A stretch of DNA of 57,519 bases, counting the filler, from Sphacelaria rigidula (Eukaryota): NCBI GenBank assembly GCA_964200075.2. It is 7 parts of 7 records of this genome, joined end to end, with 100 filler letters (N's around TTAATTAATTAA, not from the genome) between each part and the next. Parts side by side here need not be neighbours in the genome. Positions count along the whole stretch, not along the records: positions 32,927 to 41,057 come from CAXNAA020012188.1; 6 more parts are not named here. One strand, written 5' to 3'. Below, piece by piece: positions 1 to 57,519 of the stretch. The notes below the pieces were generated by a model, which saw only the letters and a list, made by a program, of their open reading frames with translations, did not search any database and had not been told where the DNA came from. Positions within the stretch are counted from its first letter, which is position 1. Every line of letters begins with the position of its first letter. The position numbers were made by a program, and so were the translations under genes.

Positions 1-1090
1 TTCCCACCCCCCGCCCATCTTCATTCCCCACCGACAAAATCCATTAGTTCAAGCCTCCCCCCCCCCCCTCCCCCCCCCCCTCCCTTCCCCCCCCCCCCGC
101 CCCTCAAACTAGTCGGTTTGGCATCCAACAACAGTACGAGCGTCTAATGGGTAAACTCCTTTTGGCGCGGGATGCGCCCTAGATGAGAAAAAAACGGATC
201 AAGCGACTGAAGAGTATATGAAAAATGACTCATTTTATTGAACACATTTCAATAGAGTCAGGAATGATGCCGCGATAGCCGCCCCCCCCCCCCCCCCCAG
301 AAAAAAAGCGGCGGCAAGGGGGAGAAAAAACCCCCGGTCCTTCTTCGCCCAGAGGAGAATAACCGAACAAACNNNNNNNNNNAAGACTCTTTTTTTTGAA
401 AACATTTCAATAGAGTAAGGAAAGAGCCCGCGAAAGCCGCCCCCCCCCCCCCCCCCAAGAAAAAAAGCGGCTGAGATGAGGAGACAAAACCCACAGTGCT
501 TCTGAGCCCAGATAACAATAACCGAGCACACAGAGCAGCTGTGAACTCCCACGCTGGGGTTCGTTTCGCCAACGTCGCCCATGTGAGACGCTTCATCTAG
601 TCTGAAACCAGCGATCATGCGCTGTATGGCCATCATCTCCGTGATACGTTTGGAGCTGGTTTGGGGGGGGGGGGGGGGGAGGGCTACCGCCGCACCACTC
701 TGAGGTTTTTCGGACCACCACTGTACACTGGGAAGGGAAGGTATCGCCACGCCCCGGTGATCTAAATAAAAATGGCGCATCAGATAGTCCGTTGGGACGA
801 AACGATCAAGGCTGCGGGTTCGAACCCCGACATGAGGCGGTACTTCTTGGAGCAAGATCTGGCCTCTGTCGATGAAAGTATGAGGATGCGAATAGCGAAG
901 TTTTTTTTTTCAAGTGTGCGAGAGATCGACGCGGTACGGGAATGCTGATACAGTCCTCGACGATACCAACATATCAGGCAGATAGCGCGGAAGGGATGGC
1001 TTGATCCTTCGAGACGATGGACTCGTCCCTGGAGAGGAGACGAATTGAAGGTATAACTGAAAAACAAATCAGGGGGGGGGGGGGTGGGGG

Positions 1091-1154
1091 GCGTACTCAT
1101 TTGTTGCCTGCCTTAGCCGTTTGATCATTCACCACGCATCCCTTTCGAGACGGA
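1091..1154 (-). repeat. ~70-bp dispersed repeat (CTCCGTCTCGAAAGGGATGCGTGGTCAATGGTCAAACGAC...GGCAAGCAACAAATGAGTA), inverted copy
   Basis: Reverse complement matches the copies at 3234-3300, 3321-3390 and 4501-4580. Confidence 0.85.
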
Positions 1155-1208
1155 AGGGGAGGGGGGGGTACTCATGAACTTGCATGAGTCATGAGACCAT
1201 TCACCCCC

Positions 1209-1396
1209 CATCCCTACAAAGCCGAGACGAAGCACGCCGGGTTTTCACCTGATCAGGCTCACAGGCTCACAGGCTCACATTCACCAAGCGGGAAGCGTCG
1301 TGATATGTTCGGTAAGTCGCATGAAGGGTGAGCTGCATCCCGCTAAAAACTGCTTGCCCCGAAACGTGTGAGTCATCTTGCACATGGATGACAGCC
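1209..1396 (+). mobile_element. Dispersed repeat beginning CATCCCTACAAAGCCG, probably the end of a non-autonomous DNA transposon
   Basis: Homologous to 41158-41305 (+), 49389-49522 (-) and partly 33115-33160 (-). Confidence 0.7.
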
Positions 1397-1910
1397 TCCA
1401 ATGCGTTGCTTCATGGGGAAGGGATGGGGGAGGGATGCTTGCAAAATAAAGAGCTTAGCTATAGCATCGGAAGTTAGGCACTGGAACCCGGCCAGCGATT
1501 TTGTTCCGAAAAGCTGTTTTACACCCGAAGGGTTAACAGTGCTCGGCTCTTGAAAAGGGTCAACTCCTTGACAGCGCAGAAGTGTGCACCTGTTGAATCG
1601 GCATCGTATCCACTTCAAAAACAACATGATCATTCTCCAGGATCAACTCATCGCCGGTTACCGAAAAAAGAAACAAACGTTTTCAACTTCGATCATTGGT
1701 ACCAATGTTGATATGCATCCCATACAACAGGGTGTGACTCGGGAAGGTTGATCTAAACATTGGCATGCATGCACAAGCACGACAAAGAGGACATTATTAG
1801 TACTACAGCCGAACGCACGCGACGAAAACAGCACAATGGAATGAAATACACCATCTGTGTGACTGTACAACGGTTCAACATACAAAACACACCCGTACAC
1901 CAGAACTCAC

Positions 1911-2107
1911 TTTGCCACCTCCGGGTCCGGCTTGGCTCCATCCTCCGTGGAGACCATGTTACCAAACCTTGCGAGGCGTTTTGCGCGCGCATCTTCGGCG
2001 CTCACCGGCGCCCCACCTGCGCTAGCGCCGTCACCGCTGCCGCCGCCACCCAGGGACATGCCCGAACCAGAGAACGCCTGTGGGACCTTGGCTTTGTACA
2101 ATACCAC
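1911..2107 (-). CDS. Internal exon of thioredoxin-domain protein; carries SHP-box-like (AFSGSGMSLGG) and VBM-like (DARAKRLARFG) motifs
   Basis: Acceptor ...aaacag|GTGGTA and donor GCAAA|gtgagt; phase 0 start continues the frame of the 4610-4741 exon; encodes VVLYKAKVPQAFSGSGMSLGG...EDARAKRLARFGNM... Confidence 0.8.
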
Positions 2108-3233
2108 CTGTTTTTTTGAAAAAAAAAAGAAGACATTTGCCCGAAATAACAACGTTGACACACACAGATAAAGAAGAGGGAGTATGGTTTCAAAGGTGCG
2201 TTGAGAAGGGTAATTAGGCAATACCACGTGTTCTTGTTTTGTTTTGTTTTTTTATTTGCCCAAAATGAGAACATTAACATACACACAGAGAGAACGACGA
2301 GAGGAAAGACAGTTTCAAGGATGTGTTGAGTAAGTGTAAATATCTGAGTACTGTATATCGTGTCCCGAAGTCTGTGTTGCGATGGTCCGATCTCTCCAAA
2401 CTCTACTCACACATTGGGGAGAGCTAGGTACGTTCGCAATACTTTACGTACCCAATATGTGGTTACTATTGAGTACGATCTGAAAGTACTCGATCCATGG
2501 TTTGGGTACTTGGGAGTACGTTATTTTAAAATACCCAGCTGTAGTAAATCCCCTACTCAACACGCTCTTAGATGCTTTATATCGTATCGTTTCGCCATGT
2601 ATTGCCTGGCTAGTTGGTTGGGCAGTGCAGTTTATGTGTGCTGGGCATCTTTCTTGCTGTTGAAAGCGGCAGTTGGCTACTATCTTACGTACTATAAACT
2701 AGGATTTTATTGTATACATACAGTTTGTCTGTTTTGGAATAACGTGAAATCCAGTGAGGTATGAGATTCCACCCACCGGCGCGTTTTTTTGGCTTCATAC
2801 TGAGAAGAGAAGGTTGGCGGAAGGGGGGGGGGGGAGATGGGCTGAGATCCCTCCCATGAAAGGAGAAAGCACTTCATGCATCTCTCCCTGCAAAAGCGCA
2901 AGACGATAGCATGAACAGATATTTTGCCAAGACATAAATAAACGCAAAGGTAGAGAAAAGGCGGTTTGCCATGCATGACGAGGTCGTGAATTCGGTTCAC
3001 AGCACACTGGCTGTATGTTTACTTTCAACGACTTCTGAGATGGAAAAAAAAAATCCAACTGTACTTGCTGCTGGCATCCTGACTGATCGATTTCGCAATA
3101 TTGGATCGACTGTTCGGAAACCCCTGGGTCATTTTTTCTTCGAGCCGAAAACCCGTAATCAGCAGGCCAACATTCTTTTCTTTTCCATCTCTCTTCTAGC
3201 CCCCTCCCCCCCCCCCCAGTCCTCCTCCTCCTC

Positions 3234-3390
3234 CTCCGTCTCGAAAGAGACGCGTGGTCAATGGTCAAACGACTGAGGCAAGCAAAAAAATCGGTATGCC
3301 TTCGCCTCTCTTCCTCCGTGCTCCGTCTCGAAAGGTATGCGTTGTCAATGGTCACACGACGAAGGCAAGCAACAAATGAGTATGCCCCCC
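3234..3390 (+). repeat. Two tandem copies of the ~70-bp dispersed repeat (intronic)
   Basis: CTCCGTCTCGAAAG...GTCAATGGTCA..CGAC..AGGCAAGCAA at 3234 and 3321. Confidence 0.85.
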
Positions 3391-3984
3391 TCCGTTCCTC
3401 AAAACGAGTCCATGACGTCGGAAGGATCAACCAACCCATTTCCGCACTCCCGCACCGCATCAACTACCGTCGACCAAGTTCAGTCCAACTAACTTTGTCT
3501 ACTCACGTCCTCACGCCTTCACCGTCGGAAACCAAGACCCGACTTTTTTATATCCTAATGGCGTCAGTTGGACCATGACACCACCCGGGCGGGGGAAATT
3601 ATGTACGGCGGAAGTCCGCCCGTGCGAGGACCCCGGGGTTTGTTGTGCATTACTGATTACTATACTACATACATATAACCCACGTGTGCTGAAAACAAAA
3701 AAGCGGGTCTTTGATTTTTCGTATTCACAAGCGCTGGGTTGGGTCATGAGTCGAATCGAAATATTCTCCTCCCCTTGTAAACATTTTGTTCCAACAACAT
3801 TCCCATTCCATCCTCAAACAAACAAACGAACATTAATTATTGAATTATATATTTGGAAGTATATATTACATTTTGGATAGCACCTACATATCATTTTCCC
3901 TCAAGGAGAAATGTCCTCAAGATCCGGATAACCCACTCTGGCGGTCGCAGGACTAATTGAAGACACGGTGAAATTTTCTCATCA

Positions 3985-4380
3985 AACCATTTTTTTGTGT
4001 GGTTGTGTTCTCATCTCACGTATTCTGGACACCACTCTGCACCTTTCGGTATATGTGGGCACATCAGCCGGGCGGGGTCACACAGGAGGAAGACCAAAAC
4101 CGGAGTTACTATTACTATTATTATTATTATTATTCTGCTTTAGTACTCCACCTTCCTTCTGCGGTGCTTGCCTAACTTTCTATCGCGAGAGGGGTTTGGC
4201 AGTCCCTTTCCTTCCTCGACCGTCAAGTCGAACTTTGTGTAGGCACGACCCAGTCGCTCTCCACTGTTGGACATCGTGTGAGAAAAAATCCCAGTTCATG
4301 TGACCTGCACCGAGATTCGAACCCGCGACCCAATTGTCGAATGGTTCGAGGTTACCAACTGAGCCACCGGAGCGACCGGC
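3985..4380 (-). mobile_element. tRNA-derived SINE (intronic)
   Basis: Minus-strand head has A-box TGGCTCAGTTGG and B-box GGTTCGAATC; the body is homologous over its length to 50605-50943. Confidence 0.8.
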
Positions 4381-4500
4381 AAACCTCCCTACTTGTCCAA
4401 TTTCTCATCGAAAAGGGCAAGAGAAACAGCCGGTTGGTTTCTTCTCTCCTCCAAGATTAGCCTCTCTCCCATCCCCCTCCCCCTAATCCCCGCAACGGCA

Positions 4501-4580
4501 CTCCGTCTCGAAAGGGATGCGTGGTCAATGGTCAAACGACTACGAGTAAGGCAAGCAACAAACGAGATTCCCCCCCCCCC
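4501..4580 (+). repeat. ~70-bp dispersed repeat copy, about 30 bp from the thioredoxin exon donor
   Basis: Matches the 3234 and 3321 copies. Confidence 0.85.
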
Positions 4581-4609
4581 CCTCCATATTCCGCTCATCT
4601 CTCGCTGAC

Positions 4610-4741
4610 CTTGGACGCCACTTCCTGTATGTTAGCCCCCCTTGTCTCATCCACTTGATTCCCCTCGAGGTAAAATCGGAACGTTGGGAAGGCCCTGACG
4701 TTGAGGGACTGAATCAGCTCTCGGTTGGAGTCTTCCACAAC
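4610..4741 (-). CDS. Internal exon of thioredoxin-domain protein (C-terminal half of the Trx fold); absent from the ORF track
   Basis: atacag|GTTGTG ... TCCAAG|gtcagc; 132 nt, phase 0-0; VVEDSNRELIQSLNVRAFPTFRFYLEGNQVDETRGANIQEVASK includes the cis-Pro 'FPTF' and 'GAN' Trx motifs. Confidence 0.9.
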
Positions 4742-5852
4742 CTGTATATTGTTTTCGGAAGCAAGCAAGCACGCAAAAAAAAGGCGAACTTGCAGTCAAA
4801 CAATTGATGTTTGATTGTCGTCCATCACCTAACCCGCTACAATCCAGTCACGGTCGCAACATAAGACATACCCAATACAGATGCACCGAAACATTTTCTG
4901 GACGAAAGTCGAGAAACGAGGGAAATGAACGAAAAGAGAAGAAAACAAAATGGCACATCATCTTTTGCTAGTCACATAACCATTAACTCCGGTATTACAA
5001 TGCGTTCAAACTCACATGGAAAAAAATAATAATGTCATAAGCCAATCATCAGTCTTCCAGTATTTTAACGTGGGGCAAAAATCACTCGTCATAAGCCCCG
5101 ACCCACATACTACTTTCAAGCAGTCTCAATATACCATGATTGGTCTTTGAGCACTCCAACATGCAGAGGGGGCTTCCTCAGCAATGAGGTCAAACTCACT
5201 TTCAACACACATGTCCAATGCAATATACTACTTTCACACCCTCGACAATAGAATACATCGTCAAAAACGCATACTGCACAACGTGGAAAATGGATATTTT
5301 ACGCAGTACACTTTTAGATGCGTTTTCACCTTTTGTCCACGGTGTGACCAATATCAAGTGACTGCACTAACACCAGTATGATGGGGAATTACAAGATAAT
5401 GCGGCCATGTCGGGCTGGCGACCCAACGCACTACAGAGAGATCTCCACTGCGCTAAAACATTCGGGGGGCAATTTTCACCCCCGATATTCTTCCAGCGCT
5501 ATTATACTACTCTCACCGTGTCGAAATTGGGATCCCTGGTAGCAACCATTAACTTTTGGAAAGATATCACACCCTGGACAACAGACTAGATTGTCAGCAA
5601 GCGTACTGCAAACAGTGTGGAATCTGTTGTCGATGGCAATATACGCAATAGTCGCTGCTCTATGCAGTACACTTTTTGACATCGCAATCTGTTTTTCACG
5701 GTCTGGAAGAGGTTCTGCGTGGATACACGGGGTTCCGCCTCGAGAGCGCACTCTAGTTCCTCGATATAATGGAGAGTAGGGAAAATCATCAACGCCGGAG
5801 GGAGGGTGTTATCCTCCGCAATCACCCTTACTTTTTTCTTTTTTCTTTGTAC

Positions 5853-5948
5853 CTTGAGAAAAAGGACGTCCGGGTGAGTGGAGGCGAGTTGCTCGTATTG
5901 GGGTGCCACCCGCTTACAGGGGCCACACCATGATGCCGTGAAGTCGAC
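5853..5948 (-). CDS. Internal exon of thioredoxin-domain protein with WCGPC active site
   Basis: aaacag|GTCGAC ... CTCAAG|gtacaa; 96 nt, phase 0-0; VDFTASWCGPCKRVAPQYEQLASTHPDVLFLK. Confidence 0.93.
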
Positions 5949-6490
5949 CTGTTTGTGGAAAATGACAAAACATAGATGAGACATAAATGGCACAGGAGGC
6001 GGGAGATAGCATAGGTGAAGAGATGAGACAACAGATGCCCAGGATTTTCGCCGAGGTACCAATATATACCAGAATACACGAGGCAAAGATGTCAAGAAGG
6101 ACTTGGATTCGAATGGCGGAGAATTGACATATAAATCACAGTAGATATGAGACACGAACAACAAAAGTGGTGGTGCACAAAAAATTACAGGGCACAACAG
6201 GGGGACAAGCAGGTAGGAGACCCCAAAACGAGGTAGGTCACATAGTATCATTATTCGAGAGTTTCGGAAAATAATCAGAATTTGTTTCAGGATCAGGACG
6301 CACGAGCTTCAGGATGGAAGCTGACGTGACGTGGGTTGACGGTACTTCATTGTTCACAGCGATTGGCCGCAGGTTGCTCGACCAAATGTGCGATCAACCG
6401 TCCGATTCGACAACACATAAGTTAGCACAGCAGTGCACGGTAGCGAGTCTCTAAAACAGACAGTACATTATTGAACTGTATTGTCTCGTA

Positions 6491-6630
6491 CCGTGCCGTG
6501 CGGTACCGCGCCGTCCCGTCCCGTTCCGCTCCGTACAATACACTGAGCTACACTGAGCTACACTGGACTACACTGGACTACAGTACAGTACAGTACAGTA
6601 CAGTGTAGTGCAGTGCAGTGCAGTCAGTAC
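6491..6630. repeat. Compound pentamer/decamer microsatellite (CCGTN)n, (CACTGAGCTA/CACTGGACTA)n, (CAGTA)n, (CAGTG)n
   Basis: Directly visible 5-bp periodicity. Confidence 0.9.
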
Positions 6631-8132
6631 AGGGTGTTCCTACGGTAGAGGAGCACATTTTTTCTTCTGCAGCTGTGCACTGAAGGAGCCTCCTGGTGAC
6701 AAAAATGTCGGCCTTAGTGTGCAGTCTCAGAGAGCTTTTGGACCAAAAAGTGCACCCCTACAGTAGAATCACTACAGTACATTACATTACAGTGCGGTAC
6801 GGTACAGCGGTATGGTACATACGGCAAGGAGGTGCGTGTAAAAGAACAGACAAAAAAGCCACACGGCAAAGATTTTGCAACATACCCACCCACGAAGATG
6901 GCGGAAGACCTCCATGACCTCTACCGGAATGGCAGTGCCGCACGGTGCAGCACTGCCCACGCGCGGTAGACTACGAATCGTTGACACCGCCTTATTCCAG
7001 CTGAGGCGTGCAATACATAAGAATATAGTGAGGAGCTGTACCCAAGGCAGCATCTTGCGAGAACCAAGCATTTAAAATTCATGTAACACAACCAAGCGAA
7101 TGCTGATATCATGGTGGCGGCAGGGAGGTCTCCTGTTTGCGATGTCAAGCGTTGCTACTTCGCGACTGGTCCATTGTGATAAGGATGGCAATTGTGATGG
7201 ATGTGCCACTTTGCTTCTTAGGTATGCTGACTGTGAAGTGGCTGTGATGGTGGTGGTGGGAGTGATTGCTGATTCCTCTTCGCACCATCCCAAGTTTCGA
7301 AGGAGCACTTACTTCAGAATGGAGGGCTCAAAATGGGGCTTCATCCGGAAAAGTTCATCCTGAACTCTTTTCGGAATGGAATTTGCGCCGTTACGCCGTT
7401 TTGTTGCGTTCTTTTGTTTACGTTCCCCTTCCGTCCTGATTCTGAAGCGCGAAGAAACAGTTTCCGAAACTCGTCATTATTCTCGTTATCGCACGTGAGC
7501 TTCATCTCTCGAACCCGCGGTCACAACGGGGAAGGAAAACCTAGGACACCAACGAACTACGAGCTGGGCCAGCCTAAAAACGGATTCAAGCTCTAAAAGC
7601 AATATCTCATCGACGCAGACGAGTTGGGCCGTGATCCGCATATCGTATTAAGCATCCAATCAAGGGGAAGTGCCCACCTGCTCAAAAAGTTTGGGCCCAT
7701 ATTTTCTCGTTGATTAAACCCCATGTATAGTAATTCCTATACCTGAGGGAGATAACGCCAATACCTTGCCAATACTAAAATCTCCATGAAACTCCTGATC
7801 GATGCATTTAGCGGATGGCGACGAATTTTGGTGTGGAGAACCACAAAACAGTGCCGAAAAAAAAAATATGGGCCTTCATTTTCTTCTTTCAAATAGAGGT
7901 CAGGGCGTTTTCGTGAAAAAATGGTCTTCACCGTAGTAGAACGCCCTAAACCAGTGAAAAAAATTGAAAAAAATCAACCTGACCCATTTGATTTTGTTGA
8001 ATATACTTTAGAGAGCGCCCATACCAAATTTCAACACACGAAAACCAAACGTGGGCCGGTGAGTGGCCTGCGAAATACTGTTCCGAATTTCTACCGACCC
8101 GGTTTTTGATACGCCCATGCTCTTTTATACAT

Positions 8133-8232
8133 NNNNNNNNNNNNNNNNNNNNNNNNNNNNNNNNNNNNNNNNNNNNTTAATTAATTAANNNNNNNNNNNN
8201 NNNNNNNNNNNNNNNNNNNNNNNNNNNNNNNN
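8133..8232. other. Artificial contig spacer (44N-TTAATTAATTAA-44N)
   Basis: Exact 100-bp spacer with a six-frame-stop linker at 8177-8188. Confidence 0.98.
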
Positions 8233-8829
8233 ATACCGTTACGAAAATACGATGAGAGATGCTGACCCTGCCTTACGGTTCCAGACATACTTTTCAGGAG
8301 GGGGGGTAACAAAAGAGCGCGCGCGGGGGGGGGTACCAAAAGGACGGTCAGGGGAATTCAAAGGGATGTGCCGGTCAAGGCAAGGTACAAACACCTGAAG
8401 ACTTCGCCATACCAAGCTCCCTGTGTTTGTGTAAGAGGACGTGAAACATAGACCCGTTACGCCAGTTGCTACATTTTCATACCGAAGCAAAAACACACGG
8501 TGGTCGCCACTGCACGCCGTATCCTTTTGACCAACACTTGATATTTTTCTGACTACATAACGCTACCCACTTGTTTTGTCCATCAATTGGAAAGGCACGC
8601 CAAACCTGTCGTTAGAATTCAAACCCTACTCTCAGTCGTATCTTCAACTCTCAATCTCACGAAAATATTGTTGATAGTAATCACATAGCCCAAGTCGCCG
8701 TCTCATGGTAGTCGGGATCGATGAAGTCACACGGTTATGACATTAGTCCCATGAAGCTCGTTGTTGCCACATGTTATTTTCGTCATTGTTGTCGGTCACG
8801 ACCGAACGGTGCCGCGTCAGAGGGGTGCA

Positions 8830-9165
8830 TTTCTTAGGCCAGAACTTGTCTGAGGTTGCACTCTTCGGTCCACATGTTTCTCAGTGACCGGCTCCCATAG
8901 TGAAGATTGATTTGATTCGATATTGATTGCCGCTTTATAACGCACGCGACGTGCTTCCCTTGGGGGTGGAAAAAAACGTGTTTTTACCAGGGCAAGCCCG
9001 TTGTTGCCAGCAAATTGCAATAGAGCGGTGCCGTTACCGTCCTTGGATCGGAAATCACGGCCGTATGCTTCCACTATCTTACATTCCTCTTCGCCTGCTC
9101 ATACCCCAGTCCTAGCGTTAGCGTCCATGAAAATAAACAGGTGGCGAGGAGCTTCAGACATGTCT
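8830..9165 (-). pseudogene. LINE (RTE-like) AP-endonuclease remnant
   Basis: Minus frame reads HLFIFMDANARTGV*...IVEAYGRD...NGTALLQFAGNNGLALVKTRFF, matching the APE GDxNAR and NGxxLLxFxxxNxL..NTxF motifs; contains a stop. Confidence 0.75.
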
Positions 9166-9665
9166 TATGCACCGCTACCGTGGCACCATTCGGTCGAGGT
9201 AAACAGCTGTATCCTTGACTCGACTGCAGCCGACCAACACCCGAATGGAAGCACCATAACGGTACCGCACCTCAGTATACTCTTTGTATTGCGTGGAGTA
9301 TCTACTCATTCACCCGAAACACGTTTGTAGATCGAGCGGCGGCGCAGGAGAGAGTGTGCAAAAGAAACGGTTGGCGGTCAATGTCGTCACCAGACGTGCA
9401 ACATACATCGTCACACAAATCAATCAACGCATAACAATACACAAAAAACATGAAAAGCTCACGCGAAAACAAACGAGAAAAAATCCTATGTTCATATATA
9501 CAGTATCCATATATATGTAGCTCGATAAACGCTCACAAGTGCAGAGTACATGCCTTAAACGCCTCCATGTACCGTTCTCACACATATCCCCCGCTCTCTC
9601 ACACGCTACACATACACACCCTGCTGCTCCCTCGCACACGACGCAGTTACACATCATGCTCGTCC

Positions 9666-10063
9666 TCAGTCACCCTCCCCAATCCCAATGACTGCCTCGC
9701 CTCTACCATCCGATCCCCCGCCCCAACCCCCCTCCTCACTATCCACCACGCCGTCGTCATCCTCCACAGCCAAATACACACGGCTAGGGGGCGTATCCAC
9801 CGCAACAGCTACAGGTATCGCCACCGTAAACGGCGCATCCGGCAGCGGTGGCGACGACCGACCATCTTCTCCCGCGCCCATCCCCATGCCCCCAACACCA
9901 CGCTGACTGCTTTGCTGCCTCCCCCCGTCTTGTTGTGTGTCGTCTCGGCGTAATAGGCCTCCCCTACCCCATCTGTCGTCAGACTCTACGGGGGCCTCCA
10001 CGGTAGTGACGCCGGTTCCACGTTGACCCAGCATTAGCTCTTGCTCGTCGTCACCAGCATGGT
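9666..10063 (-). CDS. Probable terminal exon of an unknown low-complexity (G/D/E-rich) protein
   Basis: Acceptor gttgtcag|AC, phase 1, matches the donor phase of the 10540-11013 exon; open to TGA at 9666. Confidence 0.55.
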
Positions 10064-10539
10064 CTGACAACGAACGAACGTCAAAGGTGGCACACGTCGG
10101 AGACATCACGATCCATCTAAAAATTACCTCTTCTCAGTATACTGATCCGGATCATGATCCGGATCGTTCTACCCCCTTATTCCATGTTTGCTGCTTACAG
10201 CGCCTCTAACGCCGAGCACGCCAAGTAGCGTAAAGGTTGCGCTTCAGTTCTTCTGACTCAGCGGTCACAATTTTTTTGTTTTTGGACCAACGAATTCGAG
10301 AGGCCTCTTTAATTAGTTACTCCAGACAAATCATGATCTGTTCGACGTGTGAAAGGTTGCGAGTAGTTTGATGGTCTAAATGTGCTCGATGCGAACTGGT
10401 GAAGTGAGGTCAGGACAAGTCCTCGCGTGGTGGAGCAGGGACTTCGTACAACAACGACGACAGCAACGATGGTGATAACAACAACGATGACAAAGTGCAA
10501 CCTTCACGTAACACTCACACACGCACGTCAGTCGCATAC

Positions 10540-11013
10540 CTGCCAGTCCGTTAATCGCCTCCTGGTGACTACCACAAGCACCATACCCGCCGCCACTACC
10601 AGCAGCAGTAAACGCCCTGTCACCGCCCTGCCGTTCCACCAACGCCCTCAACGCAGCCCATTCCTCATCTGCATAAGCCGAATGACTGTCATCAACACGA
10701 CGCCCCACCTTCGCACCCTCCGCCTCCTCCTCCTCCTCCTCCTCGTCCGTCTCCTTCTCCACGCTAAACCTCGCCGCCGCGCTCCGTTCATCATCATCGT
10801 TCCGTGAATTCCGCGGGAGCTGCCACATCTCACGCAGACGAGCCTCAACTTGTGCCCCAATCTCTGACCCTCTCACTGCGGGGTTGGCTTCCTCTGTCGT
10901 CGCGACTAAAGCCTCCCCTCGTGGGTGCCCGTCGTGCACATCTTCCTTCCACGCCTGCTTTGCTGCTGCCTGTCCCTCCGCGCCCCACCCTCCCCTATCG
11001 CCGCCGCCATTCC
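10540..11013 (-). CDS. Probable internal exon of the same unknown protein (poly-E tract, predicted helical segments)
   Basis: Acceptor gattag|GG and donor GCAG|gtatgc; 474 nt, phase 1-1, open frame with coding-like GC content. Confidence 0.55.
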
Positions 11014-12225
11014 CTAATCGCGAATGTTGTCAAATAGAAAAAGGGGGGAATGTGAAAACGTTATGTCTTCGACGGACACTTGCGGGAATTTCCCCGCTCC
11101 ATGTGTTGGTATATGCATATCACCCCCTCGCCCCCTTTGTGCGTTCTTTGACAAGAAGAGGTTTGCAGATGTAACCAGTTTCACCGGCTAGCGATGAAGA
11201 TACTCATGTACACATTTCTTCACTTGTCTTCAGCGTGTGTTGGCTACCAAGTCCACAATCTCCACAGAAGACTCCCCCGTGAGCTTGCGCACTCACCTTA
11301 CTAGTCATCCACCAGTTTTTCTTGCCTCCCAACAATTTCACGACTCTAGTGTTTTCCCCCGAACTTATAGGGTGCTTGTTTTTCTTCCCGTCGCATTGCT
11401 TGGGGGCTGAGGGATACGAACGCGGGACCTTCCCTTTATGAAGCGTATAGAGTCATCTCACCGGTGTCGCCAATGTGAAGTGGTGATTTCCTCGACAGAC
11501 CCCTTCGGAGTTTTCCCCCTCTTATGGTAGCATCCACAGAGCACTGTTTTGAGAGTCTCTTCAGTTCAGCGTTAAACGCGGTAAAATCAGGGTCGTGACT
11601 ATGTACGTTTCTATAGTGCTGAATACTATAGTGACATAAACTGGCACTACATACCACCGGTGACGGTGTATACGCCCCCTGCGCCATGGCTTTTTGAGTC
11701 CGAAAAAGTCATCACCCAGGGATGCTGTACAACTAGACTGGGGGTCCCCGTACAGTGCGCTCAAAAGCACTTTATAGATTTGATTATCTATACTAACATC
11801 AAGCAATTGCACTAAAGAGGTACCAGTATAGTGCACGGTTCTAGTATAGTAGGTCAAAGTCACTTTGAATAATCGATCCCGTATACCAATATCGAGTAAT
11901 TGTACTATAGACGTATCGGTATAGTGTAGGGTCCCCGCATAGTGCGGTCATACCGGGCTGGTGACCCACTTCACCTAGCTGGAACCGCCATCGTACCCCT
12001 ATACGGTACACTGCAGATACCGGCATGATTCAAAAGCAGCCGAAATGCGATCACTCTAGACTGTTGTTCAAGGAGCGTGGTACTGTGTACTCCCATCATC
12101 CGCGGTATGCGCTGCTGTAGTGTTTTGTATGCGCTGCTTTAGTATTATAGTACGTGTTACCCACAACGAGGTCCATACATTATTGGTGCGCGATTTTTGA
12201 GGGATTCTGGGAGATTTTGCAGCAT

Positions 12226-15200
12226 TATTTTTCGCACACCAACTCGCGGGGAGAGCTCGACCGCATACACGTATGCGGGGCCGAAGCTCGAACACCGCTG
12301 GCGCCCGGACTACATCCTAGTACGCCAGCAAGACCGCAGACGCGTCTGAGATGTCGCTGTGCACTCCGAGATGGAATCGGACCATCCACTGGTCTCAGTC
12401 GCCATCCGTCTCCTCGGACGGAGCGCACCCAACCGCTAGCCGAAACCGGGAGGCGGGGATAGGGGAGTGCGCTTCGACCGCAAAACCCTCGCATCCGACC
12501 GACGCTAGAGATCGACTGTCTCACAGGCCATTATTGCCAAGCTCCTGAATGTCCCCAACTCTCCCGTAGTAATGGACGTGAACGACATGGCATCTACCTC
12601 GGCCAACGCCCTGCGACAGGCGGCCGTGGATACACTCCCTCGATGCCCGAAGAAACTCCTATCTAGAGGTTTCAATGAGTCAATTCAGGGTCAGGATTGC
12701 TTCCAATAGGCGTGGAATCTCAGGGAAAGTGTATGGAAGAAAGTGCGCGCCAACCCCAAGGACGCTGTCCTGAAGAAGGCGCTGAAGGTAACGCGCAAAG
12801 CGTTCAAATGGGTGCAGGATGCTGAGCTGCAGAACTTCGTGCATGACTTCATAGCCCGGACAGCAGAGCTTGTTCGCAAGAAGGATCAAGCAGGACTGTA
12901 CCAGCACATCAAGTCCCTGGAACTGGAAGGGGAGAAGCAGTGCGACTCAACTTAGGTCAGGAGCGCGACTGGCGAGCTGTTGCGGGCAAGCAAGCCATCA
13001 TGCAACGGTGGAAGGAGTAGTTTGAAGCACTTCTGAACGTAACCTCGCCTACGATCGACCACTCTGTCATCGATCTCATCGAACAGTTATCGGAGCACGC
13101 ACCGCTCGCGACCGAGCCCTCGATGGAAGAAGTGAAAACAGCGGTAGGCAAGCTGGCGAATGGGGAAGTCATTAGGACGAACGACATCTGTGGCGAAATA
13201 TTGAAGCTCGGCCGCACCGAAGATTCTGCCATCCTGAAGTGCCTCCACAACATCGTGCTCACCGTGTGGCGTCAGAAAGTAGTGCCGCAAGAGTGGAAAG
13301 ACACCATCACCGAGGTGTTTTTCAAGAAACACCCGCACGAATGCGGCGACCACCACGGCATTTCTCTCGGGTCCCACACGGGCAAGGCGGTACTCAAGAT
13401 AGTTGCGACTCGCCTCCGCGTCTACTGTGAGTGGAAGGAAATCCTCCCAGAAGCGCAACGCGATTTTCGACCCGACCGGTCGATAGTTGACATGATTTTC
13501 GTTGTGCGCAGGCTTCAAGAAGTAGCCAGAGAGAAGAATCCTCCGCTCTACATGGGCATCATCGACCCACTAAACGCACACGACTCAGTGAACCGCTCTC
13601 TATTCTGGAACATTCTAGCACGCTACGGTATCCCCGCCAAGATGATTTTCATCATTTGCCAGTTTCACGGCGGCATGCGGGCATGCGTATTCCTTGACAG
13701 CGGCGAGACATCTGAGCAATTCAACGTTAACCAGAGCCTCTGCCAAGGCTGTGTGCTTTCCCCCGATCTATTCAGCATCTTCTTCGCCACGGTGCTGACG
13801 GTGACGTTCGACCACTTCTCGATCACTAAAGCGGTGGCGGAGGGATTCATCAGTATCGCTGAAAGGGGCGGGAAGACCAGGGACGAGGTGAGCAATGTGC
13901 TTTGGGCCATGCTATAGGCCGACGACGCCGGCATCGATCGCCTCGCTGTCCCAAGTAAGCCTGGCAAAGATGATTGACGGTCGTCGTCGAAGTATGTGCG
14001 GCATTCGGCCTGGTTGTGGCGGAAAAGAATATAGTCACCATGAACATGCGCTCCCCGAACATGGAGGTGGATATGGTCAAGGTGGAGGCAGCGGGCAAAA
14101 CATACAAGCAAGTCGAGTTTTGCCTCTACCTTGGCGGCAAAATCAGCAGCATCGGTGATGTCGCCTGAAATCCACAGCCGCATTGGCCAGGCCTGGACGT
14201 GCTTCTACAAGTACAGCAGAGCCGTACACGACAACCCGTACATCGCCTTGGCCACAAAGGTTCGTCTCCTGAAGACCAAAGTGATCGAGGATATTCTACG
14301 CGGCTGCGTGACCTGGACGATCGCACACGACAAGTTTGGCTCGTTACGGGAGGTCATTTCCTGCTGAGGTGCCTCAAAAAGCATACCTCGAGCCGCAGCG
14401 TTCCTAACTACCACATGCTGCCATACCATGAGGTCCTCGAAAGAACTAACTGCAAGTGCATCGAGGACACCGAGATGAGGCGAACCCTCCTACATGCCAG
14501 CCGCGTCGTGCGCATGTATGATGAACGCCTCCCCAACATCGTTATGCGTGGAGTCATGGTTGGGGGGAAGACGAAGGCAGCCGACCAGCAATACGCCTAC
14601 AACACTGTATCACGGACTACTGTTCTTTGGAATAAACGCGACATCGTGGACGCAGGTTGCCCAAGATGCGTCCGAATGGTACCGAGTCGGAAAAGAGGGG
14701 GCCAAGATTTACGTGGCAGCCTGGACCAAAGCACGCCATGCTAAGGAATTGTTTGCTGTGCCACCACTAGAGTTCCCAGTGCCTACCGAAGACCTCCGGA
14801 AAATAACCAGTAGCCCATCGGGTAGTACACTCGCTATCACAGTGCAAATGCCGTCTTTACGAACACCTGTGGTAATTGTTTATGATGGTGCCTGGGGTTG
14901 TTGAGTTGACCCTCGCTTGGTGGCCATGCTAATCCCATTTTGTCGTCTGTCTTTCCTTGTATTTTCTTTGCTTCCCCTTTTCTTTCGGTACACTTTGTAG
15001 CAGATCTCAAGTTTTTTTCTCTGTGTTTTTTTCTGGTGTGTTTTTCTCCATCCCGATGTACTCGGGGAAGCAATTCCTCCCCTGTTTTTTTTTCAAGTTT
15101 CTGTTCTTATTTTCATTTTGCTCATATTTTGGTTGGTTGTTTCTGTTTCTGTATTTATTCTGGAGTCTCAGAAAAAATGATGAAGATTCTATGTCTCGTG

Positions 15201-15297
15201 AGGAATAGCAGGGACGATATTGGAAAGACGAGCCCACGTCTGTGACCACGGGTGCGAGAGATTGGACCAACTTGCGGAAATAATCAAGATAATAATA

Positions 15298-15340
<43 letters not shown>
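12226..15340 (+). mobile_element. 5'-truncated, decayed RTE-clade LINE (APE C-terminus + reverse transcriptase + 3' UTR + (AAT)n(AAC)n tail)
   Basis: DYILV...ESDHPLV near 12310-12400; RT motifs QEWKD, EAQRDFRPDRSIVDMIF, LCQGCVLSP, and YADD mutated to *ADD at 13915; several stops and frameshifts; simple-repeat tail ~15289-15340. Confidence 0.9.
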
Positions 15341-15341
<1 letters not shown>

Positions 15342-16115
15342 GGGTAGTGCTATTTCGAAGTCGCGACTTGGACATAAGTTATGTCCAAGTCGCGACTTCG
15401 AAATAGTTATGTCCACCTCCAGCTGGGATTTGACTCCCCGCCCGCGTTCGTCTCATATGCCTCGCATCGACACCACCACACCCGGAATACACTCACACAG
15501 CCCGTAGCCACCGTCCAAGCCATTTCACGGTGCAAACGGTCGCGTAGCGGTCGAGAAACGCGCCTGCTGCACAGTGCCAAAAAATACCACCAACCGACTG
15601 GAGGTGAACATAAGACTTGGAAATAGCTTATGTCCACCTCCAGCGATTGGAATACCTGCCCGCGCTCGTCCCATGTGCCTTGCATCGACACCACAGCAGC
15701 TGCAATACACTCACATAGTCCGCAGCCACCATTCAAGCCATCGCGCCGTGCGAACGGCCTTGTAGCGGTCGAGAAATGCGCCTGCTGCACTATGCCGGAA
15801 AATACCGCCACCCGACTGAAGGCGGACAGCTACTATGTTCAAGCCGCGACTTGGACATGGCTCATGTCCACGTCCAGCGAGTGGAAATCTATCCGCGCTT
15901 GTCCCATGTACCTTGCATCGACACACCACAGCAGCTGCAATGCACTCACACAGTCCGTAGCCACCGTTCAGGCTATCGTGGGGTGCAAACGGCGTCGTAG
16001 CGCAGGAGAAACACGCCTGCTACACACAGGGCAAAAAAATACATCTGCACCCGACTGGACTTGAACATTGCTTTTGTCAGAACGCGACTTGGGCAACTTG
16101 GACGTAAGCTATTTT
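15342..16115. repeat. Palindrome-headed element with three tandem ~220-240-bp units
   Basis: Perfect 28-bp inverted arms at 15350-15377 and 15379-15406; units start near 15407, 15628 and 15863 (ATGTCCAC.TCCAGC...GCATCGACAC...CGCCTGCT.CAC). Confidence 0.85.
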
Positions 16116-16364
16116 GGCTGAAGACGTGGGAGCACGTAATTATGTGCTTGCGATTGATAGCGGTCGCGTTGCAGAGAAGAAGCCAAACAGGTGATTGCCG
16201 CTAGTACGTCCTACCCGTATCGTTCCGCGATGCACTGAGGTTTCAGCCAGCGTGATTAACATGTATCTACAGACAGTGTTCAATAAACTTGGAAGAGCAA
16301 TGGACTTGAAAAGGTATACCTTCTCGTTTTTTGCCCAAGAAAGGTACGAAAAATGGCCAAAAAC

Positions 16365-16464
16365 NNNNNNNNNNNNNNNNNNNNNNNNNNNNNNNNNNNN
16401 NNNNNNNNTTAATTAATTAANNNNNNNNNNNNNNNNNNNNNNNNNNNNNNNNNNNNNNNNNNNN
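16365..16464. other. Artificial contig spacer
   Basis: Same 100-bp N/TTAATTAATTAA/N structure. Confidence 0.98.
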
Positions 16465-16867
16465 CCAGCTTTCGACAGCGGTGCCATCTGCCTCGGCGCA
16501 CACACCGTATCCCAACATGCCCGCACTTAGGGTGTTGACACATTATACTGCTTGTAACGCAGGATATGCCCACACTCAGGCTGTGACATATTATACCGCT
16601 GCACTGCAATAGAGGTGGGTGCGCCTGATGAGCACCGTGTTGACCCCAACTCTACCACCACACAACAGCGTTTGCCAAGGGTAGCAGTGAGAAGTAATCG
16701 CTTCTTGAAGGTGATTCCAGCCCTACACCCGCCGAAAATACTCTCCTCACGCCGTACCGGCAAGACCGGTCATGGTCTTCTTTGGACGACGGGGAACGGA
16801 GCAACAAATGCTCTACTGAAAGTTGGAGTAGCTTGGCTCCAAGGGTCAACGAGCCTCTAATCAGAGT

Positions 16868-17067
16868 TATCTCAAACTCGGCTCCCGGTATCCTGGATTA
16901 TTCGCTGGCTCTGAGGTTTGTATTATTTTTCAAGTGGAAGTGATCGCGATTCATGAGAGGACCTGACCTGGCGGTCAACGGGTCTCATCATCTGATGAAT
17001 CGGCACCACTTTCACTTGAAAAAATAGGACAAATCAAACAATGATACCGGGAGCCGAGTTTGAGATA
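16868..17067. mobile_element. 200-bp MITE/foldback element
   Basis: Perfect 25-bp terminal inverted repeat TATCTCAAACTCGGCTCCCGGTATC / GATACCGGGAGCCGAGTTTGAGATA, plus internal complementary arms. Confidence 0.8.
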
Positions 17068-19159
17068 CCTCAATTATGCTCCCACCCAAAATGTCGTGGA
17101 ACAATTTGAAAAGTCCCCGTTAGTGCCGTTCGAATAAACTGGTCGCTCTCAATTGGATCTTGAACTCTCAATCTCACGAAAACACCATTATCAATGGAAA
17201 GCTCCATCCTCAAAATTCATGGTCGATTACCGGCAAGACCGTGGCATTCCGGAATCAAAAGAGTGATACGGCGTTAGGAGGGTGGATGTTTGTTGCGGGA
17301 GGCAGATGGTTACATCGACCGCCCGAATCGGTGCAGGGGGGGGTTCAGGAGGAAGCATGTGGAGGAGACAGGGAAAAACAAAATTACCCAATGCATTTCT
17401 CCTAATGTTTAGCGTATATCCCATGTCATCGACTCTTGGGAGGTCGCAGGCTCAGGAGGACGCCATTGGAACCAACTGACACGCAGAGGTTAGTTATCCG
17501 CGTGCGGTTATCGTGTTGCACAGTATTCCAAAAGGTCAAGTTTAGTATCATCGTTCGTTGCCAATTCCTTTTGGCGGTGACACACTCGTGTGACTCATAT
17601 CAACATATACAGTATCGCAAAATCGGCGTTTCGGTCGAGGGCGTCGACACACTACTCGCCATACACTTGTGCACCCAACGGCGCGTCGCACCATGTATTG
17701 AACACCTTCACTATGTACGCCAGGAACGGTATATGACTACGTGTTAGTAGAGGACAACATCCACCAGTACAGATCTAGGCGTGCACAACGTATCTACAAA
17801 AAGCATACCTCCAAATCACCCAACAGAGTGTTCACTATTACCACAGATCTAGCCGTGCAACGCATCTACAGAAAAAATGTCTTGAAATTCATCAACCGAC
17901 TCAATCAAAATGCAGAATCATCATCATGGCCATAATCGCCTTCTAGGCCGCGTCCTCCTTCTCAGACCGCTGCACTCCGAGTCTGAATCTCCAATCCAGA
18001 TCCCGGCTGAAAGCTTACATCCGCCCCGTCGGTCCGTCTGGCCCGCCATCGCAACAATTGCGACCGGCGGTAGCTGCTCACGCACCCGATCTTTCTCCCC
18101 CCAACCTCGCGCCGTGGCGCCGACACGGCTCCCTATCACAACTCCTTTTCACCGCGGGCCCCGAAACCCTCGTCGCCTCATCCGCCTCGCCCCTTCCGCG
18201 GCATGTAGTGGATTCACCCCTGCGGTGGCTCGCCGTGGATCCGCCCTTACCATGACGAGGTCGGCGGCGCGCTCCGATATTCACTCCGGCGAGATTAGCT
18301 GCGGGAGTCGCGCCGGTTGGTAGGGGAGGAATCGGGGGCAAGAAGCAGTAGCGGCCCTGGCAATCGCAGCTCAGGGTGTAGTTTCCAAAACACTTGCATT
18401 TTTTGCATCTGTGATCCCTGTTCCCCGCCTTTTCCGGGTTGCATGTACATCTGAGAGTTTTCACGATCCCAGATGTATGAACGGACGTGTGACTTGATAG
18501 GTACAAAACAATGTTGTCCAGTGTCGCTTCACCTCCCCTCTGCTCGCCACCTTCGACCCACCCTTGTGGTGAGTTTTCGTTTTCGGCTCCACACCCCATT
18601 CCCATCCGTGGAAGTTCACTGCGGACATCTCAACCCCAAAGCCCCCCCGCCGGTATTCGAACACTGCATCAGACTGTTTTACGTGCTTCCTATAGGCATC
18701 CAAGTCTGGGCAGCAGCGGGAAGTCATGTGCCCATTTACTGTGGTAATACAGAGGCAGATCTTGTTCACGAAGGACTCCAAGTCCCACTCACACGTGGTG
18801 AAGAGAAGGACCGGGGTGGCCGCGACCTGCTCAAAGGCGTTTTCGTACTTGAATAAAAATACCGTGGCGAGCAGCTTTACGCCCTCGTCGATATTCGCCT
18901 TGAGGCTTTTGCCCTTTATCTCCACTTTAGGTTTGTGAAGAGGTTTGGAGATCGCACGGCCTTCAGAACGAACTCTCACACCTTCAGGAAGGAAACCCCA
19001 GACACGCTCGGCAGGAAGTCACCGCCAGCCAACCGGTAGGTGGAAACAAACACGGCCACCTTGACAGGTTGCGTCAGCCAAGCATACTGCCCGTCGAGAG
19101 TCGCCCGAACCCCCGCACTAGCGCCAACATCCACGCTTGGCGCCCTCATCACCGCGGCC

Positions 19160-19743
19160 GCCCCCTCGCGTCCTCCCACACCAGCCCACGCCTCAAGATA
19201 CATCTGCATGGGCGCCCCTACCACAGCACTACCGCCGATAATTCCGCCCGCCGCAATTCTCACCGCAGCTCCCGATACCGGCGGCATCGCCGGTCCTCCC
19301 TCCCCTCGCCCGCCTGGCGCCGCCGCAGAATTCGACGGGCAGATCACCGCCGCCAGCCAGCTGCCGAAAACACTCGCGCCTGACACCGCTACTTCCGTCG
19401 CCGTTGCCACCTTCCCCCCCGGTAGCTCCGCCATCATCACGTGTGGCTCCCTAATCGCCACGACTGCTCCCTCGCGTCCTCCTCCACCAGCCCACGCCTC
19501 AATATATGTCCGCATGGGCGCCCCTGCCACAGCACTATCGCCGATAACTTCGCCCGCCGCAATTCCCGCCGCAGCTCCCGACACCCGCGGCACCGACGGT
19601 CCTCCTTCCCCCTGCCCACCTGCTGCCGCTGAATTCGACCCGGAAACCGCCTCCGCCAGCCCTTCGCCGGAAACGCTCGCGTCTGACACCGCTGACTCCG
19701 CCTCCGTCGTCATCGCCCCCCCCGGTAGCTCAGCCATCACCAC
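19160..19743. repeat. Tandem ~306-bp duplication, in frame within ORF 18976-20283 (Ala/Gly-rich ~100-aa repeat)
   Basis: Copies start near 19160 and 19466; the peptide VMAELPGG...GEGGP..P.VSGAA..IAAG...S.V.GAPM..Y.EAWAG.GGREGA occurs twice. Confidence 0.9.
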
Positions 19744-21620
19744 TTCCGTGTTCCATGGCCGGCTCGCATTATCCCACGCGCGGTCATCCACACCATCACA
19801 CCCCTCATTGTCTGCCATCACCACCGCTGCTATGTCGCCTCCTCCTTTGCCTGCTTCCGGTGCTTCTTTCGACACATTTGTCGGTATGTAACCACTTAGG
19901 CTTGGCGGCATTCTGCTCCCATCTGTTACCATCAAGGGCCCGTCGTGGTTCTCGACTAGTACTCGCTCGAACGTACCGCTGGCGAGGTAGTTCCGTACGT
20001 GTTTGTTGTTTTCCCGAAGCAAGCTTTGGAAGCCTGGTCCCCTGGGAAGGGCCGTGGTTGACGTCGGATGGAACTTTCTGACGTCTTTTTGGACTTTATC
20101 CATCCGCCCTCGCTGCTCGTGTGACTTGATTATTCTTACGGCGTCGGGGTCATCGTATACTAACACCAATAGCCGGGTCCCGGGGTCGGTCCATTCAGTG
20201 TGCACTTTGGTCGCGTGGTCAGTTTCGACTGCTCGATACCCGCCCTCTGTGACGGCCTGATGAGGCTCTCGATACGCTCCCACGGCGCAGTTGACCGCAT
20301 GACCCTGTGCTACGTAGTACGGATCTAGCTGTTCGGCATCGGGACAGGCAGATTACATCCGCTGTGTCTCGAGACTTTTGTTGGCGTGTTCTAAGTCTGA
20401 GCAGCCGGTACAGGGGGAAAGGATCGAAGCGGCGAGGGGGGCGGCATGACGGAAAATGAACGCGAGTGAAGGAAATTTATTTTTAGACTAGAGCGTCTGC
20501 TCGGAATCCCCACTCTAAATATCTGGTGACTAGTCTGGTATGGGGGCACCAATACTTAGCATTAACCAAGGCTAGACATACACTGGCTGTGACCCGCTAA
20601 CTGCTAAGGGGGCGTCGTGTGGGTGCTCGTATTCCTATGATACCACCGCCAGACCACAGATCAGCGGTAGCGATCTCTCTAACCTCCGCTGGAATGAAGA
20701 ATACTGAACGGGACGAGCACGCCGAGCTTCAGATGTGTCATCTTCTTTTCCTCCTGGGAAATATTGGGCACCCCCACGATCCTCCGGAAAGCGGTGAGTA
20801 GCTCCTCGGTATTCATAGTGTTGCTTTTCGTGCTGGATTTCAACGCCGAGTTCCGGCCTTGACTCTTCGTCGGCATGATCGTCAGGTTCTTCGGCGGAAT
20901 CGTGTACACCTTCCTCTTCGTTGCCCCCTTCTTTGTCTTGTCACCCAACACGTAACACGCGATATGGTCATCAAACTTCTTCCGCGATATGTCGGAGCAC
21001 GACAAAACCGCCACCGCCTGTGGACCACTGACCACTCACCCGTCCAGCGCATGCGGCAGCTCCTTGCCGGCCGGCGTGAAGGCAGGAATGCCGTGCAGGC
21101 TCTGGCACGCCTTTGTCATATGGTACTGGCGCTTCAGGAACAACTCTCGTGCAGGGTTCCGCCCGGCGTCATCCCCGAAGAAGAGGTGCTCCCTCACTTC
21201 CGCTTCCGAGACATCCCGACATTCTGCGATAGTCGCGAGTTTTTCCATCGCAATAGGAGTCTTCTGGTTTGTGACTTGTTTGAAGAACCTGTTCGCCATC
21301 TCCTGCCGCTCGTCCTGCCCCACCCTTGCCCAATTTCTGTTGTCGCGCAACGACACCGAAAACAATTGTTCGACGAACTACAAGCCCGATTCCGGCATCT
21401 GCGCCATGTGCAGCAGGAGTTGAACACCCCATCCCCACGCGTCTATCGCCGCCAACGGTGACACCTTCATGCGGGGTGTTACCCGCCTCTTGAAGAGGTA
21501 CTGGCGACGGATTTGATGGCGACTCCCTCTGTGTATGGTTTTCCGACGCGAAAATTCCCGAAAATTCACCAGTCGCGCCTTTCCCGCCCGGTAGACGTTT
21601 AAGCTTGCTACGCTCTGCGC

Positions 21621-21974
21621 TCCGATGGTAGCTGCGTCCCACCGCGCAGCCGCGGTATTTCACACCTGCGTCATTAGCTGAAGCCATTGATGCCTCCGAG
21701 GCACTGAACAATGCAGTCGCCGGGCCTTTAGCGTACGATGGGGGACTTCACTCCTTTCGCGCAGCACCCCTTCCGTCGGTATGACCCCGGCGACATCCGA
21801 TGGTAGCTGCGTCCCACCGCGCAGCCGCGGTATTTCACACCTGCGTCATTAGCTGAAGCCATTGATGCCTCCGAGGCACTGAACAATGCAATCGCCGGGC
21901 CTTTAGCGTACGATGGGGGACTTCACTCCTTTCGCGCAGTACCCCTTTCGTCGGTATGACCCCCGGCGACATCC
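21621..21974. repeat. Near-identical ~175-bp tandem duplication
   Basis: TCCGATGGTAGCTGCGTCCC...GGCGACATCC at 21621 and 21796. Confidence 0.95.
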
Positions 21975-22852
21975 CTCAGATTATCCGCCGACACGTCATG
22001 TTCGGAATATGTCGATCGAGACGTGCTTTCGACAATGGATGTGGCATGTTCCGGACGGGATCGCGGCCGGAGTGGTGCAGGCACGTCGCCACCTGTACGG
22101 AGAAGGCGCTAGGGTATATGGGCACAGAGGGTCAGTCTTCCGATGTTGATAGTTTTGAAAGCGTGGGAGCGGAGTGTTTATGTCGGCCTATGATACAAGC
22201 AGGTCTAGCCAATTTCCTTTAAAACACCCTTCTTCACCGGGAACAAGAGGAATGGGACCAGATACGTGCAATCTGCAGCTGTTCTACTTCGCACGGTCAC
22301 TACAACAGGAGCGCTCTGGCGCGGTTACCTCGGGATCGATTACGGTGCCGTATCTCGCGTTCGGACTGCCCCGGGAGGCGTCTCAGGAGCACCCCAGGGT
22401 TTGCATCCCAACTGCGAGCCTTGGGGATCTTCCACACCTGCAATTATCAAAGAAGCCGGAGAGGTAGGTGGGTGTATGCGGAGTTGAAGGTCCCTGCTTT
22501 TGATCCAATATGTCTTCCATTGTGCGGTATCCTCCAACTACAACAGACCTTCGTTTCTCGTGCCGTCATATCTGGTGATCCCGGCATGCAACTTTGCTAC
22601 TGTACGACCGTCCAAATTTACAACTCGAAATTCATGTCCGCGACAACTCCATCGATCTCTCCCCACGTAGAGTGTCGATTGAACCCGGGAGCAGGTGCCC
22701 AACGATTGGTGGTTGCGAAAGAATACGGCACCTGTAGCAATTTGTACCTCACTTCGTGGAGTACACCAACCTCAGACACGTGCCTGGCGAGCTCAGTTAG
22801 CACGTGATGAATCCTGCAGGCTTTGACACGACCGCGATATACGCACTACATG

Positions 22853-23130
22853 TGCATGGTGTTTTCGTCTTATAGTCGAGGCTCTGTCATGTCATGCACA
22901 ACACTTCGCAGACTGTATTGTGCTCTACAGTGGACCCCACTTTACTAGACCAGTTATGTCCCGTGCTGCACTCGGGTGACGCACTACGGTAGCACAGTAC
23001 ATGGTGGTTTCATCTTACGGTCGAGGCTCTACCATGTCATGCACAACACTTCGCAGACTGTATAATGCCATACAGTGAACCCCACTTTACTAGACCAGCT
23101 TTGTTCCGTGCCGCACTCGGGCGGGTACTA
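22853..23130. repeat. Diverged ~145-bp tandem duplication
   Basis: CATGTCATGCACAACACTTCGCAGACTGTAT...CCCCACTTTACTAGACCAG occurs twice. Confidence 0.9.
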
Positions 23131-23309
23131 TTCTGAAACCGGAGCTGTACTACACTGCTCTGTACTGGTTGTATAGCAGTAGTATACCAGGTACTCCAGA
23201 GCTCCCGTGTACTGGTATGCAGCAAAAGGAAAACCTTTTCGAACTTCAGCAGGCTCGTTTACTTTTCGGCACGTGTGGAAGACACCTCTTTGCAGTGACA
23301 TATCACAGA

Positions 23310-24520
23310 CTGATGCCAGTCCAATGTCGGATCAGCAGTCACGGCCATGCATTCTGCCCTGCAGAATATACATCGCACTTCATCGGCGTCGATGCACTCG
23401 CCAGTCTCAGCTCTCATCAAGGCATATACGGCTTTTTGCCAGGCCACGCTCAAAGACTAATCGGCGTCTGCTCACGTGCAATTCAACGATGATTCTACAC
23501 CTGCCACGCCCAAACCCGTACGTTTGGCGCCCCGATCGGCGACATCGCGTCCTCCGTTCGTTACTCATGAAAATTCAACGAATACGAGTCCAGCCCCTCC
23601 TCGACTTCAAACCAAAGTCTTGCTCGCGCTCCTGACCGGCGCCGCACACCGACAGTTGGTCACGACCACGTCACCCGTGCTGGCAGTTCCAAGGACACCT
23701 CCCGGCAAAGCTTGAGCTCATCGCGCAGTTTCACAGGCCCGAAGAATGTCGCTCATGCTCGCACATGTGGCGGTAATTCACGACGCAATTCCAATTCATC
23801 GCGCGCTTCGAAGCGCCCGGTGAATGCCAACCGTGACCGTACTCACGAGGATGATTCGCGGCACAGACCAAGTTCATCGCGCGTTCCCTCGCGCTCGAAG
23901 AATACCGATCATGCAACCACGCGCACCCCTCCTGCTCCGCATCCGTCACGCCGCCGTCATTTACGCAATGATAATACTGTACATGTTGACGATATCCAAA
24001 ATATATTGTCGGACATGTCACCTGTTCTTGAATCCTCAATTGAGGGACCCGGCCGTATTCATCGCAAAACCGACGACCCTGCAATGACCGCGACCCGCCG
24101 TCCCGCTCCGATGCTGCGATTATCCGTTCTCTTCAACAACGATTGACAGATCTCGAGCGAGAACTAGCAAAATCAACAATGGAGAACTCAAGATCCGCCG
24201 CCGCTGCCGCCAAGGCCACGGTGGAGACCACCGGCGTTACTGCAGCTACTGCTGCCGCCACAACTGCCGCTGCTGCCGCTGCTACCTTGGCCGCTGCGCC
24301 TTCTGCCACGCCAACTACAGTCACGGCCCCAACACCCGTTGCCACCCCGTCTGCAGTCGATACCGACGCAGATAGTGGTCCAACCACTGGCCCGGTCGCG
24401 GATGTCCTCGTGCGCTCGCCCCTGTCTGTAGAGCATCTCCCCCCGCTCGGCAACGAGCATTGCCCTACCGGCCTTCTGTTGAGGCTGTTCAGGACCCGCC
24501 CCCGTGCGGAGCAATGCTAC
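23310..24520 (+). mobile_element. Fragment of Ty3/Gypsy gag N-terminal region (same family as 28022-32570)
   Basis: Colinear nucleotide and peptide similarity to 28620-29780 (e.g. QF.DDS.PATPKPV; LQQRLT.LER.L). Confidence 0.85.
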
Positions 24521-24595
24521 GGTAGGGGTGCACTTTTTTCGCGAAATTTTGTGTGGTTCAGCGGCTCCTACCGATTCTAGACGCCCAAGAATATG

Positions 24596-24695
24596 NNNNN
24601 NNNNNNNNNNNNNNNNNNNNNNNNNNNNNNNNNNNNNNNTTAATTAATTAANNNNNNNNNNNNNNNNNNNNNNNNNNNNNNNNNNNNNNNNNNNN
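24596..24695. other. Artificial contig spacer
   Basis: Same 100-bp structure. Confidence 0.98.
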
Positions 24696-27600
24696 CCGCG
24701 AGACCAAAATGAAAGGCGCGTACCAGGGGAGAGACGGGTTGATCTCTTGAGACCACGGACTCTTCCTGAAGAAGGGGAGGGTGTCATGAAGACGCATATT
24801 AGCCTGTTGACATGCCGCTTCAGACCCGCTGTCGCCTCTGGCTATGGCTTGCTTGTGTTTCGGTAGCCAATGTTGCAGGTCTGTTCAGAGTTGGTTGGGT
24901 ACGAATGTGGACCTGTATAATTACAGGGATGATACTGGCTTTGGTCGCTTTCTCAGGGCGGCGGGCCCATGGGTACGGGCCAAACTATATAACGCATATA
25001 CTAATTTCAAGTAATTCCATTCAAATTATTACCAGTCCCTCTACATTATATAACGCATTATATAACGCAAACTTGATTTTAGTATAGACTCCGTCATACT
25101 CGTGATCACGGGCCTTCTGGTCCCCGCAGCCACTGCAGCCACAGCAGCCACAGTACAGGACTGTACTGTGCTGCGGAAAGATGGTATCCAGGACACCAAC
25201 GGCCCCACAAGGAATGCTTTGTCTTTCTGTATACGGGTTGGTGTCCCCAACGTTTGCTATGAGCGTCGTCGTGCCTGCGGTATTGTTGCGGCGGCGGGGG
25301 CCGGCATTGCAGTCTCCATTTTTTGCGCTGAGCTAGCTTTCGCCTCCTGCACCCTGCACGGCTTTGGATACGGGGCATGAGATAAGGCGGTGCTATCGTT
25401 GTCGGTGTGCGTTGCTTCATGCTCTCTGATGGCATAACCCCAGAAAAGAACTGTATCGGCATTAATGCTGCTACTTTAGCTCTCTACTGTTGGCCGTTGT
25501 GCTTTTGTTCGGGATGGCTCGTGTTGAGCTGTGCCGCACAGACAGTACTCACGCGATGCCGACCGCCTGGCCAGGGTTGGCGCACCTTGCGGTGAAAATA
25601 CGGTTGGTACCGCGACAGAAATTGTTTGGAGATGCAATGGCGAAGACGACCAAATACTCTTACACACGGGACATCAGACAGCTAACGCAAACATGCATCC
25701 CTCTTTCATGTGTGATCCCGTGTGCCAGAGCACCGCCCTCCTTCGAAGGTATGCCGTGTAAGCTCGTTTCGAAGGTATGCCGTATAAGCTCGTTTCATGA
25801 TGACATGGTGCCTGTGAAAATATCATCGATGTACTGAACTGTTCTGGGCTGTAGCCAGCTAGCGGAGGGAAATGAAGCCCAGGCCGGGCCTGGACAGAAA
25901 AAAAAATCCAAACAATTCAATCTTATTGCCCTCTCTGCGGTACATGGGGCTTGAGTAGCGCACGTGTGTCCATCAACACAGAAATTTAGGGTTAAATCCG
26001 TTCGAGAATCATGGAAAACAACGAAAAAATCGATGATTTTAGTTTAATTATTATATAACGACCCGTACCCATGAATTCGGTGCCTGTTCTCACGACCAAA
26101 GCTCCCACCATCAATCACTACCTACTGCTCCACCACTGCATCCCAGCAGAAAGAAGTCTAAGCATCGGTGAGACATATTCGGCTGATTGATTGGATACTG
26201 GAGTTAGAAACAAGGCAATCAAGGAAAAGTTGAAAGGACCATCGCGTGAATTACCTGTTTGATACTCGGGCGCCGAGCCGTGTGCGGTTTCTACTAGCTG
26301 TAGCAACCTAGGGTTGTGTGCTGTGTGCTTGCCTCGTCAGCTTGTGCCTCAGATTGCAAGCTGTGTCCTCGGTTTAATAGCACTACAGCTCTTCATTACA
26401 TTTGCGTTTGACTAAGGAGCTTCTTCTTTGCAATGGCGTTTCCTTCTTGATACCGATTTGTATCCCTGCCGTCCAGCTTTGTGACCACTTTGCCCCCTTC
26501 TTTTTTCTTCGGTACAGTATATAGTCGAACGTATCCCTCTTGATAGTCAGCAGCTTCTACAAGCTTTTGCCCTGTTTCCCTTGGTAAAGAGTATTCGTGC
26601 CCTGCTACTCGCAACTTGCTGCAGTGCTTGATTGCACATCTTGTGCTGCGTGGGTTCAACGCGCACCGCTTGATTTTCAACGCGCACCGCTTGCTATTCT
26701 TGCCCTGTTGTCATTTTGTGTCATATACACCTGCACAACGCCACACGGTATAAGTTGGACTCAGTCAGGCACGATCACGCGCCACGCCATCGTTGGCTCG
26801 CGTATTTGGTCTTGTTGCCCCCTTTTCTTCTGCCAGGAGAAGTCGTCTAATACAGGTTTGTACAGAACACCAGTGCACAAGACGCGCTGTTGTTCATAGC
26901 CAGCCGCTGTCCCTGATCTGGGCTCCTGCCACGTCAGTACTCTGTTGCTCTTATTTTTTCAGTATCGATTGTACGCGACCGTTGTATCTTTCCTTCACGA
27001 AATTACTGAACAAGTACAACCGTGCTCCCACAAAGTGAACACGGACATTTGTACACGAAATTTGGACCGTTCCGGCACTTTAGCTTTGTTGCTCGTAGCT
27101 ACTTTGTTGTTGTTGTCCTCTTCTGTACTTCGCACAACCGTTGAGCAACACGGTACATCACTTTAGTAGTAACAATACACAGCACAACGTACTGTGAGTT
27201 TCTTCTCCTTTGACCGCCTCTCGAACGAACAATTGTGTTGTTCCGAGCCGGTTTCCTTGCGACAATACTCGGTAAAACATTTCAAATCTACGTTGCGTGC
27301 TCATTTGAACAGACAGCACTCGAAACCAGTGTCCCTTGCCTGTGCACTACAATTTTGTCGGCACCCACTCTCAGCGTTGCCCTTGTTGTGAACCACGTCA
27401 CCTTTGTTCCACATACATACGTTGCATCAACTCCGTTGTGTAACAAGCCTTCGCTCTGCACTACGCAGTCCGATGTCGCGGTCTACATCTCAAGCTTTGT
27501 AAAAGCTTTTGTGCTGCCTCACGCTGCACAATTTTCGTGCTCATCTGAAAGCAAGCAACTTTTTCATTTACACATCACCAGTCGTTCTTCAGATTGTGCC

Positions 27601-28021
27601 GGGATAATATAGTTATAGTCTGCATGTGACGACACACCCGGAACACGTGTAAGTTGTACGATTTTCACGTACCAACGCTATTACAGACAATCGGGTCTTC
27701 GCTTTTCTTCGACGACATTGGTCTGTTTTGTACCAATCCCGAGATCCGTTGATGGCTATTACCGCAACAACTTAATCAAGTTGTATTGACCAGACCCCGG
27801 ACATAGTTGTTACATACAGAAACTCGCTTGAACAAATTACTCAAGTGAATCAGGTCCCACGGTCCTCTCAGGCGCTATTAGGCTTCGTTATCCCGTATTT
27901 CCGGCTACAAGCTTCGGCGTTTGCACGTAGAATCTCTTGGTGTCACGCTCCTTTGATTAGAGCCCGTAGAACAGACACACTGCCCCTGCCTTTTTAAGCA
28001 CAAAGGTTGCGTACGATTATC

Positions 28022-31000
28022 ATGTCGCACAGAAATAACGCTGGCTCTTCCCCCCAATGGGGAAACCAATCGCTTCGTCGGACCCGGAGTCAAACTACTG
28101 GCGGTTCAAAATCTTTCAAGATGAATGTGACGTCACCGCCAACTCGTCGCCGCATGTATGCGAGCGCTGTTCGATCTTCGGGATCTGAAGACCAACTTTC
28201 GAGCGATGCCCGTTCTTCAAGGCTTGAAGACACGACTTTGACGCCGAGACCTGTTCTCTCACGTTCCGACTCGGACCGAGAGGACAAGGTAGTGCAACCG
28301 GCTGAGTCATTGCTTTCTGACGGAAAAGTCAGTGGGCCCATAACGGTGGATTCCGTTCCACCCCCCTTGCTACGTTCTGTTCGTCCGAATCCCAATGTGG
28401 AATCAGAAGTCAGGATTGTGCCCCCAGCTGAGTCGTTGCCCCTGGGCACACGTGTCCAGCTTGGCCCTGTAACGGTTGCTTTAACCGTGGCACCCCGTCG
28501 TTTGACGGCTGACAACTCTCGAGGCGATTCTGCTTACGAAGCTTATCGCTTCTGGAGCAAGAGACTTTGTCACACGGGCTGCTTCCGTTACGGACCCCCT
28601 TCGCACGACTCTCGATAGTCCCATGCGCCCTACTGCACAGTCTAATGCCGAACCGGCAGTTGCGTTCATGCATGCTGCCATACAAACTCTGCATCGCACC
28701 TCATCGGCGTCTTCGCCATCGCCAGCGCCAGCTCTAATCGAGGCATTTACGGCTTTTTGCCACGCCACGCTACAAGATCAACTGGCGTCTGCTCATGTGC
28801 AGTTCAGTGATGATTCTGCACCTGCCACGCCCAAACCCGTATGTCTGGAGCCCCGTTCAGCGATATCGCGCTCTCCGTTCGTCACTCATGACAAGTTCAA
28901 TGAACATGGGTCCAGCCCTTCCTCAACGTCGCACCAGAGCCTTACTCGCGCTTGTAACCGGCGCCGCACACTGAGACTTGGTCACGACCACGTCTCCCGT
29001 TCTGGCAGTTCTAAGGGCAAGTCCCAGCAAAGCTTGAATTCATTACGCGTTTCTACACGCCCGAAGAACATCACTCATGGTTACACTTATGACGGTAGTT
29101 CCCGTCACAGTTCCAATTCATCGCGCGCTCCGAAGCGCCCGGTGAATGCTGACTGTGAACGTACTCACGAGGATGCCTCGCGGCACATATCAAGTTCTTC
29201 GCGCGTTCACTCGCGCTCAATAAACACCGATCATGCACCCTCGCGCACCTCTCCTGCTCCGCATCTGTCACGCAGCCGTCATGTACGCAATTATAACACT
29301 GTACATACTGATGATTTCCAAAACATATTTCCGGACATGTCACCGGCTCCGGAATCCTCCGTTGAAGGATCCGGCCGCACCTCATCGCAAAACCAACGAC
29401 CACGCACTGACCGCGAACCACCTTCCCGCTCCGATGCTGCGCTTATTTGTTCTCTTCAACAACGCTTGACAGAACTTGAGAGACAACTGTCTACCATGGG
29501 CACTTCCATATCCGCTGCCGCCGCCATGAAGCCCGCTGGCGCTCCTGCAGCTACTGCTGCCGCTACCGTGGCCGCTGCGCCTTCAGCCGCCCCCGCGACG
29601 GCTCCTCCAACCGCCGCCGCTCCGTCTGCCGTCGACACGAACGCCGATCGTGGTCCCACCACTGCCCCCGAGCGCTCGCTCCCGTCCGTGGAGGTTTATC
29701 CCTCCGCTCGGCGACGAGCACTGCCCCACCGCCCTGCTTTTATGGCTGTTCACCAACCGACCCCGTGCGGAACAGCAGCAATCAATCGATGACTGCATCG
29801 AAGGCGCCTGCATTGGCCCAGAACATACTTGGTCAGCAACGTGACGCCGCCGCTGCCCGCCTCCTTCTGGAGGAGCACGCAGATACGCTCAAAGATCTTC
29901 AGCGGCAGGCCTCCCATGCCTAATCCACGAGCACGGCGGCGCACCGAGCGCTGCAGGAGGGCCGTACTGCGGCCGTGGCGGTCCAGAGACGGGCTCGAAG
30001 ATCATGTTCGGCGGACGACTCAAGCAGCGGACTCGTCGGTGGCGCGCCTATCCGATCATCAAGCCTCTCCGTCTTCCGCCAACCACGTGCTCAGAACCCA
30101 CCTGCCGACGCCCAACAGATCGCCTTACGTTATTCCACGCAAGTCCGACAGGGCGTCGTCTGCTGCGGCCCCTGCCGCCAGCACGACGCATCCAACACCG
30201 CTACCGCAAGAAGTTAGCTCGGTGCCGAGCGCTGTTTCGGTGCAAGACTTGCGACTCGTGTCCCACGAACGAGAATGGCTTTCTCGTCCTGTGACCACTT
30301 ATACCGGTCCTTTTGAACGCCGAAACCACCTCCACTGTTCCCAAAACGCATGGTCCGTGTTCTCACAACGTATGTTCTACGCTGTGGGGGTTTACGTCGA
30401 ACAAAACGGCTTCCTCCCCAAACAGGGCGTCTCGGTGCTCACCTTGGGCCAACTGGTCCTGCAGACAATCATTGGCAGTCACCGGGATCACCAAACTTGC
30501 GTTGACGCGGTCATCCAACTTTTTGCGGCGCTTCGCGCCGCCTACAACACTTATCATCTCGGCGCCACCATCGACGGAGACGAGAATGAAAATGGGTGGA
30601 CTCCCGTAACATCCAATTGCTGGGGTCAGAAGAAGAATCACAGGCGCGACGACGATGACCACGATGGAGGGAATTCACACCGCTGCCATGCTGGTGGGGG
30701 ATCCTCTTCGGGCGGTTCCGGACCGGACCGCCCGCCTCGCAAACCGCACCAAACAAAACACGGAGGTAATTCCTCCGGTTCATGGGCACCCGGCTGGAAC
30801 AAGTCTGACACAGATTTTCCCGCTTCGTGCTGGGCGACCCCCAGGCAAGTGATTCCTAAGTTAGCTGATGTTTCGGCCCGCGTTCCAGGTTTTTCCGATA
30901 CGGATACACCTGACCGTTCTTTGTCTTCTACTGCAGCCCGCGCCTAAGCAACCGCTGCGGCTGACAACGAACGTTCCGAAGCTAGCAAAAAAGCAGCTTC

Positions 31001-32570
31001 CGATAGAGCTGAGTCTGCCCGAGTAGCTGCAATACGGAGACAGTATATTCAGATGGATGTGAAACAACTCTGGCACATCAAAACCATGCCTGCCGCGGAT
31101 AACGAAGATTCGGGCCAGTTTACTTCTGCCCTCATCACGTCCATCCGCCGCACTGTTTGTAACATCCTTCACTTGGCGGATGTGAATGGCACACAACGTT
31201 TCGAAGATTCCGACTGGGTAGAGGGCTGGCAGACTCCCTTGCACAAAGCGATGCATCGATCGATCAGCCGCCGCTCTCCCGACCTCACTGCTTCCTTAAC
31301 GCAGGTTCTCGACGGCTTCCTCGCCGAGATGGACCCGGACCGTGCCAAGGGGAAGACAGGCCCGGTATTACTCTTTGATTTGGAGAGGCGTCTGATCGGT
31401 TATTTCGATAAAGGTGACCAGGCCAGTGCCATCCAGAGGCTGAGCTCTTTTGTCGTCGCCTCTGATGTTCCCTTCGCGGATTATCTCCGCGAATTTAAGC
31501 TTTTGGTTTCGGGTACGACGGGTGTCGGACGCCAGAACGGACCAAGCGACGCAATGTCTCAGACTTATGTTCGCAATAGCGTTGCTCAACAGTATCCGGC
31601 TCTGATGTCGTCGTTGTTTCCGGGTGTCTTGGCGCATCGCGAGGTGCCTTACGCCTCCGTTGATACTACGTGGTCTGCTTTTGTACACCAAGAGGGTAAT
31701 CTAGCGCCTGCCATACGTGGCAAACCTTCAACGTATGTGCGTTCACAAACTACGGTTGTATCCTGCGCCCATGCTCAAGGGGCTCGTGGCGGGAATTCGA
31801 GCTCGTCTCGCGCGTCATGGACCCCCGACTCAGTCGCCGGTTGAGTTATGCATGTTCAGGGTACCAGAGATGCACTTAGAGCAAGTTTTGATGGCTGGCC
31901 GTTCTACGAGGGAACTTGGGATGATATTTATTTGTCTTCAACAACGGCATTCATAACCGATGACCCCTATTTGTAGAACCCACTTCTTTCGTCTTCCGCT
32001 AGACGCACTGCCTTCAGCAGCCATGCCAACAGTTGCATCAACTAAAGTGTTCAAGGCCACAACATGCGCGAGTGTGACAGTCCATGCATCAATGCCTTTG
32101 ATCTTATGAACCCGGAATTGCAGGACAATGAACCCGCGTGGCGCCGATGGCAAAAACGCATGCGCGACCATCGTCCACCAACTCGAAATTACCGCAACAA
32201 TTCGAACCAAAGTGACAACAAAAGCTCTAATCGCGGTCGCCGACACAACAACAATCACGGAAGCCCTCGCCAGAGTGATCAAAATTCTTGCGACAACAAA
32301 CGTTCCGCTGATAGACATCAGCGGACGGGACCGACACAAAGTTCTAATCCCAACACTAGAACCCCTGGTATCTTCACTACGGATCGCTTAGATCCATGAC
32401 GTGCCGACGCCGGCGTTCTTCGGTCTTCCACGCCGTCGATAGCACGAGCGAAGACTTTTTCAACATAGCCCGCGGAGTCCGTGTTTAAAATTGCTCACGC
32501 CACTCCCCCGGCACTATCCAGCAGCGTAACTGATGGCCCTTCGTATCGACCTCCATCTCCACCCTCCACA
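28022..32570 (+). mobile_element. Decayed Ty3/Gypsy retrotransposon: very long gag with CCHC knuckle, UGA, start of pol
   Basis: From ~30080 onward colinear with 36011-38500, which continues into protease and RT; knuckle CIN*SVQGHNMREC near 32035-32076; copy-specific stops and frameshifts. Confidence 0.8.
32397..32456 (+). promoter_or_regulatory. Candidate gag-pol UGA readthrough signal (stop + pseudoknot), copy 1
   Basis: TGA 32397-32399; CGGCGT(32411-16)/ACGCCG(32430-35); GTCTTC(32423-28)/GAAGAC(32450-55); conserved at 38329. Confidence 0.6.
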
Positions 32571-32826
32571 CAATGCACCGAAAACCGGGTCTCGCGTACA
32601 ACAGGCTCACAAGCCTTTTCATGGCCGAGAAAAAAAGCATCCGCAAGTCGTTCGAACGCCTGCTACTGCTCAACCATTCGCTGGAGGAGCAGAAAAAGTC
32701 GCTCCAGGCTCTTCACCACGCGGGGACTTTTCCCAAAAGTCTCACGATTCAGCCCGCAACAAGTCGAGTTCGAGCAGAGTTACCCTATATAGATGGAGGT
32801 AGAGCTTATGAACAAATGCTTGCCGA

Positions 32827-32926
32827 NNNNNNNNNNNNNNNNNNNNNNNNNNNNNNNNNNNNNNNNNNNNTTAATTAATTAANNNNNNNNNNNNNNNNNN
32901 NNNNNNNNNNNNNNNNNNNNNNNNNN
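32827..32926. other. Artificial contig spacer
   Basis: Same 100-bp structure. Confidence 0.98.
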
Positions 32927-33114
32927 GGCGCGGGCGCCCCAGCCGCGCGGCAAGCAGGCGACGGCGGACCGCCCCCCCCCCCCCCCCACCCACCCACGCC
33001 GGCGGTGGGTGTAAGCATGATCATGAGTACACCCACCCACGCCGGCCTCGTCATTTCCTTTGACCTCATTTGTTTTGCTTCCCCGGCCTCCATTTTTCCC
33101 CCAGCAGCCTATCA

Positions 33115-33160
33115 GTCTGATCCGGCTAGAATCCGGCGTGCTCCGTCCCGGCTTTGTAGA
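33115..33160 (-). repeat. Partial copy of the CTACAAAGCCGGGACGGAGCACGCCGG repeat family
   Basis: Reverse complement shares this core with 1209 and 49471-49522. Confidence 0.75.
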
Positions 33161-33586
33161 AGCGAACCCTCGATTGAGTTGGCGTCGGTTTGCGATGATG
33201 CTATAAATTGCATATGTTTTGAATATAATACTCTGCGTGCACAGCTGGGTATAGTGGTCAAACTTTATACAAAACATGCTCGGTTGACAGCCATTTTTTC
33301 AGATGTTTCGGTTACCACGAGTCATCACAGTTTTCGGTTGACCCCAAACTTTGGGAACTGAGAGACATGAGTATACCCGACACAACTTTGTAGAAAAGAA
33401 TATTATCAACGACCATTTATTTTTAAACGAAACAAGGGGTCACCAGCCTCGGGGGTCCTCCAAGTGTACAGCTCCCGGTTCTCGTTCTTCGATAATATCG
33501 CTCGACTGAACCGATTCGGATCATTACAATGAACAATTCGGTGCCTTCAATTTTTCTGTTTTCTCAGTATTCATTGCGCCACAGCC

Positions 33587-35509
33587 GAAAACCCGTACTT
33601 TTCTGCTATATGCGGTCAATAACACCCCTCGATATACGGGTTTTCACTCCGTATCGTTTCGGCAACACAAAATTGGCACGAGCTGGTCCAGCCTAGAAGC
33701 GGACTTGTGGGTTGCAGGCCCCGCCTCTACTCAATTTTGATAGTTGGACTTTCAAATGCGGTACAGAAAATAAGTACTGCATGATGAAGGAAAAAAATCG
33801 GGACGATGAGTATTCATTTTTCATGAATTGAAGGCAATAACCAGTATACCACTTTCAGTGAAATATCCGTTGATTCATGAAAAACAAAATTACCCATCGT
33901 CCCGAGTTTTTTCTTTCACCATGCCCAATTCATTTTCCGTACCAAATTCGAAGGCCAAGTCTCAAAATGGAGGTGAGGCAGGGCAATTGCGAAACCGGGC
34001 CGGTCGAAATTCGGAACAGTATTTTGCAGGTCACTTACCGGCCCAGGTTTACGTTGTCAAATTTTGTGTGGGACCTGACTAGGGCATACAAAATAACAGC
34101 CGATCATCGAAAATGAGGATAGAGCTTTGCCTTGAGGATTGGAACCCGGAGGATTAAAATCTTTGCATCCACACCAAACCTTCGGAATATTATTTCACTC
34201 CCTCACCTACTGATGGCTCATGACAACTACTGCACGCCCTACGAACTTGGACTTCGATAACCGAAATGTTGGGGTCCGAGGTGAAGAAACAGTTTTGGGG
34301 AATTTGGGTGATTCGATCGGATCGCCGAAACTCCCCGAAATTGGTTCTTCACCTAGGACCCCAACATTTCGGGTATCGAAACCCAAACTTGTATGGCGTG
34401 TAGTACTTGTTGTCAATAGCTACCTGTAAGCGAAGGAATGGAACCATTTTTCGAAGATTTGGTGTGGATACGAAGATTTCAATTCTCCGGGTTATCATCC
34501 TCAATGAAAAGCTCCATCCTAAATCTCGATGATTGGCTCTTGAATAATGAAGCGGGTTGCTTTTTGATTTTTTTCCATGAGTTAATTAAGCACGTTTTAT
34601 TACGAGAACGTCCTTTACTCTCGAGAAAAAAACGAAGGCCCACTTTACTTCCATTTTCAGCATTCTTCCGCGGATCTCCATGCTACGTTGCAAATCACGA
34701 TTCTATGAATTGCGCTGAAGAATGATATAAGGACCGAGAGTAAATCCATGAAATAACAACCGATCCTCAAAAATGGGGTCGAACACAAAAATGAGGTTCA
34801 ACTGGCATAACTAATTTTCAGGTATGGCGCGAAACAGTTACATCAAGGGAAAGCATCTTCCCCCCGAAAACATTTGTAGCAGTGTATTTCTCAATTTTTT
34901 GTTCAACACCATTTTTGAGCATCCGCTGTTGTTCCAAGGAAAAAAATAGCATGTAACCAATACTGAGTGATTTACGGGAGGACCGGTCATCGGGGGTCCC
35001 GCCACTTTTCAGCCCAGATCAGATTCTGACTCTTCGAACAGCCGTTCCTAAAAATTGGGATCCAACGCTGAAATGAGGTTCAACTCGCTTTCGAAAAAAC
35101 GAGAATTCACGTCAGGCTGCTCCTTACAGCAAACAAACAAAAAAGTCCTGTAAGGCTCTTTGGGAACCGTTCAAAACTCCTGTTCAGAACTGCCTTTTTG
35201 ACCCATGTCCGGCGTTTTACGCCTGAAAAGAGGGTCAGGCGGATGTTGATGCCTTGGAATGACTTCCTTGCTCTATTTAGCGAGGTCGTTCCTCTTTTCA
35301 TCAAGGAAAAAAAAAGGAGGTCGTTTCAGGGCAACTTTGCATTTCCCGCTGGCCGCACTTTCATTTTGAGCCAAACACGGGCTTTCAACAAAAAACGGTC
35401 AAGCGATAAAAAAACAGGGGGAAATTTGACCACTTGACCGTTTTTTACTAAAAATCCGTATTTAGCCTCATGTGGCAAAAAAAACAAATGTGCGGTCAGC
35501 GGGAAATGC
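33587..35509. repeat. Cluster of at least six consecutive inverted repeats, including a ~440-bp imperfect palindrome
   Basis: Hairpins at 33587-33645, 33760-33943, 33992-34050, 34098-34538, 34755-34933 and 35339-35509. Confidence 0.85.
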
Positions 35510-35511
35510 CA

Positions 35512-35992
35512 TGAGATGAAGAGGCGTTTGCAGTACTTCCTTCCTCAGACTCGCAGGCCACGAGCATTGTGTAGATATAGAATTTGTATGTGTAGATACA
35601 CGGAACCTCGGAGAGGTTCCGTGGGGCAGATACGCTTTGGGGCAGGTGTCGATCACATTGGTGTTCCCCAAATCCCGAGGTGCTACACGCCTCTGAGAGT
35701 AGACGGTCAGTTGAGGGAGAGATTTCGACCTCCCCTCCCCCACGTCCATCACTCTCTCAGCGTGGACACTCAGCCGTCAGCCACTGCACTGCCTCAGGTG
35801 ATTATTGGTGAAAGCTGGAACTAATAAAGGGAGAATCAGCTTCCTGTTTGAGCTTTCTATTCGATCCAATAGGTGCGAGAACCCTTTGCGCGTGAATCTT
35901 TGGAGTACCGGACACTCCACTCCTTTGTGTTAATGCTGTACAGAGTAGGGTTGGCTGATACACAAGACGCTAGCTTAGCCAACTCCGTCACA
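35512..35992 (+). mobile_element. Probable LTR
   Basis: Ends ...TCCGTCACA two nt before a PBS-like TGG; AATAAA at 35823; the 5' end (TGAGATGAA) is only a degenerate inverted match, so the start is uncertain. Confidence 0.5.
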
Positions 35993-35994
35993 GT

Positions 35995-36010
35995 TGGTGT
36001 CGACAGTAGG
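35995..36010 (+). promoter_or_regulatory. Primer-binding-site-like sequence TGGTGTCGACAGTAGG (tRNA-Ser-like)
   Basis: TGG follows CA+2 nt; complementary, with two transitions, to a eukaryotic tRNA-Ser-type 3' end CCTGCTGTCGACGCCA (recalled, not searched). Confidence 0.5.
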
Positions 36011-39000
36011 TCACCAATCCGGACACTTTCGTCGTCGGCCGCGTGTTCCTACCCTGCACCTACAACCAACTCCAATTATCGCATTCCCCGGCGCGCGGAG
36101 CAAGTTACGTATGCGGCGGCCGCTGGCTTGACATCATCTCTTCCACCAGCCCCGGCCGCATACTCAGCCGATTGGATCCCGGCGACCACATCGTCGCCCC
36201 CCGCTGCGCTTCAGGGGCTGGACCTACAAGACTACGAGCGGTCATGGCTGTCTCTGACGATTAGCGAACTTTCGGGGCCACACACTCCGCGCAACGTGCT
36301 GCGTTGCTCACTCACCGCACGAGAGTCTCTTACTTTACCCATCAACAGTGTCGTCGTGCCCTTTCTCCATCAAGGAGGGACGCTTCCGGACAGCGACCCC
36401 AGCAAGATCCCCCTCGGGCAATTGGTGCTTTATCTCACCATCGGCACCGGCCCCGACCGTGCCGACTACCACGACGCCGTGTTTACAGTTTTCGCGGCGC
36501 TACAGGCCGTGTATGACACTGCCTCATCTGCCGACGATGGAGGTTCGGCATACTTATCGCCGCAATGTTGACAACGACTATGACGAAAATCATGCTGGAG
36601 GTGCCCCCGTCGAGGCGGCAACGGACATTCCACCGACCACGCCAACAAGCACAGCGGACCCAACGCCGCAGTGCCCGCGGCAATAAACGCCCCGGATATC
36701 ATTCCTCCAGCTCTTCGGCGAGAAATTTCCGGAATCGCCCTGTACAACCGCTCCCCGCTTCAACTGTTGCCAGGCAAGTTACCCCTCGTTTAGCAGACGT
36801 ATTTGGACGTCTCTTGGGCCTTTCGGATAGCGACAGTTCGGATCGCCCACTGTCTTCAACATCGGCTAGATCTTTGGCTGCTGCGGCCACCGCTAAACAT
36901 CACGTCGAAGCCCAGAAAGCCGACGCCGTGGCACGTAAAGAGTCATCTCGTGTAGCCGCCATAAAAAGCGAACATCTGCAGATGGATGTAAAAAACTTTG
37001 GCATATCAATACGATGCCTGCCGCTGATCACGAAGACTCCGGTCAGTTTACTTCCGGACTCATTTCATCTATTCGTCGTACGATGAGAAACATCTTAGAA
37101 CGAGCCGATGCCACGGGAGTGCCATGTTTGGAGGATTCCGGCTGGGTTGACGGCTGGCAGGCTCCTTTGCGCGAAGCGACGCATCGTTCCATCAGTCGCC
37201 GTTCGTCAGATGTTGCCGCGTCATTAACGCAGATTGTCGACACATTCTTTGCCGCGCTGGACACGTACCGTTCCAACGGGACGCGAGCGCCGGTTGTTCA
37301 GTGATCTGGAGAGGCGCATTATAACTTATTTTGATACCAGCGACCAGGCCGGCGCATTCAAGCGCCTTAGTTCCTTCACGGTAGCGTCGAACGTTCCTTT
37401 CGCAGACTATCTGCGCGAATTCTAGCTTTTGGTTTCCAGCACCATTAGCTCTGGCGGTCAACACGGCCCGAGTGATGCCATGTGTCAAACGTGTGTTCGG
37501 AAAAGTATCGCGCAGCAGTTTCCTACGTTGATACCGTCTTTGTTCCCTGGTGCCCTGGCGCACAAAGAGGTGCCTTACACCTCTGTAGACGCAATGTGGA
37601 CTGCATTCGTAGATCACGAAAGCAATTTGACGCCTGCCATGGGTGGTACACCCTATTCTTCCATGTCTTCGCACTCTTACGCTGCTCTCTCCGCGACCAC
37701 CCCTGGTTCTCGTGGACGACAACAGACTTCGTCTCGTAGTACGTGGACACCCAAATCTGTTGGAGGATCAGTCATGAGAGTTGAGAGTCCGAAAAACTCC
37801 TCTCAGGCAAGCTTCGATGCTTGGCCTTATTCTACAGAGACTTGGGACGATGTCTACATTGTTTCGACTACCGCGTTTATCACGGACGACCCACGCTTGT
37901 GGACACCCTTGCTTCCGCCTTCGGATCGCAAGGACGCATTATGTCGCCATGCCAACACATGCATTAGCTGCAATGGTCATGGTCGCAGTATGCGTGACTG
38001 CCTCGAAGTTTGTTCCAACACTTTTCAGCTCATGAACCCTGAATTCCAGGACAAAAAGTCAGCATGGTGCCGGTGGCAAAAACGCATGCGAGATTACCGT
38101 ACACCTATTCGCACTTCTCGACAACACTCCAACGTTCACGGCACCATTCGCTCAAATCGCGAACGCCGCCCTGTCCATCATGACAGTTCTGGTTCTCGTC
38201 GGAAAGATAGCTCTTTCCGTCACCATCACAATTCAACTGACAGCCATCAGCGCACGGGGCCTCTTCGAATAAACTCGAACCCCAACGCCAGAAACCCTGG
38301 CTCTTTCACGACAGATCGTACTGATTCATGACGCGCCGACGCCGGCGTTATAGAGTCTTCGGCGCCGCCGATTGCACGGACGAAGACCACTACAGCACAC
38401 TCCGCGGAGCGAGTGATGAAACTTTCTCACTCCGTCTCCCCGACATTTTGTAAGAATTCAAAAGACGGCCGTTCACATCGAACCCCGTCATTATCCCTAT
38501 ACACAAAGCGTAACAGTTGTGCTGACTCATCACTCAGCTCTACGCCCGGATCTGGACTCGGTCCTCCAGACCTCATCGTGAATCTGAGGTGTGGGAAAAC
38601 CAACCGCCCGTCCCTGAGGCTCAGGCTTCCCTCAGTGGCCGCATGCACAGGCAGTAGTAGACCTCCTTCGACTGATTCACGTGTTGCTGGTCCAAAATTG
38701 ACCGCTTCGGATCATCCAACAACCACCCAGTCTGATCGAGCTCGTTCCTCGCGTTCCTCGTACCACGCGAAGCTACCCCTGAATGGTTCCCACGATCACC
38801 ACTCCAATCTACCTTCAGCTATGACATCTCGACCAAACTTGCCAGCGGACAAGCCACAAATTTCGGGAGAGCATGTCCCGATGCTGACCCCATCCATCCA
38901 ACTGGACGCAGTTGTGGTTTTCCAAGGCATCTTGGAAGTTCCCCGCCCTTCGTCACGGCGAGAGAGGAAGCCCCGTCAACGTGCCCCCAAAGAAGAGAGC

Positions 39001-40990
39001 GCACAAGCACGCCCACCTACCTCGAGCGGAAAATCTCGACCTCATTCTCTCCACAATGCGAAGACTTTGAGCTCGACGGCATGACTAGGCATCACCGTGG
39101 AATTAAAATCGGATATTTCTGACGTCACTGCCTCTTCAATGGATGACACCACACAGCATGAACCTCCTTTCGATGGTGACCCTACCTCTCCGAAGGCTAT
39201 CATCTACGAAATTGATCATAGCGACGACACAGGCCGTGCTCCACACAGGAATCCATCACAACCTATACCACCAGGAGACACACCTGATCTCCCGGCAGAT
39301 CACCCGCCGTCTGTTTTCGCCGTCAACCCGGCCGAACCAGACCTATTCAATTTGCCTGAACATGGTCCCGACCTTATCGGTGGTAAGTTTCTGTTGATCC
39401 AGCCACCTTCACCACCTGTCGCGCTAGACTGCGGACCCTATGCTACCGCACCTGCCAAATGCGTATCCTTGTTGGATAGTGGCAGCCCACAAACATTCAT
39501 AGGCGAATCAATGTGACAACATATGATACAGCACGGCGCTGCTTCGAAAATTTGTGAAATCACCACCCAACCCCTTGTACCGGGCGGTTTTGGTGACTCC
39601 AACACACCCTTGACAACCCGGAAATCAGTACGTCTTAGTGTACAATTTTCCCACAACGACACACGTTCTACCAGTCTCGCAGTATGGGCACATATTGTCC
39701 CCGACAGCACTATGAACCACGCCTTGTCATTCGGCAGCGACAGTTACGTGCGGTTTGATCAACGAACTTACCGCACGCTCCCACCGCTCTCGTCACATCT
39801 ACGCCTTGCGGTGAACTCAACCTCGAACACTTCGGTACACTCCACGGCGCCTTGGCCTATCGCGAAAATGATCAAGTCACTGGAGCTGCTTACCACCTGC
39901 GTTATGCAGGTAGTGCGGGCGTTACCCTCTCCGACGATCCTCAACTCTTAGAAGTTGCTCTCGTCCACCGGAATGACATGCCTGCACTTACAGGCCACTA
40001 CCTCACAGAATTCCTCCCTAAGGTTGCTGCGCCTGTCGGCACTGCGCATTTTTTCTCCGCAGGAGAACAACTGTTGCCTCTTACAGGACACGCTAACTTG
40101 GACCCTGGTGATGTTTTGGGCATCGCTGCGGCTCCCCTCATGCGCGTTCCGCTCCAGACCTGTGTCGCTGACACCCCGACGCCCGACGACGCGCCCCCGA
40201 CGGTCGGTTCTGTCCATCGCGTTGATGAGCGTTATTTCGACCTTCGCTCCTCCTCCCCGCCACAGGTTAACACGGTGGATCCTGTTCGCCTACCGTCCAA
40301 TCTTCCTGATGACGTGCTGCAACGCCCATCACCAGAGTCTCGGACAAGTTTTTTGCAAATGTGGCACCAACTACCGCCCCATTTACGTGACATCAACTTT
40401 GACCTTCACGAACTCGGCTGGGAACCCGCTGTAATCAAGGACTTGTACAATGTTCCACTGGAATACCAAGATCACTTTTTCCGCACCAAGACGGATTCAG
40501 GGCATTGTAAAACGCTGCCCTTCGAGATCACCTTGCAACCCGGTGTTGCGCCAATTTCTTCTTGGCCATATCGGACAAACCCCCTCCTCAATAAAAAAAG
40601 TCAATGCCATTTTGGATGCATACTTGGGAGCCGGTTTCATCCAACACTCGCCCTCCCCATGGGCTTCACCTCTCGTGGTTGTCCCCGGAAGGATGGGAAC
40701 ATACGTATCACGGTCAATCACAAACGGCTGAATCGCGTCACTGTCGTGGGAAAACTCCTGATTCCCCGCATTGATGAAGTTTTCGACTCACTCGGCGAAG
40801 GAAAATGTTCAGCACCTTCGATCTCGCTTCTGGATTTTTCCAGAACGCCATCCACCCTGATACAGTCCCTCCAACAGCGTTCTGTACTTCTTCAGGACTC
40901 AACGAATGGCTCCGTATGCCACAAGGCGCCGCCACTGTACCAGGTTGTTTCCAACGCCTGAAGCAACGAGTTACCGACGGCCTCGAACAC
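36011..40990 (+). mobile_element. Decayed Ty3/Gypsy gag-pol (gag, aspartic protease, N-terminal part of RT)
   Basis: Knuckle CISCNGHGRSMRDC; protease LLDSGSPQTFI; RT PYRTNP, SPSPWASPLVVVP, KDGNIRITVNHKRLN, IPRIDEVFDSL, FSTFDLASGFFQ, TAFCT..G..EWLRMPQG; truncated before YxDD; stops and frameshifts. Confidence 0.93.
38329..38388 (+). promoter_or_regulatory. Candidate gag-pol UGA readthrough signal (stop + pseudoknot), copy 2
   Basis: TGA 38329-38331; CGGCGT(38343-48)/GCGCCG(38362-67); GTCTTCG(38355-61)/CGAAGAC(38381-87); downstream pol ORFs lie in the gag frame. Confidence 0.6.
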
Positions 40991-41057
40991 CTCATAACAG
41001 CAAATTGTGAGAATTGAGGTTTAACTCTGAATTGAGGCTCAAGTGGGCAACCCAACT

Positions 41058-41157
41058 NNNNNNNNNNNNNNNNNNNNNNNNNNNNNNNNNNNNNNNNNNN
41101 NTTAATTAATTAANNNNNNNNNNNNNNNNNNNNNNNNNNNNNNNNNNNNNNNNNNNN
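41058..41157. other. Artificial contig spacer
   Basis: Same 100-bp structure. Confidence 0.98.
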
Positions 41158-41305
41158 ACGCTGGGATTTCGCCGGACCAGCCTCGTACTCAATCACCAAG
41201 CGCGAAGCGCCGTGGTGTATTCGGCGAGTCGCATGAAGGGTGAGCTCCATCCTGCTAAGATTGTTCGGCCCGCAGGGTGGATAATCTTGCATTTGGATGA
41301 CAGCC
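41158..41305 (+). repeat. Copy of the CATCCCTAC-family repeat at the contig edge
   Basis: Aligns with 1235-1396 (TCACCAAGCG...GTCGCATGAAGGGTGAGCT.CATCC.GCTAA...GGATGACAGCC). Confidence 0.85.
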
Positions 41306-41559
41306 CTTTGTCAGCCTTCACAACATCCTCATTATCATAGAGTGCCCTCGTAGGCACAAACTCCTAGACACGCCAGGGTATCAACCAAGTGTCCTCGGTC
41401 ATTATCCAGATCATCACTACCCACTCAACGTAACGGCGTAATTTTGTCACAGCACCTCCGAAGCGCGTTGGACTAAAGTCGATCAACAAGCTTGACACAT
41501 AGAAAACGCCAAAACGATGAGTATGTCATAACTGAATAACAAACACCCGGAATGCGAGC

Positions 41560-43130
41560 AGTAACGACACGAGTCCCGCGCAATTGACGCAACTCCTTTG
41601 TGAGAAATTCCGGAGCGGTCTCAAAAATATACTTGAAAGGCTCTCACGTACGCTCCTCAACTTCGAAACCAACCCAGTCTACCAACACGATCAACTTACG
41701 ATCGTCTTCTTCTGCCACTCGGACAATACCAGCCATCTGAAATTGCCTCTGAAAGCATACTGGAACACGTCCTTAACGTTCGCCGTAACATCAAGCTACG
41801 AGTCTGCATGAAAACGCAAACGAGCTACATGGGCGGTCTAAACACGACCCGAAACAATGTTCTGAATCTCAAACTCGTGCGGGTGGTGAGTACCAATCAC
41901 TCTCCATGGACCAGTCCACGTGTACGACCAAACATCACGTGGCACGGCGTACTATCGTAACGACGACGATACACTGTATTAAGTGCCCATTACACCGTAG
42001 GCAACTATCCACCCACTCGGAAACCGCTTTACGCTGCTCGAGAAGAATAGAGCGAAGGGCACGAACTACTTCCTTGACCACGCGTTCGCATGTGCCGTTA
42101 GACCACGGAGAATACGCTACGGCGAACTGGTGATCAACGCGCAAAGCCTCTCACAATCGGGCCAAGATCGCACTCTTGAAATGCGTGGCGGTATCACTCA
42201 CCCACACACGCGGCAACCCCAAAGTTTCGCACAAATTCAGCAAAGATGCAGCAGTCGATTCAGCAATACACACTGCTACTGGTTCCAGAGTCACGAAGTT
42301 GCTCAAATCATCCATGATTGCCAAAATATATCGAAACCCAGCATCCTCCGATAAAGCTTGGGAAGCTAGCGGGCCACTCTCGTCCACGTCCAACGATTCA
42401 GAATGAACGATTTCATTCGGCGTGGTCCCATGGACCGTTTCGCCGAGCGGGCGGGGAACAACATCACCCTCCCTTGAGTCAGCGTAGTGAAGACATTGGC
42501 GGACAAATTCGCGCACATGAATTTCTATCCCCTGCCAGACACAAAACTCTTGCAAGCACACGAGCGTCGCAGCCACACCACGATGCCCGGCGTCGCGCAT
42601 ATGCGTGCAACTCATCAGACGTACCTGAAACTACTTGTCAGAACTCGGAATCCAAAAGACGTTTCGGCCACGCATATGTACACAAAACAGACCTTCATTG
42701 TCCAAGTAGCAGTACCAACCTCCGACTCGAAAGATTGCACATCCGCATCTTCGGCCCCAAGGTTTTTTCGTTGCGCTTGGCGGGCAACAGATTTGGGCAG
42801 CATCGAGTCATCAGGTTCTTTAACCATCCACAGCCACAGCGCGCACAGGCATTTGAATTTCAACTGTACGCACTTGCATGACCAAACTACCTCAATGGCA
42901 CTCAGATGCATCCGGGAACAAAAACACCTGGCAATCAGGACGAGGATGGAACAGCGTCACGGCATGGGCCACCAGATCCTTCGCTGCCGCCCACGCCTGC
43001 AGCCTGCCCCCCGTCCACGATGCAGCCTCCATTGGAAACGCCATATCTGGACTGAACCACCCCGCCTGCAGATTCTGTAACACCAGCCCGAGCGCCAAAA
43101 GAGCCGCCATGCGCAACGCCAACCAACTCG
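41560..43130 (-). mobile_element. Decayed Ty3/Gypsy pol remnant: RT-RNase H connection, integrase, chromodomain
   Basis: LFHP..VFLFPDAS; H...GHRG...W...V..FVRQCLH; YILAIMDDLS; LPRVWVSDTATHF; YSPWSNGTCER; WTGPWRV; VLVDWVGFEVEERT*EPF (chromo-like); RNase H largely deleted. Confidence 0.9.
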
Positions 43131-43477
43131 ACTTCACTAGATCGTACCGTCGCGGCTTTGTCTTGACAACCTGTATCACCACGCGCTCGTCCGGCGATGG
43201 TCGCGCATACCAAGTTGTCGACGTATGTACCATGTCGAAGTAATCAATGAAATGAGAAGAGGGTAACAGCATAACGAGCCTTAGAATATGCAGAAATGTC
43301 GTTAGTACATAGTAGCGTGCTGTGTATGTGCCCTGCTTCGTCGTTGTCGGGTAGTCATGCTGTCGACATTACACTATTGGAGAGGGGATTTTATTCACAA
43401 AGCATTGCACGGGTGTGACTTATCGAGATGTACACATCACCTTGGCAGCTGTAATGAAGCTCGACTCGTCATCGCGA

Positions 43478-46400
43478 TCACCGATGGTCCAGAAGCACCC
43501 GCTGAACTGCGCCCTCGTCGATCATGCTTTCAAGACCCGCTAAGGCTATCTCTTCTGGCGTACTCCCGCTCCATTTTTCCTCGTATGAGTACCGGCAAGA
43601 TTTCGCATCGAAGGTGTTGCCTGTTGCCCCACAACCTTCCCCGCGAAATCTTTGGCCCCTTGCCAAGCTGCCCTCGCACGGCATTGATCCTTTATGTACA
43701 CTGTCGGTGCGCGAACCTTCCTCTGTAGTAACGTTCCCTCGGGTATATTCCGCGCGCGAGGACGGGGGCTCTGTGGGTATCGGATGCCTCGAGAACGACC
43801 TCAGCATGGTCGATGAAGGCCTGTGAAGGATTCAAGGACATCAATACGGCATTGCTGCGGGTATTCTTGATCGCTGACGTCTTCATCTTCCATATCGAAG
43901 GATTCTTCGTGCTCTGCTTCATGTATGCAGACATGGGCATCCCCAGGGCGGCGATGGTCGCGAGGGGGACGGCTCGCTGGTTGTCGTTGCTCACGGTATC
44001 AGCTCTTGTCTGTCACTCGCCATTGGATGAATATCGTGAATCCAAACCATGATGTCCCCAGGAGTGAACATACCGTCGAACGAGAATGCCCTCTCCCATG
44101 GGCATGGCGATCTTCGCGCGATCACAACAGGTACAAGGTCCCGGCCCCCATTTTCGCTAGGATTAACGCACATGAGCGCGGTAGAACCGTAAGGCAGATG
44201 ACACTGCATGCGCCGGAAAGTGTTTTCCAGTTTCAGCTCCCGTGTACTGACTGACTCATCCCGGTCTGTGCGCCTCGCCCATTCCACTGGTGCCGGAATC
44301 ACTCCTTGCCGGATCAGTGGACACATGTGCCCCTGGCCAGTGCGGCATCTGTGGCACCTTCTCCGAGAACAGGGAAGCAGTCAATGTGGATCGAGTGGTC
44401 CTCAGAGTCGGTAGGAGTCCTCCTGTTGTTTGTCTGTTGATAGCAAGTGACGAGATACAGTCGCTATTCACGGATAGCAGCCCATGTGCTCTTTGTGTGG
44501 CGCCCGGTTGTGGTTGCTCTTCGCCTAATCTCATTTATTAGTCGACACAATTTCCTACCTATTCATCACGTCATCTCAGGTAGAAACGTTTCACATTCCC
44601 TACGCTTCTGTGGCTAAAGTCTCACCCGCAAGATAGCTGGTATGCTGCCACCATTCCTGGGGTTGACGTTGCGGCGATCCGAGATTGCGACATGCAACCG
44701 GTCACGTGGATAGCCCGAAGTGGCGATTGTGCAGATGGGCGTGTTGCCGCTACATCCGTTTCTCGGACGAGCATCATCTTCCGTCCGATGAGTGTATTCT
44801 TCTGTTTTATCAGCGCGAATGTTGTCGTTTAGTCGTTGGGGTCGTTCGCGCCCTGAGTTGCACATACACACGAGCAAACAACACGGGGTGTATGATCGGG
44901 ATCAGTGCAACTTCATGTAATGATGGCACTGTCAATCAAATGGCGACGCTTTGGGTCGTGCACGGCCTCTCGCATCCCTAATGCACCTAATACACACGCG
45001 AGCGCTACCCCGCTGCGGACCCGTACTTCCTGTGCAGAAATGCACGGCATTGTACCCTTTGCAGCAGGCGATGTGACAATGACACTCGCCTTTGTGGTAT
45101 TCGCCATCAGCAGCTGCCCACCACCTATCTTCGCGGAGAAGTCCTGCGCTGTAGTCTTGTCGACTTCTCGAAGCTCGAAGTCTAGCTCAAGCACAAATGT
45201 CTCGAAGAGATCGAAGGAGCTCAGGATCCGCATTCGCCCTGTAAGGACCTGATGCGTGGCGAATGTCTTCACCACGTCGCCTTCGCTGTCCGACACGCTC
45301 TTGCCATGGCAGGCGTCAAAGTAGTGTGCTTCGATGTGGATACGGCTGCCCGGTTGGTCGATGACGTACACTTTACAGTCACCGATGTGCCCGAATGCCA
45401 TCGCACACTCGAACTGTTTCCCGCAATTGTCCGTCACAACAGTCACACGTATCATGGGTGTGGCTCCGACTCTCTCAAGCATGGATGGTATTTCTGTCTG
45501 CAGTAGTCGGGTGAAGGTGTGTTGCACCCAGGTATTGTCTTGCGATTTGTCGTCGCTCAGCACAACAAACGAGCATACCCATACCTTACCGTTGAGCTTG
45601 AAAAACACTGGGACCGGAAACAGCGTTGTGGAATCGAGATTCCAGTGTTGGCATTGAACCTCATCCTGCTCGTCACGTTTATAGCGCTCTTGGAAGCCTG
45701 TTACCATGATCACGTGTCCATCTTCGAGAGTCGCGATCAACTCATTGATGGCCACACGCTGGAGCTGTTTTTGTCGTCGATGAGGGAATAGGCGTTCCGC
45801 AGTGGACCTCACATCCTTGAACAATTCAGTTACAGAACCACTCCTCCACACCGCCGCCTGATTCGACCAAAGAAAGTTCACAGACAAATGGTATGTGGTA
45901 GAGACGATAGTGAGATGGGGTCCCAGTACGTTCGTCTCGTAGGCCGGGGTCTGCAGGAAATGTGTACCTCACTTTGTCATCGTTCACGGTGACCGCCACT
46001 AAGGAAGGGATTGCAGCTACGCTTCTTCTGTGTTCATTTCCGCCCTAATTCATGTCGATATTCACCTGTGATGTCGTCATTCCGGTTTCGAAAACTGGCT
46101 TCAGGGGGGTAAGCTGAGCGAGCGGAAACGTATTGAATGACTACAGGCTTGGATGGCTTTGATAAATGCGGTATATGTAGTGATTATGTATTGGACTGTG
46201 CACTGCGTTTGTTTTCCTTATTCTCAGTGATGAAACTCGCGAGATACTACGCGAGTGGGAGTACGTATATTTGGTGATACCAACATGCATTATCGACAGA
46301 GTCTGGATGCGATGAATGTTGATCTACGTGGTAAATTTGGTCATGCGAGCAATTCTCGACAGATACCAAGGAAACGAATGTTGCTTGAACGATCGGGGGT

Positions 46401-46787
46401 GGTGACGATTGTTTCCCTCGACGGGTGGCCGTCTCGAGCATTGGCACGTGTGGCGAGAATCGGAGTGGTCGCTTTTGAAGGTCTATAATTGATACGTCCC
46501 AGCGGCTGCGTACCAGCGGTTTACACATTGTGATGACACCATCGTATGTGGAATCTTACTACGAAAGGGGGGTGGGGGTTGATGGCATGACAGAACAGTC
46601 TCATGTGTGTGGCTGACGACCTGCAACACTCGCGGTGCGGTTGTATTCGACTTAAAGCGGTGTATATGGATGTGTGCATGAGCGTTCATCAGAAATGATG
46701 GGGTCAATAATCTAAAAACCGTTGCTGCTGTTGAGCACGGTTTGACTTTTGTTTTCGTGAAGCAGGAAGACGCCCAAGAGGAGCGCG

Positions 46788-46818
<31 letters not shown>

Positions 46819-48755
46819 TTCTCTATTGTAAGATGACTCTTTCCATCTGGATCACATTAACGTAAAACACACCTTTCGAGATTGTGTTTGTGTCCCCGTT
46901 CCTTGAGGCTCCCATGACTCATCGCCGTCGTTGTCATCGTTGGCTCAGGGACGTCTGCCCTACCGTTGCGGTCGACGAATCTCGTTCCTGTTCTCATCCC
47001 CAGGGACACACGCCTCCCATTTCATTTCTGATCTTCGAACGATGTCCGGTATACTCTCCACATCTTCCGCAGACTGTCGATGACGAGGGTAGTCGAAGAA
47101 GCGCCGTTGACGTTTGTCGCGTTCTCCGCATGATCCCATTACACATGCGTTCAGGTGTGCTGTGACCTCACTCCCTCCCGTGGTCTTGTATTGCTTCACC
47201 TTCTCACAGAGGAGCTTGTTGCAGAGCTCTCCCATGCTGTGGACGTCTTTAACGCTCATGGTTGGCAGGAAAGCTCTACATCCGCCGTTGGCGCAAAGAT
47301 CACACCGGCATGTGCATGGCGACCCAGCAGTCTCGCCGCAGTGAAGTCGTGGCCACATTCGCATGAGCGATCTCATGATCAGCTTACCCTTGTAGCAAAT
47401 GTGAGTACAGACAGCATCTCGCAGTCTGTTTGACTACATAGAATGGCATCAACTTCGCGAAGGTAGATCTTGATATATGACCAGTCTCCACTTTTCCCTC
47501 CCGGAACTATGTGGTCATCGCGGAGGCGGCAGCGTGGGACAGTAATAGATGCTTCACATGAGGTCCACGGCGGGAGGGCTGATCTAACACGGTATGACAC
47601 TCCTTCCACGCGGGTTAGCATATGATGGACTCGCAGGTCAGGTGTCACATGCTGCTGCGTCAACTCTGTTAAACTTTGTTACGTAAGCTCGTCCATGCGT
47701 TGTGGATATAGGGCGTCCTATCTAAGCTGCCTTCTCATACGCTCCGGAGCGAACAACGACGTCATATTTGATATCGGGCGGTGACGTCGAATGTTACAAG
47801 TATGCTGCACTGTATATGTTCTACGTGATGAATATGTCGAGCTTACCGCCTCTTGTTGGGAATTGTTAACTTTCTCATGTAGGTCCGTCTCGGAGCCCAG
47901 CAGAAACCGCACGCCCAACGTAGGGCATCTGTCGGGTTGGAGGCATTGGAGGGACTACAGGGGATCGGCGATATCGTTCGCACTGAAGTCGTGTTTCGTC
48001 TTGGTGTCACAGGGAGATGGTTGCGTGTTATCGTCGATGACGTCGGCTATCATCGCTGTTGCCTTGGGATTCCGAATGTCGAAGCAGTCACAACGTCTCC
48101 GTCGTTTCCCCGTCCTGTCGCGAATGAAGGGGGTCTTTTTGAGAAGGTCTATATACGATAGACAGTAAGAGGAACAATGTCATTGGCATGATACCGAAAT
48201 ACAGCCGATTTATCTATTGACGAACGTGTACATGTCATGGGTGGACGTCGCTCGCTATTCTGGTGTCGACCTCTTACCACACACTCGCCACTGTTTCCGT
48301 ACGCGATATCGGATGCCGCTAGTGTATATCTTTCGCACTTACACTTACAATTCAGCGGCGTCTCCGGCAGTCAGTGCTCGTTTTCTTCTGGTTGAACACT
48401 CTCCCACGAAAGTTCTCTGTTGTGGCCCGATTGCTTGGGTGAGGGCTCCGTGTGATACTCCACTCGCCGATATTGCTGCGCCGAGTACTCGACGAGCACG
48501 TAACCCTGCTTTCGAGGCTACAATAGCGGGAGTAGATAGCCATTGGTTCATCTCCTTGATGGCCTCGACGATCGCCACCATATCTTCATTCGATGGCCCA
48601 TCGGCATGGACTACACCCTTCTTGCGAAATTTCTCAAAGTATCTGTGGTCGATGAGCGTCTTGATAACCCTATCTCGGATGGCATCATCCTCCTCTGATT
48701 CGCCATCCTCGTTCTTTTCACGTGGGGTCGTTACGGCGTTGTCGATAGATTCCAA
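43478..48755 (-). mobile_element. Decayed Sola2-like DNA transposon transposase gene, split by introns or insertions
   Basis: Core ORF 44913-45887 has QDEVQCQHW, SFVVLSDDKSQD, VTDNCGKQF, YFDACHGKSVSDSEG..VK; Cys-rich N-terminal part at 46960-47450; KRRRRCD...NTQPSP near 48000-48150; outer pieces are less certain. Confidence 0.75.
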
Positions 48756-49288
48756 GATTTTTCACTGTATAGCATCGGATCTAGAATGTCTCAGTGTTGG
48801 TGCGGCTGATAACGCAGGCTCCATACTGCGTATATGATGTCCAATTGCAACAATATTGGGTAACTGATGCATCATGTTTGTCTCGTCGTTGGTTTTGCGA
48901 ACCGGTGTTTGAGCGGTAGGTTCGTCTTGGATTTCACGACTCGAATGATGTGCGATTGTTGGTGGATATTAATTACGTTCTGCTATCCGGTCTAATTAGT
49001 CCATGTTAATATATGGGGATTCATGTTCATGAATGCTGAGCGATGTTGTGCTTCAGGTCGATATGGACATGTACTTTCAAATACTATTTTATATACGCGG
49101 TATGCTTCTATTCTTATATCATTCTCCTGTTATCGCCATATCGTATTCGGTTCCAACCGTGCGCTGTAAAAAATGATCGCGGGCACTGAAGGGAGCGGGT
49201 TCACCACTTCACGGTCGACATATAACAGCCGATTTTATATTTTGGGGTTCAAACAAAATATGGGGCTGAAGTGGCATATCTGTCTTGA

Positions 49289-49388
49289 NNNNNNNNNNNN
49301 NNNNNNNNNNNNNNNNNNNNNNNNNNNNNNNNTTAATTAATTAANNNNNNNNNNNNNNNNNNNNNNNNNNNNNNNNNNNNNNNNNNNN
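49289..49388. other. Artificial contig spacer
   Basis: Same 100-bp structure. Confidence 0.98.
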
Positions 49389-49522
49389 GAAAAATCTTAG
49401 CAGCAAGCAGACCAGCCTCAATGCGCGGCGCCAAACAGATCGCGGCTGTTCGCGCTTGGTGGTTAATTGCGAGCCTGGTCCGGCGAAAACCCGGCGTGCT
49501 CCGTCCCGGCTTTGTAGGGATG
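49389..49522 (-). repeat. Copy of the CATCCCTAC-family repeat at the contig edge
   Basis: Reverse complement CATCCCTACAAAGCCGGGACGGAGCACGCCGGGTTTTCGCCGGACCAGGCTC matches 1209-1260. Confidence 0.85.
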
Positions 49523-50604
49523 CGAGATCAATGATCTGATGACTATGACATGCAAAATCACGAGTACATCTCCCTCCCCTAAGAAAAGAAGACCCGACCG
49601 ATTCAACGAACTGAATCAAACATACAAAATACGGGTGCGTATGTGTAGCAAATTTCTGAAGGTACGTGCTCAAAGAAATCATACTGGATTCCACAGCCTG
49701 GAGCGCAAAAAATAGCGATGGATGTCCCTTTATAATAATTTACATCATATATTGATATCTGTACAACCCCGAAATTATTCTCCACCCTGCCCTTCCAGGC
49801 ATGATCGCAGATATAACTCACGCTCTATGAAGCACAGGGCGAACGACGTTTTGCATGCGATTGACACTTACTATCAGCCATAGTTTGAGGCCAACGTTAT
49901 GCTCATGACCCTCATCAATAGTGCGATAGTTGCCGGTAGTGTTTTTGACTTCACCTCTGGTCACTAATTTACGGCAAGCATAAATCACAGTAGTTCCGAA
50001 ACGCATCTTTAGTGTTCCAGTAGACTACGTAGCGCCGGAAATTTCTGCGTTTGACATCAACACAGCGGTATCACGCACGTGGCTGCCTAGGCGCAGTTTT
50101 CACTAACGTCAAGTCTGTTGGGGTTTCGAGTCATTTTCCCTCGACAAGTCGTCGGACTTCAACCCAAGGTGTCTATCTGACGAGATTTGAATGAACTGCT
50201 AAACCTTTTCCGATAGAATGTCGATGATCTTGAGGTAATGATTTTGACGTTGGGAACATGGAAAGGAAGCGATGCGATGTGAGAGTAGAGGCCTCTCGCG
50301 ACGCCACAGGGCTGGTCCGCGCGCGGGGGCGATGAAGACCATCACAACGACAAACCCCGCTTTCCACCCGTCTCACACCCCCTCGTTTTGCTCCAACACG
50401 TCGATATTACTTTGCTGTTGACAAGCGAACGCAATATTTTTTTCATTTGTATCCACATTCGGCCATGCTCGTTGCGCGCTGAAGTTTGTCCAGGAAAAAC
50501 GAGGTCAACCATTCAGGGTCCAGCTCAAAAACTCGCGATACTCATCATCATTCTACTCTATATTTACTGCGGGTCTGAATATATCCATCGCATTTCGTTG
50601 TCTG

Positions 50605-50943
50605 CGTGTTTGTGTGTTGTCGTCCCATCTATTCTGGACGCCTGGTCTGCCTTTCGGTATATGTGGGCACATCAGCCGGGGTCACACAGGAGGTTTCCTC
50701 TTTTATTTGTTTTTAGTACCCTACCTTCCTTCTGCGGTGCTTGCCTTTACTTTTACCGCGAGAAGGGTTCAGCAGTCCCTTTCCCTCGTCGACGGTTGAG
50801 TAGAATTTTGTGTACCCACGACATAGTCGCTCTCCACTGTGGGGCACGGTGTGTGAAAAAATCCCAGATCGCTCCGAGAATGGAACCCACGACCCAACCG
50901 ACAGAGGGTTTCGAGGTTACCAACTGAGCGACCGGGGCTACCG
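50605..50943 (-). mobile_element. tRNA-derived SINE, second copy
   Basis: Colinear with 3985-4380; A-box-like TCGCTCAGTTGG and degenerate B-box GGTTCCATTC. Confidence 0.8.
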
Positions 50944-51932
50944 TCTTTTTTGTCTGAATCATACTAACAGCAACAGTCGTAGGTGCTCGCTAGCGTGCTC
51001 TCCACAAGTTTCTTTCAAGTCGGAGCCCAGGCACCTCCCACACACACAGTTTGCGTAGGCACTCTCTGTACTCCCCTTCCTTGCTCGAGGGTTCCCGGTT
51101 TGCTCTGGGTTGGGGTTAAGTCAGGGTTGGAGTTAATCCTCGACTGGACCAATCGCATCTGAACCATATAGATTTCAGATTCGGCGACAGGTTGGAGTTT
51201 ACGTACGTGACACGAAGCCTTGTTCTCTTCGGGGGGTATTGAAGATATGACACGCAAGCCATGGACATGGGCGAAGCCTTGTTCTCTTCACGGGTGGGAG
51301 AGGATCGAAGACGTAACGCAAATCATGGACATACGGAAGCACCATTGAATTATTCCAACCGGCGGGGGCGGCAAAAAATGTTGTGAAACCGTTGCAAAGT
51401 GGTCAATGTAGGGGCGATCTGTGTCACTTTGGTCACAGATAGGTGAAAATGTTGAAAGCCATCGTGTTGCCGTCACACCCCCACGAACACAACTTCGTCC
51501 AACTTCCCTCAACTTCGACTTGATACTGTCTGTACTACAGTACTGTCCAGTTGTTACACTGTACATTCAACGACGGTCCAGGTGTTGGATCTTGAATCTT
51601 TACGAATCTTGAATCTTGGATTCCACAACACATCACTGGTGATTCATCAGCAGTACACTTGTGTCTCCGCTTGTACTTCTGTGAGGTACAAGCACGAGAC
51701 AAAATGACAGCAGCTCGAGGGCCTCACCCCATCCGAGTAAACAGGGAGAAACCGAGCTGCAGCGGTTGCAATACATCCGGAAACCTAGCTGCAATACTAC
51801 ACGTCTTTTGAATGCCGACCTTGGGCAGCAAAGGCGGGTCCATATGATATGTCCTACGTACTCCTCTTGTACGCACCGCACAAAATATACTGCTGTAGAT
51901 ATTGTTGTTGTACACGCGAGTAACCGACTTAC

Positions 51933-52152
51933 CCTGCATGCTCTGAGGACCACCACCGAAATCGCCAAGCACAAAGAATGGAATCGACTCCTCATCCGCC
52001 ACCGTCGCTTGAGATAACTCATTCACTCCGACACCACCTACCACTATAGCTGCAGCGGGATGAGCATGATCAACTGCGCCACCAAGAACAATCGCAACCG
52101 TTATACATCGCCATCTGCGAACCCTGCCGCTCACCATGAGCCAAAAGTACAC
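51933..52152 (-). CDS. Probable exon of a calcineurin-like metallophosphoesterase (purple/tartrate-resistant acid phosphatase-like), N-terminal part
   Basis: Branch point TACTAAC, acceptor aaatag|GTG, donor CAGG|gtaagt; ATG at 52137, hydrophobic leader, then FFVLGDFG (motif-I DxG); downstream exons not found. Confidence 0.5.
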
Positions 52153-55100
52153 CTATTTACAGAGAACAGTTAGTAGCAGACCGTAGAGGAGTCCTATGCT
52201 GTACTGACTGCACTATATTATGCGATTGTGCAGTACAGTCAGTGAGGGCCGTCTAAGGCCTCGCTGCATCAACAAGCATCAGACTCACCCTGGAAATGTG
52301 AGTTACAGGTCGTCTACAGTACTACTCAGTGTAGATTTCATAATTCAGTCTGGGACAACTCGAATATTTCGGGTGACTCTTTTTACTTCAAATTTAATTC
52401 ATGCGTGACGCGTATGAAACCGTCAGTAAAACGCAGTCTAAAAAATTGACCGGTCGTTTTGTTCACCCGAGCCGTTTCCCGCGTCCCCACGATCAACATC
52501 CATTTTCTCGAGCTGTAGGATACTTACTGTTGTTCACGAATATAGGCGTGACCGAAGGGCATTCACCTACACTACGGAGGAAATTCCCTTTATAGATTTC
52601 AGGATGGTAATGCCGCGAGAAAGACAACAGGCAGCCATGTGTGCATCCTTGCCGTTCAAGACTGCGAAGCGGTACTGAACTGTATGACATAGTACTTGTA
52701 CTGACGACAGTAACGCAAACTAATCTCAACTTGAAAAACCGGTATCTCGAGTTGTAGGTTGCCCTTGACTGTCTGTGCCCATGCAATCAAACCATGTTCT
52801 CGCATGCGCAAATCTCTCACCAGTCACTTATGAAGAAACGACAGAAAAAAAGACCACTTAGAGTGTGCAAGTTCTTGTGGGTAGGGATACGGGCTGGCAC
52901 ACAGGCCATTTATGCTATACTACACAGTGCCCGTAGCTGCACGACGAAAATCTCCATGAACGAAACGCTAACAATCTACATCATGACATTCAGGCAAGTT
53001 GCGGGCACAGGGCACGCTTGGTAGGTTGGTTATGTGCATCATCCGTTCATTGTGGAGCAGTTTGAGAGAAGTGCCGATTTGTACTACGTATTCATCGTGC
53101 TGTGCGGTTTGCACGAAGTTTCGCGCAGAAAGATCTGGCTGGTGCGCTGTCAAATGTGGACTCTTATCCACAGACGCTAGGAAGGCGGTGAAGTGCAACA
53201 TATAGCAGAGGCATGCGATTCTGTGCAGACAGTTGTGGGATGGTCTCGCCAACAACTTTTACGCGCGGGATGTACTGCACATTCTCATGCACTGGCGCTG
53301 CAATCTTTGATCCCCAAAATGTTGCATTTCTATCTGTTTTTGTAGCGGCCTTCTCTCGCGAACCAGCTGGGTTGCGTTGTGCGCGGACTATTTTCAAGAT
53401 GGTGCTTGAAATACCTGACCCACTCAGCACTTGGAGGTATGTCCGCATCGACCCGTAATAATATTTCAATTTTGCCATCTCGTGGGGTATTTCTTGACGG
53501 TTAGCTTTTTTTTGGCAAGCAACCCCTACTGTATCAGAGTACAGTCTGTACAGCTGAAAATATACTAGGACCCTACAGCTATCGGGTAATATGTCGGGCG
53601 CGAACAACAATCAGATGCGAGAGCTAGCCGGCCTTGTGGACAATCTATATCTCAGCTCCAAGAACCGCAGGATGATGCTAGATGCCCCACCCACACCTCA
53701 GAGGCTCCGGATGAGGAAGGTGTGTCTGTATGTTTGTCTTGAGCACTGACATGCACGTAACGTCCAGACAAGAACCCTCAAAAGGTTGGGCGCCGCTAGG
53801 GCCCCCTGCACGTAAAACTGTTTGTACAGTACAGTATAAGGAAGTATCTGCATGAGGAAGTATCTACAGTGGGCGTAGAGCTTGCTGCCCCCCTCTGCTG
53901 CTGTTGTGCTGACTTGCTCCGGGCAGGCTGGTGTCCCGTCGAGATGAGTAAATATCGACGGTGACCGTGAGCTTCTCCAAGTTAGACCTTTGTAGCGGTT
54001 ATTATATGTATGCGCTAACTCTTCAGCTAAGGCTCTGCAACAGGGAAAATCCCATGACTGGCGATATTTCGCACCCTTCGACCGAGTAGACCTGCACGGC
54101 TATATGCATGGATACCCATAAACGCGGCGCGTTTCCCCTTCATATCCAGTAATATAGAGTACATTGTCGCACTTAACCCGTAAAAGAAAGATCATGGAGG
54201 TACGCACAGACTTGGTGGATCTTCCGTTGTCGCGTGCCTCATCTACGTTCGAGGGGCAGGCATTCGCGTAAGGTGCCCCGCTCTCATGTACCACAACACG
54301 CCATAAATTGATGTGCCGTTGCATGTGCTCTTCCGCTGACTGCGTCAACCTGCAGTTGGCACCCCCCCCAATGCAGCACACTATGAATTGGTGGATCATC
54401 AACACATACTGCGCGTGCGTCGTGAACTATCCTCTACTGGAGTTCGAGGTTTTCTCTTGAGAGCTCAACCCAGTGCGGACACGCTGACGCTGACGCCATT
54501 CATGTTACGCCCTTTGCAGCTACCCTACCGGGTACTTGGCCCATATATTGCGCTGTACCGGACTTGAACCAATATGCTGCACTTTCTGTGTACCCTGTAC
54601 AATGCTTCACCTTTTTCTGTAACTATTACTGATGTACTGCATGCTTCGTGCTCTCATCCTTGCGCAATCTCTTCCAAGAGTACGAAGAAAAACGACAACT
54701 CTGGTAATTACTTGCTTCTAGTGTGTTTGATTGGTACCGTGCAAGCAAATCGATCTCCTTCCTTTTCAGCATTACACCCGAGGTGTGCGCACCGCAGGTA
54801 CGTGGAACAGTGAAGATATAGCATAGAGACGTCCTCGACCCGCCGCCAACTTTCCCCTCTTTCCAGCGATCAGGCCTCGGGAGTCGTGGATTTGGTGATT
54901 TCAACCAGCGATGATTCGTCCGACCCTTGTCTTTTTCATCGATCTCGCGCGATCGAACAGGGGGTCCTGTGGTTGCGCCTCGAAATGCTTCTTATATGAC
55001 GGTCATGCAGGGGTACATTCGAATATCATGTATGAGCGAGGGGGACAGAGAGGATATGAACACGAAAATTCCGAGCTGCACCAGCCAAATGGGGGAACGC

Positions 55101-57519
55101 AAAAATCCTGACATTCCGTCCCCTCACGCAGTCCGGTAGTCCCGCAAAGAATCCCTACTGCGTGCCAGCAAGATGCTTCCACCATCTAGCACGGTGACAC
55201 CGCACTCGAAGACGGTCGTTAAGCTTACATGTATTTCACGACTCATCATGAGCACATTATCTTCAGTACATCCAGTTGCCGTTGATGAATAAAACTACAA
55301 CTGCACATTCGCACCACTGATCTATCGGCGTGTCATTCACGAGTAGCAATCGGATACGAGGGAATATAAACGAGGTCGTTGGCCAAAGCAGAGGAAAGGA
55401 CCATCGGCGGGATAGAATCTGCTTCACGGTTAAGCAGTATTACCGTTTCTCGCTTACTGCAAGAGCTTTTTGCTGGTATCCGGGTGTATGTCTTGTTCCG
55501 TAAAGCCGGTTGTCTCTTTTTTTCTCGGTGCTTCAATTCATTTTAATCGTACTCGTAGACCGTTTGGGATTTTTACATGAGGAGCACTCACATTCTGAAA
55601 TCGAGTGACAAATGTCTGCGCCGACTACTTGCTGAGGCGGGTTCTCTGATTATCTCGGGGGTTCTCTATCCATTATTTATGGGTGGGTACAAGTATCACA
55701 TCTCTGTCGAATATATGGGGAGCCTCGAGTTTGAGATACCCAGACGGCACGGTGCTGTTCTTTTGCATCTAAAAGCAGTGTTGTACAGATCGAAGCCCAG
55801 ATCCGCACAAAAGTTCAGAAATGCGGCGTTTCCCGAGGTGGTCGTTAATCCACCGTATCTGAGCTGACAAAGACGATATGCAACAAGGTAACACAACACG
55901 TACACACCGAGCCCGAAGAACCTCGCACTGACATTAACTACTCACCCGCATTAGCTCTAGTGCAAGCTTTTGCTCATGTACACAGGGTAATGCATGTTTG
56001 ACGGAAATCTGTCCAGAATTAAAGGGAAGGCGGCCCCGTGGGTGTCAAATTGTAACCGCCAATATGCCGTTGCTGACCGTTATTGTGCGTGTGTTGTGCC
56101 TGTGTCTCACCCAAAACATTGCTCTTCATTGAATTCTCTGTAGATTTGAGCAAGGTCACGCACCACGTACGTCCTCAGATGACCAGCAGCTATGGCTCGA
56201 GCTGTGTTTTTTGTTTGTGGGGAATGTGATCCTCATCTGCACGTTTGATTTTGTTGGGTTGTCCGTCAAGCCCTTGCATGTGCCCCTGTCAACGGGATAC
56301 TCATGTTCCCGCACTTTTTTTTCTTTGAGGGGGGGGGGTTGGTATTGCAGCGACAAATTACCGGCCGTTTTTTTCGAAAGTTCTTTTTCTCTACAAAAGT
56401 GATGGTCATCTTGGGTAAGAACCCGCTTGACTACGTCGGCTTCGCGGTCGAACAAGGTTGTCCTTTTGTTTGGATGGCGAAGAACTTGGTACCACCCGTA
56501 GTGTTTGCAATTTTAGGCCTGTGGAGATTAGAATTACAAAGCGCGTGGTGAAAAAAAAGCGGAATCCCAATGCTCCTCTACCCTACAGGATAGCATGCGC
56601 CCGTAGCTTTTGCGTGGTGGATACAAAGCTTTTGCGATGCGCTCCACTCGGGAGTGCGGAGACACGCACTGCGTAAGTGACGATAAATATCTTTGTAGGC
56701 ACACGAGCCGTGAAGGTACGCGTCACCACACTTGACAGCTATTTACGCAAGATTCATAGGGGCACGCATCGCAGACACGATCTTAGTACAACAGAATACG
56801 CAGGTTAAACCAAGTAATTACGACGTTGGATGAATTGTCTACCGGATACACACCAACGGCCAGTCAGGGCATGCGGCGGGATGACTTGTCAAGATACGAG
56901 GGCGGAAAGTTTTTCACCTTAATTTGGAGTTTTTTCCGAACAGTTGGATTTTTTCTCCCATTAAACCCAGAGAACATTTCGACGCTAGATTTTCGCAGAA
57001 ATCTGTGTAGTAGTCTTCAGTTGAACTATTGCCTAACCTGGTCAAGATTTCTGCTGTCATATTTTTCGGAGAAACACCTTTTTTTGTCCCGGAGAATGCG
57101 GAGATTTCGGCAGCAAAATTTACCCGACAATAATACCTCCAACAGAGAAGATCCGCAGAGGGTCCACAGGGTGGAGAGTGCAGATCCAACTATATATATT
57201 TCGGATGCGGGTGCCGCAGGTGTTGCTACTAAGAAACGGTTTACCAAGAAGTCCGGCTTCTAATATTCATTCTTTCAACTGAGTGGCACCGCGATTACCG
57301 CCCTTAGAAAATGGCTGGTTTGAGGAGGCAAACCCTACACGTGAAATATAATGACACAAGCGAAGCACCCCGAGCACTTTGGGTAGTGTTCGCCACGGTC
57401 GATCTATACCCACTCCGTGACGGTTGCGTTTTGGGGGGGGGAGAGGGGGGGGGGAGAGAGCAGGGCCCATTACAGGCGAAAGAGGACACAAGAGGAGAAA
57501 ACCACGACATAAACCACAA

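Follow-up and report, generated by a model that had tools for sequence, protein, structure and literature searches.

Two diverged copies of a Ty3/gypsy-like retrotransposon in Sphacelaria rigidula end gag at the same UGA codon, beyond which, in one copy, the gag reading frame continues through a putative protease region. Judging from the sequence comparisons presented here, this UGA is a conserved and functional gag terminator of the family, and it is likely to be read through. Our preferred reading, to which we assign a probability of roughly 0.4, is that read-through depends on a leaky stop context together with a conserved structured RNA downstream, and yields a Gag-Pro(-Pol) fusion. If this were confirmed, a large uncharacterised family would join the short list of those setting Gag:Pol by an in-frame stop, perhaps as a rare non-retroviral case of a downstream RNA fold aiding read-through. 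For annotation, the UGA that closes gag in these elements would count as a feature and not as decay, and gag and pol would be linked across it.

Two decayed copies of a Ty3/gypsy-like family

The window, that is, the whole stretch of DNA that was analysed (57,519 nucleotides), is made of seven contigs of about 8.1 kb each, with N spacers between them. Copy 1 lies on the contig at 24696-32826 and copy 2 on the contig at 32927-41057; the features described below are on the plus strand. The copies are 67% identical across an aligned 1.5 kb (blastn), and both are dead relics of one retrotransposon family. The gag frame of copy 1 (28506-32396) has decayed into three successive ORFs starting at 28506, with homology to copy 2 beginning at 30237. 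The decayed gag of copy 2 (36206-38328) shifts frame with respect to copy 1 near 37298, and its final 301 codons (37426-38328) are open. The CCHC zinc knuckle is broken in both, by a TAA at the second Cys codon in copy 1 (32034-32075) and by an Arg replacing the His in copy 2 (37960-38001); in relatives it has the form CX2CX4HX4C (CINCNGHGHSMRNC in P0003) and hardly varies across the family alignment.

Pfam recognised a gag family in none of the pieces or relatives, and gave no match to any piece of either copy translated with X at the stops. The zf-CCHC family was matched weakly by one of 63 members (E=0.0027), and a PDB profile search of gag matched the knuckle alone, again weakly, to retroviral nucleocapsid chains (E about 0.04). 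Gag length among relatives is 810-855 aa, with one of 1507 aa, and the protein library contains 855 clusters of the gag family at 50% identity. An LTR-like direct repeat was found in neither contig.

A piece of copy 2 (40778-41014) from the reverse transcriptase (RT) region matched Pfam RVT_1 at E=2.4e-6 with 27.8 bits, just below the cut-off of 29.6, and the region 40802-40996 is 54% identical to P0141, a protein in which a gag part is fused to RT. P0141 matches RVT_1 at 1.2e-18 and has the Ty3 RT (4ol8, 3.6e-23) and the Ty3 Gag-Pol (7q5b) as its best solved-structure matches. These similarities identify the RT as of the Ty3/gypsy type, the family that a sequence-only reading of this DNA had named. 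In copy 2 the putative protease lies upstream of RT, with no integrase motif seen between the two.

A conserved UGA ends gag

In copy 1, gag ends in ...TTDRLDP before the TGA at 32397-32399 (context CCA-UGA-CGU), and in copy 2 it ends in ...TTDRTDS before the TGA at 38329-38331 (UCA-UGA-CGC). As the sequence-only reading had stated, the two stops stand at the same codon; this is the sole in-frame stop common to both copies in the aligned 1.5 kb, and every other one faces a sense codon, or an off-register stretch, in the partner. Where copy 1 has its private stops, copy 2 has sense codons (31842 TGA/TCA, 31974 TAG/TGG, 32043 TAA/TGC and 32466 TAG/CAC), the TAG of copy 2 at 37423 faces AAG in copy 1, and the copy 2 stops at 37084, 37096 and 37225 lie within a stretch one base off register with copy 1.

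Relatives were compared as protein sequences, the window copies alone showing the stop codon, the base that follows it and the frame of pol. P0003 (334 aa, without a start Met, from a 1202-nt contig, 57-59% identical to copy 2 and with an intact CCHC) ends in ...FLTDRTDP, and P0015 (64% identical) ends in ...FLTDRNDP; both are open throughout, and in all four close copies, including those of the window, gag ends at the same residue. Further out, the C-terminal motif NPNxRxPGxF, which reads NPNARNPGSF in copy 2 (38278-38307), is found in 13 of 153 relatives, with identities as low as about 27%; each of the 13 ends 3-11 residues past it. The invariance of the UGA had been proposed earlier as a check; at the protein level, it is the place where gag ends that is conserved. 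The relatives' DNA was sought by a protein-guided scan of the genome contigs, in which none of the 154 matched stretches was a relative, and by a DNA pattern scan of the contigs, which gave 0 matches.

Because the UGA is the sole shared stop and the relatives end at the same place, it can be taken on these alignments as a conserved stop by which the family terminates gag. The alternative of a functionless decay mutation, inherited or hit twice (e.g., CGA to TGA), could appeal to the many other stops and indels in both copies and to the CG that follows the stop. It is extremely unlikely, however, given that two uninterrupted relatives share the end point, that 13 motif-bearing relatives end just past the motif, and that the remaining stops are all copy-specific. 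A 2A-like skipping motif in ...NPGSF was rejected by eye, since the Asn varies among relatives and there is no NPGP.

The surroundings of the stop have the form xxA-UGA-CGx in both copies. The leaky UGA-C context to which the sequence-only reading had pointed is thus present in the two of them as A-UGA-CG, which is a leaky context.

The gag frame continues through a putative protease region

Past the stop of copy 2, the gag frame of the region 38332-39750 contains 2 stops in 473 codons, compared to 20 and 19 in the other two frames, and it is open for 250 codons after the UGA. The ORFs starting at 38413, 39097 and 39523 all lie in the gag frame, in agreement with the sequence-only reading, and the region contains two candidate protease motifs read by eye in that frame, LLDSGS (39469-39486) and ALSFGSDS (39721-39744); no Pfam protease family was matched by the copy 2 pieces, even at E up to 10. 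The homologous stretch of copy 1 (32400-32558, with the private TAG at 32466) is also in the gag frame. The two copies share the protein pattern RADAGV..SS.P.IAR.KT and keep the same frame over 53 aligned post-stop codons; homology does continue past the stop as had been claimed, to about 38490 in copy 2 and 32558 in copy 1. There it is lost, approximately 160 nt past the stop of copy 1, and consequently it is copy 2 that provides the putative in-frame protease.

Over the first 19 post-stop codons the copies differ 5, 1 and 6 times at codon positions 1, 2 and 3, respectively, and these codons are likely to be translated. The residues they encode are identical at 14 of 19 positions, compared to 157 of 297 in gag, which suggests that the peptide itself is conserved; no database homologue of this peptide was matched.

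The RT region of copy 2 (39759-40996) is mostly in the -1 frame, which between 39760 and 40960 has 0 stops in 399 codons, compared to 5 in the gag frame. The earlier claim that pol lies in the gag frame thus stood for the protease of copy 2 and not for its RT as it now reads. The pieces that match P0141 fall in three frames (40579-40701, 40620-40805 and 40802-40996), with indels and at least three frame changes relative to that protein, whose match ends at 40996; the contig ends at 41057, and copy 2 contains the start of RT alone. The RT ORF overlaps the gag-frame region by 190 nt. A programmed -1 shift from protease to RT seems unlikely, since the overlap (39759-39951) lacks any heptamer of the form X XXY YYZ, and a decay indel is the most likely cause of the change of frame.

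Frameshifting was also weighed at the gag-pro junction. In the 150 nt leading up to the stop, a single heptamer has the form X XXY YYZ, namely A AAC CCT at 38292, 37 nt before the stop of copy 2; its A-site codon is not among the kinds known to slip. Copy 1 has A ACC CCT instead. The statement of the sequence-only reading that no slippery heptamer precedes the stop is therefore correct for a conserved heptamer, and needs amending for copy 2. Beyond the stop, the +1 frame of copy 2 stays open for 7 codons, and the -1 frame for about 40 codons in copy 2 and for about 29 in copy 1. Since no heptamer is shared and the -1 frame closes after some 30-40 codons, a -1 shift from gag to pro was rejected. 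More broadly, Pol could be reached by frameshifting or bypassing close to where gag ends, in which case indels would have produced the in-frame layout of copy 2 by accident. The indels that copy 2 does have (near 37298 and in RT), its heptamer and the -1 frame of its RT ORF, with the 190-nt overlap, are what one would cite for this; we consider it very unlikely, given that copy 1 lacks the heptamer, that both shifted frames close quickly where the gag frame is open for 250 codons, and that the frame is identical in both copies over the aligned post-stop codons.

The putative protease, and Pol with it, would thus lie downstream in the gag frame, and no start codon close to the stop is conserved: an ATG stands in frame at codon 29 after the stop of copy 2 (38416) and is not common to copy 1, in whose 53 aligned post-stop codons there is no in-frame ATG. 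Another possibility is that the UGA is an ordinary terminator and that Pro-Pol is made from a spliced or internally promoted RNA, by internal initiation or by termination-reinitiation, in which case the conserved stretch after the stop would be a promoter, an entry site, an acceptor or a packaging signal. The ATG of copy 2 would suit such a scheme, and gag is indeed a separate ORF across the family. No run-on from gag to pol was found among the best 150 of the 855 gag relatives, and no fused gag-pol protein among the longer proteins, a search that provides weak evidence. P0069 and P0027 extend 148 and 108 residues beyond the last matched gag profile position, with no pol motif seen in these tails, which we read as probably frameshifted. 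Precedents have also been reported: in the retrotransposon Tca2 the gag-pol junction contains a minor promoter and, with its flanks, failed to drive read-through in a dual reporter in S. cerevisiae, and copia uses splicing (PMC2194720). On the other hand, copy 1 is without the ATG, separate expression of Pol would not require pro to be in the gag frame nor coding-like conservation right after the stop, and no splice-site-like sequence common to both copies was seen by eye around the stop. The same layout, moreover, is reported to work in Tj1 with a pol ORF without AUG (PMC4600332). On balance, separate expression of Pol seems unlikely, though less so than frameshifting, and we retain read-through of the UGA as the likely route to Pol.

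A conserved and foldable RNA stretch follows the stop

Between the two copies, 48 of the 60 bases at 38329-38388 are identical, and sliding 60-nt identity is 0.82 there compared to 0.65 and 0.63 on either side; gag itself has peaks of 0.85, 0.82 and 0.80. Two interlocking stems, S1 (CGGCGU/RCGCCG) and S2 (GUCUUC/GAAGAC), are possible in both copies. The candidate S1 of copy 2 (38343-38367) has its arms at 38343-38348 (CGGCGU) and 38362-38367 (GCGCCG), and its candidate S2, or stem-loop SL2 (38355-38387), at 38355-38361 (GUCUUCG) and 38381-38387 (CGAAGAC), SL2 having in addition an inner 3-bp helix (38368-38370 with 38377-38379). In copy 1 the candidate stems span 32411-32455, with S1 formed by 32411-32416 and 32430-32435 (CGGCGU/ACGCCG) and S2 by 32423-32428 and 32450-32455 (GUCUUC/GAAGAC). 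The spacer between the stop and S1 is 11 nt long and GC-rich (CGCGCCGACGC / CGUGCCGACGC).

The greater conservation of this stretch than of its flanks, the two stems and the placing of most substitutions in loops had all been described in the sequence-only reading, and all were recovered. The copies differ at 12 positions of the 57 nt after the stop, one of which falls within a stem, where the change is compatible with pairing (UG/UA); 11 of the 12 S1/S2 pairs are invariant and one has a one-sided change. Third codon positions are changed at 0 of 8 sites in the stems compared to 6 of 11 elsewhere in the stretch (Fisher p=0.017) and to 173 of 297 in gag as background, a result in favour of the conservation of synonymous sites that had been proposed as a check. 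The covariation of the stems, proposed as a check as well, did not appear, none of the 12 pairs having changed on both sides in this comparison of two decayed sequences related by descent. Interlocked joint stems of at least 6 bp were found in one of 1267 windows, which was that of the 57 nt after the stop. Two such stems arose in 17 of 5000 column shuffles and in 24 of 5000 shuffles preserving the conservation pattern; all the statistical thresholds used here were picked after the case had been seen. Nothing in Rfam reached the gathering score across 24696-41057, and within 38200-38600 there were just two chance-level snoRNA matches (E=1.9 and 4.1).

Other folds compete for the same bases. 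In copy 2 a hairpin, H1 (GCGCCG/CGGCGU, 6 bp, loop ACGC, 38333-38348), uses the same CGGCGU as S1. A 10-nt palindrome, ACGCCGGCGT, lies mostly within H1 at 38339-38348 and is preserved in the two copies; its role might be in contact between RNAs and not in recoding, a point in favour of Pol being expressed separately. The long hairpin CGUGC/GCACG that the sequence-only reading offered as an alternative is present in copy 1 and absent from copy 2.

On an ad hoc, crude knot energy, no other knot in either copy scores better than S1/S2 (-14.9 and -14.2). Knots as stable were obtained in 5 of 400 and 13 of 400 synonymous recodings, and none of 33 control windows matched this energy (best control, -11.0). 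The post-stop stretch also has the lowest MFE in the region relative to control windows, and its RNAalifold consensus energy is below that of each of 55 controls at 72 nt and of each of 23 at 162 nt, with small margins over the best control (-15.45 compared to -14.35 and -28.25 compared to -26.85), the single-sequence MFE z-scores being -1.02 and -0.72. The MFE structure of copy 2 (-21.7) is H1 plus SL2, and the RNAalifold consensus is the same nested fold (hairpin 5-20, stem-loop 27-59), nested alternatives being as good as or better than the S1/S2 knot. The consensus fold contains one two-sided change, at columns 40/51, which was rejected as covariation because 37 of 55 controls have at least one; likewise, the six two-sided changes in the 162-nt fold are at background level, with 2 of 23 controls matching them. 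A pseudoknot after the stop is plausible.

These data bear on a further explanation, in which the short context A-UGA-CG alone would suffice for read-through and the 57 nt would be conserved for the peptide they encode (RADAGV..SS.P.IAR.KT), e.g., as a protease cleavage site or as the N-terminus of the fusion, the stems being a by-product of GC-rich Ala, Gly, Pro and Ser codons. The high identity of the post-stop residues compared to gag, the sparing of codon position 2, the lack of pairs with two-sided changes and the non-significant single-sequence z-scores are all as expected from it. In addition, one C after the UGA is reported to be enough in Sindbis virus (PMC2194720), and the fission-yeast Ty3/gypsy elements reportedly share just an 8-nt context (bioRxiv 10.1101/2022.12.06.519325). 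It would not account, however, for the unchanged third positions in the stems, for the rarity of equally stable knots in synonymous recodings or for MFE and consensus energies that are the lowest relative to all control windows. We consider a role of the context alone about as improbable as separate expression of Pol, and continue to favour a context assisted by RNA structure.

Proposed mechanism

We infer that a small fraction of ribosomes may decode the UGA as sense, giving rise to a Gag-Pro(-Pol) fusion, and that this would be favoured by the A-UGA-CG context and by conserved structured RNA in the approximately 57 nt downstream. With a ribosome on the stop, the first 11-12 nt would lie inside it and H1 would be melted, so that CGGCGU would be free to pair with RCGCCG in S1. 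S1 and S2 could then form a knot, or a compact fold, at the mRNA entrance. Structure-stimulated read-through of the UGA, as put forward in the sequence-only reading, is in this way partly supported by the conserved terminator, the protease frame of copy 2, the stop context and the foldable stretch; its specific pseudoknot fares less well, its pairs being without two-sided changes and the consensus being the nested H1 plus SL2.

A bolder version of the mechanism is that a lineage with a giant gag invisible to Pfam independently evolved a gammaretrovirus-like arrangement of UGA, 11-nt spacer and H-type S1/S2 pseudoknot, with H1 as a ribosome-triggered switch setting Gag:Pol. H1 would hold the 5′ arm of the knot, and the knot would form only on arrival of the ribosome at the stop. 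We regard this version as quite improbable, and more so than either separate expression of Pol or the context acting alone.

Comparison with known systems

Recoding by this route would represent no new class of mechanism, and Ty3/gypsy elements in which an in-frame TGA separates gag from pol are already known. Leng et al. 1998, probably the paper on the Dictyostelium element Skipper, is cited in bioRxiv 10.1101/2022.12.06.519325 for a retroelement with an in-frame stop between its ORFs. Soybean SIRE1 is cited as another retroelement of this layout (PMC2194720). The sequence-only reading had supposed that Ty3/gypsy elements usually have a single ORF or use frameshifting; this does not hold as a contrast, since an in-frame TGA between gag and pol is reported in Tj1, Tosmo1-3 and Tcry1 (PMC4600332; bioRxiv 10.1101/2022.12.06.519325).

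Tca2 of Candida albicans resembles our elements in having gag and pol in frame across a UGA and a predicted pseudoknot after the stop, and differs in belonging to another superfamily (Ty1/copia) and in its 8-nt purine-rich spacer (PMC2194720). The outcome of the Tca2 reporter experiments mentioned above warns that a UGA with a predicted pseudoknot can fail as a prediction of read-through. MuLV likewise has gag and pol in frame, one stop, a spacer, two interlocking stems and a minor share of Gag-Pol (PMC3159437; PMC2194720); the comparison is one of layout, and we claim no similarity of sequence to it. It differs in its UAG, its 8-nt purine-rich spacer and its experimentally proven pseudoknot, whereas the window copies have a UGA, an 11-nt GC-rich spacer, with the MuLV-type spacer absent from both, and stems that are predicted only.

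The UGA-CGG/UGA-CUA read-through sites of alpha-, tobra-, peclu-, furo-, pomo- and coltiviruses, which are followed by an extended 3′ stem-loop, have the form xxA-UGA-CGx, a conserved structure beginning 7-12 nt past the stop, a range that covers the 11 nt found here, and conserved synonymous sites after the stop (PMC3159437). According to the same source, the viral stems have at least 10-12 bp, long enclosed loops and compensatory changes, whereas those of the window copies are of 6-7 bp with 0 two-sided changes, and the +3 codon (GAC) ends in C and not in the G of the viral xxG.

Also close in layout are the fission-yeast Ty3/gypsy elements of the Tf1/sushi group (Tj1, Tosmo1-3 and Tcry1), in which gag and pol are reported to share one frame, interrupted by one TGA with a C after it; removal of the stop from Tj1 abolishes transposition (PMC4600332). 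Their conserved signal is the 8-nt GAA TGA CT, for which the available text of bioRxiv 10.1101/2022.12.06.519325 describes no structure downstream. The Sphacelaria family differs from them in combining (U/C)CA UGA CG(C/U) with about 57 conserved, foldable nucleotides and with a very long gag that Pfam does not recognise.

A shared TGA closes gag in two decayed copies

Two diverged copies of a Ty3/gypsy-like retroelement lie on two of the seven contigs of ~8.1 kb that N spacers join in the window: copy 1 (contig 24696-32826) has a TGA at 32397 and copy 2 (contig 32927-41057) a TGA at 38329. Their DNA is 67% identical across ~1.5 kb, and protein-level similarity extends from 30237/36206 to 32558/38490. 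The sequence-only reading had both copies ending gag at the same codon, with all other stops copy-specific, and the alignment agrees: copy 1 closes with ...TTDRLDP* and copy 2 with ...TTDRTDS*, the TGA is the sole in-frame stop common to both in the aligned region, and opposite every other stop the partner copy either has a sense codon or is out of register. Homology was also said to continue in frame past the stop, as is borne out by the peptide RADAGV(I/L)(E/R)SS(A/T)P(P/S)IAR(T/A)KT in both copies. The 21-mer beginning at the TGA occurs in the window at these two places only. Both copies are dead; the translated stretch has 13 stops in copy 2 and 7 in copy 1 in the frame of the TGA, near 37298 copy 2 goes out of frame with copy 1, and the zinc knuckle is broken by Arg instead of His in copy 2 and by TAA at the second Cys codon in copy 1.

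Searching 1.84 billion representative sequences with a profile (E up to 0.001) gave 855 gag relatives. The close relatives P0003 and P0015 are open throughout and have their C-terminus at the identical residue (...FLTDRTDP and ...FLTDRNDP); the end of P0003 is probably a true stop codon rather than the contig edge, because it has 334 aa without a start Met on a contig of 1202 nt. The C-terminal motif NPNxRxPGxF was found in 13 of 153 sequences, some sharing only ~27-35% identity with copy 2, and in all 13 proteins the C-terminus follows the motif by 3-11 residues. Gag does not run into pol in any of the best 150 of the 855 matches, and no gag-pol fusion was found among the longer proteins, which is weak evidence. 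P0069 and P0027 extend 148 and 108 residues beyond the last matched profile position, and these tails, with neither NPNxRxPGxF nor any pol motif, are read as putative frameshifts. As far as protein comparison goes, the searches settle the assignment of the TGA as the functional gag stop. An origin of the TGA in shared decay, or in a parallel CGA-to-TGA hit, is very unlikely, since P0003 and P0015 are open yet end at the same residue and the 13 motif-bearing proteins all stop shortly behind the motif. The motif NPNxRxPGxF itself (38278-38307 and 32346-32375; relatives P0003-P0145) is a candidate cleavage site or part of a recoding signal.

Identity and surroundings of the element

Pfam recognised nothing on gag, and the putative label rests on a CCHC knuckle, seen in relatives with weak database matches, and on the position 5' of protease and RT motifs. 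By sequence comparison the RT is Ty3-like: a piece of copy 2 matches RVT_1 with E=2.4e-6, and the RT of the relative P0141, 54% identical to copy 2, matches RVT_1 with 1.2e-18 and, as its best solved structure, the Ty3 RT 4ol8 with 3.6e-23. In P0141 (392 aa) the gag core is cut inside the zinc knuckle and joined straight to RT, which suggests an element with an internal deletion. No LTR-like direct repeat was found in either contig, and the LTRs and integrase probably lie beyond the contigs.

Several gag relatives (P0007, P0014, P0017, P0030, P0033) are unusually long, with 810-855 aa, and one has 1507 aa with the gag core C-terminal; Pfam finds no gag domain in the long proteins of the family. 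The gag frame of copy 1 is traceable from 28506 over ~1300 codons, and its N-terminal portion (28638-29790) has ~60-65% protein identity to a third partial copy at the end of contig 3 (23317-24530), which ends short of the stop. Homology of copy 1 to copy 2 is gone ~160-180 nt 3' of the stop; in the following 32560-32826 an ORF in another frame, from ATG 32621 (MAEKKSIRKSFERLLLLNHSLEEQKK...), runs off the contig. Its best Pfam match has only E=0.064 and an Atlas search gave zero matches; candidate origins are an insertion nested here or a downstream module of another kind. A 52-nt repeat unit stands twice 5' of the copy 2 gag (34755-34806 and 35037-35088, 81% identity), and a weak third unit (65%, 40996-41047), starting at the base where the P0141 RT match ends and lying at the contig end, may mark the border of a further insertion or match by chance only. 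Elsewhere, an RVT_1 ORF on contig 2 (13021-13914, E=3.3e-13), to which the studied gag family gives no match, is a different retroelement, and a minus-strand ORF with a thioredoxin domain (5586-6305, E=6.1e-12) is the sole host-like gene recognised in the window.

A putative protease region follows in the gag frame

Between 38332 and 39750 of copy 2, stops interrupt the gag frame twice over 473 codons, whereas the two other frames contain 20 and 19, and both LLDSGS (39469-39486) and ALSFGSDS are read in it. The +1 frame is closed 7 codons past the stop and the -1 frame ~40 codons past it in copy 2 and ~29 in copy 1. The earlier statement that no slippery heptamer precedes the stop is right for any heptamer common to both copies, but copy 2 has A AAC CCT at 38292, the sole slippery pattern in the 150 nt 5' of the stop, which copy 1 lacks. 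Given the stop counts, the in-frame LLDSGS, the early closure of the other frames and the unshared heptamer, gag-UGA-pro in a single frame is well supported in copy 2.

The wider proposal of a pol in the gag frame held for the protease motif region of copy 2, but for RT (39760-40960) the open frame is -1 with respect to gag and protease, with 0 stops in 399 codons. The copy 2 match to P0141 shows three further frame switches. The protease-frame and RT ORFs overlap by ~190 nt (39759-39951), and no X XXY YYZ heptamer was found in this overlap. We take the -1 shift, seen in one copy, for a probable decay indel, the alternative being a second recoding site.

Stop context and RNA structure

Pro-Pol is most likely made by UGA read-through, with a probability of about two in three. 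One form of it would be driven by the short context alone, which we hold to be rather unlikely. Both copies fit xxA-UGA-CGx (UCA-UGA-CGC in copy 2, CCA-UGA-CGU in copy 1), and xxA-stop-CGx-xxx-xxG is reported as invariant across 35 plant-virus read-through sites, the alphavirus-type context being UGA-CGG/CUA and the spacer before the 3' stem at viral sites 7-12 nt (PMC3159437). The +3 xxG of the plant-virus consensus, however, is absent in both copies.

In the other form, an RNA element would help the read-through of the UGA that yields Pro-Pol, a tentative proposal at somewhat less than even odds. Counting from the U of UGA as 1, three candidate stems are available in both copies: H1 (5-10 with 15-20), S1 (15-20 with 34-39) and S2 (27-32 with 54-59; 7 bp in copy 2), of which S1 and S2 interlock. 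The interlocking stems of the sequence-only reading are thus possible in both copies, but 11 of the 12 S1/S2 pairs are invariant, one has a one-sided change and none a two-sided change. With the thresholds for this and all structure statistics chosen after the case was seen, an interlocked pair of joint stems of at least 6 bp was found at this locus only in 1267 alignment windows, and was matched by 17 of 5000 shuffles, or 24 of 5000 with the conservation pattern preserved. Substitutions do fall mostly in loops, as had been noticed: one of 12 differences in the 57-nt stretch is within a stem, and third codon positions are changed at 0/8 in stems versus 6/11 outside (gag background, 173/297). 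The 60 nt from the stop (38329-38388, 48/60 bases identical) are more conserved than their flanks, with a sliding 60-nt identity of 0.82 versus 0.65 and 0.63, but peaks of 0.80-0.85 are present within gag too.

Under a crude energy function that we devised (stacking + 9.6 + 0.1 per loop base), S1/S2 comes out ahead of every other knot in each copy, at -14.9 and -14.2; 5/400 and 13/400 synonymous recodings and 0/33 control windows attain such values. The RNAalifold consensus energy is below that of every control window (55/55 and 23/23), with small margins over the best controls, and single-sequence z-scores are -1.02 and -0.72. Both the MFE structure of copy 2 and the alifold consensus consist of nested H1 plus SL2, the stem-loop at 27-59 built on S2. 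Two-sided changes number one here (40/51) and six in a 162-nt fold, which is not above controls. Of the two copies, only copy 1 has the alternative long hairpin CGUGC/GCACG, and Rfam gave no match to the element. A conserved structured element 3' of the stop is likely, candidate topologies being the S1/S2 knot and the nested fold. Within H1/S1 both copies carry a perfect 10-nt palindrome, ACGCCGGCGT (38339-38348 and 32407-32416), which could serve RNA-RNA contact (dimerisation) instead of or besides recoding.

Instead of by read-through, pol might be expressed independently, from its own RNA or by internal initiation or reinitiation. This keeps a minor but appreciable share of the probability, partly because a look-alike junction, that of the Candida albicans Ty1/copia element Tca2, failed in a yeast reporter and concealed a promoter (PMC2194720).

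Comparison with known systems

Ty3/gypsy elements in which a TGA interrupts a common gag and pol frame have been described before. In the fission-yeast element Tj1 the stop is reported to be required for transposition and pol to lack an AUG (PMC4600332), and Tosmo1-3 and Tcry1 are described as having a common 8-nt context (bioRxiv 10.1101/2022.12.06.519325). Among open-access titles and abstract openings we found no description of structure-stimulated read-through in a Ty3/gypsy element, which is not a claim of absence. The combination of stop and pseudoknot has been proposed for Tca2 and is known in MuLV.
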